Shown here: piece by piece, positions 1-64,000 of the stretch | How positions within the stretch are numbered: position 1 is the stretch's first letter | Layout of the letters: each line of letters begins with the position of its first letter | NCBI GenBank assembly: GCA_964354805.1 | Contig: CAYHBD010000030.1 | Coordinates: 6,800-70,799 of the forward strand | Source of the DNA: an uncultured archaeon | GTDB lineage: Archaea > Iainarchaeota > Iainarchaeia > Iainarchaeales > GCA-2688035 | Direction: 5' to 3' | Length of the DNA: 64,000 bases | Position numbers and translations under genes: made by a program | Notes under the pieces: generated by a model | Databases searched by the model: none | Told to the model about the DNA's origin: nothing | What the model saw: the letters and a program-made list of their open reading frames with translations, nothing else

Positions 1-432
1 TCTTTCAGGGAAAGAATGGCATGGCAAGCCAAAAGTGCTTTCAATTACAAGAATATCGCAGGGCAGCACTTCAGCTTTCTTTTGGATCAGCGAATCCTGC
101 AGCTTGAAGTCAGAGGTAACTGCAATTGTCTGGTTTCCCTCAACCAGAACCTGCGCGCTGCCAAGAATGTGCCCTGAATTGTGCAGGCTGATTGTTGTGC
201 CGTCGATTGCAATCTTTTCATTAAAGCGCAGTGCAGTGCTCTTCTGCATATGGCTGAATCTGGTTTCGACTATTGCCTTTGTTTCTTCGCTGCAAATGAA
301 ATTGCTTTCGTTGTTCAATGCAACATGGTCTGCATGCGCATGCGTAATAACGGCATTGCATTGCCTGCTTCCCCTTTCAGGGTCAATAGCAATCTTTTCA
401 ACAAGAAGGCCTTTTTCCGAACAAATCTGCAT
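1..432 (-). CDS. Metallo-beta-lactamase fold hydrolase, N-terminal part, possibly beta-CASP RNase family. The gene runs off the window start.
   Basis: Absent from the ORF track because it has no stop in the window. Translation from ATG at 432-430 gives MQICSEKGLLVEKIAIDP...AVITHAHADHVALNN...LHNSGHILGSAQV...LVIESTFG. It carries the HxHxDH zinc motif and GHILGSA / ESTFG motifs. Confidence 0.6.
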   Translation of the reverse strand, partial: MQICSEKGLLVEKIAIDPERGSRQCNAVITHAHADHVALNNESNFICSEETKAIVETRFSHMQKSTALRFNEKIAIDGTTISLHNSGHILGSAQVLVEGNQTIAVTSDFKLQDSLIQKKAEVLPCDILVIESTFGLPCHSFPER

Positions 433-444
433 GCAGTAATAATA

Positions 445-580
445 TGCAGGCGGGGAATAAAAAGCTTGGGGGAACTATTAAAATCTGATTTGACACCAGG
501 GAAATAAAAAGTGTGGGCTATAAAAATCTTCTTTGGCCCCTGAAAAGAAAAAGCCTGAGGCGAAACTATTAAATCCTGCT
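445..580. repeat. Three tandem imperfect repeats of about 45 nt in a divergent intergenic region
   Basis: Units are AATAAAAAGCTTGGGGGAACTATTAAAATCTGATTTGAC, AAATAAAAAGTGTGGGCTATAAAAATCTTCTTTGGCC and AAAAGAAAAAGCCTGAGGCGAAACTATTAAATCCTGCTTTGAC. Confidence 0.6.
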
Positions 581-605
581 TTGACTTAATTATACTGTTT
601 TCTTT

Positions 606-1724
606 ATGCCTGCAGAGCATGCCGTAATGCAGATTGCCGGGAAGATTAATGAATTGCACAGCAATTTAAGCCGGCAGAACTGGGGCAGCGCAAGCAGGAG
701 CTCCTTTTTGGCTTCCTTGCAGAAAAGCGTTGATGCCCTGGATGATTTGTATTTTCTTTTCAGCGAGGCGATTGCCGAAATTGAAAAAGAGCACGCTGTT
801 GGCAAGCCTGACCTGCAGCCTTTTTTGGGTGAAATGCAGAAGCTGCTTGAATCACTGCACAGAAACCTGCAGATGGAGAAAGAAAAGAAAAGCGTGGCAA
901 AAACGGTGAATGTCCTTGAGAAAGAGGAAACGCCTGAATTGTACTCTGACCTGCAGCAGAAAATCCTTGCAATGCTTTTAAAGTCGCGCTATTCGCTTGA
1001 AAGAATCAGCGTTTTCCTCAGAAGGCAGGGAATCGAAATTGTCACTGACAAAAGCACTGCAAAGCAGGTAATTGAAGTGCTGCAGAGGAAAGAGGATGAA
1101 CTGCAGGATTTAAGGGGGAAATACGAGGCAATAAGAAAAAAGAGTTATATGGGTTACTTTGAGGAAGACACTGTAGCTGACATGGAGCATGAATTGATTG
1201 AATTGGGCAAAAAACTTTTTTTGAACGCGGACGATGTTGGAAAAACCATGAATTTGCACAGGAGCAGGCTGGAGCAGGCTGAAAGCAGCTATGCTGAACT
1301 GCTGCAAAAGCTTGACGGCATGCAACAGGCTTTTTCGCTTCACACCCAAAAATCAGGGGATTTGGTCAGGGCACTGAAAAAGGAAAGGGACTACGCGAAA
1401 AAAATCGTTCTTGACATAGAGAACGAAACACTGCAATTAAGGAACACTTACAGCAGGGAAATGCTGAACCTGCAGGAATCAAAACTTGCTGCAAAAAAAG
1501 AGGCAGAGCAGCACTTTTCAGGAGAAATAAAAAAGCTGCAGAAACAGCTGTCAGAAGAACATGACCTGCTGCAGCACTTCAAAAAAGTTGCGGAAGACAA
1601 GCTGAACAAAGAGCAGGCGCTTGAAGAAAAAATAAAGCAATTGACCATGCTTCTCAAAACAAAGGAAAAGCACGAGGCAGTGAAAAAGCATTACAGGGAA
1701 GCGAGGAAAAGGAAGAATAAATAA
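606..1724 (+). CDS. Hypothetical coiled-coil protein, K/E/Q/L-rich
   Basis: 372-aa ORF with heptad-like K/E/L composition. No recognisable catalytic motif. Confidence 0.5.
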   Translation: MPAEHAVMQIAGKINELHSNLSRQNWGSASRSSFLASLQKSVDALDDLYFLFSEAIAEIEKEHAVGKPDLQPFLGEMQKLLESLHRNLQMEKEKKSVAKTVNVLEKEETPELYSDLQQKILAMLLKSRYSLERISVFLRRQGIEIVTDKSTAKQVIEVLQRKEDELQDLRGKYEAIRKKSYMGYFEEDTVADMEHELIELGKKLFLNADDVGKTMNLHRSRLEQAESSYAELLQKLDGMQQAFSLHTQKSGDLVRALKKERDYAKKIVLDIENETLQLRNTYSREMLNLQESKLAAKKEAEQHFSGEIKKLQKQLSEEHDLLQHFKKVAEDKLNKEQALEEKIKQLTMLLKTKEKHEAVKKHYREARKRKNK

Positions 1725-1726
1725 AA

Positions 1727-2323
1727 CTACTCAGCCATTCTTGCAATTATCTGTGTTGGCTCGAAATCGGGATCTTTCTCCCTTTTACTTTTTCTTAAAT
1801 ACTCTTCCCCATACCAACTTGAAACTTTGTCTTCAGGCACTTTACTCACACTTGTTACCACAAAATCACTTTCTTCTAATATCGTTTTCCATCTTTTCAT
1901 AGCAAGTTTAGGCGTTTGTAACCTAATTCTTCCATTGGGTACAAGAACTTGTTTGACTAATTTCAAAATTTTTCTTGCTTCTGTATTTGCTATTTCAATA
2001 TTAGCGTAATGAGCTTCAGGGAATAAAAATTGTTTTCCCAAGTTTGCGAAAAAATATTCTGCATTTATCACTTTCACTTTTCTTTCTTCTGCAATCAACT
2101 TTCTTAGAAAGGTTTCAGCCTGCCCTTTTTTTCCATAAACCAGCATAGCCCCTGGCACTTTTCGCCTAACTCTTATTCCTTTTCTCTGATGCCAGGCCGC
2201 TCTACTGCTACTGTCTATACCAATAACTTTTCTCCCTATCTTAGGCAATAATGCATTTAGTCTTCCAGCAGACCCTGCTCCAAGCTCTAATAAGGAAATT
2301 GGTTTCTTTCCTCTTTTAATCAT
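1727..2323 (-). CDS. Class I SAM-dependent methyltransferase
   Basis: Motif I-like LLELGAGSAGRL and IGIDSS. The ATG at 2323 lies 2 nt from the lysA stop. The track ORF extends to 2341. Confidence 0.6.
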   Translation of the reverse strand: MIKRGKKPISLLELGAGSAGRLNALLPKIGRKVIGIDSSSRAAWHQRKGIRVRRKVPGAMLVYGKKGQAETFLRKLIAEERKVKVINAEYFFANLGKQFLFPEAHYANIEIANTEARKILKLVKQVLVPNGRIRLQTPKLAMKRWKTILEESDFVVTSVSKVPEDKVSSWYGEEYLRKSKREKDPDFEPTQIIARMAE

Positions 2324-2324
2324 A

Positions 2325-3632
2325 TCAGATTTCCCTCTCATTCTTAATTAGCTCTTCCAGCATTTGCCTTTCCCTGATTACTTTTGCCTCTCCGTTCAAC
2401 AGGAGAATGCACGCAGGCAACAGCCTTGAATTGTAATTTGATGCCATCACAAAACCGTAAGCGCCGGCGTTGAGAATTGCAAGCGTGTCACCCTCTTTTG
2501 CTGCTGGCAGCGCTCTCAGCTTTTCCCTGTTTTCGTTAAAAACATCCACGCTCTCGCACAAATTCCCTGCAACCAAAAATTTTCGCTTCAGCTTTCCATT
2601 CACATTGTCGCATACAACCATTTCATGGAAAGCACCGTAAAAAGCAGGCCTTATTAAATCATTGAAGCCAGCGTTCACTCCAATCAACGGAACATTTTTT
2701 TCCTCAACAGTATTTATTTCACACAGCAAAACACCGGCATCGCAAACAATAAAGCGCCCTGGCTCGATTGCAATCTCTGCCCTCAAACCGCTTTTCTGCA
2801 TTTTTTCAACAATTCCCTTTGCGTAACGCTGCAACGGAAAATCCTGCTGCTCTTCTCGGTATCTTACGCCCGGTCCTCCTCCGAAATCAACAAATTGCAG
2901 CTTTTTCCCTAAAATTTTTTCAACCTTTTTTGCAACGGCAATTGTTTTGCCAACAGTTTTAAGAAAAACCTGCACATCCTTGCCAAGCCAGCCTGAACCA
3001 ATGTGCTGGTGCAGACCGACAACATTGAAGCCGAGCGCTTTCGCTTCCTTGAACGCAAGCCCGATTTTTTTCTCTGGTATGCCGAATTTGATGAATTTGC
3101 CTGCGGTAATTGTGTGGCTGTGCGCTCCAGCTCCAATGCCAGGATTCCACCTAATACTTACATCACCTTTATAACCCAAGGAATGCAATCTCCTCATTTG
3201 TGAAAAGCTGTCAATGTTTATCCTCACACCCAATTCAATCAATTCCTGCAATTCGCTGTCGCTGACCGAGGTGCCTGTGAAAAGGATTTTTTCTTTTGAA
3301 AAACCTGCTTTCAGCGCAATCTTTACCTCATTCACTGAAACAGCATCAATGAATGCTCCCTCCCTCAACAGCAGCTGCAGCACTGCAATGTGCGAGTTTG
3401 CCTTCACTGCGAAATGGATTCTTGGACTTGCGCCAGCTTTGGCAAAAGCGCTTTTTATCGCCCTGAAATTTTCAATTATTCTGTTGCCATTGTAAACAAA
3501 AAGCGGCGTGCCGTACTGTTTTGCAAGCGCTACCGCGCTGTTCCCTGCAATGTATAGCTGGTTTTGCTTGACTTGCAAATGTCCGTCAATTTCCCACCAC
3601 ATCATGAACTCACCATTCAATTGCTCCAACAA
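2325..3632 (-). CDS. lysA: Diaminopimelate decarboxylase
   Basis: PLP-dependent fold III decarboxylase motifs (HFAVKAN, FGGGPGVRY, CESVD), in a dap gene cluster. An internal start MMWWEIDG at about 3605 would remove the overlap with dapF. Confidence 0.9.
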   Translation of the reverse strand: MLEQLNGEFMMWWEIDGHLQVKQNQLYIAGNSAVALAKQYGTPLFVYNGNRIIENFRAIKSAFAKAGASPRIHFAVKANSHIAVLQLLLREGAFIDAVSVNEVKIALKAGFSKEKILFTGTSVSDSELQELIELGVRINIDSFSQMRRLHSLGYKGDVSIRWNPGIGAGAHSHTITAGKFIKFGIPEKKIGLAFKEAKALGFNVVGLHQHIGSGWLGKDVQVFLKTVGKTIAVAKKVEKILGKKLQFVDFGGGPGVRYREEQQDFPLQRYAKGIVEKMQKSGLRAEIAIEPGRFIVCDAGVLLCEINTVEEKNVPLIGVNAGFNDLIRPAFYGAFHEMVVCDNVNGKLKRKFLVAGNLCESVDVFNENREKLRALPAAKEGDTLAILNAGAYGFVMASNYNSRLLPACILLLNGEAKVIRERQMLEELIKNEREI

Positions 3633-4440
3633 AAACTTTTTGCGCTGCTCCCCTCAAAAAAACTTTTTCGCCTGCCTTTATTTCAAGAGCACCGCCTGGC
3701 ATTTCAACGCTGACCCACTGGTTTGCATCAGCAACGCCTGCGTTTATGGCTGCGACAACTGTTGCAATTGCGCCGCTGCCGCAGGCAGATGTTTCGCAGG
3801 CGCCCCTTTCATGCACCCTCATTTTAATTTTCTTCGGAGAAACAATGTTCGCAAACTCAGTATTTGTTCTATGTGGCTGAAACGCTTTGTGCCATTCAAA
3901 CTCATGCCCTATTTCTTCAACAGGAAAATGCTGCACATTCTCTTTCAGAAAAACAACGGCATGCGGATTTCCAACATCAACGCTGTAATACTCAAAGCCC
4001 TTTATCCCGGCAATTAACTGGAATTTTCCCTTGAAGATAGGCTTTGCCAGCAGCTGCAATTCAACTGTTGCCTTGTTTTTCTTTTCATCGGAAACCTTTG
4101 CTGAAACAATTCCATTGCCTGATTCAATCCTGAAATCCTTTTTCTTTTTTCCTTCGATTAAAAAACGTTCAAAGGCAACGCATCTCAATCCATTAACGCA
4201 TGTTTCTGCCTCGCTGCCGTCAGCATTAAAGGTTCGCATCCTGAAATCGGCTTTGGCTGAACTGGACTTGCACAAAAACAGCACGCCATCTGCCCCGACT
4301 GCAACGTGCCTCTTGCAGTTGTTTACTGCAAAAAATTCCTTGTCCCTTTCAGGAACCACTTCCCCCTGCATTTCATTTACAACAATGAAGTCATTTCCCA
4401 GGCCGTGCATTTTGCTGAATTGAACAATCATTTTTATCAA
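3610..4440 (-). CDS. dapF: Diaminopimelate epimerase
   Basis: MHGLGNDFIVV N-terminus, plus the two catalytic Cys contexts (NADGSEAETCVNG and ETSACGSG). Confidence 0.9.
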   Translation of the reverse strand: MIKMIVQFSKMHGLGNDFIVVNEMQGEVVPERDKEFFAVNNCKRHVAVGADGVLFLCKSSSAKADFRMRTFNADGSEAETCVNGLRCVAFERFLIEGKKKKDFRIESGNGIVSAKVSDEKKNKATVELQLLAKPIFKGKFQLIAGIKGFEYYSVDVGNPHAVVFLKENVQHFPVEEIGHEFEWHKAFQPHRTNTEFANIVSPKKIKMRVHERGACETSACGSGAIATVVAAINAGVADANQWVSVEMPGGALEIKAGEKVFLRGAAQKVFVGAIEW

Positions 4441-4464
4441 ACCCTGTTTCCATTGTTTTTCCTG

Positions 4465-5658
4465 TCATTCCAGCAGCCGCTCTGCTGCTTCCCTTGTTTT
4501 TTCAACACTTTGCACCATTGCAAAGCGCACAAACCTTTCCCCCGGGTTTTTGCCCTGGAAATCATGCGAAATCAGGCTGCCTGGGATATTGTTAATGCCC
4601 TTTTCAAGCAAAAGCCATTCGCTGAATTGCGCTGCTGTTTTTCCCTTAGGCACTTGAACCCACAAAAAAAATGTCCCCTTTGGTTTTTCAATTCCGCATC
4701 CAATCTGCTGCAGTGCAGGCAGCAATGCATCAATTCTTGCGCTGTATTCTTTTCTCATTTTTTCGCAGTGGGCTTCATCGCCCCAGGCAGCGATTGCTGC
4801 ATCCTGGATGAATGTTGCAACTCCCTGCACGCTTTTCCTTGTGATTGAAGCAAATGCTTTGAGCAATTCACTGTTTTTGCTTGCGGCAAAGCCCACAGCA
4901 TAGCCAGTCATCATGCTTCTCTTTGAAAGCGAATTCACTACAATGCTGCACTCTTCTGCTCCCTTGATCTGCATAATGCTCAAAGGCCTTTCGCTGAAAT
5001 AAAGTTCGCTGTAGCATTCATCAGAAACAAGAATTACATTGTGTTCATTGCAGAAATCAACCGCCTCTTTCAGCTTTTCCTTTCCATAAACCTGCCCTGT
5101 AGGGCTGTGGGGGCTGTTCAGGAAAAGAATTTTTGCCAGCTCAGCTGTTTTGCTGTCAATTGAATCAAACAGTGGCAGAAAATCGTTTTCAGGAAGCAGG
5201 TTCAGATAATAAGGCGCACCGCCTGCCAGCAGCGTTCCGTCAGTGTAAGGCGGATAACCCGGATTTGGAATCATGGCAATTTCCCCCTTATTGGGATTAA
5301 TGAAGTAAGATGGAATGTGGAATGAAGCAAATTTTGCACTATATGTTGAAACAATTTCCCCTGCCTGCATTGAAACACCAAAGCGCTTTTTCATCCATTT
5401 GCACACAGCTTCCCTGAATTCCTCGCTCCCGATTGAAGCAGGGTAGCCGCTGCCTTTTCTTGCATCAACCGCTTTCTTGCACTGCTGCCTTATTGCAGCA
5501 GGTGTTTCATCTGTAGGATCGCCTATGCCGAAATCAATCAAGTGCCCAGAACCGAATTTTGCAATCGCCTTTTTCTTTAAGTCATCGATTGCGTCAAAAG
5601 GATATGGCTTGCCAAGAATGCGCCGCAAATTTTCATTAATCGGCAACTTAAAATTCAT
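4465..5658 (-). CDS. dapL: Class I aminotransferase, probable LL-diaminopimelate aminotransferase
   Basis: PLP-lysine motif NSLSKRSMMTGYAVG and position inside the dap cluster. The start is set at MNFKLPINEN (ATG 5658). The track ORF extends to 5730. Confidence 0.7.
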   Translation of the reverse strand: MNFKLPINENLRRILGKPYPFDAIDDLKKKAIAKFGSGHLIDFGIGDPTDETPAAIRQQCKKAVDARKGSGYPASIGSEEFREAVCKWMKKRFGVSMQAGEIVSTYSAKFASFHIPSYFINPNKGEIAMIPNPGYPPYTDGTLLAGGAPYYLNLLPENDFLPLFDSIDSKTAELAKILFLNSPHSPTGQVYGKEKLKEAVDFCNEHNVILVSDECYSELYFSERPLSIMQIKGAEECSIVVNSLSKRSMMTGYAVGFAASKNSELLKAFASITRKSVQGVATFIQDAAIAAWGDEAHCEKMRKEYSARIDALLPALQQIGCGIEKPKGTFFLWVQVPKGKTAAQFSEWLLLEKGINNIPGSLISHDFQGKNPGERFVRFAMVQSVEKTREAAERLLE

Positions 5659-5818
5659 TGTATCCACCCAGAAATTCAATTCAATCAAAAAAGAATTAAA
5701 GAATTCTATTTGGGAAAATTTAAATAACAATAAGGGTTAAAACGAATTTCGTCCAAATTGGTTATTTATATATAGGTTTTCGTATAGAGGCATTTTATCG
5801 CTTTAAAGGTGAATTGGG

Positions 5819-6571
5819 TTGCGCATTGCATTAATCGGCTTTGGAAAAATGGGCAAAGAAATCGCAAGGCTGGCGAAAGAGCAGGGCATGGCTGTTGCAG
5901 CAACAATTGACCCAAATGAAAAAGAAGCCGGCTTCAAGGGAATAAGCAAAGAGGCAATTGCTGATGCCGATGTGTGCATTGACTTCAGCCAGCCTGATGC
6001 TGTTGTTGAAAACGTGAAAAAAATCGCTTCTTTCGGCAAAAACATTGTTGTTGGAACAACAGGCTGGCTGGAAAAGGAGCAGGAAGTGAAAAAAGCTGTT
6101 GAAAAAAACGGGACTGGGCTGGTTTATGCCAGCAATTTTTCTTTGGGGGTGAATGCTTTTTACAGAATAGTTGCACAGGCTGCGGCAGTAATGAACAAAT
6201 TCCCGGCTTATGATGTTTTCTGCTTAGAAATGCACCACAGGAACAAAGCAGACAGCCCTAGCGGAACAGCAAAAAGCATTGAAAAAATTTTGCTTGAAAA
6301 AATTGAGAGGAAAAAGAAAGCAATTGAAGAGAAACTGGACAGGAAAATTGCTGCAGATGAAATGCACGTTGCCTCGCTCAGGGGCGGCAGCGTGCCTGGA
6401 ACGCACGCTGTTTTCTTTGACAGCAGCGCTGATACAATTGAGCTGCGCCATACCGCAAGAAGCAGGGAAGGCTTTGCTTTGGGAGCACTGCAGGCTGCCA
6501 AGTGGATTAACGGGAAAAAGGGTTTTTATTCAATTGAAGACATGCTGGGGGAGATGATTGCCGATGAGTAA
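5819..6571 (+). CDS. dapB: 4-hydroxy-tetrahydrodipicolinate reductase
   Basis: Rossmann N-terminus MRIALIGFGKMGKEI and the EMHHRNKADSPSGTA signature. TTG start. Confidence 0.9.
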   Translation: MRIALIGFGKMGKEIARLAKEQGMAVAATIDPNEKEAGFKGISKEAIADADVCIDFSQPDAVVENVKKIASFGKNIVVGTTGWLEKEQEVKKAVEKNGTGLVYASNFSLGVNAFYRIVAQAAAVMNKFPAYDVFCLEMHHRNKADSPSGTAKSIEKILLEKIERKKKAIEEKLDRKIAADEMHVASLRGGSVPGTHAVFFDSSADTIELRHTARSREGFALGALQAAKWINGKKGFYSIEDMLGEMIADE

Positions 6572-7466
6572 AAAAATTTCGGGATGTATTCCTGCGTTGG
6601 TTACGCCGATGCGCGAGGATGGCAACAGGCTGAATCACGCAATAAACTTTGATGCTTTGCGCGAATTGGTTGATTATGTAATAAAAGGCGGCGTGAATGG
6701 AATCGTTGTTTCAGGCTGCACCGGGCATGCTGCCTCACTTACAGCAGCTGAGCAGGTTGATTTAATTGAAAAATCAATGGAGATGGCAGGCAGGGTGCAG
6801 TTCATTGCTGGCGATGGAAGCAACTGCACCAGAGAGGCAATTGACTTGGCGAAAAAAATTGAGGATGTTGGAGTGAAAACTCATTTGCAGATTTCTCCCT
6901 ACCAGAACAAGCCAACGCAGGAAGGCCTTTATCAGCACTATGCCGCGATTGCGAATGCAATCGAAGGGGAAATAATTGTCTACAATGTTCCCGGCAGGAC
7001 AGGGAAGAATGTTGAGCCTGAGACTGTTGCCAGGTTGGCCAAAGAATTCAGCAGCATAATTGCTGTAAAGGAAGCATCAGGCAACTTGCAGCAGATAAAG
7101 AAAGTGATTGAATTGACTCGCGATTTCAAATTTGATGTAATAAGCGGCGATGACCCTTTAACTCTTGAAATAATCAAAGCAGGGGGCACTGGCTGCATTT
7201 CTGTTGCGGCAAACATTGCGCCAAAACAAACAAGCAAAATGATTTCACTTGCTTTGCAGGGAAAATTTGACAAGGCAAAAAAAGAGGATGACGCGCTAAG
7301 GGAGCTGTACAGGGTTCTTTTCATTGAAACAAACCCCTGCCCCGCACACTACGCTTTGAGAAAGCTTGGCATTGCTGTCGGGGTTCCGCGCTTGCCATTG
7401 GTTGACGTAATGCCGGAAACAGCAAAACAGATTGATGCAGCGCTCCTGCAACTTGGATTGATTTGA
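6558..7466 (+). CDS. dapA: 4-hydroxy-tetrahydrodipicolinate synthase
   Basis: PALVTPM, YNVPGRTG and the KEASG active-site lysine context. Overlaps the dapB end by 14 nt. Confidence 0.9.
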   Translation: MPMSKKISGCIPALVTPMREDGNRLNHAINFDALRELVDYVIKGGVNGIVVSGCTGHAASLTAAEQVDLIEKSMEMAGRVQFIAGDGSNCTREAIDLAKKIEDVGVKTHLQISPYQNKPTQEGLYQHYAAIANAIEGEIIVYNVPGRTGKNVEPETVARLAKEFSSIIAVKEASGNLQQIKKVIELTRDFKFDVISGDDPLTLEIIKAGGTGCISVAANIAPKQTSKMISLALQGKFDKAKKEDDALRELYRVLFIETNPCPAHYALRKLGIAVGVPRLPLVDVMPETAKQIDAALLQLGLI

Positions 7467-7490
7467 CGCTGTCTCCCGGTTAGAAAGCTA

Positions 7491-7498
7491 TTTAAATA
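7491..7498 (+). promoter_or_regulatory. TATA-like box (TTTAAATA) upstream of the 7545 gene
   Basis: An AT-rich TTTAAATA about 50 nt upstream of the TTG start. The call rests on the pattern alone. Confidence 0.3.
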
Positions 7499-7544
7499 AC
7501 CTCCAATTTATCTATAGTAAACACGTTTTTCGGAAGCGATTGTT

Positions 7545-9077
7545 TTGGACGGATTGGATAAATTTGAGGAACCCTCTTATAGCAGCGCTGAAATAAAGAT
7601 TGAGGGAGAGGGCTTTGGCGGCGGGTTTGGGTCAGTAAAAAAATTTGTGCCTTACATTATTGCAATCGTTGTTCTGGGCGCAATTGCTTTGTTTGCATAC
7701 GATTTCTTCATTGGCTCGGTTTCCAATGTCTCAATAACGATTAAGGACACTGAGGGCACTGTTTTGGAGGACAGTAGCATAAAGCTTTTTGCGGCTGGCA
7801 GCAATGAGCCGTTTTTTACCGGCAGCGATGCCTCAACTTACACTGTTGCAATGCGGCCAGGCAGCTACAGGGCTGAAGTAAAAGCTACAGGCTATGCAAT
7901 AAAAACAGTCCAGATTGAATTGGGCGCAAACGAAAACCAGAAAACAATTGAATTGGAAAAAGACTTTGATGTTAAAATAACTGGCTTTGAACAGGCTTTT
8001 CCTGCAAAATTGTTTTTAGGGCAGGCAACAACAGTGCTGGTAACAGTGGAAAACAAATCTGATAAAAGCGCTACAGTGCAGTTAGTGCTTGAAGACGGCT
8101 TGAAAGAATTGGTTGAAGATGATGAAACAGGCGCTGTAACAATTGCCGGCAACAGCAGTGCAACAATAAATATTGCAATCAATGTGAAAACCACAATTAA
8201 GATAAAGAACGAAAAGGATGGCGACAGCAAAAAAGCTGTTGTAAGGGTGAAATACACCAAAAAGCAGGAATCACGCAGTTTCACTCTTTTCCCGAACCCT
8301 GCCGACAAAATAACGCTTGGCAGCGCAACTTTCAGCGTAAAAGCCAGGGAAGGCCTGAACAAGCAGAGCAAAAAAATAAAAGTGACAAACAGTAATAAGT
8401 TCTCAATTGAGGACTTGAACTTGAGCATTGAAATCACAAGCAGCACGAGAAACGATGAAGCCCAGGTGCTGCAATGGTTCCAGTTCACTGAAATAGCTGA
8501 CGAGCCAAAGCCACAGCTGATCAGCATTCAAAGCATTGCAGCAGGCAGCTATGTTGAAAAGGAACTGCAGGTAATCGCGCCATTGAGCGCAAAAAAAGAG
8601 CCCGGAATAAAGGGAAACATTGTTTTAAGCGCTGGCTATCTGCAGCAGCCGAAAAAATCAACCCTTACACTGGAAATAGCTGAAGAAGCAAGCTATGGCA
8701 TTGCATTAACCCTTACCCCAAACCAGCCATATGAAATTGTATGGGATGACACTCAAAGAAAATACGAGAAAAAAATTGTAACACTGAAAGTGAAGAACTC
8801 AGGGCAAATTGTTTTGCAGAACATTGTTTTGTCAATTGAAAACGATGATGATTGCAGCACTAACTGGCTTTCTTTCCTTGAAAGCACAATTGATTCCTTG
8901 GCTGTCGGCCAAACAAAGGAACTGAAAATGGAGGCAACAGCGCCAATAGTGCAAAGGGGCAATGAAACCAACATGTACTGCAACGTGCATTATCTCTTTG
9001 ACAATCCTGTGCAACTGGGGGAATACGTTGAAGACACATTGCCTGCATTCATTCAAATAAGGCCAGAGGCAGAGTAA
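7545..9077 (+). CDS. Membrane-anchored surface protein with repeated beta-sandwich-like (CARDB/NEW3-like) segments
   Basis: N-terminal TM helix (PYIIAIVVLGAIALFAYDFFIG) followed by T/S/K/V-rich beta-strand-like repeats. Composition resembles the 33608 ORF. Confidence 0.5.
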   Translation: MDGLDKFEEPSYSSAEIKIEGEGFGGGFGSVKKFVPYIIAIVVLGAIALFAYDFFIGSVSNVSITIKDTEGTVLEDSSIKLFAAGSNEPFFTGSDASTYTVAMRPGSYRAEVKATGYAIKTVQIELGANENQKTIELEKDFDVKITGFEQAFPAKLFLGQATTVLVTVENKSDKSATVQLVLEDGLKELVEDDETGAVTIAGNSSATINIAINVKTTIKIKNEKDGDSKKAVVRVKYTKKQESRSFTLFPNPADKITLGSATFSVKAREGLNKQSKKIKVTNSNKFSIEDLNLSIEITSSTRNDEAQVLQWFQFTEIADEPKPQLISIQSIAAGSYVEKELQVIAPLSAKKEPGIKGNIVLSAGYLQQPKKSTLTLEIAEEASYGIALTLTPNQPYEIVWDDTQRKYEKKIVTLKVKNSGQIVLQNIVLSIENDDDCSTNWLSFLESTIDSLAVGQTKELKMEATAPIVQRGNETNMYCNVHYLFDNPVQLGEYVEDTLPAFIQIRPEAE

Positions 9078-9121
9078 TCCGCAAAAACTGTTTCTTATTT
9101 GCCAAATTAGAAAAAGCAGCT

Positions 9122-9526
9122 TCAAAGCGCCTTTTTAATCAATTCCTTTAGGCTTGCGGGGGCTTCAACTTCTTTTTGCAAAAACTCTTCTTTTGAGAAC
9201 CATTTTAGCTGGGCAATCTTCTCGTTTTCCTTGTGTGGCAGAACAGGCTTCTGGCTGCCTGCATCGCATTTGAAAACAGTGTTCACAACCTGCGCTCCAT
9301 CGCTCAAGCGCATGAAGTGGAAAACCCCAACAGGCTCTTTTGGCTCAATCTTTAACCCTGCTTCCTCCCAAACTTCCCTTTGCAGTGTTTGCATTGGCTC
9401 TTCGCCGTGCTCTACTTTTCCGCCAGGCAAATCCCAGACCTTTTTCCTTCCAACCTCTAACTCAAGCGCAAGGAATTGGCCATCCCTCACAATCAGAGCC
9501 TTTAAGGCAGCAAAAACATCAGGCAT
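9122..9526 (-). CDS. NUDIX hydrolase
   Basis: Complete Nudix box: GGKVEHGEEPMQTLQREVWEEAGL. Confidence 0.85.
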   Translation of the reverse strand: MPDVFAALKALIVRDGQFLALELEVGRKKVWDLPGGKVEHGEEPMQTLQREVWEEAGLKIEPKEPVGVFHFMRLSDGAQVVNTVFKCDAGSQKPVLPHKENEKIAQLKWFSKEEFLQKEVEAPASLKELIKKAL

Positions 9527-9708
9527 AATAAAAAAATGAATGGAAAGGAAAATTTAAAAAGGAAAGTGAAAGAAAAAAAAGAACAAAAATTACAGAGATG
9601 GCTTCCAGAACAAGCCCATATGCCCAACAATGAAAAGCGCCATATTTTTAGTGGTTGCCAAAGATGCTGGGCATTGCTTGAAATGCCAGCTTCCTGCTGC
9701 TCAAAATG

Positions 9709-10668
9709 TCAGCTTCTTGCAATTGAGGCGATTTCTTCAAGGCTTTGCGCTTTCTCAAACAGGCGCATTTTTTCTGGGTTCGATGCAAAAAACCTGACTG
9801 CCTGTGTCTTCATCCTGCCCAAATAAGCGCTGATGCCGAACTTTTTGCACAATTCAAGGTATTGCAGGAAAGCCTGCTCCCTGGACAGGAGGTTTGCGCC
9901 ATCAGGCGCGCTTTTCCCAAGGCTTTTTTCCAGCGGGAAAAAAGGCTTGTTGCCCAGAATTTCCGCAAAAATTCCGGGATTGCCTATTGCCGCACTGCCA
10001 ACCATTGCAGCATCACAGCCGGTCTTTTCAAGCATTCGCTCAAAGCTAGGCTTGTTGATTACACCGCCATTCCCTATTACAGGAATGCCAACAGCTTTCT
10101 TGACGCGCTTTATTGCCACAAAGTCAACCAGGCCCCTGTTTTCCTGCTTAATGGTTCGCCCATGCACAGCAATTGCCGAAGCGCCCGCTCTTTCAATCTG
10201 CTTTGCCAGCTTGATTGTGCGCAAAACATTAGGGTCAGACCTTATTTTTGCAGTAACAGGCTTTCCAAGGACATGCCAGCAGGAAATGATTTCGCAAATT
10301 CGCGCAGGCCTCCTCAAAAGCGCGACGCCTGCCCCCTGGTTAAGCACATTACCCGAAGGGCATCCCAGGTTCAAATCCAAAAAATCGAATTCCTTTTCAG
10401 CAATAAGCAGTTCAACCGCCTTTTTCATGCTTTCAACCCTTGCCCCAAAAACCTGCATTGCCAAAGGCCTGTCCTCACCGCAGGTCTGGGCAAGCCTTTT
10501 GACAGAAAGATTGTTCCTTATAAGGGCCTCAGAATTAATCATTTCCGAATAGCACAAGGAAGCGCCCTGCTCCCTGGCCAAAAGCCTGAAGGCAAGGTCA
10601 GTAACCCTGTACATTGGCGCCAAAACAAGCCTGTTTTCCATTTTTGTGCCGGCAATGCTGAAATCCAT
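9709..10668 (-). CDS. dus: tRNA-dihydrouridine synthase (Dus family)
   Basis: LAPMYRVTDLAFR, DLNLGCP and AVHGRT motifs. The start is set at MDFSIAG. The track ORF extends to 10764. Confidence 0.8.
   Translation of the reverse strand: MDFSIAGTKMENRLVLAPMYRVTDLAFRLLAREQGASLCYSEMINSEALIRNNLSVKRLAQTCGEDRPLAMQVFGARVESMKKAVELLIAEKEFDFLDLNLGCPSGNVLNQGAGVALLRRPARICEIISCWHVLGKPVTAKIRSDPNVLRTIKLAKQIERAGASAIAVHGRTIKQENRGLVDFVAIKRVKKAVGIPVIGNGGVINKPSFERMLEKTGCDAAMVGSAAIGNPGIFAEILGNKPFFPLEKSLGKSAPDGANLLSREQAFLQYLELCKKFGISAYLGRMKTQAVRFFASNPEKMRLFEKAQSLEEIASIARS
9908..9949. repeat. Hairpin-repeat family copy inside the Dus coding region, in frame
   Basis: GCGCTTTTCCCAAGGCTTTTTTCCAGCGGGAAAAAAGGCTTG. A 9-bp stem CTTTTTTCC/GGAAAAAAG. 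The core is near-identical to copies at 52784-52815 and 58038-58070. It encodes NKPFFPLEKSLGKS. Confidence 0.75.
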
Positions 10669-10831
10669 TACAAAAACAATACAGAAAAAGACTATATTCC
10701 AATGCCCTAATGCACAGGCTTTTGCCGGAAAGCAGTGAAAAACAAAGGCAAAACCCCAAGCCATCTTCGCTCAGCTTTTAATAAAAGCCGGCAAAAACAG
10801 CCTCGCTTTGCTCGGCGAGCTCGATGGAATA

Positions 10832-10946
10832 AGCCCCGGGAGGGATTTGAACCCTCGACCCCCGGCTATCTCGAATTTTTCTTTTCGCACGCCTTTTTCT
10901 AAAAGGCTTTTACGAGGTCGGTGCTCTACCACTGAGCTACCAGGGC
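10832..10946 (-). tRNA. tRNA-Thr (anticodon CGU) with a 43-nt canonical 37/38 intron
   Basis: Manual cloverleaf: acceptor GCCCTGG/CCGGGGC, D arm GCTC-AGTGGTA-GAGC, anticodon loop CTCGTAA after splicing, T arm GAGGG-TTCAAAT-CCCTC. BHB motif: central helix CTCG/CGAG flanked by 3-nt bulges TAA and ATA. Confidence 0.85.
10868..10910 (-). other. tRNA-Thr intron, made of hairpin-repeat family sequence
   Basis: Sense sequence AAAGCCTTTTAGAAAAAGGCGTGCGAAAAGAAAAATTCGAGAT, with a 7-bp hairpin GCCTTTT/AAAAGGC followed by GCGAAAAG. Confidence 0.8.
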
Positions 10947-11013
10947 GCTTCTTTTCTTTAAAGAAAATTGAATGCAAAACGCTTTTTAATCCCTTTTCCT
11001 TAATTGGTGTAGA

Positions 11014-11946
11014 ATGCCCAAGGATGACCAGCAAAAGGTTGAAGTTTTTCTGCGCGAATTTGTTTCAACTCTTACTGAACAACACGCAAAAGAAATTGAT
11101 TTTATTCTTCTTTTCGGCAGCGCTGCAAGAGGCGAATTTGTTCTGGGAAAAAGCGATGTGGATTTAATAATCCAAGTGAAAAGCGATGAAAAAAGAAAAG
11201 AGGTTGAAGCGTTTGCCGAAAAGGTTTTCTGGCAGCTTGACAGAAAGCACGGCATGCAGCTAAAGCGCGTTTGTAGCACCGGCATTGGGGCAAGCGTTTT
11301 GGAGAATGCAGTTAAAGCGCTTGAAGCCCGGGCGCGGTTGTACAAGCCATTTGAGGTTTTTGGCCCAAAAGACATTGACTGGCGCAGAGGCATGATTAAA
11401 AGGCTTGACTTGCTGCCGGGCGCTTTTCTGGTTGCAAGCCAGCTGACGCTTTTGTACAAAATGAAGAATGAGGGAAAAATTTTATTCGGCAGGGATATTA
11501 GAAAGGAAATAAGGCCGAGGTTCACGCTTTGGGAGAAGCTGAAAAGCCTTTTTGTTCCCCAAAGCATTTCTTTTGCAGCACTGGCACTTTCGCTTTTCTT
11601 GCCAAAAAAAGCAGTTGCTTATGCCGTAAAAGCAATTTTTTATGAGGTTGAATCAGTGAACCTTTTCCTGCAGAACAAAATACCGAAAAAAGGAAAGGCC
11701 TGCTTTTTTGCAAGGGCAACCGAATTCAGAGACCGGTTATTGGATGATCTGCGGTTCTACATTGAACTGCGTTTTGGTTTGCTTGGCGAACAAAAGCTTG
11801 CTTTTGTAAAAAAGGCTGCCGCAGTTAAAAAGAACGGCTTTCAGGGGGGCAGGGTTGCCGCACTGCGCTTTTGCTTTAATGCATTTTGGGTCATTTACAA
11901 CTGCAATTCAAACATTATCCTGAAAACAATTTTTGCAATTGCCTGA
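11014..11946 (+). CDS. Nucleotidyltransferase-domain protein (minimal NTase fold) with a C-terminal extension
   Basis: LFGSAARGEFVLGKSDVDLII matches the GS-x(9-10)-DxD NTase signature. Confidence 0.65.
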   Translation: MPKDDQQKVEVFLREFVSTLTEQHAKEIDFILLFGSAARGEFVLGKSDVDLIIQVKSDEKRKEVEAFAEKVFWQLDRKHGMQLKRVCSTGIGASVLENAVKALEARARLYKPFEVFGPKDIDWRRGMIKRLDLLPGAFLVASQLTLLYKMKNEGKILFGRDIRKEIRPRFTLWEKLKSLFVPQSISFAALALSLFLPKKAVAYAVKAIFYEVESVNLFLQNKIPKKGKACFFARATEFRDRLLDDLRFYIELRFGLLGEQKLAFVKKAAAVKKNGFQGGRVAALRFCFNAFWVIYNCNSNIILKTIFAIA

Positions 11947-12004
11947 AAAACCCCTAACAAAATGTTTAAATATTAGAAACCCGTTCTTTTATCAGGTGAT
12001 TTAA

Positions 12005-12517
12005 TTGAACCAGAGCGGACAGGCTTATAGTGTCTTCAAGTTGCTGATTGCCGCAATCATTGCAGTAGCAATCCTTTACATACTTATTTCAATAATCGGC
12101 GGAATCAATATTTTCGGCAGCGATGTTCAAACCGTTGCAAAGCAAATCATTCAAAAGCAGGTTGACATGCCTGGCCAGCTGGACACAAGCACAGCAGCCG
12201 TTTTCAAAGCAGGAACAAACCTGGCGCCAAGCGCACTGGTTGGAAACAGCGGCCTGACCCCAGACCAGATTTGCCTGTATAAGGGTGACCTGGTTGACAA
12301 CCAAGCAGTGGAAGTTACAGGTAGCACACTAATGCAAAACGGGACAACTGATTTAACAGTGAAAATAAGCGTCATGTGCCACAAGGCAAACGCTTTAGTG
12401 GATGCCCTTGAAGAAGTAGGATTGCCGATTGATTTTGGCGACACAACCACCGGAACTTGTGGATGCAACCTTGATACGCCCCAGAAATGCTGCGTGGTAA
12501 TGCTGAGATTTGCTTAA
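12005..12517 (+). CDS. Type IV pilin-like protein (class III signal peptide)
   Basis: N-terminus MNQSGQAYSVFKLLIAAIIAVAILYILISIIGG: a short charged leader, a G|Q site, then a hydrophobic helix. SD AGGTGA lies upstream of the TTG start. Confidence 0.55.
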   Translation: MNQSGQAYSVFKLLIAAIIAVAILYILISIIGGINIFGSDVQTVAKQIIQKQVDMPGQLDTSTAAVFKAGTNLAPSALVGNSGLTPDQICLYKGDLVDNQAVEVTGSTLMQNGTTDLTVKISVMCHKANALVDALEEVGLPIDFGDTTTGTCGCNLDTPQKCCVVMLRFA

Positions 12518-12556
12518 GCCCTTCTTTTTCTTTCTTTTTTTTCATTTTTGCTGTTA

Positions 12557-12582
12557 TTGGCTTATCCAAGCTTGTAAGCCAA
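12557..12582 (+). terminator. Candidate hairpin after the first pilin gene
   Basis: TTGGCTTA-N10-TAAGCCAA, a perfect 8-bp inverted repeat followed by an AT/T-rich tract. Confidence 0.3.
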
Positions 12583-12748
12583 TTAAATTTTCCTGCAATT
12601 TCTTAACTTTGAATACAAAACAATTAGTTTCAATTTACATTCAAAAAAATCGCATTAATAATTTCAATTTTTCAATTAAATGCCATTTAAGCGAAAACCC
12701 GCCTATCCAAAAAAATTAAATATAGCTTTTACCACAATTATTCTTATT

Positions 12749-12922
12749 ATGTTGGCAGTTGTTAAACGGGCGCTCGGCGAGAGGAGGGCTCAGAGTGAGT
12801 GGAGCAGCGTTTACATGCTGATTGTTTTAATTATCGCTGCCCTTCTTTTGATTGCGGTAATAAAGCCGATGTTCAAGCAAAGCCAGAGCATTGTGCAGAA
12901 AACACAGCCGAAAGCAAGTTAA
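12749..12922 (+). CDS. Small pilin-like protein (class III signal peptide)
   Basis: MLAVVKRALGERRAQSEWSSVYMLIVLIIAALLLIAVI: a basic leader, an A|Q site and a hydrophobic helix. The track ORF starts at 12680. Confidence 0.4.
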   Translation: MLAVVKRALGERRAQSEWSSVYMLIVLIIAALLLIAVIKPMFKQSQSIVQKTQPKAS

Positions 12923-13039
12923 AGAGCCCGAGGAAAAGGAATCCTTGGGAAAAAAAATTAAAAGGTGCAACTAAAATGCCGAACACAACACTGGCAAAGA
13001 GTGCCCAGGACCCAAAATGAATAATAAAGGTGCAAAGAA

Positions 13040-13861
13040 ATGCTGAACAGAAAAGGCCTTGCGAAGCAATTTTCCCAAAGCTTTTTTTCCGAAGGAAAAA
13101 AAGGCTTAGCAAAGCAATTTTTCCCAGGGGTTTTTTGCACGCGAAGCAATTTTCCCATCTTGCAAAACCCAAGGTTTTGCGAGACCTCGCAAAAGCGAAG
13201 CTTTTGCAAGGAGGCTTTTTTTGCAACGGCAAAAAAAGGCTTAAGCGAAAAAGGCCGAGCTGAAAGCCGTTTTCCCTGGGATTTTTTTGCAACAGCAAAA
13301 AAAGGCCAGGAGAGCGCGCCATTTGAGCTGCTGGTTGCTGTAATAATAATGGGCTTTGTCATATTCATTGGAACAAGTGTAATGCAGCAGGTAAATTGCG
13401 AGAAATGCAAGGGCGAAACCAATGCAAAGCTGGATCGAATGGCAACCGCGTTACAGAATGCTGACGAATCAGGCAGTATTCAACCAAACGTAAGTTTTTT
13501 TTTAAGCGGCTGCTTCAACCAACAGGAAGAAAAAATCTGGATTGAGGACGAAGACGATCCCCAAGTGTGTGCTGCCTATCATTGCGGTGAGAAGCAGTTA
13601 TGCACTTTGCTGAAATACTATGGTAATGGCTGCGGCGGGTTCAGCATCATAAAGTGCCTGGATATCACCCCTGACGCCGATTTTCCTTCCATATCAGGGG
13701 GCAGGTGCGAAGAAAGAGATGGAATGCAATTAGTGGATTTCGAGAAAAGGGAGGAGCCGATAGCAACAGGGGGCAACAAGCAGGGCAACTATTTGCTGTG
13801 GAACAAGACAGGGCAGGGCGACACTTTTTCAACAATCTGCGCTTACAGGAAAGAGGGTTGA
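13040..13861 (+). CDS. Cys-rich type IV pilin-like protein whose leader peptide carries a 249-nt repeat array
   Basis: ATG 13040 with SD AAGGTG. Removing 13059-13307 gives MLNRKGQESAPFELLVAVIIMGFVIFIG, a canonical class III signal peptide. The ORF also reads through the array without a stop. Confidence 0.6.
   Translation: MLNRKGLAKQFSQSFFSEGKKGLAKQFFPGVFCTRSNFPILQNPRFCETSQKRSFCKEAFFATAKKGLSEKGRAESRFPWDFFATAKKGQESAPFELLVAVIIMGFVIFIGTSVMQQVNCEKCKGETNAKLDRMATALQNADESGSIQPNVSFFLSGCFNQQEEKIWIEDEDDPQVCAAYHCGEKQLCTLLKYYGNGCGGFSIIKCLDITPDADFPSISGGRCEERDGMQLVDFEKREEPIATGGNKQGNYLLWNKTGQGDTFSTICAYRKEG
13059..13307. repeat. Array of hairpin-repeat family modules (249 nt) flanked by the direct repeat AAAAGGCC
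   Basis: AAAAGGCC occurs at 13051-13058 and 13300-13307. Perfect hairpins: 13081-13090/13094-13103 (10 bp), 13162-13169/13173-13180 (8 bp), 13215-13224/13229-13238 (10 bp), 13282-13290/13295-13303 (9 bp). Confidence 0.85.
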
Positions 13862-13868
13862 TTCAACC

Positions 13869-14531
13869 ATGCTTGGATTCACTTTAAGCAAACTGAATCT
13901 GCTGATTTTGGTGACAGCCTTGTTTGGGATAATTGCATTCTTTTTATTTACGCTAACAGACATGATGGTTGCCAGGTCGGCACAGCAAATGGTCAATGAC
14001 CTTGTTGAAAGAACCAGCGGCATTATGACACCGAGCGTTGACTGCTTTGAGGAAACGGTTACAATACCAGAGGAAATAACCTACTTCAGCGGAAAACGCT
14101 TCTATTACGTAATGAAGATATCAAGGGAGCCGGCTGAATACAACTCGGAATATCTAAGCAAATTGATTTTCAAGGTTGCGGCAAGAAAAGAGCAAACCAA
14201 ATTCATTGCAACAAATAGCTATGACATGAATGCAGAAATCATGCTTTACCAATGGCCTGTTGCAGAAATTAGAACTAACCTAAAAGAGCAAAGCAGCATT
14301 ATACTTGATCCAATGAACGAAACTACTGCAAGCAATTCAGTTAAGTTAATAAAAGAGGTTTATAATAGAAAAAATTTCCTGCACGTAATTGCCTGCAATA
14401 CCGACCAAGGGCAGTGTGAAATGAATGAGGGTTATGCAGGCTGCTGCGTAAAAAAATGGAGGGGCGTTGAATCAAGCTGCCTGCCGCCTGCAGAGAATTG
14501 CGAAAACTTGAGCTGCGATACAAGGGGGTAA
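13869..14531 (+). CDS. Pilin-like protein
   Basis: N-terminus MLGFTLSKLNLLILVTALFGIIAFFLF resembles a G|FTL prepilin motif followed by a hydrophobic helix. The C-terminal part is Cys-rich. Confidence 0.45.
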   Translation: MLGFTLSKLNLLILVTALFGIIAFFLFTLTDMMVARSAQQMVNDLVERTSGIMTPSVDCFEETVTIPEEITYFSGKRFYYVMKISREPAEYNSEYLSKLIFKVAARKEQTKFIATNSYDMNAEIMLYQWPVAEIRTNLKEQSSIILDPMNETTASNSVKLIKEVYNRKNFLHVIACNTDQGQCEMNEGYAGCCVKKWRGVESSCLPPAENCENLSCDTRG

Positions 14532-14536
14532 AAAAA

Positions 14537-15037
14537 ATGAAAAACGGGGGTTTTTTGGGTCCAATTGGGGATGATTTGCCGAGCCTGATTCCGCTGCTTT
14601 TTGCTTTAATGCTTTTTTTTTATGCTTTTACATCTGCTTGGAATAATTTTGACAGGAGGAATGAGGATTTTGCCGATGACCTGGCAGTGCTCAGGGCAAG
14701 CAATGCATTGAGGGGAAACAATTATATTGCGGGAATTGAAAAATTCAATGAAAACTGCGAGACAGCGAAAGGAACCCAGAGAATGCACTTTTTGGCCGGA
14801 TTGCTGCCCTTGCCTACAGGGAAAGATGAGCAATTTGTTGGAATTGATACTGAAAAAATAGTCAGCGGCGATCAAAGCTTTTTTGAAGACTTTCAATGCA
14901 GCAGCACTGAGGAAATACCCGTGCTGGAAAGCGAAAAAAGCGTTGTTAGGTTCTTTCCTGTTGCCTTGGAAACAAAAGAGGAAAACGACAAGTTTTATGT
15001 AAAGCCGATGTTGCTGGTGGTCATTGCATGGAAATAA
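14537..15037 (+). CDS. Pilin-like / membrane-anchored hypothetical protein
   Basis: MKNGGFLGPIGDDLPSLIPLLFALMLFFYAF. Start chosen at ATG 14537. The track ORF starts at 14498. Confidence 0.4.
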   Translation: MKNGGFLGPIGDDLPSLIPLLFALMLFFYAFTSAWNNFDRRNEDFADDLAVLRASNALRGNNYIAGIEKFNENCETAKGTQRMHFLAGLLPLPTGKDEQFVGIDTEKIVSGDQSFFEDFQCSSTEEIPVLESEKSVVRFFPVALETKEENDKFYVKPMLLVVIAWK

Positions 15038-15849
15038 AGCTTGGCGAAAAAGGTCCTGTTTTGCGAAGCCTATTTTCCCCAGGCTTTTGCAACAGCAAAA
15101 GGCTGTTGCGAAGCAAAACCCATTTCCCTGGGATTTTTTGCACGCGAAGCAATTTTCCCAAGGCTTTTTCACGAAGTGAAAAAGGCTTAAGCGAAAAAGG
15201 CCAGTCCAGTTTGACTGATTCCATGTTTTTCCTGGTAATAGCCAGCATTTTGAGCACTTGGCTTTTCTATTCAAGCGCAACCTACGGCCTGACAATAGAC
15301 CAGCAAATTTCAAGGCAGGGCAGGGAGGAATACACCAAGTCTGCGCTTGAAACAATTTTGTACAGCAGCGCGCCGAGGCAGGCAGGCCTTTCTTTGGAAG
15401 AAGCATCAGAGATTGACTACCTGCTTGCGGCAATAAAAGAGGACTACGCTGATGACACTGAACTGGATGAAACAAAAGCAATTCTTTTCCAGAACATAAA
15501 TGCCGTAATGCAGCCGCTTGCAACAAACAGCAACTACCTTTTCTACATATATATTGCTCAAAAAAATAAATTTGTTGTCACTTTTTTGTACGCAAGCGAA
15601 GCAAAAAACGATGACGGCTGGAGCTTAACCGGCAACAAAATTGTTTTTTCCTGCGTGCCGCCAAGCAAGCAGGCAGTGGAAGAATTCCTGCTTACGGTTG
15701 GCAGGATGTCTGTCAGCAACAGCAGAATTCAGCTGCTTGAATCAAAAGAGCCGGCTCCTGACAGATACGATGCCCTAATCACTTTAATCACTTGGATTCC
15801 AACGCCAGTTGATGAAAGCGACCTAAACTGCACTAAATTCACTGGCTGA
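15028..15849 (+). CDS. Type IV pilin-like protein whose leader peptide carries a 147-nt repeat array
   Basis: ATG 15028 with SD GGTGG. Removing 15056-15202 gives MEIKLGEKGQSSLTDSMFFLVIASILSTWLF. The ORF reads through the array in frame. Confidence 0.6.
   Translation: MEIKLGEKGPVLRSLFSPGFCNSKRLLRSKTHFPGIFCTRSNFPKAFSRSEKGLSEKGQSSLTDSMFFLVIASILSTWLFYSSATYGLTIDQQISRQGREEYTKSALETILYSSAPRQAGLSLEEASEIDYLLAAIKEDYADDTELDETKAILFQNINAVMQPLATNSNYLFYIYIAQKNKFVVTFLYASEAKNDDGWSLTGNKIVFSCVPPSKQAVEEFLLTVGRMSVSNSRIQLLESKEPAPDRYDALITLITWIPTPVDESDLNCTKFTG
15056..15202. repeat. Array of hairpin-repeat family modules (147 nt) flanked by GCGAAAAAGGTC / GCGAAAAAGGCC
   Basis: Direct repeats at 15044-15055 and 15191-15202. 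Hairpins at 15084-15090/15095-15101 and 15164-15172/15176-15184. The 27 nt at 15134-15160 are identical to 13131-13157. Confidence 0.85.
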
Positions 15850-16546
15850 ATTTTTTCCCGCAATCAGGACAGACTACTGTTTCAATGCTGCCAATCCTTT
15901 CAACCTTCTTCGCGCAAGAATAACAAAAAGCTGTTCCGCACTCAGGGCAGAAAACCACTTTGCTTGCAGGCTTTGCGCATTTCGGGCACTGCTGTTCCGC
16001 TTCACCAAGATCGCCCAAACTGAATTCTTCACCTTCTTCCTTCTGCACTACACTCTGCGCTCCCTTCTTTTCCTCTGCAAAAATATCCTCAACACTCAAA
16101 GAAGCGAGTTCTTTAGCTTTATCACCCTGCGATTGCCCGGCAATTTGCTTATCCGCTTCTTCAAATTCAGACCATTCCTTTTCATCGCCCTCCGCTGTCT
16201 CCTTTTTCCCTTCCACGGATTCCCTGCCTCTTCTCCTTTCAATCTGTTTGCTGGCCTGCTCCCTTACATCTTTGTCCTTTAATTGCTGGAAAATGTTTTC
16301 TGCAATCTGGTCGTACTCGGCTTTTTCAGGGTATCTTTTGTGCTCTTCCCTGAATTTCCTCACTTCCTGCAAAGTCAAATGCATTGTCACATCCTTATCA
16401 GCCGCCTGTTTAGGCTGATCTTTTGGCATCTGTTCAAACAAATAGTCGGCAACGCCGCCAACTTCCTTTTCGGCTGCCAAACCACCCTTTTGTTCAGCAC
16501 CCTGCCTGTAAAAGCGCTTCATCCTTCTCGGAATTTCCTCAGCCAT
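15839..16546 (-). CDS. Acidic hypothetical protein with a C-terminal zinc-ribbon
   Basis: C-terminus CPKCAKP...CPECGTAFCYSCAKK...CPDCGKKF. Start set at MAEEIPRR, which avoids overlap with glyS. Confidence 0.5.
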   Translation of the reverse strand: MAEEIPRRMKRFYRQGAEQKGGLAAEKEVGGVADYLFEQMPKDQPKQAADKDVTMHLTLQEVRKFREEHKRYPEKAEYDQIAENIFQQLKDKDVREQASKQIERRRGRESVEGKKETAEGDEKEWSEFEEADKQIAGQSQGDKAKELASLSVEDIFAEEKKGAQSVVQKEEGEEFSLGDLGEAEQQCPKCAKPASKVVFCPECGTAFCYSCAKKVERIGSIETVVCPDCGKKFSQ

Positions 16547-16610
16547 AAAAAAACAACCTGCTTTGCTAAAATTCTTTTCCAACCCAAAAAATGCTTCTTT
16601 TTTTCCCGAT

Positions 16611-18098
16611 TTAAAATTTTTCCTTTCCCGCCTCAAGTTTCCATAACAGTAATGGCAATTCCCCTATTTTAACCCTCTTCTGTTGCATTGAATCGCGCTC
16701 CCTGAGCGTAACAGCATCATCTTTCATTGAATCATAATCAACCGTAACAGCGAACGGAACGCCAACCTCGTCAACCCTTGCATACCTTTTTCCAATGCTT
16801 CCTTTCTCATCAAAGAAAACATCCAAGCTGAAAGAATTCAGTTCATTAAAAATTTGCTTTGCTTTCGCATCCAATCCATCTTTGCTCACCAATGGAAAAA
16901 CAGCGCAAAGATGAGGCGCAATGGCAGGGGGCAGCCTAAGGTAAATCCTTTCTTCAGGGCCTCTTTTCTCTTTCCTGAAAGCATTGTCCAAAACAACGTA
17001 AAAAGCCCTGTCAATTCCAGCCGACAGCTCAAAAACATGCGGGATGAATTCTTTGCCGTCCTCTTTTACCGCCAGTTTCTGCTTGCTCTGCTTTTGGTGC
17101 CCTGCCAAATCAAAATCAGTCCTGTAATTGCATGCAACCAGCTCAATCCAGCCCAAGTCTGTTTCCACTTCAAAATCCCATGTTTCCCTTGCATAAAAGG
17201 CCCTTTCATCCTTGCCAAGCTGCCTGAAACGCATTTTTCCAACAGCAATCCCAAAAGCCTCGTACAACTGCTGCAGCCTGGTCAAATAGTACGCAACCAG
17301 CTTGCCTGAAACAATTTTTTTTCCAACAGCATCCTTGCAGGAAACAGCATTAACCTTTTCCTTTCCAAACAAAAGCAAATTCAATTTATAGTTCTCCACT
17401 TCCTTAAAATTTTCCACTTCATTTATCTTTTCAGGGTTAAAGAACACTTCAATCTCCATTTGCCCTATTTCCCTCTCCCTGAGCAAAGTGTTTCTCGGGG
17501 CAATCTCGTTCCGAAAGCTGGCGCCTGCCTGCGCAATCGCCAAGGGCAGAGTCTGCCTAGCTGTTTTGTACAGCCTTTGGAAATCGCAAAAAATGCTCTG
17601 GCAGGTTTCAGGCCTAAGGTAAGCAGCCTGCTTTCCTGTTGCGCCTATGTCCACTTTCATCATCATGTTGAATTTTTTCACTTCACTAAAATCCTTGCCC
17701 CCGCACTTCGGGCACTTTACAGCGTGCTTTTCAATCAGCTTGTCCAGTTCGCTTGTTGCAAGGCTTTCCGGAACAATTCCCTCAACTTTTTCCGCAATCA
17801 GCTTGTCAGCCCTGTGCAGTGAATTGCATTTCCTGCACTGCACAATTGGATCGTTAAAGTTTTCAATGTGCCCGCTTGCTTTGAACACTTCTTCAGGCAG
17901 AATCTGCGAACCGAATATTTCAACCATTCCTTCCTTTTCAACCAGCTGCTTTCTCCACAAATCAATAATTTTTCTCCTGATTGTTTCCCCTTCCAAAGCG
18001 AAATCAAAAAAGCCTGAGGCAGCGCTGCTGTATATTTCGGCAGCCGGGAAAAACAAGCCCCTCCGCAGAGCCAGATTAACCAATTCATCCTTTGGCAT
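16611..18098 (-). CDS. glyS: Glycine--tRNA ligase, archaeal/eukaryotic dimeric type
   Basis: N-terminus LALRRGLFFPAAEIYSSAASGFFDFALEG, class II core motifs and a C-terminal anticodon-binding region. Confidence 0.9.
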   Translation of the reverse strand: MPKDELVNLALRRGLFFPAAEIYSSAASGFFDFALEGETIRRKIIDLWRKQLVEKEGMVEIFGSQILPEEVFKASGHIENFNDPIVQCRKCNSLHRADKLIAEKVEGIVPESLATSELDKLIEKHAVKCPKCGGKDFSEVKKFNMMMKVDIGATGKQAAYLRPETCQSIFCDFQRLYKTARQTLPLAIAQAGASFRNEIAPRNTLLREREIGQMEIEVFFNPEKINEVENFKEVENYKLNLLLFGKEKVNAVSCKDAVGKKIVSGKLVAYYLTRLQQLYEAFGIAVGKMRFRQLGKDERAFYARETWDFEVETDLGWIELVACNYRTDFDLAGHQKQSKQKLAVKEDGKEFIPHVFELSAGIDRAFYVVLDNAFRKEKRGPEERIYLRLPPAIAPHLCAVFPLVSKDGLDAKAKQIFNELNSFSLDVFFDEKGSIGKRYARVDEVGVPFAVTVDYDSMKDDAVTLRERDSMQQKRVKIGELPLLLWKLEAGKEKF

Positions 18099-18202
18099 AA
18101 TTAACTAAAATAATGGATTAAGTGTTTTAATAAATTGCTGTTTTTGCCATTAAGGCTGATTTTCGCAATTTCCGCTTCTTGATTAATCTTTTAAATTATT
18201 GA

Positions 18203-19027
18203 TTGTCTAATGTTATAACTATGCAGGACAGATTGCAGCAATTGAGGCAAAAGCTTATTCAAAAAGCCAAAAAGCAGGTTCAAATCAAGTATGCTGAAAG
18301 CGATGTGCACATAATCAGGGCAGTAAGCGCTTTGCAGGATTTGGATGCTTCTTTCAACCTGCTTGCGGAGAACTGCATTGAGTGGTACGGCGCACATTTC
18401 CCAGAATTGCAGCAGCAGCTGCGCAACAACGAATTGTGCCTGCAGCTGATTTGCTCACTCGGAGAGAGAAAAAATTTCAGCGAAAAAAAGCTTGTGGAAA
18501 TAGTCAAGGAAAAGGAAAAGGTCAACGGCATTATGGCTGCCGCGGGAAAAAGCATGGGCAGCGATGTAAAACCTGATGTTTTGAGCGCATTGAAAGAGCT
18601 TGCAGAAAACTCATTGAACCTGAAAAAAGAAAGGGTGGCATTGGAGAAAATGATTGAAAAAGAAATGAGCGCATATGCCCCGAACACTGCCCTGCTTGCT
18701 GGGCCTGTTCTTGCTGCAAGGCTGCTTGCGGCAGCAGGCGGACTGCGGCAGCTTGCATTAATGCCTGCAAGCACGATTCAACTGCTTGGGGCGGAGAAGG
18801 CATTGTTCCTGCATTTGAGGAACCCGAAAATCAAGGGCCCGAAGTACGGTTTCCTGTACCAGCACGCTCTGGTGAGGAGTGTACAGCCAAAGCACAAGGG
18901 AAAGGTTGCGAGAAGCGTTGCAGCAAAGCTTGCGATTTCAGCAAAAGTTGATTTTTTTGGCTCAAAGGAAAAAATCGCCGAAAAAATGCTGCTTGAACTG
19001 AAAGAGAAAATAAAAAAATTGCATTAG
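18203..19027 (+). CDS. nop5: C/D box sRNP protein Nop5 (Nop56/58 homolog), short form
   Basis: AHFPEL motif and NOP-domain signature LMPASTIQLLGAEKALFLHL...GPKYGFLYQHALV. Lies directly upstream of fibrillarin. Confidence 0.85.
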   Translation: MSNVITMQDRLQQLRQKLIQKAKKQVQIKYAESDVHIIRAVSALQDLDASFNLLAENCIEWYGAHFPELQQQLRNNELCLQLICSLGERKNFSEKKLVEIVKEKEKVNGIMAAAGKSMGSDVKPDVLSALKELAENSLNLKKERVALEKMIEKEMSAYAPNTALLAGPVLAARLLAAAGGLRQLALMPASTIQLLGAEKALFLHLRNPKIKGPKYGFLYQHALVRSVQPKHKGKVARSVAAKLAISAKVDFFGSKEKIAEKMLLELKEKIKKLH

Positions 19028-19034
19028 GTGGATC

Positions 19035-19700
19035 TTGTTGCAGGAATTGTTTCCGGGTGTTTTCAGTGACGCAACAAGATTGTTTACTGCAAACGCAGTG
19101 CCAGGCACCAGGGTTTACGGCGAGCGTTTGGTGAAAGAAAGTGGGGTTGAATTCAGGCAGTGGGATGCTTTCAGGAGCAAGCTTGCTGCTGCAATAAAAA
19201 ACGGATTGAGTGAAATGCCGGTAAAGCCAGACAGCAATGTCCTTTACCTTGGCGCTGCTGAGGGAACAACAGTAAGCCATGTTGCTGACATTATTGGGGA
19301 GAAAGGCATTGCCTTTGGAGTTGATGTAAGCGAAAGGGTAATGAGAAAGTTCATTTTGATTTGCGAGCAGCGCAAGAACATTGTCCCGATTTTGGCTGAT
19401 GCCGGCAATCCAAAAACATATGAGGAATACATTGAAGGAAAAAAAATCGATGTATTGTACCAGGATGTGAGCCAGAAAAACCAGGCTGAGATTTTCCTGA
19501 AAAACAGCGGGTGCTTTCTGCGCAAGGGAGCGCATGGCCTGCTTGCAATAAAGGCAAAAAGCATCAGCCAGCAAAAGCCTGTGAACGAAGTGTTTGAAAA
19601 TGAAATAAGCAAATTAAAAGAGCAATTCAATATAAAGCAGGTAATCAACCTCAAGCCATTTGAAAAAGACCATGTGATGGTGCTATGCGAAAAGAAATAA
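19035..19700 (+). CDS. flpA: Fibrillarin-like rRNA/tRNA 2'-O-methyltransferase
   Basis: GTRVYGERL, VLYLGAAEGTTVSHVADI and VLYQDVSQ motifs. Confidence 0.9.
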   Translation: MLQELFPGVFSDATRLFTANAVPGTRVYGERLVKESGVEFRQWDAFRSKLAAAIKNGLSEMPVKPDSNVLYLGAAEGTTVSHVADIIGEKGIAFGVDVSERVMRKFILICEQRKNIVPILADAGNPKTYEEYIEGKKIDVLYQDVSQKNQAEIFLKNSGCFLRKGAHGLLAIKAKSISQQKPVNEVFENEISKLKEQFNIKQVINLKPFEKDHVMVLCEKK

Positions 19701-20245
19701 GGCGGCAGTTCATTCACTTCTTCTTCGGCTCAATCTTCATTATATTGATTTTAATATTCGGGGTGCAGCAAACACTGCTTTTTTTGAGCGCCGTTTTCCT
19801 AATAGGGCTGCTTTTCTCTTTCCTTCTCAAAAAAGGAATAAATGTCCCGTTGATCTGGCACGTTGTTAAAAAGGTTGAAAGGGACTACGAACAGCACCTG
19901 CCTGGCAAGGGAGCACTGCTGCTTGTTTTAAGCGCAATAATTGTAATGGCGTTATTCTTGCAAAACGAAAAAATTGTGCTTGGCGCACTGTGCGCTGTTG
20001 TTTACGGGGACAGCACCTCAACAGTGATTGGCATTGCAATAGGAAAGCACAAAATCCTTGGAAAAAGAACCTGGGAGGGAACGCTTGGCGGAATGCTGTT
20101 TGCATTCATCTTCCTGCAGCTGCTTTTCCCACTGCACATTGCCCTCATTACAGCAGCCGTTGGAATGGCAGCAGAGCTGCTGCCGTTTGACGACAACTTC
20201 ACAATTCCCATTGCGGCTGGTGTGGTGCTGGCGATTTTAATTTGA
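19685..20245 (+). CDS. Integral membrane protein of the CTP-dependent polyprenol kinase / cytidylyltransferase superfamily
   Basis: Multiple TM helices and the motif VYGDSTSTVIGIAIGKHK...RTWEGTLGG. Confidence 0.5.
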   Translation: MRKEIRRQFIHFFFGSIFIILILIFGVQQTLLFLSAVFLIGLLFSFLLKKGINVPLIWHVVKKVERDYEQHLPGKGALLLVLSAIIVMALFLQNEKIVLGALCAVVYGDSTSTVIGIAIGKHKILGKRTWEGTLGGMLFAFIFLQLLFPLHIALITAAVGMAAELLPFDDNFTIPIAAGVVLAILI

Positions 20246-20336
20246 TGCTTCCTATAGCCCTGCAGCAATTTATTATAAATTTTCCCTCACCCCATATTAT
20301 TATCCATGGACCCATAGCCTAGTGGATAGGGCAACT

Positions 20337-20370
20337 AAAGAGGTGAGTTTTTCAATTCTCTCTTTTGCAA
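20337..20370 (+). other. tRNA-Arg intron 1 (34 nt) at non-canonical position 29/30
   Basis: hBHBh' motif: outer helix AGG/CCT, central helix GCAA/TTGC, 3-nt bulges CTA and AAG, inner helix AAGAG/CTCTT. Confidence 0.75.
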
Positions 20371-20378
20371 GCCTCCTA

Positions 20379-20444
20379 AAGCCTTTTCTTTAGAAAAGAA
20401 AAGGCTTGCGAAAAGAAATTTTTCGCTCTGCAAAAAACGGGGCT
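20379..20444 (+). other. tRNA-Arg intron 2 (66 nt) at canonical position 37/38, made of hairpin-repeat modules
   Basis: Central helix CTCC/GGGG with bulges TAA and CTA. It contains a perfect 11-bp hairpin GCCTTTTCTTT/AAAGAAAAGGC and the hairpin GCGAAAA/TTTTCGC. Confidence 0.8.
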
Positions 20445-20481
20445 AGCAGTAGGTCGTGGGTTCGATTCCCACTGGGTCCGT

Positions 20482-21003
20482 ATGGCTTGGTTAAAGCGTT
20501 TGAAGCACAAAGCCAAGAAAGCAGTTGTTGTGCTCAGGTCAAGGCCTCTGCTGAGAGACCCAACAGCTTTAGGAGTTCCAAGGGTTATTTGGAAAACGAA
20601 ATCGCATGGGAGAAGAATCATTTGGAAAAGCCCAGCAGAGCCAAGGGAAATTGAGGCAAGAAAGATTCTGCCAAAAATTGTGCCAAAAGAATGTGACACT
20701 TTTTATTTCAGGCTATCAAAGAGATACCCTTACAAAATTGGCGCAAAGCGCTGGGAGCAGTACTATGATTTGCCTTCAATGGAAGATGTTTTCCACGGTA
20801 GAATGCACAGGCGAATGAGAAAACTTCTGCGGGAAAAGAGAATATCTTTCGAAAAACTGCTGAACATGTGCACTGAAGCGGAAGAGGAATTGCACAAAAT
20901 CCTAAGGGAACACAAAGATGAATTGAATCTTGACCTTGGTCCAGACCAATTAATGGTTGGCGTAAGAAACGGCAAATTGGACCTAATTTTGGTTGATGTA
21001 TAA
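20482..21003 (+). CDS. Hypothetical basic protein
   Basis: 173-aa ORF starting right after the tRNA. No recognisable motif, and the start is uncertain. Confidence 0.3.
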   Translation: MAWLKRLKHKAKKAVVVLRSRPLLRDPTALGVPRVIWKTKSHGRRIIWKSPAEPREIEARKILPKIVPKECDTFYFRLSKRYPYKIGAKRWEQYYDLPSMEDVFHGRMHRRMRKLLREKRISFEKLLNMCTEAEEELHKILREHKDELNLDLGPDQLMVGVRNGKLDLILVDV

Positions 21004-21117
21004 CCCTGTTCGTCAAAACCCCAAATTTTTTCACAGGTTAATGGCAATTGACGAAACCCTTTAAAAGCTGTTTTGGTTAATTTACTTTTAAGTGGGTTAA
21101 TTTTTTGGGTGTTTTGA

Positions 21118-21831
21118 GTGGCTGAGAAGCTGACTACAACAATTGCCGGGGAAATCTGCCTGAGCAAGGACCCGGGCGGCAGCATGAAAAAGTGGCGGGA
21201 GATTTTTGGCGTAACGCAGACAGAGCTGGCACTACACTTGAAGGTTACTAACAGCACTATTTCCGATTATGAGGGCGGAAGGAGAAAAAGCCCTGGAATT
21301 GCGGTCATAAGCAGGCTTGTTAATTCGTTGATTGAAATGGACAATGGCAGGGGCGGCAAGGTTGTAAAGCAATTGGAGAAGGATTTCAAGCCGAAGGAAG
21401 AGGCTTTTGATTCGCACGAGTTCAGCGCAGCAATGAAGGGCCCTGATTTTGCGAAAAAGATTGACGCAACATGCGTTGCAAACCAAAGCAGATTGAAGGA
21501 CGTTCAGATTTACGGCTTCACTGTAATCGACAGCATGAAGGTCATCTTGGAAGTGCCTGTTCACGAATACATGCTTTTGTACGGGAAAACGCCTGACAGG
21601 GCGCTGATTTTCAGGTTTGTAGAGAACGGAAGAAGCCCGCTGATTGCAGTGAAGATCGGCAGGTTCAGCACTGACATGAGGCCAGCAATCGTTGTGCTGC
21701 ACGGAAAAATCACTGCCGAAACAGTTGACCCAATTGCAATAAAGATTGCTGAAAGCGAAAAAATCCCGCTGCTCGTAACGCAGAAAAGCATTGAGGAAAT
21801 AATGGCTGAACTGAAAAAATTTGAGAGCTGA
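21118..21831 (+). CDS. XRE-type HTH transcriptional regulator with a C-terminal domain
   Basis: The HTH segment FGVTQTELALHLKVTNSTISDYEGGRRKS is typical of the Cro/C1 family. Confidence 0.6.
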   Translation: MAEKLTTTIAGEICLSKDPGGSMKKWREIFGVTQTELALHLKVTNSTISDYEGGRRKSPGIAVISRLVNSLIEMDNGRGGKVVKQLEKDFKPKEEAFDSHEFSAAMKGPDFAKKIDATCVANQSRLKDVQIYGFTVIDSMKVILEVPVHEYMLLYGKTPDRALIFRFVENGRSPLIAVKIGRFSTDMRPAIVVLHGKITAETVDPIAIKIAESEKIPLLVTQKSIEEIMAELKKFES

Positions 21832-21868
21832 AAAAATAAAGCAAATTCAAATTAAAAAAATCCGAGAG

Positions 21869-22603
21869 CTAAATCCTGAGCGCGAATGTTTCCCTCTTTT
21901 TCTGTTTCCCTGTCCTGTCAACTCCAATCAGCTTGAATGTTTTCGTTGCATCTGTTTTGAATTCTTTTTCCAGCTGCTTTACAGCCAAGGCAGCTGCTTT
22001 TTTTGATCCGACTATTGCATCGATTGAGTTTTTTTTCTGTGTTGCGGAAACAATTGCGGCCAGACCGTCTCTTTTTTGCAGGGATGCGAGCAATTGCCTC
22101 AGCCTGTTGAAAGCAGCAGCTGCTTTTTCCCCCCTAAGCTGCACTATTGCCTCAAAGTAATTGCTTTTCAGCTTCATGCAAGCATCGCACTGCATTGCGG
22201 GAAAAGAGATTGTTGTTTTCCTTTCAACCAGAACAGGCGTGTTTTCAATTACGCCCTTTGCCGTTACGATTGCCTGCATTTCCTTTTCACTCAACCGCTG
22301 CAATTCAACTGACAGGGCAGCATCTGTCAGCTCCTTAACCTTGCATTTTTTTTTGACGAACTGCTTCAATAGTTCCAAGTCAAAAGCGTGCATTTTCCCT
22401 GAAAGCAAAATTTTTCCGCATTGCTTGCAGCGCTGCAACTCGATTTTTTCAGGCAACTGCAGAAGCGTGTGCTCTTTCAGGAAGCACTGGAGGCAGCTGC
22501 CCCTTACAAAAAGGCTGTCTGTTGCACCGCAGCTCGGGCAAAATAATCTGCCCAAAGCCTTTTTGCCTTTTGGCAAAAAGCCTTGGGAAAAGTTGCTTCG
22601 CAT
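21869..22603 (-). CDS. NMD3-family protein (archaeal homolog of the ribosome export adaptor)
   Basis: N-terminal double zinc motif FCPSCG...CLQCF...CKQCGK. Start set at ATG 22603, 4 nt after the upstream stop. The track ORF extends to 22645. Confidence 0.7.
   Translation of the reverse strand: MRSNFSQGFLPKGKKALGRLFCPSCGATDSLFVRGSCLQCFLKEHTLLQLPEKIELQRCKQCGKILLSGKMHAFDLELLKQFVKKKCKVKELTDAALSVELQRLSEKEMQAIVTAKGVIENTPVLVERKTTISFPAMQCDACMKLKSNYFEAIVQLRGEKAAAAFNRLRQLLASLQKRDGLAAIVSATQKKNSIDAIVGSKKAAALAVKQLEKEFKTDATKTFKLIGVDRTGKQKKRETFALRI
22551..22601. repeat. Hairpin-repeat family copy forming the first 16 or so codons of the NMD3-like gene
   Basis: Gene-sense sequence GCGAAGCAACTTTTCCCAAGGCTTTTTGCCAAAAGGCAAAAAGGCTTTGGG, with a 9-bp hairpin CTTTTTGCC/GGCAAAAAG. 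It encodes RSNFSQGFLPKGKKALG, similar to the peptides encoded by the pilin arrays. Confidence 0.75.
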
Positions 22604-22607
22604 CCCA

Positions 22608-23450
22608 TTAACCCACCTTGAGGAATTGCTTTTTTTCAAAGCCAAAGTAGAAAACAGTACTTAACACGTAGTAGTATGTGGCAAAAACTGCCAGCAGAAA
22701 CCTTACCACTATCAATAAGGAAAAAACAGCCAATTGCTGAAGCAAATTCTGTGGCCCTATTAACCATACATCAACGCTTAAGAAAATACTGATGCCCATC
22801 GTTAAAAGAAAAAAAATGAATGCTTTTATAATATTTGTGTTGTGTTTAAACGAAACTGATACTGTTTGCTTAAGTGTTTTGGAAAAATTTAAGTTCTCTA
22901 AAGAGCCAATGGGGTAAATCAAAAAATATATGAATATAAACCAAAAGAACATTGCCAATAAAGCCGCAAAAACCAAGATTGCAGACAAAAATAAATCCCC
23001 TGATAAATAGGATGTGTAAGCAAACCAAGTAAGTGGCAACCAAACAATAAGGATTGCCACCAAAGCGGCAAATAAGGGCATAAAAATTTTTCCGAAGTGA
23101 TGCAAAACATTTTGCAATGCATTCTTAAAAGATATTTTTCTCTTTTTATAATAATCTTGGACCATTGGGGGATACATCGGATTTATAAGAAAAAAATCAA
23201 TCGAATCAACTGCCAGACTGTATAAGGCAATAATAAGCATAGAACCGATTATATCCAACGCCCTACTTAATTCACTGCTGCTCAAATTATATGGATTCAA
23301 AAGGGACGTATCCAATTGAAGCCCGTAATAGGTAAGCAGAATAAATGCAGGCAACTGAAAGAATGCAACCAGAATCTTCGGAATGAACAGTTTGGGGCAC
23401 ATTCGCAGCAGAAGAAAGCTGTCAACCATGATTCTGTAAAAGCTCATCAA
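22608..23450 (-). CDS. Polytopic membrane protein, hypothetical
   Basis: 280 aa with at least six hydrophobic helices. No catalytic motif recognised. Confidence 0.5.
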   Translation of the reverse strand: MMSFYRIMVDSFLLLRMCPKLFIPKILVAFFQLPAFILLTYYGLQLDTSLLNPYNLSSSELSRALDIIGSMLIIALYSLAVDSIDFFLINPMYPPMVQDYYKKRKISFKNALQNVLHHFGKIFMPLFAALVAILIVWLPLTWFAYTSYLSGDLFLSAILVFAALLAMFFWFIFIYFLIYPIGSLENLNFSKTLKQTVSVSFKHNTNIIKAFIFFLLTMGISIFLSVDVWLIGPQNLLQQLAVFSLLIVVRFLLAVFATYYYVLSTVFYFGFEKKQFLKVG

Positions 23451-23478
23451 TGCTCACTTAAACAATTTTATTCCGTTT

Positions 23479-24756
23479 TTACTCGTTTAATGCAATTTTT
23501 TTCCCAAGCTGCGGGACAATTGCCTCAATGCCTGTTTCTTCTTTTATTTTCTGCCTGAAAACATCAATCACTTCCTTGTCTCCGTGCACAAGCAAAACTT
23601 TCTCAGGCTGCCATTTCTTTATTGCATGCAGCATTTCCTGCTGCGAGGCATGCGCACTAAAATCAAATTTTGCAACCTTTGCTTTTACGTCATATAATTG
23701 ACCGTCAATCTCTATTTTATTTGTTTCCATAAGCATTCTGCCTGGCGTTCCTTCAACCTGGAAGCCCGTAAGGAAAATGCCGCTTTTCTCGTCATTGTGC
23801 AATCTCTTGATGTAATCAAATATCGGGCCGCCTGTAAGCATGCCTGATGTCGTAACAATTACGCCAGGCTTTTTCAATACCTTATTCCTTGCGCCCTTGT
23901 TCTTAACCCAGCTGGCGTGCTTTAATGCCTTTTGCAGCTGTTTCGGGTCCTTTAAATATTCAGGGAAGCGCATTGTTGCAAGAGCAACCCTCTGACCCAT
24001 TCCATCCAAATAAATTGGCGCATTCACCTTGTGCTCGAACAATATATCAATTATTTCCTGGCTTCTCCCGACAGCAAAAGCAGGCACCAAGGCAAAGCCC
24101 CCTTTTTCAATCGTGTTCTGCACTTCCTCTATAAAAAGTTTTTCGCACTCTTTCCTTTTTGGATGATTCCTGTCGCCGTAAGTTGACTCAATCGCAAGGT
24201 AATCGACCTTTCCAGTATTCAAGTCCGCTCCCTTGAACAAGCGAGTTTCCTCTGGCTTGAAATCTCCAGTATAGAGAAGGGTCTTTTCCCCCATTGCCAA
24301 TTTCACCATCGCGCTTCCGAGAATGTGCCCTGCATCAAAAAGGGTCATTGAGCAATGCTTGGTTATATCTAATTTTCTTTTGTAAACAGCAGGGAAAGTG
24401 AAACGTTCCGCTTTCGCTATATCCTCTTTTGAAAAAGGGACATTCTCGCTTTCCATTCCCGCAATATGCAGGCTGTCAAACCACAAAATTTTGCACAATT
24501 GCAGAGTCGGCGGGGTCATGTATGTAAGGAACTTGCTTTCAACAAAAAGCGAGGGCAGGCTTCCGCTGTGGTCCAAGTGCGCATGGCTTATTATTACTGC
24601 ATCTAGGTTTGTCTGGATAGGCAGCGGATCGAATGTTCCCTGCGGGAGCAGCTTTACTCCCCTTTCAAGCAGAAACTTTTCCCCGCTGTCAACAAGGAAA
24701 CTGCTTCTGCCGACCTCGTTGCATCCGCCTAACGCAGTGAAAGAAACAGGCCGCAT
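23479..24756 (-). CDS. Beta-CASP / metallo-beta-lactamase ribonuclease (aCPSF2-like, no KH domains)
   Basis: ISHAHLDHSG (HxHxDH), ESTYGDRNHP and the C-terminal LVHGD motif. Confidence 0.85.
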   Translation of the reverse strand: MRPVSFTALGGCNEVGRSSFLVDSGEKFLLERGVKLLPQGTFDPLPIQTNLDAVIISHAHLDHSGSLPSLFVESKFLTYMTPPTLQLCKILWFDSLHIAGMESENVPFSKEDIAKAERFTFPAVYKRKLDITKHCSMTLFDAGHILGSAMVKLAMGEKTLLYTGDFKPEETRLFKGADLNTGKVDYLAIESTYGDRNHPKRKECEKLFIEEVQNTIEKGGFALVPAFAVGRSQEIIDILFEHKVNAPIYLDGMGQRVALATMRFPEYLKDPKQLQKALKHASWVKNKGARNKVLKKPGVIVTTSGMLTGGPIFDYIKRLHNDEKSGIFLTGFQVEGTPGRMLMETNKIEIDGQLYDVKAKVAKFDFSAHASQQEMLHAIKKWQPEKVLLVHGDKEVIDVFRQKIKEETGIEAIVPQLGKKIALNE

Positions 24757-24808
24757 TTTGAATCAAGCCAATTTTTTTAAAATTTTTTAATTATTTCCCG
24801 CCAGAATT

Positions 24809-24991
24809 TTATTTAACCACAATCGCTTTCGCCGGGCAGCTTGCCTCGCAGGCCCTGCACTGAATGCAGTCATTCGGGTTTTTTACAACGGCTTTCCCTT
24901 TCTGCATTTCGAAAACATTGACAGGGCAAACCGAAACGCAGGTGCCGCAGCCAGTGCACTTGTTTTTGTCAACATAAGGCCTTTCAGCCAT
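24809..24991 (-). CDS. 2x[4Fe-4S] ferredoxin
   Basis: Two CxxCxxCxxxCP motifs: CTGCGTCVSVCP and CIQCRACEASCP. Confidence 0.85.
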   Translation of the reverse strand: MAERPYVDKNKCTGCGTCVSVCPVNVFEMQKGKAVVKNPNDCIQCRACEASCPAKAIVVK

Positions 24992-25060
24992 TTTGCCATC
25001 ACCTCTGGTTAAAAATTATTTTTTCCTTTCATTTACCTCTTTCTTTATCTCTGTTTAAAA

Positions 25061-25294
25061 TCACTTTTTCTTTCCCTTTGCCTCTTTTTTAATTGCCTCA
25101 TTCATTTCCTTGAGCAAAGAATCAATTTCCTTTTCATCCATGCCATGCGCTTTTGCGCCCTGCTCGACTGTTTCAAAAACGGCAACATGGCAGCCAACGC
25201 AATGCAACCCCCTGCCAAGCATTACAGGCACGGCATCAGGAAACACGCTGACCACTTCGCCAAGAGTCGTATTTCTCTCAATTTTTTTAACCAT
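25061..25294 (-). CDS. DUF1858-type redox disulfide protein
   Basis: TLGEVVSVFPDAVPVMLGRGLHCVGCHVAVFETVEQGAKAHGMD. Start set at MVKKIERN. The track ORF extends through the duplicated sequence to 25399. Confidence 0.6.
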   Translation of the reverse strand: MVKKIERNTTLGEVVSVFPDAVPVMLGRGLHCVGCHVAVFETVEQGAKAHGMDEKEIDSLLKEMNEAIKKEAKGKKK

Positions 25295-25300
25295 AAGGAA

Positions 25301-25400
25301 ATCAATCACAGAAAAGTTTTTTAAATGCCCCCTGACAGCAACGTGCTCAAAGCAATCACAGAAAAGTTTTTTAAATGCCCCTAACGGCAACGTGCCCAAA
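25301..25400. repeat. Tandem duplication (2 x about 49 nt) covering the 3' end of nrdG
   Basis: CAATCACAGAAAAGTTTTTTAAATGCCCC...GCAACGTGC.CAAAG occurs at 25304 and again at 25353. Copy 2 encodes the NrdG C-terminus (HVAVRGI). Confidence 0.8.
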
Positions 25401-26081
25401 GAAAGGCTTTAACGCAGCGGCAAACTGCAGCAGTTCCTCCCTGCTGTATGCCCTGCTGCCCTGCATTTTTTTATCCAAAAGCGGAACGCTTGAATCAAAC
25501 TGCTGCAAAAAGAATTGCTCGGCGCCCTGCAGCCATTCGCCGATTGCAACCAAATCGGCTTTGCTGTGCAATGCAGGCACAATGGTTATCCTGAACTCGT
25601 ATTCAACGCCGCTTTCTTTAATCAAGTCAATGCTGCGCTGGATTTTTTGCAAATCAACCCTGGCGCCGGCTGCTTTGCTGTATTTTTCTTTCGCAGCCTT
25701 TATGTCCATTGCAATGTAGTCCACTGCTTTGGCGGCAATCAGCTTTTGCAGCATTTCCGGTTTTGAACCATTTGTGTCAATTTTAACCAGCAAGCCCAAG
25801 CGCTTGGCCTTTTTGCAGAAAGCAGGCAGCCCTGCATGCAGCAGCGGCTCTCCGCCTGAAATGCATACGCCATCCAGAAACTTTCTTCTGTCGCGAAGGA
25901 AACGCAGCGCTTCTTTTTCCGTTATTTTTACGCCTGTTTCCTTGTCCAGAACAAGCTGGGCGTTGTAGCAAAAGGGGCACCTGAAATTGCATTTTGGCAG
26001 AAAAAGCGTTGCAGCAACCTTGCCCGGAAAATCAATCAAAGTTGTCTTTTGCACTCCTTTAAAGATAAGCAAACCATACAC
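25371..26081 (-). CDS. nrdG: Anaerobic ribonucleotide reductase activating protein (radical SAM)
   Basis: CNFRCPFCYN radical-SAM cluster motif, and adjacency to nrdD. Confidence 0.9.
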   Translation of the reverse strand: MYGLLIFKGVQKTTLIDFPGKVAATLFLPKCNFRCPFCYNAQLVLDKETGVKITEKEALRFLRDRRKFLDGVCISGGEPLLHAGLPAFCKKAKRLGLLVKIDTNGSKPEMLQKLIAAKAVDYIAMDIKAAKEKYSKAAGARVDLQKIQRSIDLIKESGVEYEFRITIVPALHSKADLVAIGEWLQGAEQFFLQQFDSSVPLLDKKMQGSRAYSREELLQFAAALKPFFGHVAVRGI

Positions 26082-26121
26082 CTGAAATAGTTAAAAAATA
26101 AATAAATTCGGCTGCAACTGG

Positions 26122-26271
26122 TTATACTTTGCCCATTGCTTTTTTCTCTGAGAATGTCTGCCTTTCCTTGAATTCTTCCTGTTTGCCCAGATTCCAGTTC
26201 TGGACTGGCCTCAGGTATCCTACAACCCTGCTGTAGACCTCGCATGGCGCGTTGCATTTTGGCATTTTCAT
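26122..26271 (-). CDS. Stand-alone glycyl-radical peptide of class III RNR (the detached NrdD C-terminus), 49 aa
   Basis: Below the ORF-track size cut-off. MKMPKCNAPCEVYSRVVGYLRPVQNWNLGKQEEFKERQTF... carries the RVVGY glycyl-radical motif. SD GGAGGT lies 3 nt upstream of the ATG. Confidence 0.75.
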   Translation of the reverse strand: MKMPKCNAPCEVYSRVVGYLRPVQNWNLGKQEEFKERQTFSEKKAMGKV

Positions 26272-26317
26272 CGACCTCCGTTTTTTAATTTTAATTTTTT
26301 GCCAATCTCAAATAAAA

Positions 26318-28333
26318 TCACTGCATTTGCCGCACTGTTTGCTTTGCTGCCTCTTCTTTTTTTTCGCTCACTTCAACAGGGCAGTTGAAGTGCTTGCCCT
26401 TGACATAGCCGTGAACAGGGCAAACACTGAAGGTTGGCGTAATAGTGTAATACGGCATCTTGAAGCCGTAAGCTATTTTTTTAACCAGCCTGCCGCATGC
26501 CTCTCCCGATTCCATTGCCTCTCCAAGGAAACCGTGCAATACTGTTCCGCCAGTGTATTTGCACTGCAGTTCATCCTGGTGCTTTAATGAATCAAAAATG
26601 TCGTCAGTGAAGTCAACAGGCAGCTGTGTGCTGTTTGTATAATATGGTGCATCCTTGCCTGCTGTTTTTATTTCCGGGTAGTTTCTTTTGTCTATTCTCG
26701 CAAGCCTGTAGGAGGCGCCCTCTCCGGGAGTTGCCTCCAAGTTGAATATGTGGCCTGTCTCTTTCTGGAATTCAGTCAGCCTTTCCCTGAAGAAGTCAAG
26801 TGATTTTAATGCAAGCTGCCTTCCTTCCTTGCCTGCAATGCTTGTTTTCAGGAAATTTTCGCAGCATTCATTCATTCCAATCAGACCTATTGTTGAAAAA
26901 TGGTAATCCAATGTGCCCAAATAATGCTTGCTCCATGGCAGCAAGCCCTGCTGCATGTTTTTGTTCACTTCCTTTCTTTTGATCTCAAGGCTTTCCTTCG
27001 CAAGATAAAGCAGTGTATCCAGCCTCTCGAAGAAATCATCCTCGTCTTTTGCAAGAAAACCAAGCTTTGACATATTGATTGTCACAACTCCAATGCTGCC
27101 TGTTTTTTCACCAGAACCAAACAGGCCGCCTGTTTTTTGCTTCAGGTCGCGCAAATCCAATTGAAGCCTGCAGCACATTGAGCGAACATCGCTTGGCTTG
27201 AGCGAGCTGTTGATGAAGTTCTGGAAGTATGGAATGCCGTACTTTGCAGTCATGTTGAAGAGAGCCTGCGCGTTCTCGCTTTCCCAATCAAATTCTTTCG
27301 TAATATTGTATGTCGGAATTGGAAAGGTGAAAACCCTGCCGTTTGCGTCCCCTTCGGTCATTACCTCAATGAATGCCTTGTTAATCATATCCATTTCATC
27401 CTGGAAATCAGCATATGTTTCATCGGCAAGCATTTGACCGCCGTAAATCACTGGCATGTCCCTCATGTCAGATGGAACAGTCCAATCTAGGGTAATGTTT
27501 GTGAATGGCACTTGGTTTCCCCAGCGTGATGTTGCGTTTGTTGCAAAAATGAATTCCTGCAATGACTGCTTTACCTTCTTGTAATCCAGATTGTCTTTTG
27601 CAACCAATGGCGCCAGGTAAGTGTCAAAGCTGTTGAATGCCTGGGCTCCAGCCCACTCGTTCTGCAAGGTTCCCATGAAGTTGACAATCTGGCCAAGTGC
27701 TGCATTGAAGTGCTTTGCAGGCTTTGCAGCAATCCTGCCTGGCACTCCACCGAAGCCGATTTCAAGCAGCTGCTGCAGGCTCCAGCCTGCGCAGTATCCT
27801 GAGAATGTGCCGTTTCCCAAATCATGGATGTGGAAGTCGGCGCTCCTGTGCGCGTTTGATATCTCTTCCGGATAAATGTTTCTCAGAGCATACTCTGCAA
27901 TGACTGCACCGCTTATGTGTGCCTGCAATCCTGAAAGGCTGTAGGAGGCGTTGCTGTTTTCCGCAACCCTCCAGTCAGTCAGCATTACGTAATCGTCAAC
28001 GATTTTATTGATTTTGTTCAGGAAAGCGGCTGCATCCCTCAGCTCTGCTCTTTTCTGCCTGTAAATGATGTATGCCTTTGCTGTTTTTGCGTGCCCTGCC
28101 TCAATCAGTTCCTTTTCAACAGTGTCCTGAATCTCTTCAACGCCCGGAGTCTTTGTCCCGAATTTTTTCTTCAGGGCGTGCACTATTCTGTCGGTCAGGT
28201 CAACTGCAATCTGCCTGTTTGTTCCGCCGACGGATTTTGCGGCAGCAAAAATAGCGTCCTCAATCTTCTTTCTGTCAAAGGGGGCAGTGCTGCCGTCCCT
28301 TTTTCTCACGCTTTCCAAAAAACGCTGAACCAT
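26318..28333 (-). CDS. nrdD: Anaerobic ribonucleoside-triphosphate reductase (class III) catalytic chain, lacking the glycyl-radical tail
   Basis: N-terminal ATP-cone-like KRDGSTAPFDRKKIEDAI, then the NrdD core. It ends ...CPVHGYVKGKHFNCPVEVSEKKEEAAKQTVRQMQ* just before the expected second CxxC and RVxGY. Confidence 0.9.
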   Translation of the reverse strand: MVQRFLESVRKRDGSTAPFDRKKIEDAIFAAAKSVGGTNRQIAVDLTDRIVHALKKKFGTKTPGVEEIQDTVEKELIEAGHAKTAKAYIIYRQKRAELRDAAAFLNKINKIVDDYVMLTDWRVAENSNASYSLSGLQAHISGAVIAEYALRNIYPEEISNAHRSADFHIHDLGNGTFSGYCAGWSLQQLLEIGFGGVPGRIAAKPAKHFNAALGQIVNFMGTLQNEWAGAQAFNSFDTYLAPLVAKDNLDYKKVKQSLQEFIFATNATSRWGNQVPFTNITLDWTVPSDMRDMPVIYGGQMLADETYADFQDEMDMINKAFIEVMTEGDANGRVFTFPIPTYNITKEFDWESENAQALFNMTAKYGIPYFQNFINSSLKPSDVRSMCCRLQLDLRDLKQKTGGLFGSGEKTGSIGVVTINMSKLGFLAKDEDDFFERLDTLLYLAKESLEIKRKEVNKNMQQGLLPWSKHYLGTLDYHFSTIGLIGMNECCENFLKTSIAGKEGRQLALKSLDFFRERLTEFQKETGHIFNLEATPGEGASYRLARIDKRNYPEIKTAGKDAPYYTNSTQLPVDFTDDIFDSLKHQDELQCKYTGGTVLHGFLGEAMESGEACGRLVKKIAYGFKMPYYTITPTFSVCPVHGYVKGKHFNCPVEVSEKKEEAAKQTVRQMQ

Positions 28334-28505
28334 TAAACCAACCCGGTAACACTAAAAAATTATTTAAAAAAAATTCTGTCAATACAAGGCAACGGAAAAA
28401 ATAATGCGAAACATATTTATAAAAGTTTCCTATGGATTTTTGGCACAGTAAGGTTTTTATAGCCTTAAAAAAATTTAGTTATTTCAACCAAAATTTTTTT
28501 GTAGC

Positions 28506-29027
28506 TTAAAATTCATCTTCAACAATAATTTCGCTTTCTTTTCTCCTGCCTGTAACGAATGGCTGCTCTGCTGCATAGCCGATTGGCAGAATCGCGACAG
28601 GCAGCATATCCTTTCCGGCATTTATCGCATCTGAAACAGTAGCAGCATCAAATGCACCGACCCAAACACTGCTTAGGCCGAGTTCCTGCGCTGCAAGCTG
28701 CGCGTAAGCGCAAGCGATTGTTGCATCCTGCAATGCATACAATTCTCTTCCTCTATTGCTGTACCTGCCTGCGCTTCTTTTCAAATCAGCTACAAACACA
28801 AGCAATAAGGGAACTTGCCCTACAAAGCCCTGACCCAAAGAAGCAGCAGCCAACTGCTGCCTTTTTGCTTCGCTTTTCACAACAACAATTTTGAATGCCT
28901 GCAGGTTGCCTGCGCTTGGCGCACTATTTGCAGCGCGCAGTATCTGCTGCAGCTTGTTGGTCTCAACCTTTTTTTCCTGAAAGCGCCGCACGCTGTGCCT
29001 TGCCTCAATCAATTCAAAAAATTGCAT
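28506..29027 (-). CDS. Nitroreductase family protein
   Basis: MQFFELIEARHSVRRFQEKKV is the typical family N-terminus. The track ORF extends to 29135. Confidence 0.8.
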   Translation of the reverse strand: MQFFELIEARHSVRRFQEKKVETNKLQQILRAANSAPSAGNLQAFKIVVVKSEAKRQQLAAASLGQGFVGQVPLLLVFVADLKRSAGRYSNRGRELYALQDATIACAYAQLAAQELGLSSVWVGAFDAATVSDAINAGKDMLPVAILPIGYAAEQPFVTGRRKESEIIVEDEF

Positions 29028-29056
29028 AAGAATTTGTTCATTCAAAGCGCTTTTAA

Positions 29057-29350
29057 TTATTGTTTTTTGAAAAACAGCCTGCACAGGCAGTGGCCCTGCT
29101 CCCTTATTTCGCTCTTGTGGAATGCGCAGGGGCAAATCTTTGTATCGTCCTCAGCTTTTTTTCCGGTCAGCGCCCTGCAGGGGCAGTATTTTGCGCCCTT
29201 TGAATTGAGATTCTTTGCCAAAGCGCTTATTACTAAATTCACTATTTTTTCATCCGGATTTAAAACAAGGCCTTCCCTCTCAGCGTAAGCAGTGCTTTCA
29301 GCCAGAATCTTTTTTTCTATTGAATCCAAAAAAATCACCCATTTCTTCAA
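29057..29350 (-). CDS. Ferredoxin:thioredoxin(disulfide) reductase catalytic-subunit-like protein
   Basis: CPCR...CPC...HCLC cysteine pattern, characteristic of the FTR catalytic chain. Confidence 0.75.
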   Translation of the reverse strand: MKKWVIFLDSIEKKILAESTAYAEREGLVLNPDEKIVNLVISALAKNLNSKGAKYCPCRALTGKKAEDDTKICPCAFHKSEIREQGHCLCRLFFKKQ

Positions 29351-29580
29351 ATGCCGAGCGCTCTCAGCAGCGCTGCCTCGTCAAAGCCAATGATTATTTT
29401 TCCGCCAATGTCAATGACAGGGACAGCAGTCTGCCCTGTCTTGCTGATCATTTCCCTCAGCTTTTGCGGATTGCTGGCTACATCAAAATCCTGGAAATTG
29501 ACATTGTGTTCGCTCAGGAATTCTTTCACCATGTCGCAAAAAGGGCAGGTTGGCGTAGAATAAACAATTACTGGCTGCAT
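29347..29580 (-). CDS. Glutaredoxin / NrdH-like redoxin
   Basis: MQPVIVYSTPTCPFCDMVKEFL contains the CPFC active site. The track ORF extends to 29628. Confidence 0.8.
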   Translation of the reverse strand: MQPVIVYSTPTCPFCDMVKEFLSEHNVNFQDFDVASNPQKLREMISKTGQTAVPVIDIGGKIIIGFDEAALLRALGI

Positions 29581-29626
29581 ATAAGATAATTTAAAAAGAA
29601 AAAATATTTTTAAGGCAACAGGGTTC

Positions 29627-29697
29627 AAAGCGTGTTGAATACCTCAGTCTTTTAGAGGCATAATTTAGGCAAATTATTTATTTTTTCAACACGCTTT
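29627..29697. promoter_or_regulatory. Perfect 13-bp inverted repeat spanning a divergent promoter region
   Basis: AAAGCGTGTTGAA (29627-29639) and TTCAACACGCTTT (29685-29697), separated by 45 nt, between the glutaredoxin gene and the 29746 gene. Confidence 0.45.
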
Positions 29698-29745
29698 CAA
29701 AAAAAGAAAAACCTTTTAAAGAAACCCCTGCCAAAAATACTTAAT

Positions 29746-30414
29746 ATGCCTGAATCAAGCGAAAGCGAAGAAAACGAAATTGAAGGAGCGGAAAACGCTG
29801 CAGTGTGGGAAGCAAGCCGAAAAGCAGAGCAAGATGCTGTGCAAAAGGCAAATAATGGCAGAAGACCAACAACGCCTTTGATTGCGGTAATTGCTGTTTT
29901 GGCAATTATTATTGCAGCGGCAACTCTTGTTTTTTTATTCAGGCAACCAAGCCAAACAGGGCTTACAGTGTTATCCAATAACACAGACAGCAACGCCGCT
30001 GTTGCAGGGATAAAAACTTTTTCAAAGACAAACGACCAAATTGAAACAATTGACGGAAAGCCTGTGATAAGGCTTTTTTCAACAACCTGGTGCCCGCACT
30101 GCCAGTGGATAAAGGAAACATTTGACGCTACCGTAAAGCCTTATGTTGATTCCGGAAAAATTGTTGCAAGGCACTGGGAGCTTGACATTCAGGATGATAC
30201 GCTTACAGCCGCTGTTGAAGGCAGTGTTCCAAAAGAAGAGCAGGACGTATTCGCCAAATTCAGCCCTGGCACAAGCATACCTGCATTTGTTTTCGGAGGA
30301 AAATATTACAGGATTGGAAACGGCTACGAAACGCAAAAAGATTTGGCTGCTGAGAAAGCGGAATTTACTGCAGTAATTGAAGCACTGCTGAAAGAGATGG
30401 AAGAACAAAAGTAA
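29746..30414 (+). CDS. Membrane-anchored thioredoxin-fold protein
   Basis: One TM helix (PLIAVIAVLAIIIAAATLVFLF) and the WCPHC active site. Confidence 0.6.
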   Translation: MPESSESEENEIEGAENAAVWEASRKAEQDAVQKANNGRRPTTPLIAVIAVLAIIIAAATLVFLFRQPSQTGLTVLSNNTDSNAAVAGIKTFSKTNDQIETIDGKPVIRLFSTTWCPHCQWIKETFDATVKPYVDSGKIVARHWELDIQDDTLTAAVEGSVPKEEQDVFAKFSPGTSIPAFVFGGKYYRIGNGYETQKDLAAEKAEFTAVIEALLKEMEEQK

Positions 30415-30540
30415 AAAAAACTTTTTCTAAGCGGATAGGCAAAAGCAAGAAAGCTTTTTCTTATCAGGCTAAGCTTTGCTGAAAGAAGATGAAGGAAAGA
30501 AATAGTGCAATCTTTTTAATTCAATTTTTTATTTACAATA

Positions 30541-31677
30541 CTAACAGCTTCCGCCGCTAACGGTTCCGCCGCTATATTGCTCTGAAATGCCTGATGAAGC
30601 GAGTTCCTTTGACAGCACAGTTGAGCATGCTGCTGGCTTGGTTGTGAAACCATAGCACAAGAGGTTTTTTACGTTTTCAGCTGACCTCTCGCTTCCGGTC
30701 GCATTGTTGTCAGCACCGAATTCGAATTCGTCGACTTGCATGCCGTTAAGGAACAGGGTTGGCGAACTTCCAACGCCATTCTGGTTTGCTAGATCAAAGT
30801 CTGCCTGAGCATATGCAATGCCCTTTGAAGTGTCTGTCATGCATGTGTTCAGCTTTGCCTTGTCAATGCCTGCAGCAGTGAGCGCTGCCTCGCTGTCGCC
30901 TTTTTTCATGTATTCGGAAACATAAGGCCAATATTTGCCGCCCTGCTCTTCCCTGATGCAAATCTGGCGCAGGTTCTCCTGCGCTTCCACATCGCCGTGC
31001 ATCGAGGTTATTTTTCCGCCCTCAATAGAGCCAATATAACGAACTTTTATGTTTGCCCCAAGACCTGTTGCCACTGGTGCAAGAATGCGCTGCATCTGCA
31101 GACCATATGGGCAGTTTGAAACAATGAATGCTTCAAGCAGGGCGCTTTCCTGCGGCTCTATATCTTTGTAGGAAAAAGTCGGCGTTGGCTCTGCCTCAGG
31201 TTGTGGCTCAGGCAATGACTTGTCCAAAAAGAAAATATTGGAGAATTCCTGACCGGTAAACATTGTTGTGCCCTCTTTTGTAACATAAACCGTTATGTTG
31301 CCCTTCTGCCCGCTGCTTTCCATCAGAATATCTGCGGAATACAAATCGCTGTTCAATGAAGTAAGCGAAACAACGGTTGCATTGGCATCCTGGCCTTGCA
31401 TTAATCCTGTTAAATAAGTCTGCAGCTTCAGCTGCAATGCATTCACATCAGGACCGACAGCAGGGGAAGGAGCCAAGCCGGCTGTATTGGGCATAGCAAC
31501 CCTGTCAATTAACGCACCAACAATCAATCCGACAATCAGGACAACAATCACTGTAAGCAATAAATTCTTGCAGCAGAAAAAAGCAATGCCTTGTTTCTGC
31601 TTTTTAGCCTCATGCTCTGCTTTTGCTTCAGACTGTTCAGCTTTTTCTTCAGCCGCAGCGCCTTCTTTCTTGCTCAT
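30541..31677 (-). CDS. Membrane-anchored DsbA/thioredoxin-like protein
   Basis: N-terminal TM helix, the NCPYG motif in a thioredoxin-like context and a C-terminal PTLFLNG motif. Start set at MSKKEG. Confidence 0.5.
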   Translation of the reverse strand: MSKKEGAAAEEKAEQSEAKAEHEAKKQKQGIAFFCCKNLLLTVIVVLIVGLIVGALIDRVAMPNTAGLAPSPAVGPDVNALQLKLQTYLTGLMQGQDANATVVSLTSLNSDLYSADILMESSGQKGNITVYVTKEGTTMFTGQEFSNIFFLDKSLPEPQPEAEPTPTFSYKDIEPQESALLEAFIVSNCPYGLQMQRILAPVATGLGANIKVRYIGSIEGGKITSMHGDVEAQENLRQICIREEQGGKYWPYVSEYMKKGDSEAALTAAGIDKAKLNTCMTDTSKGIAYAQADFDLANQNGVGSSPTLFLNGMQVDEFEFGADNNATGSERSAENVKNLLCYGFTTKPAACSTVLSKELASSGISEQYSGGTVSGGSC

Positions 31678-31734
31678 GCTAAAATTCAACCAGCAAAACA
31701 ATTAAAAAGCTTCTTTTATTGTAAGAAAAAATCA

Positions 31735-32196
31735 TTATTTAACGAAAATCACGTCTTTTTCCGAATCAATCCGCCTGAAAGTGCGGAAAATTTCCGCAGC
31801 CTGACTGAAATTCCCTGCCCTCTTGAAAAAACTGACTGCGATTGCAGCCTGCTGCTTTGCAACCCTCGCAATTTCCTCTTTTGCCTTAACCAAATCCGCG
31901 TGGTGCAGTGCAGTAATGCTTATCACTGAATCAAAGCTGCTGCGCTTGAAAGGCAGCTGCTCTGCCCTGCCGACAACTTTAACTCCATTGAAATGCTGCA
32001 GCATTTCCCTGCAAGGGTCAAGCGCAATGCACTGCGCTTGCTGCCGGAATTCCCTTGTTGTTATGCCAGTGCCTGCGCCAATGTCAAGCAGCAATCCATG
32101 CAGCGCAGCGTGCTTTTTAATCAGGGCTGCTTTTGCCAGCTGCTCTTGGGCATGCAGGGCATCATAGCCTTTGCTTATTGCGTTATAGTATCGCAT
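31735..32196 (-). CDS. Class I SAM-dependent methyltransferase
   Basis: LLLDIGAGTGITT (motif I). Confidence 0.6.
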   Translation of the reverse strand: MRYYNAISKGYDALHAQEQLAKAALIKKHAALHGLLLDIGAGTGITTREFRQQAQCIALDPCREMLQHFNGVKVVGRAEQLPFKRSSFDSVISITALHHADLVKAKEEIARVAKQQAAIAVSFFKRAGNFSQAAEIFRTFRRIDSEKDVIFVK

Positions 32197-32268
32197 TCCA
32201 AAATTATTAATTATAAAAAGGAATAAATAAAGGGTGGGTTTTGATTAATAAAAGAGCCATTTTTCATA

Positions 32269-32745
32269 TCAGCCGAACAGCCGCCCGATTGCATCTCCTG
32301 CAAAGTGGGTTAAAACAATAACGCATATTGCAATCAGCAAATGCTCTGCAACCGCGTAGCTGGGTTTTTGCCCCTCGCCTTTTGCAATGAAAAAGCTGAG
32401 CACAGCCAGCAGCAGCAAGCCCCATGCCACACCTACAATCATTGCTGTTGAAAGCGGCAATAAAAGCACTGGCAAAACAAATGAAAGGGCAACAAAGAAT
32501 TTGGCGACAAAAGTTGCTGCCGTTGACTGCCAAATCTCTTTGCTTGAGTGCTTTTTCTCCGATTCCTCGCTTACATGAATGCCAAGCGCGTCGCTGAATG
32601 CATCAGCAATTGCAATCGTCAGAATGCCGCCGATTACAACCGGCTGGCTGTGTGTCCCTGAGTGCAGCCCGACCATTAAGCCAAGAGTTGTTATTATTCC
32701 GCTTGTCACGCCGAAGCTGAATCCAATACTTAAACTGTGGTTCAT
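32269..32745 (-). CDS. VIT1/CCC1-like membrane protein (putative Fe/Mn transporter family)
   Basis: Glycine-rich TM helices and the IADAFSDALGIHVSEESE motif. Confidence 0.5.
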   Translation of the reverse strand: MNHSLSIGFSFGVTSGIITTLGLMVGLHSGTHSQPVVIGGILTIAIADAFSDALGIHVSEESEKKHSSKEIWQSTAATFVAKFFVALSFVLPVLLLPLSTAMIVGVAWGLLLLAVLSFFIAKGEGQKPSYAVAEHLLIAICVIVLTHFAGDAIGRLFG

Positions 32746-32856
32746 AGCAAAAAGGGATAAGAGAAATTAATAAAAAAGCATAATAATACCACTTGGAAAA
32801 ATAAAAAGAGGCAATACCGCCGCCAACGGCGCCTAAAAAAGACAATTACTCTTTTA

Positions 32857-32878
32857 AATATGTTGTTGCCAACATATT
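32857..32878. promoter_or_regulatory. Palindromic operator candidate (ATGT-N8-ACAT) overlapping the ABC operon promoter
   Basis: AATATGTTG-TTGC-CAACATATT is a perfect 9-bp inverted repeat. It contains ATGT-N8-ACAT and sits about 25 nt upstream of the 32902 start, in an operon that ends with a PadR gene. Confidence 0.5.
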
Positions 32879-32901
32879 AGCAACTTTTTGGGTGATTCCG
32901 A

Positions 32902-33615
32902 TTGCCAGCTGAGGCCGTGATTAGGGCTGAGAATGTTTCAAAAGCTTACCAGATGGGCACTATTCAGGTAAAGGCACTGGACAATGTCAGCCTGGGCATT
33001 AAAAAAGGCGAATTCATTGCAATAATGGGGCCAAGCGGCAGCGGGAAGACAACTTTGCTTGATGTTTTGAGCGCTTTGCTGAGGCCAAGCAGCGGTGAAG
33101 TGTTCATCAATGGCAGGCCGATAAGCGAGATGGACGACAACCAGCTCGCTGTTGTAAGGGGCAGAACAATCGGATTTGTTTTCCAGACATTCAATCTGAT
33201 AGCGAGAATGACTGCTTTGGAAAATGTCATGCTGCCTTTGTGGTTCCTGGGAAAAAGCCCGGAGGAAAGAAAAGCTGCTGCAGAGAAAATTTTGACAGAT
33301 GTTGGCATGGCTGAAAGGATGCAGCACAGGCCGAACGAGCTGAGCGGAGGCCAGAGGCAGAAGGTTGCGATCGCAAGGGCGCTTGCAGTAAACCCTGATG
33401 TGATTGTTGCCGATGAGCCTACCGGAAACCTTGACAGCGCAAGCGGCGAGCAAATCCTGAACATAATAAAGGAATTGCACGAGAAAAAAGGGAAAACAGT
33501 TCTGATGGTAACGCATGAAAGATACGTTGCGGAGAAGGCTGAAAAAATCCTGCATTTGCGGGATGGCATGATTGTTAAAAAGGAAGAAATAACCAAAAAA
33601 AGGAGAGGTGGTTGA
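32902..33615 (+). CDS. ABC transporter ATP-binding protein (MacB/LolD-like)
   Basis: Walker A GPSGSGKTT, signature LSGGQRQ and Walker B VIVADEPT. Confidence 0.9.
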   Translation: MPAEAVIRAENVSKAYQMGTIQVKALDNVSLGIKKGEFIAIMGPSGSGKTTLLDVLSALLRPSSGEVFINGRPISEMDDNQLAVVRGRTIGFVFQTFNLIARMTALENVMLPLWFLGKSPEERKAAAEKILTDVGMAERMQHRPNELSGGQRQKVAIARALAVNPDVIVADEPTGNLDSASGEQILNIIKELHEKKGKTVLMVTHERYVAEKAEKILHLRDGMIVKKEEITKKRRGG

Positions 33616-34861
33616 AAAAATGAATTGGAAAAACGTTTTGTTTTTGGCGCTGCTGATTTTTTTCGCAGGCAACGCGGCAGCAGGGGACCTGATTGCGAGC
33701 TCATTCAGCTATGAGCCAGCGCCTGCAGCGCCAGGCGGCACCTTGAGCGTGTGGGTATACATAAAGAATGATTCATCCTACTTGTCAGAGGACGCCAAAC
33801 TTAAAGTGGAATTAAGCTATCCACTGTCGCTGCAGCCAGGGCAAGAGGCTGAAATAGGGTTGGGCGACATAGATCTTTTCAAAACAAAAGCAGTTGAATT
33901 CAAGATTCTGGTGGATCCGAAAGCAATAGATGGAAGATACAGCATAAAGTTTCTTTTTGGCGAGGGTGGTTTCTTCAAGAGCAAAACCGAGCTTGTAAGC
34001 GTACTAAGCAGGACGCCGAAGCTGGAGATAATCGAAAGCGATGTTACACAGCTTGAGCCTGGCCAGGTTGCAACAGTCAACCTTTCAATTAAAAACATCG
34101 GCGGCAGCATCGCAAAAAACATTGTTGTGAAAACAACTGAGGACAGGACAGTCACTTCAACAGGCGTTGTGGTTGAAAGGGAAATTGTTTCACTTGGGGC
34201 AACAACGAAATATGTTGAATTCCTTGACCCTGACCAGCAGACTACAGTGCAGATGCAGCTTGCAGTGAACGAAGGTGCTGAACTGAAAAATTACTCGGTT
34301 CCAATAACAATGGAATACTATGACATAAATGGAACCGCAAAAACAGACACGGGCTACCTTGGCTTGAAAGTAACAGCAGCACCAGAGGTTGATGCTGTAA
34401 TCAGCAGCGTAACGCCATACGCTTTCCCTGGCACAACAGCGGAACTTACAATTGACTTGTTCAACATAGGTTCGGCTGACGCAAAATATGTAACAGTTGA
34501 ATTGAGCGGGGAAGGTGTTGAAATAGCCGAGCCAAAGCAATTCATTGGAACGCTGGAAGCTGACGACTTTGATTCATTCAAAACAAGCGCTAAATTCAGC
34601 CAGGCAGTGCAGCCGGGGCAGCAATTGCCGATCACGCTGAAAATAATTTACAAGGACCCTGAACAGCAAACGCAGGTCAAGCCAAAACAGCTTTCACTGA
34701 AAGTGCTCACTGCAGCGGAGATGCAGGCAACAGCAGGCATTGGGCCAGCCGCAATAATTATAGGGCTGTTCTCCCTGGCAGTCCAGCTGATTGGATTGTA
34801 CGTTGTAGCACGGTTCGGCTACAGGAAATTCAAGCAGTTCAGGGGAAAGAAGGGGAAATAA
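33608..34861 (+). CDS. Secreted beta-sandwich repeat protein (S-layer/CARDB-like) with a C-terminal TM anchor
   Basis: Signal peptide MNWKNVLFLALLIFFAGNAAAG, repeated V/T/S beta-strand segments, and a C-terminal TM helix plus basic tail. It sits between the ABC ATPase and the permeases. Confidence 0.6.
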   Translation: MVEKMNWKNVLFLALLIFFAGNAAAGDLIASSFSYEPAPAAPGGTLSVWVYIKNDSSYLSEDAKLKVELSYPLSLQPGQEAEIGLGDIDLFKTKAVEFKILVDPKAIDGRYSIKFLFGEGGFFKSKTELVSVLSRTPKLEIIESDVTQLEPGQVATVNLSIKNIGGSIAKNIVVKTTEDRTVTSTGVVVEREIVSLGATTKYVEFLDPDQQTTVQMQLAVNEGAELKNYSVPITMEYYDINGTAKTDTGYLGLKVTAAPEVDAVISSVTPYAFPGTTAELTIDLFNIGSADAKYVTVELSGEGVEIAEPKQFIGTLEADDFDSFKTSAKFSQAVQPGQQLPITLKIIYKDPEQQTQVKPKQLSLKVLTAAEMQATAGIGPAAIIIGLFSLAVQLIGLYVVARFGYRKFKQFRGKKGK

Positions 34862-34940
34862 AAACCTGCAATTAATTTCCTTTTGAATTTTTTTCAATTC
34901 AAGGGAAAAAAATGAAATAGAAACAGCAAATTATCCCCAT

Positions 34941-36173
34941 ATGCTTTCCTTTCTTAAAGGTGGTTGGTTGATTGATTCAGAACTGCTGGATGTGGCATTC
35001 AAAAACCTCAAAGCGCGAAAGCTGCGCAGCTATCTCACCCTGCTTGGCATAGTTATCGGGATTGCAGCAATTGTAGCGCTTGTTTCATTGGGCGAAGGAC
35101 TGAACCAGGCAGTAACCCAGCAGTTCGAGCAGCTCGGCCTGAACACCCTTGTTGTAGAGCCAGGCAGCGGCAGCTTTGTTTCAACGGCCGTTGCAAGAAC
35201 CTTAAAGGAAGATGACGAAAGGCTGATTGAGGGCATTGCAGGCGTTGAGGCAGTAGTCGGATTTTATGAAACAGCAGCTGTTGCCGAATTCAAGAACGGG
35301 AAAAGCAGCGTATTCATAATCGGCTTTGACCCCAAAAAAATGCCTTACCTCGAAAAAATGGGTTACAGCGAGTTAACTAAAGGGAGAAAATTGCAGCCAA
35401 GCGACAAATATGCTGTCATGCTGACAGAGGGCTTTGCGGCAAACGGCTTTGTCGACGAAACATTGAGGGTAAAAGACAGCCTTGAAATAAACGGCCAGAA
35501 ATTCAAAATCGTCGGCATAACAAAAGACATGGGCGGCTTCATGGGCGGAGGCATAATGTCAAATTTCCTCTTCATGCCAAAGAAAACAGTGCAGGACTTT
35601 TTTTCCGGAAGCAATCCGACAGAATTGATTGTAGAGTTAACAGACAAGTCAATGGCTGACGAGGTTGCGGAAAAAATAAAGACAAAGCTGCTGCGGGCGC
35701 ATGGGGAAGAAGATTTTTATGTCATGACAATGGAGAACATAATGGAAAGCGCGGGCGTTGTGCTGGGATTAATTCAGCTTGTGCTTGTCGGCCTTGCGGC
35801 AATCTCACTGCTTGTTGGAGGCATTGGAATAATGAACACAATGCTGATGTCAGTAATGGAAAGGACAACAGAGATTGGCACAATGAAGGCAATCGGCGCA
35901 ACAAACAGCAGGGTTTTGTCAATATTTCTGGCTGAGGCAGCACTGCTCGGATTCACAGGCGGCCTGGTTGGCTCTGTCTTCGGCATTATGATTGCAGCAG
36001 GCGTTTCGGTTGTTGCAACAGCAACCGGCTTTCCCCTGCCTGTTGTCGTTAATCCGCTTGCATTTGTTGTGGCAATTGCCTTTGCAATGGCTGTCGGAAT
36101 GATTTCAGGGTACTATCCCGCAAGGCGAGCGGCATTGCTCGAACCTGTTGCAGCACTGAGGTACGCCGAATAA
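34941..36173 (+). CDS. ABC transporter permease (FtsX/MacB family)
   Basis: N-terminal AFKNLKARKLRSYLTLLGIVIGIAAIVA and C-terminal FtsX-domain GGIGIMNTMLMSVMERTTEIGTMKAIGA. Confidence 0.85.
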   Translation: MLSFLKGGWLIDSELLDVAFKNLKARKLRSYLTLLGIVIGIAAIVALVSLGEGLNQAVTQQFEQLGLNTLVVEPGSGSFVSTAVARTLKEDDERLIEGIAGVEAVVGFYETAAVAEFKNGKSSVFIIGFDPKKMPYLEKMGYSELTKGRKLQPSDKYAVMLTEGFAANGFVDETLRVKDSLEINGQKFKIVGITKDMGGFMGGGIMSNFLFMPKKTVQDFFSGSNPTELIVELTDKSMADEVAEKIKTKLLRAHGEEDFYVMTMENIMESAGVVLGLIQLVLVGLAAISLLVGGIGIMNTMLMSVMERTTEIGTMKAIGATNSRVLSIFLAEAALLGFTGGLVGSVFGIMIAAGVSVVATATGFPLPVVVNPLAFVVAIAFAMAVGMISGYYPARRAALLEPVAALRYAE

Positions 36174-36180
36174 AAAAAAC

Positions 36181-36297
36181 GAAGGTGAAAAATTGGCTTT
36201 GATTAAATTTGAATTTTTTGTGGCATATAAAGTTTATGTATTGCCACTTTTTTTGATGAAACTTTTTCCAAAAATTTCTTGCATTGCATTAAAATAA
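36181..36297 (+). pseudogene. Decayed duplicate of the permease 5' end (SD plus the first 34 or so codons)
   Basis: GAAGGTGAAAAATTGGCTTTGATTAAATTTGAATTTTTTGTGGCA parallels GGGGTTGAAAAATTGGCTTTGGTTGATTTTGAATTGTTTCAGGTTGCG at 36351-36398. It reads MALIKFEFFVAYK... and then stops. Confidence 0.45.
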
Positions 36298-36362
36298 AAA
36301 AAAGGTTGAAAAAAATGGATTAAAATTGCATCAAATTAAAAAAAACAAAAGGGGTTGAAAAA

Positions 36363-37562
36363 TTGGCTTTGGTTGATTTTGAATTGTTTCAGGTTGCGTT
36401 CAAAAACCTGAGGAGCAGGCGGTTGCGCAGCTTTCTCACTATTCTTGGGGTAGTTATCGGGATTGCGGCAATTGTTGCGCTTATTTCCATAGGCGAGAGC
36501 CTGAACCAATCTGTAACCAAGCAGTTCGAGCAGCTCGGCACAAGGACTTTGACTGTTACGCCAGGCGGCGGCCTTGCCGAAAGCACTTTGGCGAAACTGC
36601 AGACCGAAGACGTTGACACAATTGAAAAAGTGAAAGGGGTTGATTTTGCAACAGAGCTGTACATTGTATCAAGGCAGGTGGTTTTCAAGGGGGAAAAAAA
36701 GAGTGCTGTGATAATCGGCATTGACCCGGAAAAAATAGACGAACTCGGCATGATTGGAATGGTTGAAATCGGTTCAGGAAGGCAGCTTTCAAAAAATGAC
36801 ACCACTGCCATAATCGTCGGAGAAAACTTCGGCGAAAAAATCCTCAAACAGGACCTGCGCCTGAAAGAGAGCCTTGAAATGGACAGCACAAAGCTGAAGG
36901 TTGTCGGAATACTGAAAGGCGCAAAGCAGAGCCTTGCAGCAATGTTCAACACCGCCATTGCAATGAACAGCGAGGAATTAAAAAAATTGAGCACTGAAGA
37001 AATAACCCCATTCAGGATAATCGTGAATGTTTTGCCGGGCGAGGATGTGGAAGAAGTAAAGCAGCGCATAGCAGACAGGCTGGAGAAAAAGCACGGGAAA
37101 AAGGATTTCCAGGTTATGGCAATGCAGCAGATTGCCGACATTGCAGGGAGCGTTATTGGATTGATTAGCCTTGTGTTGATTGGAATTGCGGCAATCTCGC
37201 TGCTTGTAGGAGGCATTGGAATAATGAACACAATGCTGATGTCAGTAATGGAAAGGACAAGGGAAGTTGGAGTGATGAAAGCGATTGGCGCAACAACAAA
37301 CAGGATCATTGCAATCTTTGTTGTAGAAGCAGGAATGATTGGCCTGGCCGGCGGAATAATCGGATTGCTGGTCGGCGCTGGAATTGCAGCCGTTGTTTCA
37401 TTAGTAGCTGACGCTGCAGGCCTGCCCCTTGCAACAGCAGTAACACCCACACTGGTTATCGGGGCGCTTGCATTCAGCATGGCAATCGGGATGATTGCAG
37501 GCGTTTACCCGGCAAAAAGGGCGGCAAGCATAGACCCAGTGGAGGCGCTGAGATATGAATAA
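36363..37562 (+). CDS. ABC transporter permease (FtsX/MacB family), second copy
   Basis: Paralog of the 34941 ORF. It has AFKNLRSRRLRSFLTILGVVIGIAAIVA and GGIGIMNTMLMSVMERTREVGVMKAIGA. Confidence 0.85.
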   Translation: MALVDFELFQVAFKNLRSRRLRSFLTILGVVIGIAAIVALISIGESLNQSVTKQFEQLGTRTLTVTPGGGLAESTLAKLQTEDVDTIEKVKGVDFATELYIVSRQVVFKGEKKSAVIIGIDPEKIDELGMIGMVEIGSGRQLSKNDTTAIIVGENFGEKILKQDLRLKESLEMDSTKLKVVGILKGAKQSLAAMFNTAIAMNSEELKKLSTEEITPFRIIVNVLPGEDVEEVKQRIADRLEKKHGKKDFQVMAMQQIADIAGSVIGLISLVLIGIAAISLLVGGIGIMNTMLMSVMERTREVGVMKAIGATTNRIIAIFVVEAGMIGLAGGIIGLLVGAGIAAVVSLVADAAGLPLATAVTPTLVIGALAFSMAIGMIAGVYPAKRAASIDPVEALRYE

Positions 37563-38115
37563 AATAAATGAAGCCATGCCTGGAATTTTCAAGGGCCACC
37601 TTTGCTACATGATTTTGAGGGCCCTGCAAAAAAAGCCTTTGCATGGATATGCCATAATAAAAAGAATTGAGTTAATCACCGGCGATATCTGGAAGCCTAC
37701 AACTGGAAGCGTGTACCCCGCACTGGAGCAGATGCTAGGCAATGGCCTAATTTCAATAAAGGAAACAACAAAAAAAGGCAGGGAAAGGAAAGTATACGAG
37801 CTGACTGCAAAGGGGATGCAAGAGCTGAAGGAGAGGAAAAAAAGCGTTGAGAAAATAGTAAAAACAACAGATGAAATGTTCCAGCACCTTTTCCCGAAAG
37901 AGGTAAACAAAACAGAATTGCTGCAATTAATTGAAGAAGGCAGATTCCTGCAAAAGGAAATGATTGAAACAAGGCTGAATATGCTGAAGCTGCTTTCGCT
38001 CGGCAAAAAAGAAAGAATAAGCAGCAATGAAAAAGCCCAAATTAAAATAAAACTGGCTGAATTAAACGCCATGCTCAAGAAAATAATTGAAAGCAAAAAT
38101 CAACCGCTTGGTTGA
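37555..38115 (+). CDS. PadR-family transcriptional regulator
   Basis: LHGYAIIKRIELITGDIWKPTTGSVYPALEQM is the winged-HTH signature. Overlaps the permease stop. Confidence 0.8.
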   Translation: MNKINEAMPGIFKGHLCYMILRALQKKPLHGYAIIKRIELITGDIWKPTTGSVYPALEQMLGNGLISIKETTKKGRERKVYELTAKGMQELKERKKSVEKIVKTTDEMFQHLFPKEVNKTELLQLIEEGRFLQKEMIETRLNMLKLLSLGKKERISSNEKAQIKIKLAELNAMLKKIIESKNQPLG

Positions 38116-38214
38116 GAAAAATCAACCGCAGTCATATTAAGTCCCCAGGCAGCAATCTCTTTTGGCTTGCCCACCAATTGTTTGGAAAGCCTGCCAAAAA
38201 AGGGGTTGTGAATT

Positions 38215-38493
38215 TTGCAGGGGATTACTGTTTTGGAGCTTGCCTTCATAAAGATTTTGAGAGCCAGGCTTCCGGACGCAAGCCCCATGCACCTGAAGGC
38301 AATGCTTGCATTGCTCAGGGAAAAACAAAGCTATTTAACCCTGGATGAAATAGAAACATCAACGGCAATCCACAACGGCGAACTGAAAAAAATAATGCGT
38401 GATTTTACCGCAACGCAACTGGTTGAAAAAGAAGGCTGCCTTTTCAGGAAACCGGAAAACAAAAAAGTAATGCAAATTATCTTAGGGAACTAA
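38215..38493 (+). CDS. Hypothetical small protein, possible winged helix
   Basis: 92-aa ORF. No firm motif. Confidence 0.3.
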   Translation: MQGITVLELAFIKILRARLPDASPMHLKAMLALLREKQSYLTLDEIETSTAIHNGELKKIMRDFTATQLVEKEGCLFRKPENKKVMQIILGN

Positions 38494-38582
38494 GCAACCT
38501 CAATTTACCCCCTTTTTCCAACTTGCCCCTTGCCCTATCGCCTCAAGCAAAAGGAATAAAAATCTTGCAAAGCCAGTTATGT

Positions 38583-39341
38583 ATGGTTGGAATGATTGGA
38601 ATAATCGGCGGTAGTGGCCTTGAGGGCCCGAAGATTTTGAAGGACGCGAAAGAGGTTGAGGTTACCACGCCTTACGGAAAGCCTAGTTCAAAGCTTATTC
38701 TTGGAAAAATCAGCGGCATTGATGTTGCAATAATTTCAAGGCACGGAGAAAAGCATACTATCCCACCAACTCAAGTCAATTTTAGGGCAAATATTCAGGC
38801 GCTAAAAGACCAAGGAGTTACACACATACTCGCGACAACCGCTTGCGGAAGCCTTAGAAAAGAGATTGAAAGAGGTGACATTATTATTCTTGACCAATTT
38901 ATTGACTTTACAAGGCACAGAAAAGTAACCTATTATGAAGAGTTTCCACCTGGGGGGGAAAACGCAAAACATACGTCAATGCCCGATCCATTCTCGGAAG
39001 CATTAAGACAACTACTAATTGAAACTTGCAAAGAACTGAAGTTTAAGTTTCATCCAAGAGGAACAGTGATTACTATCGAAGGGCCAAGGTTTTCTACTAG
39101 GGCCGAATCAAAAATGTTTAGGATTTGGGGTGCAGACGTGATAAACATGTCAATTGCCCCAGAATGCATTTTGGCAAACGAGGCAGGCCTTCAGTATGCG
39201 GCTGTTGCGATGTCTACAGACTATGATAGTTGGGCTGAGGAGGAGGCCCCTGTAGAATGGGAAGAACTCCTCAGAACATTCCACAAAAACGCAGATAATG
39301 TTAAGGCTCTTCTTATCAAAACAATACCAAAAATAAAATAA
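38583..39341 (+). CDS. mtnP: S-methyl-5'-thioadenosine phosphorylase / purine nucleoside phosphorylase
   Basis: IGIIGGSGL, RHGEKHTIPP and INMSIAPECILANEAGLQYAAVAMSTDYDSW motifs. The track ORF starts at 38523. Confidence 0.85.
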   Translation: MVGMIGIIGGSGLEGPKILKDAKEVEVTTPYGKPSSKLILGKISGIDVAIISRHGEKHTIPPTQVNFRANIQALKDQGVTHILATTACGSLRKEIERGDIIILDQFIDFTRHRKVTYYEEFPPGGENAKHTSMPDPFSEALRQLLIETCKELKFKFHPRGTVITIEGPRFSTRAESKMFRIWGADVINMSIAPECILANEAGLQYAAVAMSTDYDSWAEEEAPVEWEELLRTFHKNADNVKALLIKTIPKIK

Positions 39342-39343
39342 AC

Positions 39344-40270
39344 TTAGATGGCATTGTGGCTTACGATGGGAAGGAAACTGTATTGCTCCCGCAGGTCTTC
39401 GTAATCTTCTGGCACCAGCCCAAACTCGATATTTCTCTTTATCTGCATGGGCATTTTTCTTCCGTAAATCCAAGAACGATAAGTTTCCCAGACAATATTC
39501 AAATCTCTAGCAGCCGCTCTCAGGCTTTTTCGGCAATTTAAATTATATCTTAAAGCGCCCAAATACTGCTGTTTATCGTATGACTTGCATTTCTTGAGAT
39601 ATTCCACTGCCTCTGCCAACTTTTTACTTTTGTAGCCAATTGAAAAACCAACAAGCTCTTGATATTTTTCAAGATTTTCCAGAAGAGAGATTATCAGCTT
39701 GTCTGAACCGAATTTTTTTCTCAGCACTTTACTTTGGATGCCAATGTCCCAAAGCAGCCGTTTAATTTTCTCCAATAAGGCAGTGTCTGCTTGGGTTATT
39801 ACAATTTGTCTTCGATTATAGATAACATCCACACTTCCTTCTGAATCAGAAAATCCACGAATAAATCGCGCTTTTATGTTTTTATCTCCCTTAAGAACAA
39901 ACTCTGGAATTTGCGCGTTGTTTTTTGTAAGCTTAGCCAATCGTTTTGCCAGGAGAGTGCTATAAGCATAGCAATTGTAATAGTATTTATCATCTACCGG
40001 CGCATCTATACCATAAGTCTTCTTAATCAAAGCTGCAAAATGAAGGCAAAAGTCTAATTCCTTAACACGCAATCTAATATAGCCCCTGTCATTCCTTAGG
40101 TGACCATCACCCAACATTATGCCAACTATCTCCGCTTCATCCAAAAGCTCTTCATAAGTCTGCGGAACCTCTATTTCTTTTAGATTTTTGGATTTCAAAC
40201 AGAACCCCTTACAACAGTATTCACTTTTTATTATTAAAGCCCTTTGAAAGAGCGGGGTTCCGGTGGTCAT
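39344..40270 (-). CDS. Free-standing LAGLIDADG-family endonuclease-like protein with a C-terminal HTH-like region
   Basis: Two LAGLIDADG-type motifs, IVGIMLGDGHL and FIRGFSDSEGSV. It is not embedded in an intron or an intein host. Confidence 0.7.
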   Translation of the reverse strand: MTTGTPLFQRALIIKSEYCCKGFCLKSKNLKEIEVPQTYEELLDEAEIVGIMLGDGHLRNDRGYIRLRVKELDFCLHFAALIKKTYGIDAPVDDKYYYNCYAYSTLLAKRLAKLTKNNAQIPEFVLKGDKNIKARFIRGFSDSEGSVDVIYNRRQIVITQADTALLEKIKRLLWDIGIQSKVLRKKFGSDKLIISLLENLEKYQELVGFSIGYKSKKLAEAVEYLKKCKSYDKQQYLGALRYNLNCRKSLRAAARDLNIVWETYRSWIYGRKMPMQIKRNIEFGLVPEDYEDLREQYSFLPIVSHNAI

Positions 40271-40365
40271 AGGAAACCATCTCCTTTCATGTTCTTTAGA
40301 AGTTCATCAAATGAGAATCCATCTCCAAAAGGACTTCTTTTTTCTTCTGTAATCGAAAAACTCAT
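40267..40365 (-). CDS. Candidate 32-codon upstream ORF translationally coupled to the LAGLIDADG gene
   Basis: SD GGAGGTG lies 6 nt upstream of ATG 40365. It encodes MSFSITEEKRSPFGDGFSFDELLKNMKGDGFL, and its stop overlaps the downstream start (ATGA). Confidence 0.3.
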   Translation of the reverse strand: MSFSITEEKRSPFGDGFSFDELLKNMKGDGFL

Positions 40366-40603
40366 AGCATCACCTCCAATGTATTATGAATTTTTTCGTG
40401 GACGTCTTGCGAATTTTGGAGGCATTAAATTCTTTCCACCGAGAAACAGAATTTAAGCGTGGAAAGATTTAAGCCGAGAAAATTCGAGTCCTAAGAAAAA
40501 ATTCCAATATTGGAGGTGATGACATTTTTCTTACAGCAAATGCGAATGCCAAAAGCACATTGCCGGCGCAATAGTGAAAGTTGAAGAAGATTAAACGTCA
40601 TTT

Positions 40604-40969
40604 CTATTGCTTCCGCAGGAACTCGTTTCCTGCAAACGTTGTCTGCAGCACTGGCTGCTGCTCTTTTGCATAAGCCTTTTCCAAAGAGGCTGTGAAGCAT
40701 TTTATTTTTTCAATCCACTCCAAATTCAGGCAGTATTCATTGTTTTCCTTCAATATAACGCCTTTCGCAGCCAGCTGGTTCAATGCCTTGTGGACAGCCT
40801 GGTATGAAACATGCAAAGCATACTGGCGGGTGACAGCGGAATAAATAGATTTTAAACTCAAAGGCCAGCGGCAGCTGAGAATTGCAACAACAGCATCCTT
40901 AACCTTTCCTTCACCTTCAAAGCCAGAAGGCGAAGCAATTAACAGCATCGCCCACCCCCGACCTTTCAC
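40604..40969 (-). CDS. Hypothetical winged-helix DNA-binding protein
   Basis: LSLKSIYSAVTRQYALHVSYQAVHKALNQLAAKGVILKE resembles a wHTH recognition unit. Confidence 0.4.
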   Translation of the reverse strand: MKGRGWAMLLIASPSGFEGEGKVKDAVVAILSCRWPLSLKSIYSAVTRQYALHVSYQAVHKALNQLAAKGVILKENNEYCLNLEWIEKIKCFTASLEKAYAKEQQPVLQTTFAGNEFLRKQ

Positions 40970-41005
40970 AGGCCATGTTATATAATACCCATCACCCCTT
41001 CCTTT

Positions 41006-41027
41006 TATACATTTGCATTTATGTATA
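41006..41027. promoter_or_regulatory. Inverted repeat TATACAT-N8-ATGTATA upstream of the 40969 gene
   Basis: Perfect 7-bp arms at 41006-41012 and 41021-41027, about 40-60 nt upstream of the minus-strand start. Confidence 0.3.
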
Positions 41028-41081
41028 CACGTGAAAAAGGGGCAAAGAGCAAAAAAGGAATTATGTAGTAGGTGCTGTCCG

Positions 41082-41603
41082 CTATTCTTTCACAAAAATG
41101 CGGAACAAGCAGAATGGGTCGCCTTTTGCCCTGCACTTTATTTCCCTGCATTCAATGTTCTCTGCTGCAAAAGCGCTGGCTGCGCTGCCTGCAAGGAATC
41201 CGGCAATAAGAAAATCAACTGCAGCATCTGAAGGGTGCAGTGCTTTTGCAATATGGGAATCAGTCACTTTGACAAGCGCTTTTTTGTTCAGAGCATCAAA
41301 TTCAATCAGTTCGCCTTTGCCCAGGCCAGCCAATGCCAAGGTGTTAAGGTCGAATTCGGTTTGCTTTCTTGCATCCATTTTGAATTTTTCCTTTACCGCC
41401 TTGCTGTGCCTGCTGCTTGATTCTTTTGCAACAGCGTAAATTATGTCACTGTATTTTTCCGGCTGGGCTTTGCGCAGTTCTGTCAAAAGGGTGCTGTAAA
41501 AGCTTACCGGGCTCATTGCCATGTTCTGGCCAAGCAGCTTTATTTCGCCTTCCTCGAAACTGATCTGGTTTGCCAAAAGCAATTGCTTTACAAAATTAAA
41601 CAA
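41082..41603 (-). CDS. V4R-domain protein
   Basis: C-terminal FLAGSAASAFAAENIECREIKCRAKGDPFCLFRIF matches the V4R Cys pattern (C-x2-x-C...C). Confidence 0.6.
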   Translation of the reverse strand: MFNFVKQLLLANQISFEEGEIKLLGQNMAMSPVSFYSTLLTELRKAQPEKYSDIIYAVAKESSSRHSKAVKEKFKMDARKQTEFDLNTLALAGLGKGELIEFDALNKKALVKVTDSHIAKALHPSDAAVDFLIAGFLAGSAASAFAAENIECREIKCRAKGDPFCLFRIFVKE

Positions 41604-41702
41604 ACAACAACCACCTGCTGTTATAAAACAAAAGCCTGGAAAAAACTATAACTTAAATTTTCCCAAAAATAATAGGACCCTACTTTAATGAAAACCGGCA
41701 GG

Positions 41703-42464
41703 CTATGCCTTGAATTTGTCGCCTTCTGTAATTGTTATGCCTTCCTCTGTGATGTTGTACGGCAGTATGTCTTTCTCGTAAGCGCTGTACCTCATTTTTC
41801 TCACAAACATGCTTCTGTAGTCCGCAATCCCGATCTCAAAATAGCGCAATATTATTACCCCGTCCGTAATGAATTCGCTTACTCCGTCACTACTCAAGGC
41901 TCTTGCATCTTCAGGCAGTTCGCTTGTAAGCAGGGTTGTTGTATTGTAGCGCTTCAATTCCGCAACCAGCTTGTACAAAATGCTCTTTGAAACAATCTGC
42001 TCTGTCCTCGGAATAGGCGAAATGTTTTCAGCAACCTGCACAAGGCTGAAACTGCCTTTCTGGCTCAAGCCTCCAATTATCAGCGCATCTGTCATTGTTG
42101 TCAAGCTGTCAATTGCAATCCTCTTGGGCTTAAAGATCTTGATTGCTTCAAGCGCTTTTGCAAGAATGTCATCGCCCTGAGTAATGTCAAAGTAAACAAT
42201 TTTGAGCAGGTTCTTTTTCTGCAGATCCATCAAATCCCAGCGAAATCCTTCAGCGTGCCGCTGCAGTTCAATGTCATCCTGCTCAGTGCTGATATACAGG
42301 CCTTTTTCCCCAAACATCTTTGCGCCATTAACAAGAAACTGCAGGCAAAAAGTGCTCTTTCCAGTGCCGGCTCCGCCGCTCAGCAAAACAATGTTCCCCT
42401 CAGGAATTCCGCCTGTCAGCGCCTTATCCAAGCCCCGGATCCCGGTTTTCGTTCTAGCCATCAA
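41703..42464 (-). CDS. KaiC/RecA-superfamily ATPase (single KaiC-like domain)
   Basis: GIRGLDKALTGGIPEGNIVLLSGGAGTGKST (Walker A) and the Walker B context RIAIDSLT. Confidence 0.8.
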   Translation of the reverse strand: MMARTKTGIRGLDKALTGGIPEGNIVLLSGGAGTGKSTFCLQFLVNGAKMFGEKGLYISTEQDDIELQRHAEGFRWDLMDLQKKNLLKIVYFDITQGDDILAKALEAIKIFKPKRIAIDSLTTMTDALIIGGLSQKGSFSLVQVAENISPIPRTEQIVSKSILYKLVAELKRYNTTTLLTSELPEDARALSSDGVSEFITDGVIILRYFEIGIADYRSMFVRKMRYSAYEKDILPYNITEEGITITEGDKFKA

Positions 42465-42581
42465 TAATATAACCGTTCACTGATATTTAAATCTTTCACT
42501 GATATAAGGCTGTTGTGTTGTCATGAATTAATGTTCTCCAACAATTAATGCAGCACATTCCTGTGCGCAAACTGCCCTGTT

Positions 42582-43157
42582 TTAAATTTCCAGCTGCAAT
42601 TGCTGCTGGACTCTTTTGTCCGAGAAATCGAAAAGGTGCTGTTGTTTTACAATGAATTCGCAGTCGGCTTCTCCCAATGCAGTGCAGTGGGTTTCAACGC
42701 AGTCAACATCTGAAGCAAAGGCAGAGCTGAAAATGCCCGCAATCACCCCTCTCAAAAGGTGGTCGGCTGGCATCGAGGGCTTTTTGTGCAGCCTTGATGC
42801 AAAGGGGTTGTTTGCCACCTTGACTATTGCTTTTTTTGTTTTGAAATCAAGGTCAATGCTTTGCAGCATTCCCCAGCCAGAGGCAGTAAAAAACTTGTTC
42901 AGGAAATCAACCATTTGCGCTGATTCAAGCCCGAAACCAAATCCAAACTGGGAAACCAGGTTTTCTTTGACGTTTTTTCGCACGCTTGCATACAGCTGTT
43001 TTTCAAAATCGCAGTCTCCAGTGGAAAGCAGCGCGCTCAGGACATCAACAGGGCAAATGAGAAAGGGCACGTTCATCAGGAAAAACTGGTTTTGCCTGTA
43101 CTGCAATGCATTGGTGAAAATGAACCTGTCCAAAAAATTGTTGAGCATTATTGGCAC
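42582..43157 (-). CDS. V4R-domain protein, second copy
   Basis: C-terminal GVIAGIFSSAFASDVDCVETHCTALGEADCEFIVK. Confidence 0.6.
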   Translation of the reverse strand: MPIMLNNFLDRFIFTNALQYRQNQFFLMNVPFLICPVDVLSALLSTGDCDFEKQLYASVRKNVKENLVSQFGFGFGLESAQMVDFLNKFFTASGWGMLQSIDLDFKTKKAIVKVANNPFASRLHKKPSMPADHLLRGVIAGIFSSAFASDVDCVETHCTALGEADCEFIVKQQHLFDFSDKRVQQQLQLEI

Positions 43158-43233
43158 CTTCCGAATTTTTCCGCTTTGGGCAGAATAATAATCGCTCTTT
43201 TATTTAAATAGTTTTCCTATTTTATTGATTTAG

Positions 43234-44157
43234 ATGAAAACAATCACAGTTGACCTGCATACGCACCTGATTGAGAAGCGGGAGAAGCCTGAGCGCTATT
43301 GGAGGGCGGTGAAGGCAAAAAAGCTGGATGCTGTTGCAATAACAGAGCATTTTGATTGCAAGCCGGAAAAGGCATACCAAATGCTTTTGGAAAAAAAGCC
43401 CAAAGCTGCTTTATTGCTCCCTGGAATGGAGCTGCAGACAAGCATTGGGCACGTTCTTGCTTTTGGCAAAAGCGATGAAATTTTTTCAATTGAAAAACTG
43501 TTCGAGAAAAAGCTGCCTATAAAAAAAGCAATTCAGGTTGCGCAAAAAAACGATTTGCTTTTGAGCATTGCACACCCCTGGGGATTGAGCTATGACAGCG
43601 CTGCATATTTGATGGGGGAAAAGCGATTGCACAAGCTGGTTACAGAAGGCGAAATTGGGGTTGAGGCATTCAACGGCATGTTCGGGCAGATCGGATACTT
43701 TTTTTACGGCACAAGCTGGGTCAGGAAGCCATTGAATTTTTTCGATTTTTTGGAGAAAAGCAGGATTGGAAGGAAAACAAGGCTGAGCAGGCTCGGCAGA
43801 AAAGCCAGGGAAAAGCTTGACAAAAAAGGCAGGGAAATCATTGAGAGATGCGTCAAGCCGCTTGAGCTGGCGCAGCACGCAAGTTTTTTCACTGCTGGCA
43901 GCGATGCCCACAGCCACGAGATGATTGGCGCAGGCGTGATGAAAATAAAAATTTCCGGAAGGCTGAGTGAAAAAAACATTTTGGGTGCGATGCAGCAGAA
44001 AAAGAACATTGAGTTTGTCGGGCCCTTTGTTAAAAAAACAAAGGCTGGAAATTACGGCATTGCAATGCAGCAGCTGCGCAAGAAACAGTTTTTGTCGGGC
44101 TTGCGGTATGCAACAAAGAGGGCGGTTGTAAAAAAGCTGAGGCTGCGGAGAAAGTGA
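43234..44157 (+). CDS. PHP-domain metal-dependent phosphoesterase
   Basis: VDLHTHL N-terminal motif, ITEHF, and the later SIAHPWG and GSDAHS motifs. Confidence 0.7.
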   Translation: MKTITVDLHTHLIEKREKPERYWRAVKAKKLDAVAITEHFDCKPEKAYQMLLEKKPKAALLLPGMELQTSIGHVLAFGKSDEIFSIEKLFEKKLPIKKAIQVAQKNDLLLSIAHPWGLSYDSAAYLMGEKRLHKLVTEGEIGVEAFNGMFGQIGYFFYGTSWVRKPLNFFDFLEKSRIGRKTRLSRLGRKAREKLDKKGREIIERCVKPLELAQHASFFTAGSDAHSHEMIGAGVMKIKISGRLSEKNILGAMQQKKNIEFVGPFVKKTKAGNYGIAMQQLRKKQFLSGLRYATKRAVVKKLRLRRK

Positions 44158-44216
44158 TTTGAATTGATTGTGATTGATGCAAAAAAAACTGCATTTTGGG
44201 CTGGAAGTGATTTCAT

Positions 44217-44627
44217 TTGATTGCTGCTGTTTCGCCTGATTCAAAGCTTGGTGATGTGCCTGCTGATGCAGCTGAACTGCATTTGGTAAGACCAGTGAAA
44301 AGCGAATTGCTTTCAGGGATTCTGCGAAAATGCAGTGCGCTTGAAAAAGTTACTTTGAGCAAAAGCTGCCTGCGCAGGATGCCTGCACAAAGCAGGCAAT
44401 TGCTGCTGGAAAAGGGAATTGCGTTGGTTGAGCAAAACAGGCCAGGCAGGCCGATTGGCTTGCCATTGCAGAAGATGCTGCACGCGCTTGAAATGAGGAA
44501 AGACTACCAGACCCTGCGCGAAATTGAAAGAGTTACAGGGATTCCAAAAAGCACTGTGCATTATTTGCAGAGATATGCCCAGAGGACAAAGATTAAAAAC
44601 GGAAAAAACATAGTCTATCTAAAGTGA
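44217..44627 (+). CDS. Hypothetical protein with a C-terminal HTH
   Basis: REIERVTGIPKSTVHYLQRYA resembles a resolvase-type HTH. Confidence 0.4.
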   Translation: MIAAVSPDSKLGDVPADAAELHLVRPVKSELLSGILRKCSALEKVTLSKSCLRRMPAQSRQLLLEKGIALVEQNRPGRPIGLPLQKMLHALEMRKDYQTLREIERVTGIPKSTVHYLQRYAQRTKIKNGKNIVYLK

Positions 44628-44636
44628 GGGAGAAAA

Positions 44637-44963
44637 ATGCCTAACGAATTTTTTAAGCAGATGGTGCTTGATTTGACCAGAAAGGGTGCAGTTGAAAAGG
44701 TGCGCTTTTTGAAAAACCTGCACAAAAAAGTAATGCCCTCGCAGTTTGAAAAAATCAGGAGAAATGACAAAAAAGTAATGCAGGAACTTTTTTTGCCAAA
44801 ATGGCTTTCTTGGGAACTGCTTAGAGCATGGGCTGACAATGTAACGCCAATCGGAAAAGGAAGGGCATGCGCTTTATGCGATTTAAAAAGCGATCTTGGA
44901 ATCATGTTCAATGAAAAATTCGTCTGCGAAAACTGCTTCATAAGGCTGCATCAGCTGAAATAA
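44637..44963 (+). CDS. Hypothetical protein with a CxxC...CxxC motif
   Basis: CALCDL...CENCF at the C-terminus. Confidence 0.4.
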   Translation: MPNEFFKQMVLDLTRKGAVEKVRFLKNLHKKVMPSQFEKIRRNDKKVMQELFLPKWLSWELLRAWADNVTPIGKGRACALCDLKSDLGIMFNEKFVCENCFIRLHQLK

Positions 44964-44967
44964 CTGG

Positions 44968-45654
44968 TTATTCCCTTTCTCCAAACAAAGCAGTGCCCAA
45001 GCGCAACATCGTGCTCCCTTCCTCGATTGCAATTTGGTAATCATTGCTCATTCCCATGCTCAGTTCGCGCAAACCAAGCTGCTGGGCAAGCTGCCTCATT
45101 TTCTTAAAATACTGCCTTGTCTGCTCCGCAGGCAAAAGGGGAGCCATGCAGAACAAGCCTTTCACCTGCAAATTGGGCAGTTTTTTTATTTCATTATAAA
45201 AAGAGGGAACATTCTCCGGCAGCACGCCGAATTTGCTTTTCTCAGCGGCAATATTCACTTCAATAAAAACTGGGAATTGCTTTTCCGCTGCATCATTTAT
45301 TTTCCGGGCGAGCTTTAACGAATCAACGCTCTGAACGCACGAAAACAATTCAACAGCTTGCAGGACTTTGTTGCTCTGCAGGTGCCCGATGAAATGCCAT
45401 TCAACTCTGCCGCCGATTTCTTTTATTTTTTGCTCTGCTTCCTGCACATAGTTTTCTCCGCAGATTCGAATGCCTGCAGCAATCGCTGCATTGATTTTTT
45501 CAATTGGCTGGGCTTTAACCGCTGCAAGGATTGAAATTTCATCTGCATCTCTGCCTGCCTTTGCGCAGGCAGCTGCAATGTTTTTCTTGATTGCAGCAAA
45601 ATTCTGGTTTATTTTTTCAGCAGATAAATTTTGCATATTTATCCTCTGTTGCAT
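44968..45654 (-). CDS. yggS: YggS/PROSC-family PLP-binding protein
   Basis: LAAVKAQPIEKI, ICGENYVQEA, WHFIGHLQSNK and MGMSNDY motifs. The track ORF's N-terminal extension to 45786 overlaps a better small ORF. Confidence 0.85.
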   Translation of the reverse strand: MQQRINMQNLSAEKINQNFAAIKKNIAAACAKAGRDADEISILAAVKAQPIEKINAAIAAGIRICGENYVQEAEQKIKEIGGRVEWHFIGHLQSNKVLQAVELFSCVQSVDSLKLARKINDAAEKQFPVFIEVNIAAEKSKFGVLPENVPSFYNEIKKLPNLQVKGLFCMAPLLPAEQTRQYFKKMRQLAQQLGLRELSMGMSNDYQIAIEEGSTMLRLGTALFGERE

Positions 45655-45727
45655 TTCGTAACGCGTCTGCAAAAGCATTTTTTGTTTTTGCCGAGCTGTT
45701 GTTAGCCTCAAGGTAAAAGAAAAGAAA

Positions 45728-45865
45728 TTACCAGTTTGGCCTTCTTTGCTCTTGCTGCATCCTGTAATGGCAGCCTGGGCATTCAAGAGTCATAAGAACC
45801 CTGTCGCCGGCCAATTCAGCGAAATCAACGGCTCTCATTTCTGTTCCGCATTTCGGGCAGCGCAT
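45728..45865 (-). CDS. Small zinc-ribbon protein (45 aa), not in the ORF track
   Basis: MRCPKCGTEMRAVDFAELAGDRVLMTLECPGCHYRMQQEQRRPNW has two CxxC pairs. Confidence 0.45.
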   Translation of the reverse strand: MRCPKCGTEMRAVDFAELAGDRVLMTLECPGCHYRMQQEQRRPNW

Positions 45866-45984
45866 TTGAGGTCAAATGATTTATGGGGGGCAATTGTTTA
45901 AAAGGATAATTTGGCAGGAGGGGATTCAGCGAAATATTGCTCGGCTTGGGAATTGTTTTAAAAGGATAATTCAGGGTTTTTATT

Positions 45985-46671
45985 TTGGTTCTTATGGCAA
46001 TAAAGGCTGTTTTGTTTGATTTGGATAACACTTTGGTTGACTTCATGCGGATGAAGCAGCTGTGCAGCGAGGCTGCGATTCACGCAATGAGGGATGCCGG
46101 CTTGCAAATGCAGCATGGCAAGGCATTGCGCTTGCTGTTCAAATTGTATGAGAAGCACGGGATTGAAGACCAGAAAATTTTTGAGAAATTTTTGCGAAAA
46201 GCGATTGGCGCTGTTGACTACAGGATTCTGGCACAGGGTATTGCCGCTTACAGGAGAGTAAAGGCAGGCTACCTGGTCCCTTACCCCCATGTCAGGGAAA
46301 CACTGATTAAGCTGAAAGAAAATGGCATTGCGCTCGGAATAGTGAGCGATGCCCCGAGAATGCAGGCATGGCTCAGGCTGGCTGAAATGAATTTAACCGA
46401 ATTCTTTGATTTGGTGATTGCATTGGAGGACACAGGGCAAAAAAAGCCGAGCAAGCTGCCTTTCAGGCAGGCGATAAAAAAACTGCGCATTAAGCCAAAA
46501 GAAATTCTTTTCGTCGGAGACAACCCGCAAAGAGATATAAAGGGAGCGAAAAGCGTTGGAATGAGGACAGCCCTGGCGCGCTATGGGCAATTGATGAAAG
46601 GAAAAGCAAAAGCGGAATTTGTTTTAAACGACATAAGCGATTTGGCAAAAATAGTAAAGACGTATACATAA
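45985..46671 (+). CDS. HAD-superfamily hydrolase
   Basis: Motif I VLFDLDNTLVDF, and later GIVSDA and VGDNPQRDIKGA. Confidence 0.8.
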   Translation: MVLMAIKAVLFDLDNTLVDFMRMKQLCSEAAIHAMRDAGLQMQHGKALRLLFKLYEKHGIEDQKIFEKFLRKAIGAVDYRILAQGIAAYRRVKAGYLVPYPHVRETLIKLKENGIALGIVSDAPRMQAWLRLAEMNLTEFFDLVIALEDTGQKKPSKLPFRQAIKKLRIKPKEILFVGDNPQRDIKGAKSVGMRTALARYGQLMKGKAKAEFVLNDISDLAKIVKTYT

Positions 46672-46685
46672 CAGAAGTTGTTTGC

Positions 46686-47687
46686 TCAAGTGTACTCCTT
46701 AAACATGAAACCTTTGTTTTTTTGAAAAAATTCCCTTGCCAGCTCTATGCATTTCATTAACGCAGCTTTTATGTCTTCTCCTTCTCCGTTGAAGCCTGCT
46801 GCGCCTGCATGGCCTCCGCCGCTCCCTGGATAGAATGCAGGCATTTTTTGGAAAACGTCTTTTGCCAAATCAAACCCTGTTTTTTTCAAAACGTGCTGTG
46901 CTGCCCTGCCGCTGATGCGAAGCTTTCCGTCATCGCTGTCGCCGGCAAATGCGATGTCTGCGCCGATTTTCACCAGTGTTGATGCAGCATCAGCTTCAAA
47001 CGCCCCGATGTCTGCTGTTGCCGCAATGAAATCGTTAATCCTGAATATCCTGCTTCTTTTCGCTGCTTTCAATGCAGCAATCTTTTGGTCGAATGTTAAT
47101 GGAGCTGAGAAAAGGCTAAGCAGCCAGCTCAGGTTTTTTTTGTTCTTTTGCATTACTGCCGCCATTATTGCAAATGTTTTGCTGTTTGCTGTCTGAAAGT
47201 GGGCGCTGTCAGTTACAATGCCTGCTGCAATGCATGTTGCAATTCGTTCATCAATCGGAATGCGGTTTTTTTGCAGCAAGTCGAATACTATTTCGCAGCT
47301 TGCGACAGCTTCTGGGTTTATCAGGGCATTTACCCTCTTGCCGATTTTTTCGCCTGTTTTTTCGTGGTGGTCGATTAAATAGATTGGACCGTTAAAGCGC
47401 TTTATTGCGTCTGCTGCGCTGCCGGCCATTGAAAGACTGTTGAAATCCACAAGGAAAAGGCAGCCAAAGCTTGAAATGTCATCGAATCCGTTTAAGTGGT
47501 ACGGGATTTTTTGTTTTTCCGCAAAAGCTTTTGCTGGCTTTGCAATGTGTTGCGGAACAGCGATTTCCACTTTGTTTTTTTTGCTTAATGCGAAAGACAA
47601 CCCCGCTGCTGCAGCAATTGCGTCAACATCGCAGCCTGCGTGCGTTACAATTAGGATTTTTTTTCCTTTAATGCTGCTAAGCTGCAA
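46686..47687 (-). CDS. DHH/DHHA1 phosphoesterase (NrnA/RecJ-like)
   Basis: VTHAGCDVDAIAAA, LIDHHE and GGGHAGAAGF motifs. Confidence 0.8.
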   Translation of the reverse strand: MQLSSIKGKKILIVTHAGCDVDAIAAAAGLSFALSKKNKVEIAVPQHIAKPAKAFAEKQKIPYHLNGFDDISSFGCLFLVDFNSLSMAGSAADAIKRFNGPIYLIDHHEKTGEKIGKRVNALINPEAVASCEIVFDLLQKNRIPIDERIATCIAAGIVTDSAHFQTANSKTFAIMAAVMQKNKKNLSWLLSLFSAPLTFDQKIAALKAAKRSRIFRINDFIAATADIGAFEADAASTLVKIGADIAFAGDSDDGKLRISGRAAQHVLKKTGFDLAKDVFQKMPAFYPGSGGGHAGAAGFNGEGEDIKAALMKCIELAREFFQKNKGFMFKEYT

Positions 47688-47793
47688 AGCAAAACCACTT
47701 TCCTGCCCAAGGGGTTACTATTAAATTACTGCAGAGTTAAAGCACAAGCCTATTTTTTCTTTTTCTGCCGCTTCTGCGGCGTCTGGCGCTGGC

Positions 47794-48168
47794 TTATTTT
47801 TTCTTTTCTTCTTTTTCTGTTTCTTTTACTATGTCTGTTGCTGCCCCTTGCTTTGATTCAATCTCTGATTTCAGCTTGTTCAGCTTGTTCACAAGGCTGT
47901 CTTCCTGCTTTTGCAGTGTTTTTACCCTTAAATCAGTTGATTCCTTTTTTTCCTCTAATTCCTTTTTCACAACTGGGGTGTCTGTCTGGATTAATATGTT
48001 TCCGACAGCTTTGTAGACGCGCTTTTCCTTTGTTTTTGCCAGCTCGTCCAGTGCCTGCTGCAATGCCGAACTCTGCATCTGCAGCTGCTGTTTTTGCCCT
48101 GAAACAGTGAACAGCTGTGACCTGCTTCTCTCGAATTCCCTGGCTTTCAATTCAATTCCTTCAACCAT
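47794..48168 (-). CDS. pfdB: Prefoldin beta subunit
   Basis: Coiled-coil / beta-hairpin / coiled-coil layout with VYKAVGNILIQ, at the usual position at the end of the exosome superoperon. Confidence 0.8.
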   Translation of the reverse strand: MVEGIELKAREFERSRSQLFTVSGQKQQLQMQSSALQQALDELAKTKEKRVYKAVGNILIQTDTPVVKKELEEKKESTDLRVKTLQKQEDSLVNKLNKLKSEIESKQGAATDIVKETEKEEKKK

Positions 48169-48171
48169 TTG

Positions 48172-48519
48172 CTATTCCTCCAAAATGCTTTTTGACAAAA
48201 TAATCGAATTAACTATGCTGTTAACGCTTGCCCTCAGTGCGGTTGCATCTGATGCATTAATACCTATTTGCACTGCATTGTTTTTAATTTTAACATGTGT
48301 TGCGCTTCTCTTAGCATGCACTGCATTTAATTCTGGACCAATTGCTTTCAAAAAAATGCCTGCTTCTTTTTTCGGCACAGCAATGCTGATGCTCAAATCA
48401 AAGCCTTTTTTGCTTAAGCCTTTTGCTTCGCAAAACCCTTGGGAAATTTGCTTCGCCTGCAAAAAACCCTTGGGAAAAGGGTTTTGCTTACGCAAAACAT
48501 ATTCCGGTGAATGCTGCAA
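48172..48519 (-). CDS. pcc1: KEOPS subunit Pcc1-like protein with repeat-derived N-terminal codons
   Basis: The C-terminal two thirds, FDLSISIAVPKKEAGIFLKAIGPEL...IGINASDATALRASVNSIVNSIIL, match the Pcc1/CTAG pattern. TTG start 48519 with SD GAGGT 8 nt upstream. Confidence 0.65.
   Translation of the reverse strand: MQHSPEYVLRKQNPFPKGFLQAKQISQGFCEAKGLSKKGFDLSISIAVPKKEAGIFLKAIGPELNAVHAKRSATHVKIKNNAVQIGINASDATALRASVNSIVNSIILSKSILEE
48412..48497. repeat. Hairpin-repeat family copy in the 5' end of the Pcc1-like gene
   Basis: Gene-sense sequence TTTTGCGTAAGCAAAACCCTTTTCCCAAGGGTTTTTTGCAGGCGAAGCAAATTTCCCAAGGGTTTTGCGAAGCAAAAGGCTTAAGC, followed by AAAAAAGGC. Confidence 0.8.
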
Positions 48520-48525
48520 GCGCGA

Positions 48526-48666
48526 TTACCTCGCTTTGATGTTTTTTGCAATCGGTTCCCTGACTTTGTACATTATTTTGTAAGCGCAGACTGGGCAGCG
48601 CAGGATTCCTTCAGGCAGGGCGTTGATTACTTCACCGCATTTAGCGCATTTGTAAGGCATTCTCAT
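48526..48666 (-). CDS. rpoP: DNA-directed RNA polymerase subunit P (Rpo12)
   Basis: MRMPYKCAKCGEVINALPEGILRCPVCAYKIMYKVR is the zinc-ribbon pattern of RpoP. The track ORF's 5' extension overlaps the L37Ae tail. Confidence 0.8.
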   Translation of the reverse strand: MRMPYKCAKCGEVINALPEGILRCPVCAYKIMYKVREPIAKNIKAR

Positions 48667-48682
48667 TACCTCCCAAAAAAAA

Positions 48683-49333
48683 TTATTTTTTCTTTCGCTC
48701 TTCTTTCTTTTCTTTTGCTTTCTCTTTTCCTTTTGTTTCCTTTTCAATTCTCTTTTCTTTTCGTTCTCTTGGCGCAATTTTTTCTTTTCTTTCTTTGCCG
48801 ATTTCTTTTTCTTCGTGTTCCCCTAATTGCTTTTCCTCACTGCCGATTTGTTTTTCTTCTGGCTTGCGCTCTTTCCATTCTATTGTTTCTTTTCCTTGTC
48901 CGAAAAAGTCCCTTCTTCCTTTTCCTCGCTCTCTCCATTCCCTTCTTTCCCTGTAGATTTCCCTGCTTGCTCTTCCGCCCCATTCCCTTTTTCCCTCTGC
49001 CCCGCTTTCATCGCCTGCCTCTTCTTCTGCCCAGTCTTCTTTTGTGCTTAGCAGTTCTTTCATTGAAGGCAAAAAGCTTCTCTGGGCAACCATTTTTTGC
49101 ACAATCGAGCCAGGCAAAGTGGTGGGCAAATACGCGCCTCCTGCGAATGTGTTATCGCATTTCCTGCAGCTATAGATGCCTGGCGCTTTTCTCCTCACTC
49201 TCTCGGCTCCGCAGAACGGGCATGGGTAGTATTTGTGCTGCTTGCTTTCAATTTTAAGCAGGCTTTTTCTTATGCCAACGCCGTATCTTGCCCCATAGCG
49301 CCCAGCGGTTTTAACTTTTAAAGTGTTGCCCAT
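48683..49333 (-). CDS. rpl37ae: Ribosomal protein L37Ae (eL43) with a K/E/R-rich C-terminal extension of about 130 aa
   Basis: The N-terminal 85 or so aa, TAGRYGARYGVGIRK...YPCPFCGAERVRRKAPGIYSCRKCDNTFAGGAY, are the canonical eL43 zinc ribbon. The rest is a charged low-complexity tail. Confidence 0.85.
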   Translation of the reverse strand: MGNTLKVKTAGRYGARYGVGIRKSLLKIESKQHKYYPCPFCGAERVRRKAPGIYSCRKCDNTFAGGAYLPTTLPGSIVQKMVAQRSFLPSMKELLSTKEDWAEEEAGDESGAEGKREWGGRASREIYRERREWRERGKGRRDFFGQGKETIEWKERKPEEKQIGSEEKQLGEHEEKEIGKERKEKIAPRERKEKRIEKETKGKEKAKEKKEERKKK

Positions 49334-49411
49334 ATATTACAGAACTCCTGCTTTTGAAAATCCTTACAGCAGTTTCATGCACTCTTTTTCCTCTAGCTGC
49401 CCCCTGTTCGC

Positions 49412-50191
49412 TTACAGCAGTTTCCTTATCTCTTTCCCTTTGCGCATTGCAACGTCAAGGCAGTTTTCTATCTCGGCTGATGTGAATGCTCCGCCCAAGC
49501 CTTTTTGGAAAGCGCAGAACAAATTGTCCTCTGTTGTTGCGCAGCTGAACCTTGCCTCCATTGCCTTTTCCTCTACAAGAGCCGGGTCCAAAACAACTTT
49601 GCCCCCGATTTTTGCAAAGGTTGAAAGCAGCGGTTTTCTGCTCAGGTGCAGCTTGCCCGCAAATTCCCCTTTAACTATCTTGTCTTCCTCCAGCTTTGGG
49701 TACTTTGTTTCAAGCAGTGCGGACATTGCCGCAATGCTGCTTGCGTCAAACAGGTTTCCGTCGTCGTTCATCATGTACAGGTCAATGTACACCATCCAGA
49801 CTTTTTCCTTTTCAACAATGCACAGCTTCTTGAAATCAATTGTTTTGCTTTCCCTAATGCCCCTGTCAACAACCCTTGCCAGCTCTGTCGCCTCCTCTCT
49901 TGGAGGCCCTGACTCAAAGCTAGGCGAAGCCAGCGGCAGGAATTCTGCTCCAACGCTTATACTGCCTTCGTCAGGCATATCTGGGAATGGCGTAGCAGGC
50001 TCCATTTTAATGCCTGCGATCACGTCCGTTTCTCCGAGCAAAACCCTTGCTGAACCGTTTGCGTTCTCGCTTATGTTGTGCTGGATTTTCACTTCCCTGT
50101 ATTCGTCAACTTTTCTGGCATCCAGCCTTTTCCCTTCTTTTATTGCCTCTATTACTTTGTCGCTCTTCAGAGCCCAAATCGCTTCTTCCAT
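49412..50191 (-). CDS. rrp42: Exosome complex component Rrp42
   Basis: RNase PH-like: GKRLDARKVDEYREVKI...ANGSARVLLGETDVIAGIK. Follows rrp41. Confidence 0.85.
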   Translation of the reverse strand: MEEAIWALKSDKVIEAIKEGKRLDARKVDEYREVKIQHNISENANGSARVLLGETDVIAGIKMEPATPFPDMPDEGSISVGAEFLPLASPSFESGPPREEATELARVVDRGIRESKTIDFKKLCIVEKEKVWMVYIDLYMMNDDGNLFDASSIAAMSALLETKYPKLEEDKIVKGEFAGKLHLSRKPLLSTFAKIGGKVVLDPALVEEKAMEARFSCATTEDNLFCAFQKGLGGAFTSAEIENCLDVAMRKGKEIRKLL

Positions 50192-50955
50192 TACGCATCA
50201 CCTTTTTCGCTGCTTTCCTGTTTCTCCGCAGCAAGGAACCTTTTCCGCAGCGCTTCCCGCTGAATTTCGTAAATCTGCTTGCACCCCTTCATTGCCAGCT
50301 GCATTGACTTGTGCCATTCCTCTTTTGAAAGCAACCCGTCCATTTGCATTAAAACAATCTCCTCTGTTCTCGGCATTATTGCAACAGGCATATCTACTGC
50401 ATCCGGCGCGTCCTCTTCATCCTTATCCAAGTCAAGTATTACTTCACCGCCTGCTTTGCCTACTCCCACAGCTGTAACCAGGTCTCGCATTGGAACACCC
50501 GCATCAGCCAATGCAACTGAAGCTGCTGTCAATGCGGCAACTCTTGTGCCTGCATTGCTGTCCAAGACCTCAACGAAGACATCTATTGTCGTGTTTGGAA
50601 AGCGCTCCAAAAAAATCGCTTTTTGCAGGGCTTCGCCTGAAACCTTGCTTATCTCAATTTCCCTTCGCCCTGGCTTTGGCATCTTTCTGTCCGGAACACT
50701 GAAACTCGCCATCCTGTACTGGTAGTCCACCAATGCCTTGTAAGGGTTTTGAATGTGCTTTGGCAGCGCTTCTCTTGGGCCGTAAACCCCTGCAACTATT
50801 TTGTTCTGTCCCCATTCAATGTAAGCCGAGCCGTCTGCCCTGCTCAAAACCCCGGTCTCAATCTTTATCGGTCTCAATTCATCCAATTTTCTTCCGTCCA
50901 ACCTTTTTCCGTTTTTGACGTATTCGATTTTTTCTTCTTTTTTCTTCATTCTCAA
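50191..50955 (-). CDS. rrp41: Exosome complex exonuclease Rrp41
   Basis: RLDGRKLDELRPIKIETGVLSRADGSAYIEWGQNKIVAGVYGPRE. Confidence 0.9.
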   Translation of the reverse strand: MRMKKKEEKIEYVKNGKRLDGRKLDELRPIKIETGVLSRADGSAYIEWGQNKIVAGVYGPREALPKHIQNPYKALVDYQYRMASFSVPDRKMPKPGRREIEISKVSGEALQKAIFLERFPNTTIDVFVEVLDSNAGTRVAALTAASVALADAGVPMRDLVTAVGVGKAGGEVILDLDKDEEDAPDAVDMPVAIMPRTEEIVLMQMDGLLSKEEWHKSMQLAMKGCKQIYEIQREALRKRFLAAEKQESSEKGDA

Positions 50956-51180
50956 TCAACACCTTCTCTTTTTTTAAAAATCAACTGCTTTTTTTTCAAT
51001 TCTCACTTATTTTTTCCATCTCTTCTCTTTTTCCTCAATTCAATCCAGCTAATTGCCCACTTCAATTTATTTTATTATTTTTTATTCCTCTTTTTTTCTT
51101 AATTCAATTCCAACCAATTGCTTTTTTCATTTGATTTGCTTTTTTCTTTTCCCTCAAATCAATTCCATTTTTATTGACAT
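50956..51180. other. Unusually long (225 nt) pyrimidine-rich spacer inside the exosome operon, with internal direct repeats
   Basis: CTCAATTCAATCCAGCTAATTGC (51034-51056) and CTTAATTCAATTCCAACCAATTGC (51098-51121), plus partial copies near 51153 and 51006. Confidence 0.5.
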
Positions 51181-51864
51181 TTATTGCTTCTGTTCGCTTT
51201 GGGGCTTTTGTTCGATTTTGGCTCCTTTTTTCTCTTTCAGGAAAGCAGCAACCTTGTTGGTGAGATTGCTTAGGTGGGATTCCCTTTCAATCAGTTCAAC
51301 TGCTTCAATGAACAATGGCACATTGCCACCCTTTACCCAAACCCAACCGTTTCTCCCTACAATTGGGTTGCTTTCACTTCCATCCTTGAGCACGTTCAGC
51401 ATTGAACCGTTCTTTCCAATAATGCGAGGCACTTTCGCAGGGCTGACTTCAATGACCTCGCCACCGTAGAAAACCCTTATGTCCTCCAATCCGGCCTCGT
51501 TTATTTCATTCACATCCCTGATGATTGCGCTGATTACGCCGCCCCTCTTTAATTCATACCTTACATCGTCCTTTGAAACAAAGCTGCGGTAAATGCTGTT
51601 TATGTCAACAATGTAGCTGTTGAATGTTTCCCCTGAAATTATTCCGACAATCAAATCATCCCTCACAGGGAGATACCTTCCGTGCAATGGCACAACATAA
51701 GCAGCGCCTGAATCAGGGTAGGTTATTCCCAAAGCGTCGGAATAAACCTTTCCGTTCTCAACAAAAACATGCTGCCCAATGCTTTTCCTTTCCTCAGTAA
51801 CCAAATCGCCGGGAATAACTATTTTCTTCTGCTTCTTTTCAACTTCAACTGCTTCCTCTTCCAT
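51181..51864 (-). CDS. rrp4: Exosome RNA-binding subunit Rrp4 (S1 + KH)
   Basis: IVIPGDLV N-terminus, then an S1-like core and the KH motif VPRIIGKNGSMLNVL. Confidence 0.85.
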   Translation of the reverse strand: MEEEAVEVEKKQKKIVIPGDLVTEERKSIGQHVFVENGKVYSDALGITYPDSGAAYVVPLHGRYLPVRDDLIVGIISGETFNSYIVDINSIYRSFVSKDDVRYELKRGGVISAIIRDVNEINEAGLEDIRVFYGGEVIEVSPAKVPRIIGKNGSMLNVLKDGSESNPIVGRNGWVWVKGGNVPLFIEAVELIERESHLSNLTNKVAAFLKEKKGAKIEQKPQSEQKQ

Positions 51865-51933
51865 TCTTTACCACACGTCCTTCAGTTTTTCCGTTTTTTT
51901 TTATTTCTCCTTCCTACTATCTTTGCCCCTGCT

Positions 51934-52638
51934 TTACCTTTCGCCTTCCTGCACGATTTTTGTTTCGCATGCCCCGTGGCATACTGCGTTCAATTCATTC
52001 AGAAAATCCTGTTTCATTCCGCCTGGCAATTCAACAACCGCAACCAGGCTGCCGTCGTTCTGCCATTGCTCTTTTACCACCTTGAACCTGTGCACTGTTG
52101 CAGCGCCCCTGCCGCTGTGTTCTGCGCCGATTTTCACTGCAATCTGCAAATGCTGCATTGAAATCGGCAGAATCCTCTTGAGCTCCTTTAAAATCTCCGG
52201 CAGCTGCTCTTCAACCGATTTGTTTTCATCAACCCTGATTTTCGCTTCAATCAATGCATTTTCAATCCTTTTGGGCGGATGCGGTGCTGCTGTCTGGGGA
52301 TTGATCGCGTTCCTTGCAATGAATTCAACCACTTCCCTTTCCCTTGCTTCCTTCATTGCTTTCCTTTGCTCTGTTGTTAAATGCAGTATGCCCTGCAAAA
52401 TTATTTTTTTTGCGATTACCGCAACATCTGTTGAACCAAAGACCTTGTTCAATGCAGCTGGGCTTTGCGCTTCGCCCTTGCTCGCGTCCTTGAATACTGT
52501 GTCCACTGCAAGCAAATCGCTTAAGCCCACTTGTTTCCCTTTTTTTAACTGCATTGCAAGGTCTGGGTCAACCAATATTTCAAATTTTTCTCCGAATGAT
52601 TCCAGCCTTGCAGTAACAGCATTCTCCAAGTTAACCAT
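51934..52638 (-). CDS. sdo1: SBDS-family ribosome maturation protein
   Basis: Conserved N-terminus ARLESFGEKFEILVDPD and its superoperon position. Confidence 0.85.
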   Translation of the reverse strand: MVNLENAVTARLESFGEKFEILVDPDLAMQLKKGKQVGLSDLLAVDTVFKDASKGEAQSPAALNKVFGSTDVAVIAKKIILQGILHLTTEQRKAMKEAREREVVEFIARNAINPQTAAPHPPKRIENALIEAKIRVDENKSVEEQLPEILKELKRILPISMQHLQIAVKIGAEHSGRGAATVHRFKVVKEQWQNDGSLVAVVELPGGMKQDFLNELNAVCHGACETKIVQEGER

Positions 52639-52689
52639 GCTACCTCAAAAACTCCTTTTGATAAAAAAAATGTTTTTACGTTTTTTTTC

Positions 52690-52830
52690 TTTGAAAAAAT
52701 CAATGCTTGCAAAGCAATTGCCCTTTCCCCCATAATGCCAAGCTAAAGAATTATTTGTTTTTGTTCCATTGCTTGGCATTATGCCAAGGCTTTTTTCCCG
52801 CAGGAAAAAAGGCTTATCCAAAGAAAATTG
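52690..52830. repeat. Composite palindromic element in the psmA-SBDS spacer, including a hairpin-repeat family core
   Basis: Hairpin at about 52701-52720. A perfect 13-bp stem CATAATGCCAAGC (52731-52743) / GCTTGGCATTATG (52771-52783). Family core CCAAGGCTTTTTTCCCGCAGGAAAAAAGGCTT (52784-52815). Confidence 0.7.
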
Positions 52831-52855
52831 CATTAAATCCATTCAAAAAATTTCT

Positions 52856-53581
52856 TTACTTTTTCCCTAAAATAGACTTGAGCTTTTGCTTTGGCACTTT
52901 TTCAAACTTTTTCCCTTCCTCAATCAAAGCAAAATCAATTCTATTAACATCAAGTTTCTCCTTTTCATCCAGGCCTTTCTGCAGAGCCCTCGAAATCAAC
53001 TCAATCCCTTCCTCCAAAGGCATGTTCTCCTTATAGTCTTTCTCAAAGAATTTCATTGCTTCCTTCTTCTCTCTTCCGATCGCGATCGCGGTGTATTCAG
53101 CCAATGCACCGCTTGGCTCTGTCTCAAACAGCCTCTTTCCAGAATCATCAACTCCGCCAATGATAAAAGAAACGCCGAACGGTCTCATGCCAGCGTACTG
53201 CGTAAACAGCTGCTTAACAGCGCACAGTCTTTTCACCAATGTCTCCACTTCAATCTTCTCCTCGTAATACATTTTGTTCTCCTGCGCTTCTTTCCTCGCA
53301 ATCTGCACCAGTCTCCTGGCATCCCCAACCAAGCCGCTGCTTATTGCGCCAATGTGGTCATCAACCTTGAATACTTTTTCAATGCTGTCAGCCAAAATCA
53401 GCCTTGAAACAATCTTCTTGTCAGCGCCAAACAAAATGCCCTTATCATAAACAATTGCCGCGCCCATTGTTCCCTGCTCAACAATCTTGCTCGCGTACTC
53501 AACCTGGTAAAGCCTTCCATCAGGGCTGAACATGGTTGAAACCCTGTCGTAAGCGCTGCTCCTCCTGTTCATTGGATACAT
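52856..53581 (-). CDS. psmA: Proteasome alpha subunit
   Basis: YDRVSTMFSPDGRLYQVEYA N-terminal signature. Confidence 0.9.
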   Translation of the reverse strand: MYPMNRRSSAYDRVSTMFSPDGRLYQVEYASKIVEQGTMGAAIVYDKGILFGADKKIVSRLILADSIEKVFKVDDHIGAISSGLVGDARRLVQIARKEAQENKMYYEEKIEVETLVKRLCAVKQLFTQYAGMRPFGVSFIIGGVDDSGKRLFETEPSGALAEYTAIAIGREKKEAMKFFEKDYKENMPLEEGIELISRALQKGLDEKEKLDVNRIDFALIEEGKKFEKVPKQKLKSILGKK

Positions 53582-53645
53582 TCAAAACCAGCCCCTCAAA
53601 CAAAATTCTCTCTTTCCCCTACTTTTATATTTTGAAGAACGTAAG

Positions 53646-53975
53646 CTATAAAAAGCTTCTTAAACCCCTCAAAGTCCCGCTTGTTTTCACTGTTTTCGGC
53701 TCGAATTGCTTTGCCATGGCTTCAATTCCCTTCCTGGCTTCCCGCTCTGCACCAAGAATGCACCTTATAATCCCTTTTCCTGTTTCAGGCTCAAATCCAA
53801 TAAACCACAAGCCAAGCCTTTTCCTTTGCTCCAAAGAGAACTGCCCCATGACCAAATCAAAAGCCTGCCTCGCGCTGCTGCAGCTGCCAGGCTTTAGCCG
53901 GAAAAGAATGTATCTGCGCTTTGGCCTCTTGCTTTTTTTGGGAAGCTTTCGCACAGGCTGCTTTTTTTCGGTCAT
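53646..53975 (-). CDS. rnp2: RNase P protein component 2 (Pop5/Rpp14)
   Basis: KRRYILFRL start of the fold and the C-terminal TSGTLRGL, upstream of psmA as in other archaea. Confidence 0.7.
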   Translation of the reverse strand: MTEKKQPVRKLPKKSKRPKRRYILFRLKPGSCSSARQAFDLVMGQFSLEQRKRLGLWFIGFEPETGKGIIRCILGAEREARKGIEAMAKQFEPKTVKTSGTLRGLRSFL

Positions 53976-54517
53976 TTCAATTCACTCAAAGAACTGTCTG
54001 TGCAGAGCTTGTTAAATATTTCTTTTTCAAGCTCTTGGGCAAGAGTTCCGCATGAAGCAATCTTCTCGCGCTTTTCCTTTGTTTTTCCATAGCTTGCAAC
54101 CAGATATTTGAGCCTGTCTTCCAGTGAAACAATCTGGTTGTGATTAACCCGCTTGTCCGCATAGTAAACAATTTTTTCCTCCCAATTGGCGAAAGGTTTT
54201 TTCCTAAGGATGTAATATAAGTGGTGCTTTTCAGTAATTGCCCCGATTTTTGGAAAGCCCTCTTTTTCAAGAATCGCCCTGCTCATTTTGCCGTGCAGGT
54301 GCCTAAATCCCTGTTCTAGGGTTTTGGTTTTGTCAAGGTCATGCAGCAGCGCAGCCCTGTCAACAAGCTCCACATCAACTTTTTCTCCAGCCTGCTTCAT
54401 TTTGCGTGCAAGAAATACTGCAACCCTTTCAACCTGCAAGCTGTGCCTTACAATATTTTCCGGCACTTTGTGTTTGTGCAGCAATTGCAGGCATTGCTCC
54501 CTTGAAGGAAGAGTCAT
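53972..54517 (-). CDS. HD-domain phosphohydrolase
   Basis: H...HD motif context ALLHDLDK and the later HH pair. Confidence 0.7.
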   Translation of the reverse strand: MTLPSREQCLQLLHKHKVPENIVRHSLQVERVAVFLARKMKQAGEKVDVELVDRAALLHDLDKTKTLEQGFRHLHGKMSRAILEKEGFPKIGAITEKHHLYYILRKKPFANWEEKIVYYADKRVNHNQIVSLEDRLKYLVASYGKTKEKREKIASCGTLAQELEKEIFNKLCTDSSLSELK

Positions 54518-55522
54518 TCAAACATCCGCCAATTTGTATTCCCTTTTCCCGTAGCCATGCTGTTCAAGCCATTCAATCTGCTGCGTAGGGCTCCTGAAAC
54601 CACACCAATCAAAAAAGTCTTTTCCAAATTTTTTATTGACCAAGTCAATTGATGCTGCGTCAATTGCAAGAATGTTGTCGCTCACAAGAATGCCGATGTC
54701 AGGCATTTCCGCAAGCGTTGCATCGCCGTGGCAGTCGCACATTGCTCCAATGCTCATTAAAGCGTTCACATAAAGCAAATCTTTTTTCTCAAAGCACTCG
54801 AGAACAGGAAGCGTACAGCTTGCCAATGCAATGTCAGGCATTAATTCTTTTGGGCTCATTGCTCCCTGCTTGCATGCTTTGAAGCACTTTGCACAGCCCC
54901 AGCATTTTTCATAATTAATCACTGCTTTTTTGTTTTTTAGCGCAATTGCGTTCACTGGGCAGACTTTGATGCACGTGCCGCATCCAATGCATTTTTTTAA
55001 GTCAACAACCATGTTTGCCTTGTCATGGCATGCTTTTTTTGTTTTGGTGTCAACGCAGCCCATTCCAAGGTTCTTTATTGCCCCGCCCAAGGCTGTGAAT
55101 GCATGCCCTTTGCAGTGGGTTAAAACAACCATTGCATCCGCTTCCGCAATCTCTTTGCTTACGCCCACAGGAAAGAGCTTTCCCTGCTTTTGCACTGAAT
55201 TGTTTGAGATAACAATTGGGCAGCCCATTGTTTCAGCAGTAAAGCCATTTCTCCTCGCGGTATCGTAATAATCCTCAACAGTGTGGCGTTTCACTTTGTA
55301 TTTTGTTGTTGAATCGTAAAGGAACGGCTTTGCGCCTGCTTCTTTCAAAACGTCAACAATTTTTCCTGCAATCGGGGGTCTGATGTAATTCAGGTTTCCA
55401 CGTTCGCCCATGTGCAGCTTTACTGCAACGCTTTTTCCCCTCCAGTTGCCTAAGGGAAATTTGCGCAGTGCTGTTGCCATTTTTTCCAGGAAATGGTCTT
55501 TTACGAAATACACATTGCTCAT
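54518..55522 (-). CDS. DUF362-domain protein with a 2x[4Fe-4S] ferredoxin insert
   Basis: CIGCGTCIKVCP and CWGCAKCFKAC motifs within a DUF362-like frame. Confidence 0.65.
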   Translation of the reverse strand: MSNVYFVKDHFLEKMATALRKFPLGNWRGKSVAVKLHMGERGNLNYIRPPIAGKIVDVLKEAGAKPFLYDSTTKYKVKRHTVEDYYDTARRNGFTAETMGCPIVISNNSVQKQGKLFPVGVSKEIAEADAMVVLTHCKGHAFTALGGAIKNLGMGCVDTKTKKACHDKANMVVDLKKCIGCGTCIKVCPVNAIALKNKKAVINYEKCWGCAKCFKACKQGAMSPKELMPDIALASCTLPVLECFEKKDLLYVNALMSIGAMCDCHGDATLAEMPDIGILVSDNILAIDAASIDLVNKKFGKDFFDWCGFRSPTQQIEWLEQHGYGKREYKLADV

Positions 55523-55623
55523 TCTTGCTCAAGAAAAAAATAGTTAAAAAGGATTAAAAAACAACCTAAAAAATTCAGAAAAAAAATAATTTGCCTTGTC
55601 TGCATATTGTTGGAATACTGCGT

Positions 55624-56196
55624 TTACCTTACTTTCTCCGCGCCCTTTCCTTTCCTTCTCAATCCCCTCGATTTTTTGCCCCTTGAGGTAAGGCCCCTTA
55701 ATGCCCTTCCCTTGTGCTTTCTGCTGCAAATCCAGTTTATTTCCCTGTCTGATTTTATTTCAGGCGCGTTGACGTCAACCAGAATTATTTCGTAGTAGTG
55801 GTTTACGCCATCGTCGCCGATGTAATAAGAATTCAGAACCTCGCAGTTTGGATACCTTCTTGTGCACCTCTGCTCTGCGATTGCCTGAATGTTGATGTTC
55901 CTTGTAAGCTTGCTTACCCCCATTCGCTTGGGCCTTCTTCCGCTTGTCGGCCGAGTATGCATGCCGCTGCCTTTTCTTATTCTTACTCTTGTGACAACAA
56001 AACCCTTTTTTGCCTTGTAGCCAAGGGTATGGGCCCTTGCAATGTTCGTCGGCTTTTCCAATCGAACAATGGCTTTTTTCTCTTTCCTGAATCCAATCAG
56101 CCTTTCCCTCTGGATTTTTTTGTAGTCGTATGACTCGTCTTTTTTGCCAGCGAACTCGCGCTGGAATGTCTGCTGAATGAATTTTGCTGCGCCCAT
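55624..56196 (-). CDS. rpl15e: Ribosomal protein L15e
   Basis: ARAHTLGYKAKKGFVVTRVRIRKGSGMHTRP and the basic C-terminus. Start set at MGAAKF. Confidence 0.9.
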   Translation of the reverse strand: MGAAKFIQQTFQREFAGKKDESYDYKKIQRERLIGFRKEKKAIVRLEKPTNIARAHTLGYKAKKGFVVTRVRIRKGSGMHTRPTSGRRPKRMGVSKLTRNINIQAIAEQRCTRRYPNCEVLNSYYIGDDGVNHYYEIILVDVNAPEIKSDREINWICSRKHKGRALRGLTSRGKKSRGLRRKGKGAEKVR

Positions 56197-56302
56197 TTCA
56201 ATCACTTAAAAAATCATTGAAAAAAGAAGCATTTAATGGCTTGATTTTTAATAAAAATTAATTAATTGCAAGCCTTTTTAAAGGTTAGTAATACAAATCA
56301 AT

Positions 56303-56725
56303 TTGATTATGAAAACAGGATTCAAAAGCAAGGCAGCAAACGAGCACATTAGGGTTGAGGAAAACCAGTGGGCGGAAATTCTTGCAAAAGGGAACGCTTT
56401 TGCAGGCATGCTTTTGCTGCAGGACCAGAAGCTGTGCGCTGTATGCCATGAAATTGAGAGGGCGCTTAATGCAGGCAAAGTCAGCGCTGAACAAGTAGAA
56501 TTTTTTGCTGCAGGGCTTGGAGGCAGAATTGATGCTGTATTGAAAATGCTGGATGAGGCTGAAGAGGGTTTTAAGGCAAAAGCCGAATTCGTTAAATTGA
56601 AGGAAAAGCTTGAAAAACCGGAAAACGGCAAGGCAGGGCTTGATTCCTTGAAAAAACTGGCCGGGCAAATTCATTTGGCGAGCCATTTGCTCTGCGATGA
56701 ACTGCATGAAAAAATAGTGAAATAA
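56303..56725 (+). CDS. Hypothetical helical protein
   Basis: 140-aa ORF. No motif recognised. Confidence 0.4.
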   Translation: MIMKTGFKSKAANEHIRVEENQWAEILAKGNAFAGMLLLQDQKLCAVCHEIERALNAGKVSAEQVEFFAAGLGGRIDAVLKMLDEAEEGFKAKAEFVKLKEKLEKPENGKAGLDSLKKLAGQIHLASHLLCDELHEKIVK

Positions 56726-56821
56726 AGGCAGCAGGATTCTAATCTAATCAATTGCCTTGTTTGTTTTTTTCACTGCACTCTGAGTTAATTAATTCCATTA
56801 TTTCCTTTTTTTGCTTTTTCT

Positions 56822-56935
56822 AGATCGCTTTATACGAGTTATAGTTCTCTTAGACCGCGGGAATCCGCCTGCTACTATAAGTCCACCACAAGGTGGTCGC
56901 GAGCCCCTGCCATGGCATACGCCTCTGGCCATAAA
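56822..56935. ncRNA. GC-rich structured island, candidate small RNA of unknown class
   Basis: Nested helices: GATCGC/GCGAGC, TTATAGT/ACTATAA (7 bp), GCGG-GAAT-CCGC and CCACC-ACAA-GGTGG. It lies in an otherwise AT-rich 290-nt intergenic region. The strand is not determined. Confidence 0.2.
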
Positions 56936-57013
56936 ATCACCTACAAAATATCAGCAGAAGTGATATATAAATAGCAATGATTGATTTGCGTTAAAAATAT
57001 GTTTTAAATCAAA

Positions 57014-57979
57014 TTGCTGGAAAAGAATCTTGCCATGCAGCAGAAATGCGTTGAATGCGGAAAAAAGGCAGTCATCTCTTTGCCCTATGGTCCGCATCGT
57101 TTCTGCAAACAGCATTTTCTGCACTTTTTTGAGAAGAGGGTTAGGCGCACAATCAGGGAGAACAGGCTGGTGCAGGGCAGAGAGAAGCTGGTTGTTGCAT
57201 GCAGCGGTGGCAAGGACAGCTCGACAGCACTTTTTTTGGTTAACAAGATTTTTTCAAAAAGCAATCCTGTGGAAGCGCTTTTGATTGACGAGGGAATAGC
57301 AGGCTACAGGGACAAGGCGCTTGCAACAGCTGAAAGGAACTGCAATGAATGGAATGTGCAGTTCAAAAGGGTTTCGTTCAAGGAAGAATTCGGCTTCACA
57401 ATGATGGACGTAATGCGCAAAACAGGCGCGGAAAAGCTGATTGGCAGCAGCTGCTCTTTCTGCGGAGTGCTGAGGAGGCGCTTGATGAACAAATACGCGA
57501 AGGAAATGCACGCTGGAAAGCTTGTTACAGGCCATAACTTGAATGACGAAGTGCAGAGCATTCTGATGAATGTTTTTGACGCTGATTTGGCCAGGTATGC
57601 AAGGCTCGGGCCAATGATCGGCGCACTGAAACTCCGCGGTTTTGTGCCGAGGATAAAACCATTGTATTTGTGCCCTGAAAAGGAGGTTATTTCTTTTGCC
57701 CAAATGCAGGGAATTGGGTACTGCGGGGTAAAATGCTGCCCTTTCCACTGGCAGGCGAAGAGAAACGATTTCAGGGCAATGGTGAATCGCTTTGAAGAAA
57801 AATACCCTGGAACAATGTTTTCAATAATGCGCTTCTTTGAGCAGACAAAGCCGCTGGTTGCAAAAGGATTGGGAAAAGCAAGGGAATTGAAATTGAATGC
57901 ATGCATTAAGTGCAGTGAACCAACCAGCGGAAAAATTTGCAGGGCATGCCAGCAGATTGACAAAATAATTAAAAATTAG
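57014..57979 (+). CDS. tRNA 2-thiolation PP-loop ATPase (TtuA/NcsA family)
   Basis: PP-loop ACSGGKDSS with N-terminal and C-terminal CxxC zinc-finger pairs (CVECG...CKQH; CIKCS...CRAC). Confidence 0.8.
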   Translation: MLEKNLAMQQKCVECGKKAVISLPYGPHRFCKQHFLHFFEKRVRRTIRENRLVQGREKLVVACSGGKDSSTALFLVNKIFSKSNPVEALLIDEGIAGYRDKALATAERNCNEWNVQFKRVSFKEEFGFTMMDVMRKTGAEKLIGSSCSFCGVLRRRLMNKYAKEMHAGKLVTGHNLNDEVQSILMNVFDADLARYARLGPMIGALKLRGFVPRIKPLYLCPEKEVISFAQMQGIGYCGVKCCPFHWQAKRNDFRAMVNRFEEKYPGTMFSIMRFFEQTKPLVAKGLGKARELKLNACIKCSEPTSGKICRACQQIDKIIKN

Positions 57980-57985
57980 GAAATT

Positions 57986-58106
57986 TGGGCCCGACCGGGA
58001 TCGAACCGGCGACCTCCACCATGTTGAAGACCTTTTTCCCAAGGCTTTTTTCCGCAGGAAAAAAGGCTTTGTCGAGGTGGCGTCATAACCGCTAGACCAC
58101 GAGCCC
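57986..58106 (-). tRNA. Intron-containing tRNA, probably tRNA-Val (GAC). The anticodon loop assignment is uncertain.
   Basis: Acceptor GGGCTCG/CGGGCCC, anticodon stem CCACC/GGTGG, variable loop AGGTC, T arm GCCGG-TTCGATC-CCGGT. The loop 5' part is TCGACA, followed by a 48-nt insert. The best model gives loop TCGACAT, with C at position 33. Confidence 0.65.
58022..58069 (-). other. Intron of the tRNA-Val-like gene, made of a hairpin-repeat family core
   Basis: The plus strand reads CCTTTTTCCCAAGGCTTTTTTCCGCAGGAAAAAAGGCTTT. The core is near-identical to 9917-9948 and 52784-52815. Confidence 0.7.
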
Positions 58107-58189
58107 TTAAAATTTAAAAGTGGGGCATCATATTTTTTAAGGTATCTGAATTGGATGTTTCCTTCGGCAAAAAAAAGAATTCCGCCAGA

Positions 58190-59548
58190 TTATTTCTTTT
58201 TCTTTCTCAGTTCATCCAGTGCGATCCCCATTTCTTTTGCGAAGTTTTTTTCAAAAGAATCCAGTTCAGCCATTTTCCTGTCAACCAATGCAAGCTTCGC
58301 CCTAATCTGCGTCTCCAATGCAACCCTGCTTGCGCGCAACTCATCCAATTGCCCTGCAGCTTCCCTGCCCAAGCCGGCTGCGCTGCCCTGCAGTCTTTCC
58401 TCAATTTTTGCGGCAGCGTCTTTTGCCAGGCCTTCCGCAATCTCCGACTGCAGCTGCAGGGTCTTGTTCACCCTGTCATCCATAGTGCGCAATCTCTTGT
58501 TTGCCTCATCCAAAACGCGCTGCAGTTCGCTCTTTGCTTTAATCAGCTCCGCACCCATTTCAGCTGTAATGCGCTGCTTTGTTTGCTCCAAGTCGCGCAG
58601 CTTTTCCGTTAAAGCACTTTCCTGCTCTTTCCTCTGCTGCTTTTCCGAACGAATTTTTTCAATATCGCTTTCAATCTCTTTTGCCGTTGACCTCATGTCC
58701 CGCAGCTTCAATTCAATCATCTGGGCAAAAGCGTTTGCCTTTTGCTGCAGCTCTGTGTCAACCTTGCTTACCAGCAATGCCCTCTGGCTGTCAAACAAAA
58801 CCTTGATCTTGTCCAATTCCCGCTTTGTGGCCGCAGCAATCTTCGCATCCAAAATACTGTCCAGCTCCTTGCGCAACTGCCGCATTTCCTGCAGTTTGCT
58901 GCTGACTGTTGCAAGAATGCCTCGTTCCCACAGCTTGCTCAAATCCTGTTCTTGGCCGGCTGCTTTTGGTTTTGCAAAAATTGGCGCCCTGCGCTTTTCC
59001 TCTTTTGCAGCAGGCTTTTTTTGAACCAATTCTTTCGCTTTCACTGCAGGCACCTCTTCAGCTTCTTCCCATTCTGCTTCTCCAGCAGGCGTTTCCTCTT
59101 TCTCCCAGTCAGCTTGCATTTTTTCTTTCGCGCCCCAATCTTTTTCAGCAGGCACTTCTTTCTCTTCCTCTTCGTATCCAAGCCCGCGTATGATTTCGCC
59201 TGTTTCCTGTTTCTCTTCCTTAACGCGTTCAATTATCTGGTCAGCCAGTTGCTCTGTCGCCTTTTCTTTTTCAGTTGCAACTGGGCTTGGCTGCCCGACA
59301 GCAGGCATTGCTTTCCCTTCAACAGCCTTTTCAGGTTGTTTCTTTTCCTCTTTTCTTTTAAAAAAACCGAACAGGGGCTGCTTGTGTGGCTGCTCCGGTG
59401 CAGGGCTTTTCGCTTCCTTTATCAAAGTAAGCGCTTCCGGCTTGCTCACGCCGACAACAGCAAGGTTTTCAACTATTTCTTCCTCGCTTACATTCATTGA
59501 AAGCAGCTTTTTAATGCTATCAAGCAGTATCTCTTTTTTCGCTGGCAT
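58190..59548 (-). CDS. Hypothetical long coiled-coil protein, K/E-rich
   Basis: Start set at MPAKKEILLDSIKK. There is a central acidic region and a C-terminal 250 or so aa of heptad repeats. Confidence 0.5.
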   Translation of the reverse strand: MPAKKEILLDSIKKLLSMNVSEEEIVENLAVVGVSKPEALTLIKEAKSPAPEQPHKQPLFGFFKRKEEKKQPEKAVEGKAMPAVGQPSPVATEKEKATEQLADQIIERVKEEKQETGEIIRGLGYEEEEKEVPAEKDWGAKEKMQADWEKEETPAGEAEWEEAEEVPAVKAKELVQKKPAAKEEKRRAPIFAKPKAAGQEQDLSKLWERGILATVSSKLQEMRQLRKELDSILDAKIAAATKRELDKIKVLFDSQRALLVSKVDTELQQKANAFAQMIELKLRDMRSTAKEIESDIEKIRSEKQQRKEQESALTEKLRDLEQTKQRITAEMGAELIKAKSELQRVLDEANKRLRTMDDRVNKTLQLQSEIAEGLAKDAAAKIEERLQGSAAGLGREAAGQLDELRASRVALETQIRAKLALVDRKMAELDSFEKNFAKEMGIALDELRKKKK

Positions 59549-59659
59549 TGCGGTACTGAATATATTTAAAGTGAATAAAAAGCTATCCGCAATGGGAAAA
59601 TTGGGAAAAGCCAAGGCAGGTAAAACAATTAAAAGCTAAAACATGCAATAATTGTTTTT

Positions 59660-60430
59660 ATGCGTGGCAGGAAGGGCAGTAATTTGTTTTTGCCTGGCAG
59701 GAAGCCAAAGTTTGCTGGAAAGCGAACGAAGTGGGAGATTAAAAGAGCGAAGAGACCGGGAAAAAGAATTAGGCAGAGGAAACTGCCCTTGGTTGAACCG
59801 CTTATAATTGCGCCAGTGCAGGAAAGGCAGGCTGCTTTGAAGCAAGGGAAAATGGTTTTCTATGACGGGGCAAAGAGGATTGAATTGCCGCTCGTAACTT
59901 GCAGGCTGCTTACAACTCGTAGGGCGGGGGGTTTTGATGATGTGCAGAGATTGGCTGGCGTCTACAAAGTGCCCTCAAACGGAATTTTTACATTAAGGGC
60001 TGGACTCACACACTTGTGGGTTTACCAATTAGAACACATCAAGAAAGGCCTTGTTGAAAACCCGACATATGCTGGTTTTTTTTCAAAACTCTCGGATTTA
60101 GGCCACATGGATCTTCGCAGGTCGAACTTAATAGGCCGTGGGCTTGGCGTAAAGGGCGCTTCAAGGGCTGAAAGGCATCAGAGGGCACTGCACAAAGGAA
60201 AACACTCTTTCGAAATGCTTCCAAAATTTCAAAGAATATTCACAAAACTTGGGTATAAATATAGAGGCACGGTTCGACGCAAGTATGAGGTAAACCCCCT
60301 TTTCAAAATGAAGAAAACCGGCAAATTCCAGAAAAAAGACAACTTATCCGAATTTTACAGAATTGAAGCAATTGACCCAAAGAACGGAAAGGTAAGGATC
60401 TTTAGTTTTCCAATTAAAGAGAAAAAATAA
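59660..60430 (+). CDS. Hypothetical basic protein
   Basis: 256-aa ORF with a highly basic N-terminus. No motif recognised, and the start is uncertain. Confidence 0.35.
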   Translation: MRGRKGSNLFLPGRKPKFAGKRTKWEIKRAKRPGKRIRQRKLPLVEPLIIAPVQERQAALKQGKMVFYDGAKRIELPLVTCRLLTTRRAGGFDDVQRLAGVYKVPSNGIFTLRAGLTHLWVYQLEHIKKGLVENPTYAGFFSKLSDLGHMDLRRSNLIGRGLGVKGASRAERHQRALHKGKHSFEMLPKFQRIFTKLGYKYRGTVRRKYEVNPLFKMKKTGKFQKKDNLSEFYRIEAIDPKNGKVRIFSFPIKEKK

Positions 60431-60433
60431 AAT

Positions 60434-60505
60434 TGGACCCTTCGGGAATCGAACCCGAGGTCTCCACAATGCCAATGTGGCGTCTTACCACTCGACTAAG
60501 GGCCC
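60434..60505 (-). tRNA. tRNA-Ala (anticodon GGC), no intron
   Basis: Cloverleaf GGGCCCT-TA-GTCG-AGTGGTA-AGAC-G-CCACA-TTGGCAT-TGTGG-AGACC-TCGGG-TTCGATT-CCCGA-AGGGTCC-A. The G3:U70 wobble is the Ala identity pair. Confidence 0.9.
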
Positions 60506-60526
60506 ACTGTGTAATGAAAGTGTTGC

Positions 60527-60588
60527 AACACTTTGAACAATGAAACAATGTTTTTTTATTTCTTAGTTCAAAGTGTTGAGTAACTAAT
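60527..60588. promoter_or_regulatory. Palindrome and repeated arm between the Sm gene and tRNA-Ala
   Basis: AAAGTGTTG/CAACACTTTGAAC (60527-60548), then GTTCAAAGTGTTG (60576-60588), with a T-run between them. It may act as a terminator or a promoter element. Confidence 0.3.
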
Positions 60589-60622
60589 AAAAAAAGTTGT
60601 GATTAAGGGCAAGGTCAGCGGT

Positions 60623-60841
60623 TCAGCCGCTTATGAGTATTACGTTGTCTCCTCTTACCATCAGCTTGCCGTATTTTGTTTTGAGCTCGCCTTTCTCAAG
60701 CTCTTCTGCGTTCTCCAGAACAAGGTTCAGGTGCACATCGAATGCTTTCAGCGTTCCCCTGACTTTCGCGTCTCCCTTCAGCACAACGAGGACTTCTTTT
60801 CCGATTGATTCGCTCAGCATGTCAAATGGTCTGTTTGCCAT
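60623..60841 (-). CDS. Sm-like archaeal protein (SmAP/LSm)
   Basis: Sm1/Sm2 motifs: VLVVLKGDAKVRGTLKAFDVHLNLVLENAEE...MVRGDNVILI. Confidence 0.9.
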   Translation of the reverse strand: MANRPFDMLSESIGKEVLVVLKGDAKVRGTLKAFDVHLNLVLENAEELEKGELKTKYGKLMVRGDNVILISG

Positions 60842-60875
60842 ATTAAACTTACCTTTTTTTTGTTATTTTTTCAAG

Positions 60876-61730
60876 TTATTTTTTTGCAGCCCGTTTTTGC
60901 GCTTCTGTTTCTTTTTTTATTTCGGCTGCTTTTGGCGTCTTCTTGCCTCTTTTAAATAAGCCCGCCAATCTGCTTAAAAAGCCTTTCCTCTTTTCCTGGA
61001 CATAGAAGCTCTCTATTTTCACTCCCGCGATTTTTGCGGCAATTTTCCTTATTGCAATCGAAGCAGGCGAATTTGGCTTCCTCAAAATCACCGGCTGGAC
61101 TTTTTCCTGCATGAAGCTTCTCCTGACCTCGGGATCGAACGGAATCACCCCATAAACCGGCAGCTCCAGCATTTTCATTATGTCGTCGCTGCCTATTTCG
61201 CCCTTTTCGCCTGTGCTTAAATTTAGCACTACAGCAATCGGGTTGCTGCCCAAGCGCTGTGCTGTCAGCTTTATTTTCAGAACATCGGCAATGCTCGGGC
61301 TGTCGGCAACAGTCAGCAGCAGGATTTCATCCGCTGCCGCAAGCGCCGCCATAACGTTTTTTTCGATTCCGGCAGGCGCATCCAATAAAATGAAATCGTA
61401 TTTTTCCGCAACGCTCCTTACAACCGATTCCAGCCTTTCGCTGTCAACCCTCCTGTAGCTCTCCAGGCTCAGCCCGCTTGGAATAAAGTTTGAGCCGGCA
61501 GGCCCGTCATAAATGGCGTCCTCTATTGCGCTCTCCCCAAGCAATACATCATGCAGCGTTATCGGGCTGCTTTGCATTCCAAGCAGCAGGCTCAAGTTCG
61601 CCATTGCAATGTCGGCATCAACAAGCAGAACCCTTTTGCCCAGCTGGCTTAATGCAATGCCAAGGTTTGCTGTGAGCGTTGTTTTGCCCACTCCGCCTTT
61701 TCCGCTTGCAATCGTAATTATTCTGGCCAT
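60876..61730 (-). CDS. minD: MinD/ParA-family ATPase
   Basis: Deviant Walker A ASGKGGVGKTT, plus the DADI and LLDAPAG motifs. Confidence 0.85.
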   Translation of the reverse strand: MARIITIASGKGGVGKTTLTANLGIALSQLGKRVLLVDADIAMANLSLLLGMQSSPITLHDVLLGESAIEDAIYDGPAGSNFIPSGLSLESYRRVDSERLESVVRSVAEKYDFILLDAPAGIEKNVMAALAAADEILLLTVADSPSIADVLKIKLTAQRLGSNPIAVVLNLSTGEKGEIGSDDIMKMLELPVYGVIPFDPEVRRSFMQEKVQPVILRKPNSPASIAIRKIAAKIAGVKIESFYVQEKRKGFLSRLAGLFKRGKKTPKAAEIKKETEAQKRAAKK

Positions 61731-61825
61731 TTCAAACCCTTTGTTTAGTTAAAGATGTCCAAATGTTTTTTATTTAAAACCTTTCAAAGCATTGGCTGAT
61801 TTTTGCACCTGCCGGGTTTCATGCT

Positions 61826-62284
61826 TCAATTAAACTGTTTTTGCAGCACCTTTTCAATGTCCTTTGCAATCACCCTCAGCTCCAGTGTTGAAAGGCTGTT
61901 GTTTGCCTTAATTATTAACAATTTTCCGTTTGAGGGAAAAAGCATGTGCCATTGGTTGTTTCTTTTTACCGCGATTGCGTCCGGTTTTGAGGAATCGCTG
62001 CTTATGAATTTGAATAAATCCACTGCCCTCCCTGCATCTACTGCACCGTTGCCTTCGCTGCTGCAGACAAGCCTGTTGTTCAGCCGCACAACTGTTATGC
62101 TGTTCACTGCGTGCTTTCTCTTCAGGCATTCAAGCAGTTTTTTTGCGTCTTTTCCCGTCAATTCAATTTTTTCGCTCTGCAGCATGTCGTACAGCAGCCG
62201 CAGCTGCTCCCTTGGAACAGCTGTGTCGTCAACCGCAATTATTTTTGCGGCAAATCGCGTTGCAAGGTATGATAGTGGATTCAT
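61826..62284 (-). CDS. Hypothetical protein, possibly Roadblock/LC7-like
   Basis: 152 aa. The C-terminal alpha/beta pattern is only weakly suggestive. Confidence 0.3.
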   Translation of the reverse strand: MNPLSYLATRFAAKIIAVDDTAVPREQLRLLYDMLQSEKIELTGKDAKKLLECLKRKHAVNSITVVRLNNRLVCSSEGNGAVDAGRAVDLFKFISSDSSKPDAIAVKRNNQWHMLFPSNGKLLIIKANNSLSTLELRVIAKDIEKVLQKQFN

Positions 62285-62364
62285 TTAGCATCGCCTTGAA
62301 TTGAACATTTGCCTAACTGCATTGCTTGCCATAATTACATCTGCGTTCATTTCTACATTGCTCC

Positions 62365-62853
62365 TTAAATTGAACCAAGCCCGAATCGTTTTAAAACTTT
62401 TTCCTTATCCTCTGCCGGGCCTGCACTGCCATGCAGCACGTCGCGCACCAATTGGGGTCTGTATTCAGCAGGCAGCAGCCTGCCGAATGTCTGCATGTCA
62501 ACTGGCTGCAGCAGCTGTACTTTTTCATTGAATGCGATAATTAAATCAAGCTGCTGGCTTGACAATGCGTTTACATCAAACACGCCTTTTTTTGCTTTCA
62601 GCAGGTTCAATGAAAGCCTTAAGGCGTCCAATCCAAAAAAAACAGCGTCGAACTTAACTGCTTCAAAAATTGCGCCAATTACTGCATTGCCCCTGATAAG
62701 CAAAACGGCTTCCTCAATTCCAGCAGCGCCCTCGGCTGTTGCAACAACATAGCCGCTAAAGCCAGCGTTCAGCAGCTGGGCAATTCTCTCATCCGCCCTG
62801 CTTTCATCGAACGAAACCATCTGGGCAACCGCTTCTCCGACAGGAAGATTCAT
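62365..62853 (-). CDS. Hypothetical protein
   Basis: 162 aa, co-directional with the MinD-like gene. Confidence 0.3.
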   Translation of the reverse strand: MNLPVGEAVAQMVSFDESRADERIAQLLNAGFSGYVVATAEGAAGIEEAVLLIRGNAVIGAIFEAVKFDAVFFGLDALRLSLNLLKAKKGVFDVNALSSQQLDLIIAFNEKVQLLQPVDMQTFGRLLPAEYRPQLVRDVLHGSAGPAEDKEKVLKRFGLGSI

Positions 62854-62970
62854 GTTAAAAAAACACCTTGTTTAATTTGTTCAATTATTTGAAATTTTTT
62901 TCCGTTTTTTTAAAAAAATAATTAAATAACCCAATCCACTAATTTAATAATTGCTCAACAATTTTTTCCA

Positions 62971-63444
62971 TTAAGTTCCCAAAACGATTACAACGTCTGC
63001 GGTATTCTTCAACGCAGCAGCGCTTGCCTCTTCAGCCAGGACAACGATTGTTTCCTTTCCATACCTCTTTGCTTTTATTACTGCCGGCAGGAAATCGCAG
63101 TCCCTTGTAACAAAAGCAATTGTGTGAATTGTTTTGTTGAAGATTGCTTCAGCCGCATCAACAGCCATTGCAACATCAATGTCCCCAACAGTGATGACAG
63201 ACTCAAAGCCCTCGTTTACAACCGCTTCCACCAACTTGCTTGTAGCAAACTGGTTCAAAAAAACCTTTGCAACCTTCAGATTGCCGTATTTTTCCAACGC
63301 ACCCTTAATGTCCCGCAAGCCGATATCCAGTTCCTTCCGCAAAATGTTCGGGCCGTCGACAAAAACAGCTATGTTTTTCTCCTTTTTTTTCTTAATCGCA
63401 ACCCCAAGCCTTTTCTTTACCCTATCAAAAACCAAAACAAACAC
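62971..63444 (-). CDS. NYN/LabA-like (DUF88) domain protein
   Basis: IAVFVDGPNI start of the fold and the later FVTRDCDFLPAV motif. Confidence 0.6.
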   Translation of the reverse strand: MFVLVFDRVKKRLGVAIKKKKEKNIAVFVDGPNILRKELDIGLRDIKGALEKYGNLKVAKVFLNQFATSKLVEAVVNEGFESVITVGDIDVAMAVDAAEAIFNKTIHTIAFVTRDCDFLPAVIKAKRYGKETIVVLAEEASAAALKNTADVVIVLGT

Positions 63445-63580
63445 CTGCTGCCAGCTACAATCAGAGGATAAAATGGATTAACACAAAAGGATATTTAAAC
63501 CCAATTTTGGAGCAACAAAACGGAAAATAGCTTATTGGAAACAATTTATTCAACCAAAGCCAGGCAATTCAACCAAAAAG

Positions 63581-63590
63581 TTATTTAAAC
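63581..63590 (+). promoter_or_regulatory. TATA-like box upstream of aIF5A
   Basis: TTATTTAAAC about 38 nt upstream of ATG 63624. The same 15-mer, TATTTAAACCCAATT, also occurs at 63492. Confidence 0.3.
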
Positions 63591-63623
63591 CCAATTCACC
63601 TAATTAATTCAGGTTGATTTTTT

Positions 63624-64000
63624 ATGCCTGAAGGGGAAAAGCGGTTTGTTTCAGTAGGCAGCATAAAACCAGGCAGTTTTCTTTTAATAGACGGAGAAGC
63701 ATGCCAGGTCAAGAGCTTTGAGAAAAGCAAGCCTGGAAAGCACGGCGCTGCAAAAGCGAGAATTGTCGCATTCAATATTTTCACCGGCTCAAAAAAAGGA
63801 TTGCTTAAGCCCACTGGGTCAGAGGCAGAAGTGCCGATAATTGCCAGGAGCAGCGCCCAGGTTGTTGCAGTAATGGGAGACATTGTACAGATAATGGACC
63901 TGCAGAGCTATGAAACATTCGATCTGAAAAAGCCGCCTGAAATAGAAGGATTGGCAAGCGGTGTCGAAGTGGAATACATCAGGTGGGGCGACAGCGTAAA
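63624..64000 (+). CDS. eif5a: Translation initiation factor 5A (aIF5A), partial at the window end
   Basis: Absent from the ORF track because it has no stop in the window. MPEGEKRFVSVGSIKPGSFLLIDGEACQVKSFEKSKPGKHGAAKARIVAFNIF contains the hypusine-site motif KPGKHG. Confidence 0.85.
   Translation, partial: MPEGEKRFVSVGSIKPGSFLLIDGEACQVKSFEKSKPGKHGAAKARIVAFNIFTGSKKGLLKPTGSEAEVPIIARSSAQVVAVMGDIVQIMDLQSYETFDLKKPPEIEGLASGVEVEYIRWGDSV

Follow-up and report, generated by a model that had tools for sequence, protein, structure and literature searches.

The class III ribonucleotide reductase (RNR) encoded in the window, the whole 64,000-nt stretch of DNA that was analysed, is very probably a functional enzyme specified by two genes, whose separately translated products would assemble as subunits, with the activase NrdG acting on the small one. 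Comparison with relatives indicates that this split is a conserved two-gene design; it is neither an intron nor the result of a recent insertion, and the gene is not dead. The nrdD of the window is intact; the proper annotation is two genes, and the labels pseudogene and interrupted gene do not apply. The features of the locus, all on the minus strand, are as follows.

26318..28333, minus strand: nrdD large subunit, 671 aa, matching the Pfam ATP-cone and NRDD families and NF006126
26369..26392, minus strand: perfect 9-bp hairpin CACTTCAAC/GTTGAAGTG with the loop TGCCCT (Cys-Pro codons)
26318..26377, minus strand: tail of the large ORF after CP, VEVSEKKEEAAKQTVRQMQ plus TGA, with no counterpart in canonical NrdD
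26272..26317, minus strand: A+T-rich spacer of 46 nt between the nrdD ORFs, which houses the ribosome-binding site
26274..26279, minus strand: Shine-Dalgarno sequence GGAGGT, 8 nt before the second ATG of the small ORF and 2 nt before the first
26122..26271, minus strand: nrdD small subunit (glycyl-radical-domain peptide), Pfam NRDD E 1e-11, matched by NrdD models only
26215..26229, minus strand: RVVGY glycyl-radical motif (radical Gly codon 26218-26220), aligned to RIVGY of Thermotoga maritima NrdD (4COI) through the unsplit relative P0046
25371..26081, minus strand: nrdG radical-SAM activase (TIGR02495 NrdG2, E 2.8e-60), directly downstream of the small ORF
24809..25399, minus strand, co-oriented: a gene with a DUF1858/redox-disulfide domain and a 2x[4Fe-4S] ferredoxin gene (PF08984, TIGR03980, Fer4 families)

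Division of the NRDD domain between two open reading frames

A first-pass annotation had described a break in nrdD, a gap of 46 nt, the Shine-Dalgarno sequence GGAGGT and an ORF of 49 codons with the glycyl-radical motif, and all of these coordinates were confirmed. The large ORF matched the ATP-cone (PF03477, E 1e-24) and NRDD (PF13597, E 8e-170) families of Pfam, and it scored 1024 bits against NCBIfam NF006126, for which the cutoff is 548. The Pfam NRDD profile was divided between the two ORFs, with positions 1-526 of 562 spanned by the large ORF and 525-562 by the small one; the NF006126 profile of 684 positions was divided likewise (3-655 and 644-683). Judged by these profile matches, such a partition is far above chance. 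The large chain contained the ATP-cone, the catalytic barrel, the finger-loop cysteine pair C387/C388 (MCCRL), and the zinc ligands C638, H641, and C651. The cysteine pair (SMCCRLQLD) was invariant in 32 homologues and was aligned to ASCCRL of T. maritima NrdD through P0046, an unsplit single-chain relative, and every catalytic invariant was retained. The 3′ end of the large ORF read ...HFNCPVEVSEKKEEAAKQTVRQMQ*, with the stop directly past the CP of the second zinc knuckle plus a short tail. No glycyl-radical motif was present in the large chain, and no second RVVGY-type motif was found elsewhere in the 64-kb window. The zinc ribbon and the radical motif were spread across the two ORFs: the large one supplied C638, H641, and C651, and the small one supplied RVVGY and the Cys of MPKC.

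The small ORF encoded 49 aa (MKMPKCNAPCEVYSRVVGYLRPVQNWNLGKQEEF...) from its first ATG and 47 aa (MPKCNAPCEVYSRVVGY...) from its second ATG at 26265-26263. The second ATG, which opens the reading MPKC, was the homologous start and agreed with the family N-terminus M[PSAK][KQE]C, conserved as Met-x-x-Cys, and the gene call of Logan in a 97% relative (L161) was also 47 aa. The second ATG is most likely the start used. In every close relative examined (n=8), a Shine-Dalgarno sequence and an ATG two codons ahead of the Cys were present, the former as GGAGG or AGAGGTGA located 5-9 nt ahead of the ATG (8/8). In this genome, Shine-Dalgarno-like 5-mers preceded 9 of 67 crude gene calls (about 13%) compared with 2.3% of random positions; because only this fraction of gene calls carries one, Shine-Dalgarno-led initiation of the small ORF is inferred from conservation.

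Both nrdD ORFs were intact in dozens of diverged relatives, and the dN/dS of the small ORF was 0.03-0.10, with synonymous sites saturated. Both pieces adjoin nrdG and are judged to be under purifying selection. The order of nrdD-large, nrdD-small, and nrdG, followed by the DUF1858 and ferredoxin genes, was kept in L161-L166. The products of the last two genes may supply electrons.

Distribution of split nrdD

The split was found well beyond the window. Of the 120 homologues that best matched the large ORF, about 97 terminated 1-25 residues past CP without RVxGY. Among the fetched loci that could be classified, nrdD was split in 62 of 151, from both archaea and bacteria, including Nanoarchaeia, Micrarchaeota, Pacearchaeota, Omnitrophota, Lentisphaeria, Acidobacteria, Actinobacteria, and many Proteobacteria, as well as the cultured Roseateles cavernae and Microbulbifer marinus. 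The relatives that the scan of the genome collection gave among the matches listed had 53-68% identity, and the closest relatives were fetched individually. Stand-alone radical peptides were also numerous: 511 clusters matched the peptide of the window, the best 120 of them being 42-85 aa long, and 6190 clusters matched the peptide of Cupriavidus necator, the best 120 of each query spanning 42-108 aa. A 49-aa protein identical to the small ORF of the window was present in JGI data (P0121).

The geometry of the two ORFs varied among the split loci. The relative frames 0, 1, and 2 were all found, and the spacing ranged from overlap to more than 190 nt. The usual arrangement among close relatives was a small ORF in the +1 frame that overlapped the end of the large ORF, leaving no spacer (L081-L084, L086, and L163-L166). 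The 97% relative had the same architecture as the window in two independent assemblies, JGI 3300035659 and Logan SRR11721627. Its frame offset was 2 compared with 1 in the window, a difference made by a single-nucleotide indel: the spacer was 47 nt in L161 and 46 nt in the window.

Canonical single-chain relatives read CPxC-G...EVYSRVVGY, which places the break inside the second zinc knuckle. Unsplit relatives also existed in which the tail was held in frame as a loop, such as CPVEVGGGEKMAKCNKDTEVYSRVVGY in P0046, and the tail is therefore tolerated as protein. The AlphaFold2 model of P0046, made to look for disorder of the loop, had a mean pLDDT of 76.9, with about 76-82 across the loop, a moderate confidence that does not discriminate between an ordered and a disordered loop.

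Structure of the junction

The 118-nt interval 26260-26377 consisted of the 57-nt tail of the large ORF, the stop codon, the 46-nt spacer, and 12 nt from the start of the small ORF. It had been described as an insertion that splits nrdD. The position of the break inside the second zinc knuckle was upheld, but the insertion reading proved misleading, as the ORFs of the closest other relatives overlap without any spacer; the comparison of orthologs that had been set as the test of this reading revealed the same natural split in many lineages. The 57-nt tail was also present in relatives, and the 46-nt spacer was limited to the lineage of the window. As had been noted, deletion of the interval yielded ...HFNCPKCNAPCEVYSRVVGY, the perfect hairpin was located at the 5′ junction, and the tandem AAAATGCC AAAATGCA was located at the 3′ junction. 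The strings that had been said to recall a repeat family were present, but the junction was not a copy of the palindromic repeat family of the window. No further copy of the interval was found in the window, and insertion of a mobile element was rejected on this single-copy occurrence.

The conserved tail of the relatives (..EKEVEKNAKMQCTV*) was the other-frame reading of AAGGAGGT, the ATG, and MPKCNAQCEV. The tail of the window aligned with the junction of L165 with a score of 25, which was equalled by 7 of 500 shuffles. This tail probably stems from a copy, since decayed, of the region with the Shine-Dalgarno sequence, the start codon, and MPKC that overlaps the large ORF in relatives. The tail peptides MQCTV, VLVAN, and MQYAH were considered as a functional motif or an intein remnant and were rejected as the other-frame reading of the Shine-Dalgarno sequence, the ATG, and the N-terminal codons, an explanation that rests on the close relatives of the window, the VLVAN and MQYAH tails belonging to more distant lineages outside the DNA comparison. 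A split intein was rejected as well, given a tail of 18 aa, an N-terminal extension of 2-4 aa, and no intein match in Pfam. Inteins (PF14890) did occur in other nrdD homologues, at different positions of the protein.

The hairpin at the Cys-Pro codons paired at 9 of 9 positions only in the window and in L161, and at 2-6 of 9 positions in seven other relatives. A functional hairpin was rejected on this lack of conserved pairing; the perfect hairpin is confined to this lineage, is probably incidental, and may have arisen by chance. The window contained about ten distinct perfect 9-bp hairpins (16 overlapping matches versus 2.2 expected from shuffles), and most of those other than the nrdD junction site belonged to the palindromic intergenic repeat family. 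The 191-nt junction folded at -38 kcal/mol compared with a shuffle mean of -43 (z = +1.39), no better than shuffles. A search of the whole 64 kb against Rfam at the gathering threshold returned three tRNAs and no intron.

Alternative explanations

Four other readings of the locus were weighed against two separately translated subunits. Programmed +1 frameshifting or coupled re-initiation could give a fused chain, beside or instead of the two pieces, and the +1 overlap seen in L081-L084, L086, and L163-L166 speaks for it; an extra fused product may arise by +1 frameshifting in those overlapping-ORF genomes. In the window, however, the ORFs are separated by a stop codon and a spacer that holds more in-frame stops, the 97% relative has the other offset, and every offset, as well as long spacers, is found in other lineages, which makes this reading very unlikely. 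The lack of a fixed frame relation among relatives and of a conserved hairpin argues against ribosomal bypassing too. The junction peptide of a hypothetical fused chain would read HFNCPKCNAPCEVYSR / NCPKCNAPCEVYSR.

Removal of the 118 nt at the RNA level, which the first-pass annotation had also offered, would restore a single-chain NrdD through a bulge-helix-bulge (BHB) intron that the tRNA splicing endonuclease cuts out, through self-splicing of a small intron, or through bypassing like that of T4 gene 60. The nrdD of T4 carries a group I intron, the archaeal host has intron-containing tRNAs, the hairpin stands at the 5′ junction, short repeats (CC / AAAATGC) lie beside both junctions, and the exact deletion recreates CPKC. 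This is nonetheless highly unlikely and is contradicted by the comparative data. Relatives with overlapping ORFs have nothing to excise and still keep the Shine-Dalgarno sequence and ATG, the boundaries of the interval are not conserved, with overlapping ORFs or in-frame loops in their place, unsplit P0046 keeps the tail as a protein loop, and the hairpin is missing in 7 of 8 relatives. Only tRNAs were recognized by Rfam in the window, and the structure of the junction was no stronger than that of shuffles. No canonical hBHBh′ was found at any pair of sites that would restore the frame, and the top-scoring pairs would lose zinc ligands. The scan was home-made and crude, and two intron-containing tRNAs used as a control scored no higher than the matches at the junction; because these tRNAs were not clean positives, the rejection of a BHB intron rests mainly on the comparative data. 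Group I and group II introns were rejected since no Rfam match was obtained and 118 nt falls below the at least about 200 nt that they need.

Recent inactivation, in which a frameshift or an insertion killed nrdD and both pieces are decaying, had been suggested as well, and the stop is indeed premature with respect to canonical NrdD and the frame changes between the pieces. The comparative data again point the other way: the ORFs are intact across diverged relatives with the low dN/dS given above, the large chain retains all its catalytic invariants, and nrdG and the accessory genes are intact and in unchanged order. C. necator H16 shares the architecture, and its nrdDG is reported to be essential for complete denitrification (PMC2864759, citing Siedow 1999). 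Inactivation is therefore extremely unlikely. An error of assembly or sequencing could in principle have made the stop and the frameshift, as the source is of the metagenome type and A-runs occur in the region, but the agreement of two independent assemblies of the 97% relative, the identical 49-aa ORF elsewhere (P0121), the occurrence of P0004 on eight contigs, and the split in finished genomes such as pHG1 leave this reading hardly credible. The two-piece enzyme with a detachable radical peptide, the remaining suggestion of the first-pass annotation, is supported by the split orthologs, the Shine-Dalgarno sequence and ATG of the small ORF, and selection.

Proposed assembly and origin of the two-chain enzyme

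In the proposed two-subunit enzyme, the 671-aa chain with the ATP-cone, the barrel, and three zinc ligands would be translated up to its own stop, and the 47-aa peptide MPKC...RVVGY... would be translated separately from its own Shine-Dalgarno sequence and ATG. The message of the small ORF would be the operon transcript and possibly also a transcript from an internal promoter, which may lie within the 46-nt spacer. The peptide is predicted to dock into the barrel of the large chain, where its first Cys would be the fourth ligand and complete the Cys/His/Cys zinc site, and NrdG would take the hydrogen from its glycine. The split is most likely an ancient fission of the gene, preserved by selection, within the loop of the second zinc knuckle. 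In the lineage of the window, the overlapping junction would then have been pulled apart, apparently by a short duplication that left behind the 46-nt spacer and a decayed copy, now the tail of the large ORF.

It is possible, though doubtful, that the fission is adaptive and that the 47-aa peptide is a consumable radical cartridge, which is swapped once oxygen has cut it at the glycine and so spares the 671-aa core. NrdG would then activate the peptide off the enzyme, or the peptide would be readily extracted from the barrel, and the core would outlive oxygen pulses. If true, the cartridge would be the obligate RNR counterpart of the rescue of pyruvate formate-lyase by GrcA, and it could explain why split genes are frequent among denitrifiers and other facultative anaerobes (Cupriavidus, Paracoccus, Bradyrhizobium, Ralstonia) and among archaea with small genomes.

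Comparison with known systems

Canonical single-chain NrdD proteins (T4, 1H78/1H79; T. maritima, 4COI/4U3E; P. copri, 8P23) have in common with the window the ATP-cone, the barrel, the finger-loop Cys, the C-terminal zinc ribbon followed by the RVxGY loop, and the NrdG activase. In the window, by contrast, the radical domain is a separate polypeptide, and the CPxC turn has given way to a tail of 18 residues and a new N-terminus.

The closest parallels were two-gene loci on bacterial plasmids. On pHG1 of C. necator H16, WP_011154155.1 (676 aa) is followed by a 142-nt spacer, WP_011154154.1 (66 aa, 'nrdD'), and then nrdG, and the locus on pBoOM27 of Bradyrhizobium ottawaense is likewise annotated in RefSeq as a nrdD of two CDSs. 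With the window both share membership in the NF006126/PRK08270 subfamily, a large chain that stops past the second zinc knuckle, an RV(M/V)GY motif on a small ORF that has a Shine-Dalgarno sequence and an ATG of its own, and nrdG directly downstream. In the proteobacterial type, however, the large chain carries the full set of four zinc ligands (CP.HG...CP.CD). Its small chain is extended by 25-35 aa at the N-terminus and has a single Cys (ERQPCEVW), whereas the small chain of the window is almost without extension. Because the break of the window falls inside the CPxC knuckle, its zinc site would be divided between the chains. In a 1999 paper on nrdD of A. eutrophus, NrdD was reportedly given a mass of 76.2 kDa, a value that the large ORF by itself would account for.

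Small or divided radical enzymes of other kinds were also compared. GrcA/YfiD is an autonomous glycyl-radical 'spare part' protein for pyruvate formate-lyase (PFL) (PMC8683613). Both it and, as proposed here, the peptide of the window are small stand-alone glycyl-radical proteins that work in trans with an enzyme core and are activated by the activase of that enzyme. GrcA is, however, a 127-aa protein of the PFL-type Gly_radical family, encoded at a different place in the genome, that serves as an auxiliary rescue for a PFL with a radical domain of its own, whereas the peptide of the window is the only radical domain of its enzyme, has 47 aa, is of the NrdD type (PF13597), and is encoded inside the operon. 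Membership in GrcA/YfiD was rejected since the small ORF matched NrdD models only and the large chain was without a radical motif. The class II RNR NrdJa/NrdJb of Pseudomonas aeruginosa, as described in PMC9669993 with reference to Crona et al. 2015, is also a catalytic chain divided near its C-terminus between two adjacent genes, with a zinc-finger/Cys module on the C-terminal piece; it differs in being of the B12-dependent class, NrdJb being a large folded protein with redox cysteines rather than the radical site. The intron of T4 nrdD (sunY) and the 50-nt bypass of T4 gene 60 (10.1101/2022.08.31.505936) resemble the locus in having an interrupted conserved coding sequence with a hairpin at the 5′ edge, but signals of an intron or a bypass were not detected in the window, its second ORF has its own initiation signals, and offset and spacer vary freely among relatives.

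Two-CDS pairs of this kind are already annotated in RefSeq, and a description of them was not found in the literature as far as full-text searching reaches: no paper describing a two-chain class III RNR was found in the full-text literature, which included the RNR phylogenies of 2022 and a glycyl-radical enzyme review of 2026. In one major NrdD subfamily, a large share of the members encode the radical domain as a separate peptide of 45-70 residues. A natural two-piece enzyme would suit the questions of how the activase gains access to the buried glycine loop and of possible repair by radical-module swap after oxygen damage, and genetically tractable bacteria with split nrdD include C. necator H16 and Paracoccus denitrificans. 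In large-scale analyses, split NrdD will be mistaken for a truncated enzyme by length filters and single-ORF models. The small peptides are labelled in databases as 'anaerobic ribonucleoside-triphosphate reductase', 'hypothetical protein', or 'oxidoreductase'.

Organization of the nrdD locus

The two nrdD ORFs, their spacer and the genes next to them were arranged in the window as follows.

26318-28333, minus strand: large ORF (nrdD main chain), 671 aa, ending in TPTFSVCPVHGYVKGKHFNCPVEVSEKKEEAAKQTVRQMQ before the stop codon
46 nt, minus strand: A+T-rich spacer between the nrdD ORFs
26122-26271, minus strand: small ORF, 49 codons, beginning with MKMPKCNAPCEVYSRVVGYLRPVQNWNLGKQEEF
25371-26081, minus strand: nrdG, directly 3' of the small ORF (TIGR02495, E 2.8e-60)
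25061-25399, minus strand: DUF1858/redox-disulfide-domain gene, downstream of nrdG (TIGR03980)
Within 24809-25399, minus strand: 2x[4Fe-4S] ferredoxin gene, 60 aa, downstream of nrdG
Downstream of the small ORF, minus strand: beta-CASP nuclease gene, a same-strand neighbour

The Pfam NrdD profile was divided between the two ORFs, with positions 1-526 of 562 on the large ORF (E 8e-170), which also carried the ATP-cone, and positions 525-562 on the small ORF (E 1e-11). NCBIfam NF006126 (684 positions) gave the same partition (3-655 on the large ORF, 644-683 on the small ORF), and the closest named homologues were from Candidatus Diapherotrites. The encoded enzyme belongs to the class III RNR family by every sequence criterion tested. 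The first-pass annotation had described it as an nrdD split by a 118-nt insertion (26260-26377). The deletion arithmetic behind that description was correct on re-check, and the reported hairpin at 26369-26392, GGAGGT and AAAATGCC/AAAATGCA repeat were all present.

The genes for DUF1858 (hybrid-cluster-protein-associated redox disulfide domain) and ferredoxin were kept right after nrdG in the window (24809-25399) and in the fetched loci L161-L166, and the finger loop of the large chain contained a double Cys (MCCRL). The loop and these two genes hint at a ferredoxin/disulfide-based reductant system replacing formate.

Distribution of the split

When the 120 top-scoring homologues of the large ORF were compared, about 97 stopped 1-25 residues past the same Cys-Pro (CP) of the second zinc knuckle without the glycyl-radical motif RVxGY, which was found inside the last 80 residues in 21 of the 120; in P0087 an unsplit chain carried a long C-terminal extension, and a further entry was a contig-end fragment. 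The 49-aa peptide matched 511 protein clusters, the best 120 of which were 42-85 aa long and nearly all stand-alone ORFs, and the proteobacterial counterpart peptide matched 6190 (best 120, 53-108 aa). A total of 168 loci were fetched from GTDB genomes, JGI metagenomes, individual contigs and plasmids. Among the 151 that could be classified, nrdD was split in 62, a canonical single chain (CPxC-G..EVYSRVVGY) in 78, and, in 11, a single chain carrying an in-frame loop where the split forms break. The split loci belonged to Nanoarchaeia, Micrarchaeota and Pacearchaeota among the archaea and to Omnitrophota, Lentisphaeria, Acidobacteria, Actinobacteria and many Proteobacteria among the bacteria, including the cultured Roseateles cavernae and Microbulbifer marinus; plasmid records with a small-ORF homologue came from Cupriavidus, Ralstonia (132 records), Paracoccus and Bradyrhizobium. 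The nrdD of the window is an unremarkable case of a two-CDS architecture that is very widespread and already annotated by RefSeq. A natural split shared by many lineages is what the first-pass annotation had itself named as evidence against an insertion, and the insertion framing carries no weight.

The significance attaches to this architecture overall and not to the window locus. No description of a split NrdD was found in the freely accessible full texts covered, among them papers on RNR phylogeny and insertions (2010-2022) and a glycyl-radical-enzyme review from June 2026. The architecture is in databases already, apparently with no dedicated study. The closest analogies were GrcA for the trans-acting radical domain and the split class II NrdJa/NrdJb for natural RNR fission near the C-terminus.

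Six homologues (P0007, P0008, P0023, P0028, P0030 and P0056; 1071-1113 aa, 74-80% identity) contained, elsewhere in NrdD, a PF14890 intein some 430 aa long, accompanied in one of them by the LAGLIDADG family PF14528; they also ended without the radical motif, so that intein and split occurred together. The single-chain NrdD P0069 (752 aa, Logan assembly) contained two tandem glycyl-radical modules (QNWNEGKKEEFRDRKAF and CGKDSEVFSRVVGYYRPVQNWNKGKKEEF), a duplicated radical domain.

Signals for separate translation of the small ORF

The conserved N-terminus of the small protein in the lineage of the window, Met-x-x-Cys, matched initiation at the second of the two ATGs in the window ORF (26265), which GGAGGT preceded by 8 nt, compared with only 2 nt for the first ATG. 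In all eight close relatives whose DNA was examined, GGAGG, GGAGGTGA or AGAGGTGA was located 5-9 nt upstream of the small-ORF ATG. Most close relatives (L081-L084, L086, L163-L166) had no spacer, and their large ORF continued in another frame across the start region of the small ORF (SD, ATG and initial codons), mostly closing at the TGA within ..TGT GAA.. or ..ACT GAG... The tails of their large chains (EKEVEKNAKMQCTV and others) were conserved because of this overlap, as they translated, in the other frame, AAGGAGGT, 7 nt of spacer and the sequence ATG CCA AAA TGC AAT GCA CAG TGT GA; a functional tail peptide was rejected on this ground.

The relative frame of the small ORF was 1 in the window and 2 in the 97%-identical L161, a difference produced by a 1-nt indel within the spacer. 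All three frames (0, 1 and 2) occurred in other loci, with separations from overlap to >190 nt; the relative frame is unconstrained. The dN/dS of the small ORF was 0.03-0.10 against relatives with saturated synonymous sites, and purifying selection on this ORF is strong. Since L161 showed the same architecture in two independent assemblies, an assembly artefact was excluded. Of the three readings first proposed (a two-piece enzyme, RNA-level excision and recent inactivation), the two-piece enzyme was right, given the conserved start and SD, the selection, the variable frame and the split in many lineages.

RNA-level explanations and origin of the extra sequence

Besides suggesting RNA-level excision, the first-pass annotation had noted the hairpin and a resemblance to a repeat family. 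The 9-bp hairpin was perfect only in the window and L161, with 2-6 of the 9 positions pairing in seven other relatives, and its arms were simply HFN and VEV codons that happened to be reverse complementary; the hairpin carries no weight. The 191-nt junction was no more stable than shuffled sequence (z = +1.39), the Rfam search there revealed no intron or other RNA family, and a crude scan of all frame-restoring site pairs found no bulge-helix-bulge (BHB) motif at the CP/KC junctions. Tests for defining features of BHB, group I and group II introns, bypass or frameshift elements, split inteins and GrcA-type proteins did not find them, and these identities were rejected. The junction was not a copy of the palindromic repeat family of the window, which is probably the one meant in the first-pass annotation, and the resemblance was discounted.

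9912-9948, 13070-13106, 15153-15189, 22548-22584, 52779-52815 and 58034-58070: six copies of the palindromic repeat, about 37 nt, TTTTCCCAAGGCTTTTTTCC-nnnn-GGAAAAAAGGCTT
10832-10946 (115 nt) and 57986-58106 (121 nt), minus strand: tRNA genes predicted by Rfam, both missed by ARAGORN

The repeats may be terminator-like or MITE-like hairpins, and one copy sat in the long "intron" of the tRNA at 57986-58106. Both tRNA genes presumably contain introns, consistent with an archaeal host.

The window and L161 had about 75 nt more than the relatives with overlapping ORFs. The window tail AGCGAAAAAAAAGAAGAGGCAGCAAAGCAAACAGTGCGGCAAATGCAGTGA aligned to the SD-ATG-MPQCNE-stop segment of L165 with a score of 25, reached by 7 of 500 shuffles, and the true SD-ATG region further downstream scored higher (40). 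The simplest reading, moderately supported, is that the overlap region underwent a short duplication, whose upstream copy would have decayed and now be just the end of the large ORF. Such duplication events do occur in this genome, as about 53 nt were freshly duplicated in tandem (two copies of AATCACAGAAAAGTTTTTTAAATGCCCC; 25300-25410). The duplication covered the 3' end of nrdG (..GHVAVRGI and stop) and gave the DUF1858 ORF an artificial N-terminal extension. It was absent from L161, where the nrdG/DUF1858 spacing was 26 nt versus about 77 nt in the window.

Evolution of the break point

The CPxCG...EVYSRVVGY of canonical relatives aligned with CPVCGKAKVDEYMRIVGY of T. maritima NrdD (4COI), which placed the break inside the second zinc knuckle. 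Relatives whose single chain carries the in-frame loop, such as P0046 (CPVEVGGGEKMAKCNKDTEVYSRVVGY), L002 (CPSRHSEEDLRRYGARDASGRAFVPCEVYSRVVGY) and L047 (CPLCDRDN...SLRQPCEVWTRVMGY), look like fused versions of lineage-specific split forms. On a crude neighbour-joining tree built from roughly the final 330 residues of the large chain, at least 15 split/unsplit changes were required; fission and fusion seem to have been repeated at the zinc-knuckle loop, although a tree this rough is indicative only.

Proposed mechanism

The two ORFs had independent initiation signals, were conserved and under selection, and lay adjacent to the activase gene. NrdG would make the radical on the small chain, and the glycine loop of the 47-aa peptide would enter the barrel of the large chain like the C-terminal domain of single-chain enzymes. 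In the lineage of the window, the zinc site could be completed in trans, with the large chain contributing C638, H641 and C651 and the small chain its MPKC Cys, and a shared site would aid assembly of the two chains. Other lineages may hold the pieces together by different devices: CPxC stayed on the large chain in Proteobacteria, and both NrdD pieces had coiled-coil-like tails in some gut and fermenter lineages. By analogy with GrcA/PFL (PMC8683613), one possible advantage of the split is a radical module replaceable after oxygen damage.

In seven loci from fermenter and rumen metagenomes (L106, L107, L109, L116, L120, L159 and L160), the large chain had a Lys/Glu/Leu-rich, helix-like tail (CPKCKAEKEQELRLKLEKLEAERA) and the small chain opened with a similar segment (TLAEVDAEIAAAKEALKN). 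These segments may form a heterodimeric coiled coil tethering the pieces.

Split nrdD and denitrification

On plasmid pHG1 of C. necator H16 (L167), RefSeq annotated a 676-aa "ribonucleoside triphosphate reductase" ending in CPRCDEEILARKRDQLAA before the stop codon, followed by a 142-nt spacer, a 66-aa CDS named nrdD with RVMGY, and nrdG. Genetic evidence from the literature (PMC2864759, citing Siedow et al. 1999) showed that the nrdDG genes are needed for denitrification in this bacterium with the split architecture, which reportedly cannot denitrify completely without the operon. The passage of the CH34 genome paper that names NrdDG of C. metallidurans gave Rmet_5137 and Rmet_5139 with no mention of 5138 (PMC2864759), which left that number between them. 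Both model denitrifiers, C. necator H16 and C. metallidurans CH34 (Rmet_5137-5139), had a split nrdD. The small CDS was named differently by source, as "Oxidoreductase", "hypothetical protein" or "anaerobic ribonucleoside-triphosphate reductase".

Follow-up and report, generated by a model that had tools for sequence, protein, structure and literature searches.

Rickettsia palindromic elements (RPEs) are short, multicopy palindromic repeats of ~100–150 nt that are inserted in frame within unrelated protein genes and are incorporated into the ORF; they also occur outside protein-coding sequence, and their insertions are found at places where the protein tolerates them (PMC10969869). In kind, and not by homology, RPEs appear to be the closest analogue of the archaeal hairpin repeats analyzed here, which by this analogy may be regarded as their archaeal counterpart. 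Bacterial REP/BIME repeats are single imperfect hairpins of 30–45 nt with conserved flanks; they are present in many, often clustered copies and are extragenic. Programmed translational bypass, in which ribosomes leave the mRNA before a hairpin and land after it, is known from T4 gene 60 and from the mitochondrial "byp" elements of Magnusiomyces; the sites combine matching take-off and landing codons with a hairpin, and the Magnusiomyces byps disrupt the frame, ribosomes passing over them. Among the inserts of archaeal protein genes, a bulge-helix-bulge (BHB) intron is reported in cbf5 (PMC2738675); in the BHB motif, a helix of 4 bp lies between two bulges of 3 nt at the exon-intron junctions. 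Repetitive hairpin-forming elements (RHEs) are reported from an organelle genome, the sponge mtDNA (PMC2800124).

The window considered here is a 64,000-nt stretch of contig CAYHBD010000030.1 from an uncultured archaeon assigned to the Iainarchaeota. It contains a conserved archaeal gene cluster in the order exosome Rrp41/Rrp42, L37ae, rpoP, pcc1, prefoldin beta. The assignment of rpoP (RNA polymerase subunit P) follows from a match to Pfam PF03604, and the protein encoded by the next gene has the domain of Pcc1, a subunit of KEOPS (PF09341 at 40.4 bits, with a curated cut-off of 20.9). The features of this gene and its start region are as follows.

48172–48519, minus strand: Pcc1-like ORF from the ORF list, 115 aa with the insert and 82 aa in repeat-free relatives
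48526–48532, minus strand: Shine-Dalgarno-like GAGGT overlapping the rpoP stop codon TAA, identical in 7 of 7 aligned loci
48517–48519, minus strand: TTG start codon (Model A), 8 nt downstream of GAGGT
48498–48500, minus strand: out-of-frame ATG in the +1 frame (Model B), not a start codon
48181–48396, minus strand: conserved Pcc1 domain, wholly downstream of the insert, from PF09341 and PDB chain alignments

The Pfam match covers only residues 42–113 of the 115-aa ORF (profile positions 2–74 of 75), and alignments with Pcc1 chains from the PDB (8up5, 5jmv, 8unk, 3enc) begin at residue 40–42. Direct reading of the minus strand places GAGGT at 48532–48528 and the rpoP stop TAA at 48528–48526; the adjoining rpoP and prefoldin genes use GGAGG(T) with a spacing of 8–9 nt. 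An earlier note on this DNA had placed a copy of a repeat family within the first codons of the gene and offered two start models: Model A, with translation from the TTG at 48519 in frame through the repeat, and Model B, with translation from the ATG at 48500, which comes into frame only if 74 nt between two copies of TAAGCAAAA are removed. The elements it named (GAGGT, TTG 48519, ATG 48500, and TAAGCAAAA at 48490 and 48416) are all present on the minus strand, and translation of the ORF from the TTG yields the peptide that it had quoted.

An identical protein is deposited in public collections (P0001), and its 90% cluster, taken together with P0002, comprises three 115-aa and seven 82-aa sequences. 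The shorter proteins read MQHSPEYDLRISIAVPKKEAG... and have in common the N-terminus MQH(S/P)PEY(D)L, whereas the longer ones read MQHSPEY(D/V)L(H/R)-KQN(P/L)FPKGFLQAKQISQGFCEAKGLSKKGF-DL(R/S)I(N/S)IAVP.... The Pcc1 N-termini of relatives, which the earlier note had named as a check, thus favor a common start: all seven 82-aa proteins share the start region and lack the 33 additional codons. At the DNA level, we aligned the window with one more filled locus (L026) and five empty loci (L001 and L027–L030), seven loci in all. Filled and empty loci are ~95% identical in the flanks and differ in length by exactly 99 nt, i.e., 33 codons. All seven loci, five empty and two filled, preserve GAGGTAA and the stretch between the TTG and the point of insertion, and in the empty alleles the TTG and the codons following it are kept and open 82-aa proteins beginning MQHSPEYDLRISIAVP. 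The inserted block can be placed at 48499–48401 or at 48491–48393, the two placements being equivalent because of an 8-bp direct repeat. In L026, the insert is bracketed by perfect copies of this repeat, TGATTTGC, of which the empty sites carry a single one. The window insert is composed as follows.

48401–48491, minus strand: inserted repeat element of 91 nt, a two-hairpin composite of module I, module II, and the tail AAGCAAAAAAGGCTT
48492–48499, minus strand: left copy of the 8-bp direct repeat (target-site duplication), TGTTTTGC, with one substitution relative to TGATTTGC
48393–48400, minus strand: right copy of the 8-bp direct repeat, TGATTTGA, with one substitution relative to TGATTTGC and containing the in-frame TTG 48396–48394
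48459–48487, minus strand: hairpin 1, GCAAAACCCTT-ttccc-AAGGGTTTTTTGC, present in the minimum-free-energy fold
48416–48456, minus strand: hairpin 2, a canonical family unit, GCGAAGCAAATTTCCCAAGGG-TTTTGC-gaa-GCAAAA-GGCTT, from the structural scan

In the alignment, the 91-nt element is absent from the five empty loci and present in the two filled ones. The exact 99-nt gap and the direct repeat therefore identify a DNA-level insertion of ~91 nt plus an 8-bp duplication after codon 8–10: the block is a ~91-nt two-hairpin repeat inserted into pcc1. The placement of a family repeat within the first codons of the gene is thereby borne out, while its extent, previously put at ~86 nt (or 74 nt), has to be corrected to an inserted block of 99 nt. 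Presence/absence between close strains, small size, non-coding nature, multiple copies, and occasional in-frame fusion with ORFs are all reminiscent of MITEs, as is the target-site duplication, a perfect 8 bp in L026. Unlike MITEs, the element has no inverted repeats of more than 4 bp at its termini, the only inverted match at the ends of the 91-nt insert being AAGC...GCTT, and the flanking repeats resemble its own ends: the target sites TGATTTGC, AAAAGGCC, and AACAAACC are similar to, e.g., AAAAGGC and TTTGCG of the element. Given both features, the 8-bp repeat may reflect microhomology rather than a transposase cut.

The inserts of the window and L026 differ by four non-synonymous changes and one synonymous change, so that the insert peptide is without visible selection; it would seem to evolve neutrally, which fits a tolerated passenger located N-terminally of the fold. 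A neighbor-joining tree of the loci (607 ungapped columns) is star-like and weakly resolved and does not group the two filled alleles as sisters; hence, precise loss or recombination may occur. One insertion followed by precise loss or recombination may account for this history, and other histories fit the star-like tree equally well.

The insert belongs to a family with a recognizable architecture. The motif CCCAAGGGTTTT, at no more than one mismatch, occurs seven times in the window against 1.04 expected, a number reached in none of 100 shuffles. The canonical unit consists of (T)GCGAAGCAA-n-TTTCCCAAGGC, a T-rich stem of 5–9 nt, a loop of 3–5 nt, the exact complement of the stem, and GGCTT. 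A structural search gave nine hairpin units for the window itself and, with related loci included, 47 unit matches, of which 36 sequences are distinct once duplicate loci are removed. Stems are perfect in 46 of the 47 matches although their sequence varies between copies. Among 15 units of equal geometry, 6 of 12 stem pairs are changed on both sides, and none of 500 shuffles reaches this score; the units had been pre-selected at no more than one stem mismatch, while the outermost covarying pair lies outside that selection. The units are also strikingly poor in stop codons: on average 0.64 per unit in six frames, as opposed to 5.1 in shuffles (none of 500 as low), and 16 of the 36 contain no stop in any frame. 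Such a depletion in six frames is what one would predict for a repeat able to persist in ORFs in either orientation. No meaningful Rfam family was recovered at a permissive threshold in the region 48300–48600, and the hairpin family is undescribed as far as our literature searches show.

Approximately 90 nt of the pcc1 insert align with window positions 15108–15203, before a pilin-like gene; by blastn, the L026 copy and this segment are 83.5% identical over 91 nt. The second hairpins of the pcc1 copy and of this segment differ by a compensated change, TTTTGC/GCAAAA versus TTTTTCAC/GTGAAAAA. The two copies of TAAGCAAAA at 48490–48482 and 48416–48408 (minus strand), 74 nt apart, are internal to the element and do not form its borders. 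As with REP/BIME repeats, the units are hairpins with conserved flanks, present in many copies and often clustered; unlike REPs, they are frequently intragenic. The copies that illustrate the range of their locations in the window are listed below.

9917–9946, plus strand: family unit in a Dus-like gene (9709–10764, minus strand), antisense to the gene, in an in-frame 54-nt insertion
13058–13306, plus strand: 249-nt module array in a pilin-like ORF (13040–13861), between MLNRKG and QESAPFELLVAVII
15050–15203, plus strand: module array in a second pilin-like ORF (15028–15849), between MEIKLGEKG and QSSLTDSMFFLVIA
22557–22586, minus strand: family unit in an NMD3-family gene, within the first 21 codons, the Pfam NMD3 domain starting at residue 22
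52784–52813, plus strand: intergenic family unit inside an insertion of ~108 nt that is lacking in L027 and L030
58039–58067, plus strand: family unit in the intron of a tRNA (57986–58106, minus strand), antisense and making up most of the intron

The insert of the Dus-like gene adds 18 codons directly after the TIM barrel. It is absent from eight relatives (empty site in P0013–P0021, protein alignment), whereas P0012, encoded at L032, has a double insert with a further 54 nt at the same site (108 nt in total); a degenerate flanking repeat of ~8–11 bp is seen there. Homologues of this Dus-like protein are labeled "Candidatus ainarchaeum" and "Diapherotrites". In the pilin-like genes, both arrays are preceded by a short leader and followed by a Q and the kind of hydrophobic segment seen in class III signal peptides; we looked for an alternative start codon adjoining the mature end of these genes and there is none. 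At the place of the 249-nt array, L032 has an array of 96 nt, likewise in frame. Empty sites were compared for pcc1 and the Dus-like gene and array lengths for the pilin-like gene, while the NMD3-like and other gene cases rest on ORF context. The intron-containing tRNA at 57986–58106 scores 45.8 bits with the Rfam tRNA model and has a 54-nt insertion in the anticodon loop. The intron of a second tRNA, tRNA-Thr at 10832–10946, is 43 nt long in the window and ~113 nt in the L032/L033 orthologue, which contains a clear antisense unit. ARAGORN missed both of these intron-containing tRNAs; Rfam found both.

The family therefore resembles RPEs in several respects named above: it is a multicopy short hairpin repeat, it is inserted in frame in unrelated genes (pcc1, +99 nt; Dus-like, +54/+108 nt; pilin-like, 96 versus 249 nt), and its copies also occur in DNA that does not encode protein and, within genes, at places where the protein tolerates them. 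It differs from RPEs in its archaeal (DPANN) host and its consensus, so that homology is not expected; in its unit of ~45 nt and composite of ~91 nt, which are modular and often in tandem; in stems that vary in sequence between copies yet stay perfectly paired; in the 8-bp direct repeat flanking the pcc1 insert; and in a marked bias to the first 10–30 codons in sense orientation, together with copies in tRNA introns.

We consider it probable that the composite repeat inserted into pcc1 left the start at TTG 48519, and that it is read through as tolerated selfish DNA. A ~91-nt composite member of the family entered the DNA of pcc1 after codon 8–10 and duplicated the 8-bp target TGATTTGC, adding 99 nt, or 33 codons, and the gene retained its original ribosome-binding site and the TTG at 48519. 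Judged from the sequence, the insert is most likely translated, with the ribosome moving straight across it; the product would be a Pcc1 protein in which a peptide of 33 residues follows a short N-terminal stub and precedes the first beta-strand. Such a peptide can be tolerated because it lies outside the conserved Pcc1 domain, and we infer that it is neutral for Pcc1 function. The element itself would be selfish DNA whose copies in genes survive only when the reading frame is kept. In line with this, all five independent length events observed in coding DNA are multiples of three (99, 54, 54, 96, and 153 nt, the last being the difference between the 96- and 249-nt pilin arrays), for which the chance without constraint is ~0.004; in contrast, the intron of tRNA-Thr varies by ~70 nt, from ~43 to ~113 nt. 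As the units are nearly devoid of stops in all frames, an open frame by itself is weak evidence; what carries the argument are lengths in multiples of three and the conservation of the start. The latter supports Model A, whose TTG and GAGGT are shared with the repeat-free relatives and have the spacing used by the adjoining genes. In addition, a homologue with 56% identity starts (M)LPKYVLELALG, is preceded by its own SD-like GGGTG, and keeps P-K-Y-V-L-E; the codons ahead of the insertion point thus belong to the coding sequence.

The position of the start is nevertheless the point on which a different reading can be built. The insert has a stable fold that pairs with the region around TTG (−48.2 kcal/mol, z = −2.3) and could thus reduce initiation there. 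If it occludes the upstream TTG, functional Pcc1 might be made from the TTG at 48396–48394 (M-SISIAVP...); the insert would then be a spacer or 5′ leader, and whatever is read through from TTG 48519 a by-product. That codon lies in frame within the duplicated target, just before the first beta-strand, where the Pfam and PDB homology begins, and the first nine codons vary non-synonymously among relatives. We nonetheless regard this start as unlikely. It is preceded by a weak AAGG 7 nt upstream, as compared with the strong and fully conserved GAGGT at 48519, and the empty alleles have it too, plainly as an internal codon; moreover, it would leave the frame-keeping of the family's coding insertions unexplained. 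Neither this downstream TTG nor a presence/absence insertion of a mobile-type repeat figured in the models of the earlier note. A mis-joining of repetitive sequence into pcc1 during assembly or binning might also be suspected, as the sources are metagenome assemblies and the family is repetitive, but it is extremely improbable: the filled allele is seen in three proteins whose assemblies are independent (NCBI/Logan, JGI, ENA), and the two filled loci, window and L026, differ by ~5% and have the same junctions.

Removal of the repeat from the RNA, as an intron cut at a BHB by the tRNA-splicing endonuclease or in the form of Model B, is suggested by the family members inside genuine tRNA introns (the tRNA at 57986–58106 and the L032 orthologue of tRNA-Thr) and by the BHB intron reported for cbf5 (PMC2738675), which likewise is an insert inside an archaeal protein-coding gene. 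A scan of 48340–48560 for BHB structures returned 13–75 weak candidates against 4–36 in shuffles, the upper values (75 against ~36) being obtained under relaxed rules; such numbers arise because the sequence is rich in A/T hairpins, and no candidate has a 99- or 74-nt spacing, even under the relaxed rules. Among the strict BHB-like candidates, one with cuts at 48487 and 48426 would shorten the RNA by 60 nt and keep the frame; we judged it to be fortuitous, a cross-pairing of two TTTTGCG-AAGCAAAA palindromes. In the positive control, the tRNA at 57986–58106, an hBHBh′ motif was recovered at position 37/38 with one mismatch, but this BHB is made of the anticodon stem of the tRNA and non-repeat bases, not of the element, and the tRNA copies are antisense while the pcc1 copy is sense. 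Nor does the pcc1 insert resemble the cbf5 intron: there is no BHB at its boundaries, and it is marked by lengths that are multiples of three, scarcity of stops, polymorphism at the DNA level, and target duplication. A sequence that is excised need be neither a multiple of three in length nor free of stops, yet all five coding events are both. Model B is contradicted by the comparison: its ATG, in the context GGAATATGATT, is also present and out of frame in the repeat-free loci L001 and L027–L030, and in the window the +1 frame from it terminates at TAA 48416–48414, inside GGCTTAAGC; furthermore, the real indel is 99 nt long and bounded by TGATTTGC, not 74 nt and bounded by TAAGCAAAA. Excision in any of these forms is thus very improbable. 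The direct repeats that flank the hairpins, two copies each of TAAGCAAAA and TGATTTGC, might instead serve a programmed bypass, with ribosomes taking off before the hairpins and landing after them, and the family, like RHEs and byps, consists of short, mobile hairpins that have entered both coding and RNA genes; those, however, are organellar and have no sequence relationship with the archaeal family. No stop codon follows a take-off site, and since the insert is in frame and stop-free, no bypass is needed; we give this mechanism next to no credence. Finally, because one and the same element makes up tRNA introns as well as the opening codons of protein genes, the family could have a part beyond that of passive selfish DNA. 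Its spread might involve an RNA intermediate, with reverse splicing via the tRNA splicing endonuclease and ligase followed by reverse transcription, or its copies in mRNAs might be taken out or bypassed by a route that has yet to be described; in a milder version, the 5′-proximal hairpins may regulate translation initiation. We hold such a role to be distinctly unlikely, but, if true, the RNA-intermediate or mRNA-removal reading would link the gain of tRNA introns to insertions in protein genes of DPANN archaea.

If, as we prefer, the insert is a tolerated repeat translated from TTG 48519, the annotation of a 115-aa Pcc1 with a TTG start would be the right gene model, and its 33 extra residues would represent a recent repeat insertion, neither an ancestral extension nor an intron. 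The long leaders of the pilin-like proteins and the odd N-terminus of the NMD3-like protein would have the same cause. More generally, a stop-poor hairpin repeat colonizes small DPANN genomes, both in coding sequence, irrespective of its orientation, and in tRNA introns, and it offers a natural system for studying the tolerance of proteins to insertions, the movement of repeats without obvious inverted ends, and the growth of tRNA introns.

At the protein level, a word-index search with concatenated unit peptides retrieved only P0001 itself, and a HMMER search with the 90-aa repeat-encoded leader of a pilin-like protein against 1.84 billion representative proteins yielded one marginal match (E = 3.7e-4), a result that carries no information on the spread of the family. 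The family is common in Iainarchaeum-type DPANN archaea: outside the window, it is found in several Candidatus Iainarchaeum (Diapherotrites) MAGs and in one MAG labeled Micrarchaeota. Together with the names of the Dus homologues, these records assign the window to a DPANN archaeon of the Iainarchaeum/Diapherotrites group. In these other MAGs, sense units are situated 13–30 codons into long ORFs, e.g., MKKGL-AKQFSQGFFSEGKKGF-VSIIIP. One unit is located mid-gene, at L009, and further units elsewhere form intergenic tandem arrays.

Repeats of the hairpin family are found within tRNA introns as well as in genes and intergenic DNA. Two intron-containing tRNA genes of the window are relevant here:

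10832-10946, minus strand: tRNA-Thr (CGU) with a 43-nt intron
57986-58106, minus strand: tRNA with a 48-nt intron at position 37/38

In a relative that is about 90% identical, the tRNA-Thr orthologue (locus L032, 2028-2213) carries an intron of approximately 113 nt with a clear family unit. Since the introns of such close relatives differ to this extent, family repeats alter tRNA intron length rapidly. In the second tRNA, an antisense family unit constitutes nearly the whole intron. Without the intron, its predicted anticodon loop is UCGACAU, yielding the anticodon GAC (Val), and the predicted position 33 is C, where U is near-universal; the central helix of the bulge-helix-bulge splice motif contains one C-A mismatch.

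Repeat-derived sequence also lies in frame within several predicted open reading frames, among them:

9709-10764, minus strand: Dus-like tRNA-dihydrouridine synthase gene
13040-13861, plus strand: 273-aa ORF
15028-15849, plus strand: 273-aa ORF

The Dus-like gene has an 18-codon antisense-repeat insert directly 3' of the part encoding the TIM barrel, and three allelic states of this gene (+0, +54, and +108 nt) are present in public data. Neither 273-aa ORF has a Pfam match, and both display features of a class III (type IV pilin-like) signal peptide, with a hydrophobic stretch after KG|Q. Repeat-encoded sequence lengthens the leader by 83 codons in the first ORF and by 49 in the second. Such leaders would presumably be cleaved off by a prepilin peptidase, which may explain why the pilin-like sites tolerate long repeat arrays.

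Intergenic tandem arrays of two to four units each, all in direct orientation, were observed at three loci (L022, L023, and L015) of the metagenome-assembled genome (MAG) SO_2017_SWC_5, where the subfamily stem is TTTCTTTC/GAAAGAAA. Within these arrays, the 3' end of a unit, AAAAGGCTT, adjoins the 5' end of the following one, TGCGAAGCAA; such end-to-end abutment may account for the AAAAGGC-like repeats that apparently flank single insertions. A family unit is also situated directly 3' of a tRNA-Ala gene (L007, 7367-7467) in a MAG labelled as Micrarchaeota, a DPANN phylum other than that of the window, which points to a wider distribution of the family, horizontal spread, or a binning error. 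Besides its family unit, the intergenic insertion at 52722-52853 has another inverted repeat, TTGGCATAATGCCAAGC ... GCTTGGCATTATGG, apparently a small palindromic module distinct from that unit.

The window and L026, a relative's locus that also has the filled pcc1 allele, are otherwise syntenic but differ by a larger indel: approximately 2.3 kb in L026 (3335-5694), which includes a TrmB-family gene together with part of a radical-SAM gene region, corresponds to about 70 nt in the window (45638-45710).

A long tail was observed in the product of the following gene:

48683-49333, minus strand: ribosomal protein L37ae gene (also at the empty-allele loci L001, 63-785, and L030, 4631-5314)

At all three loci the product is 216–240 aa long, with a long, low-complexity C-terminal tail rich in Lys, Glu, and Arg, which we take to be far longer than is usual in archaeal L37ae. 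A K/E-rich tail is likewise present at the end of the prefoldin beta gene.
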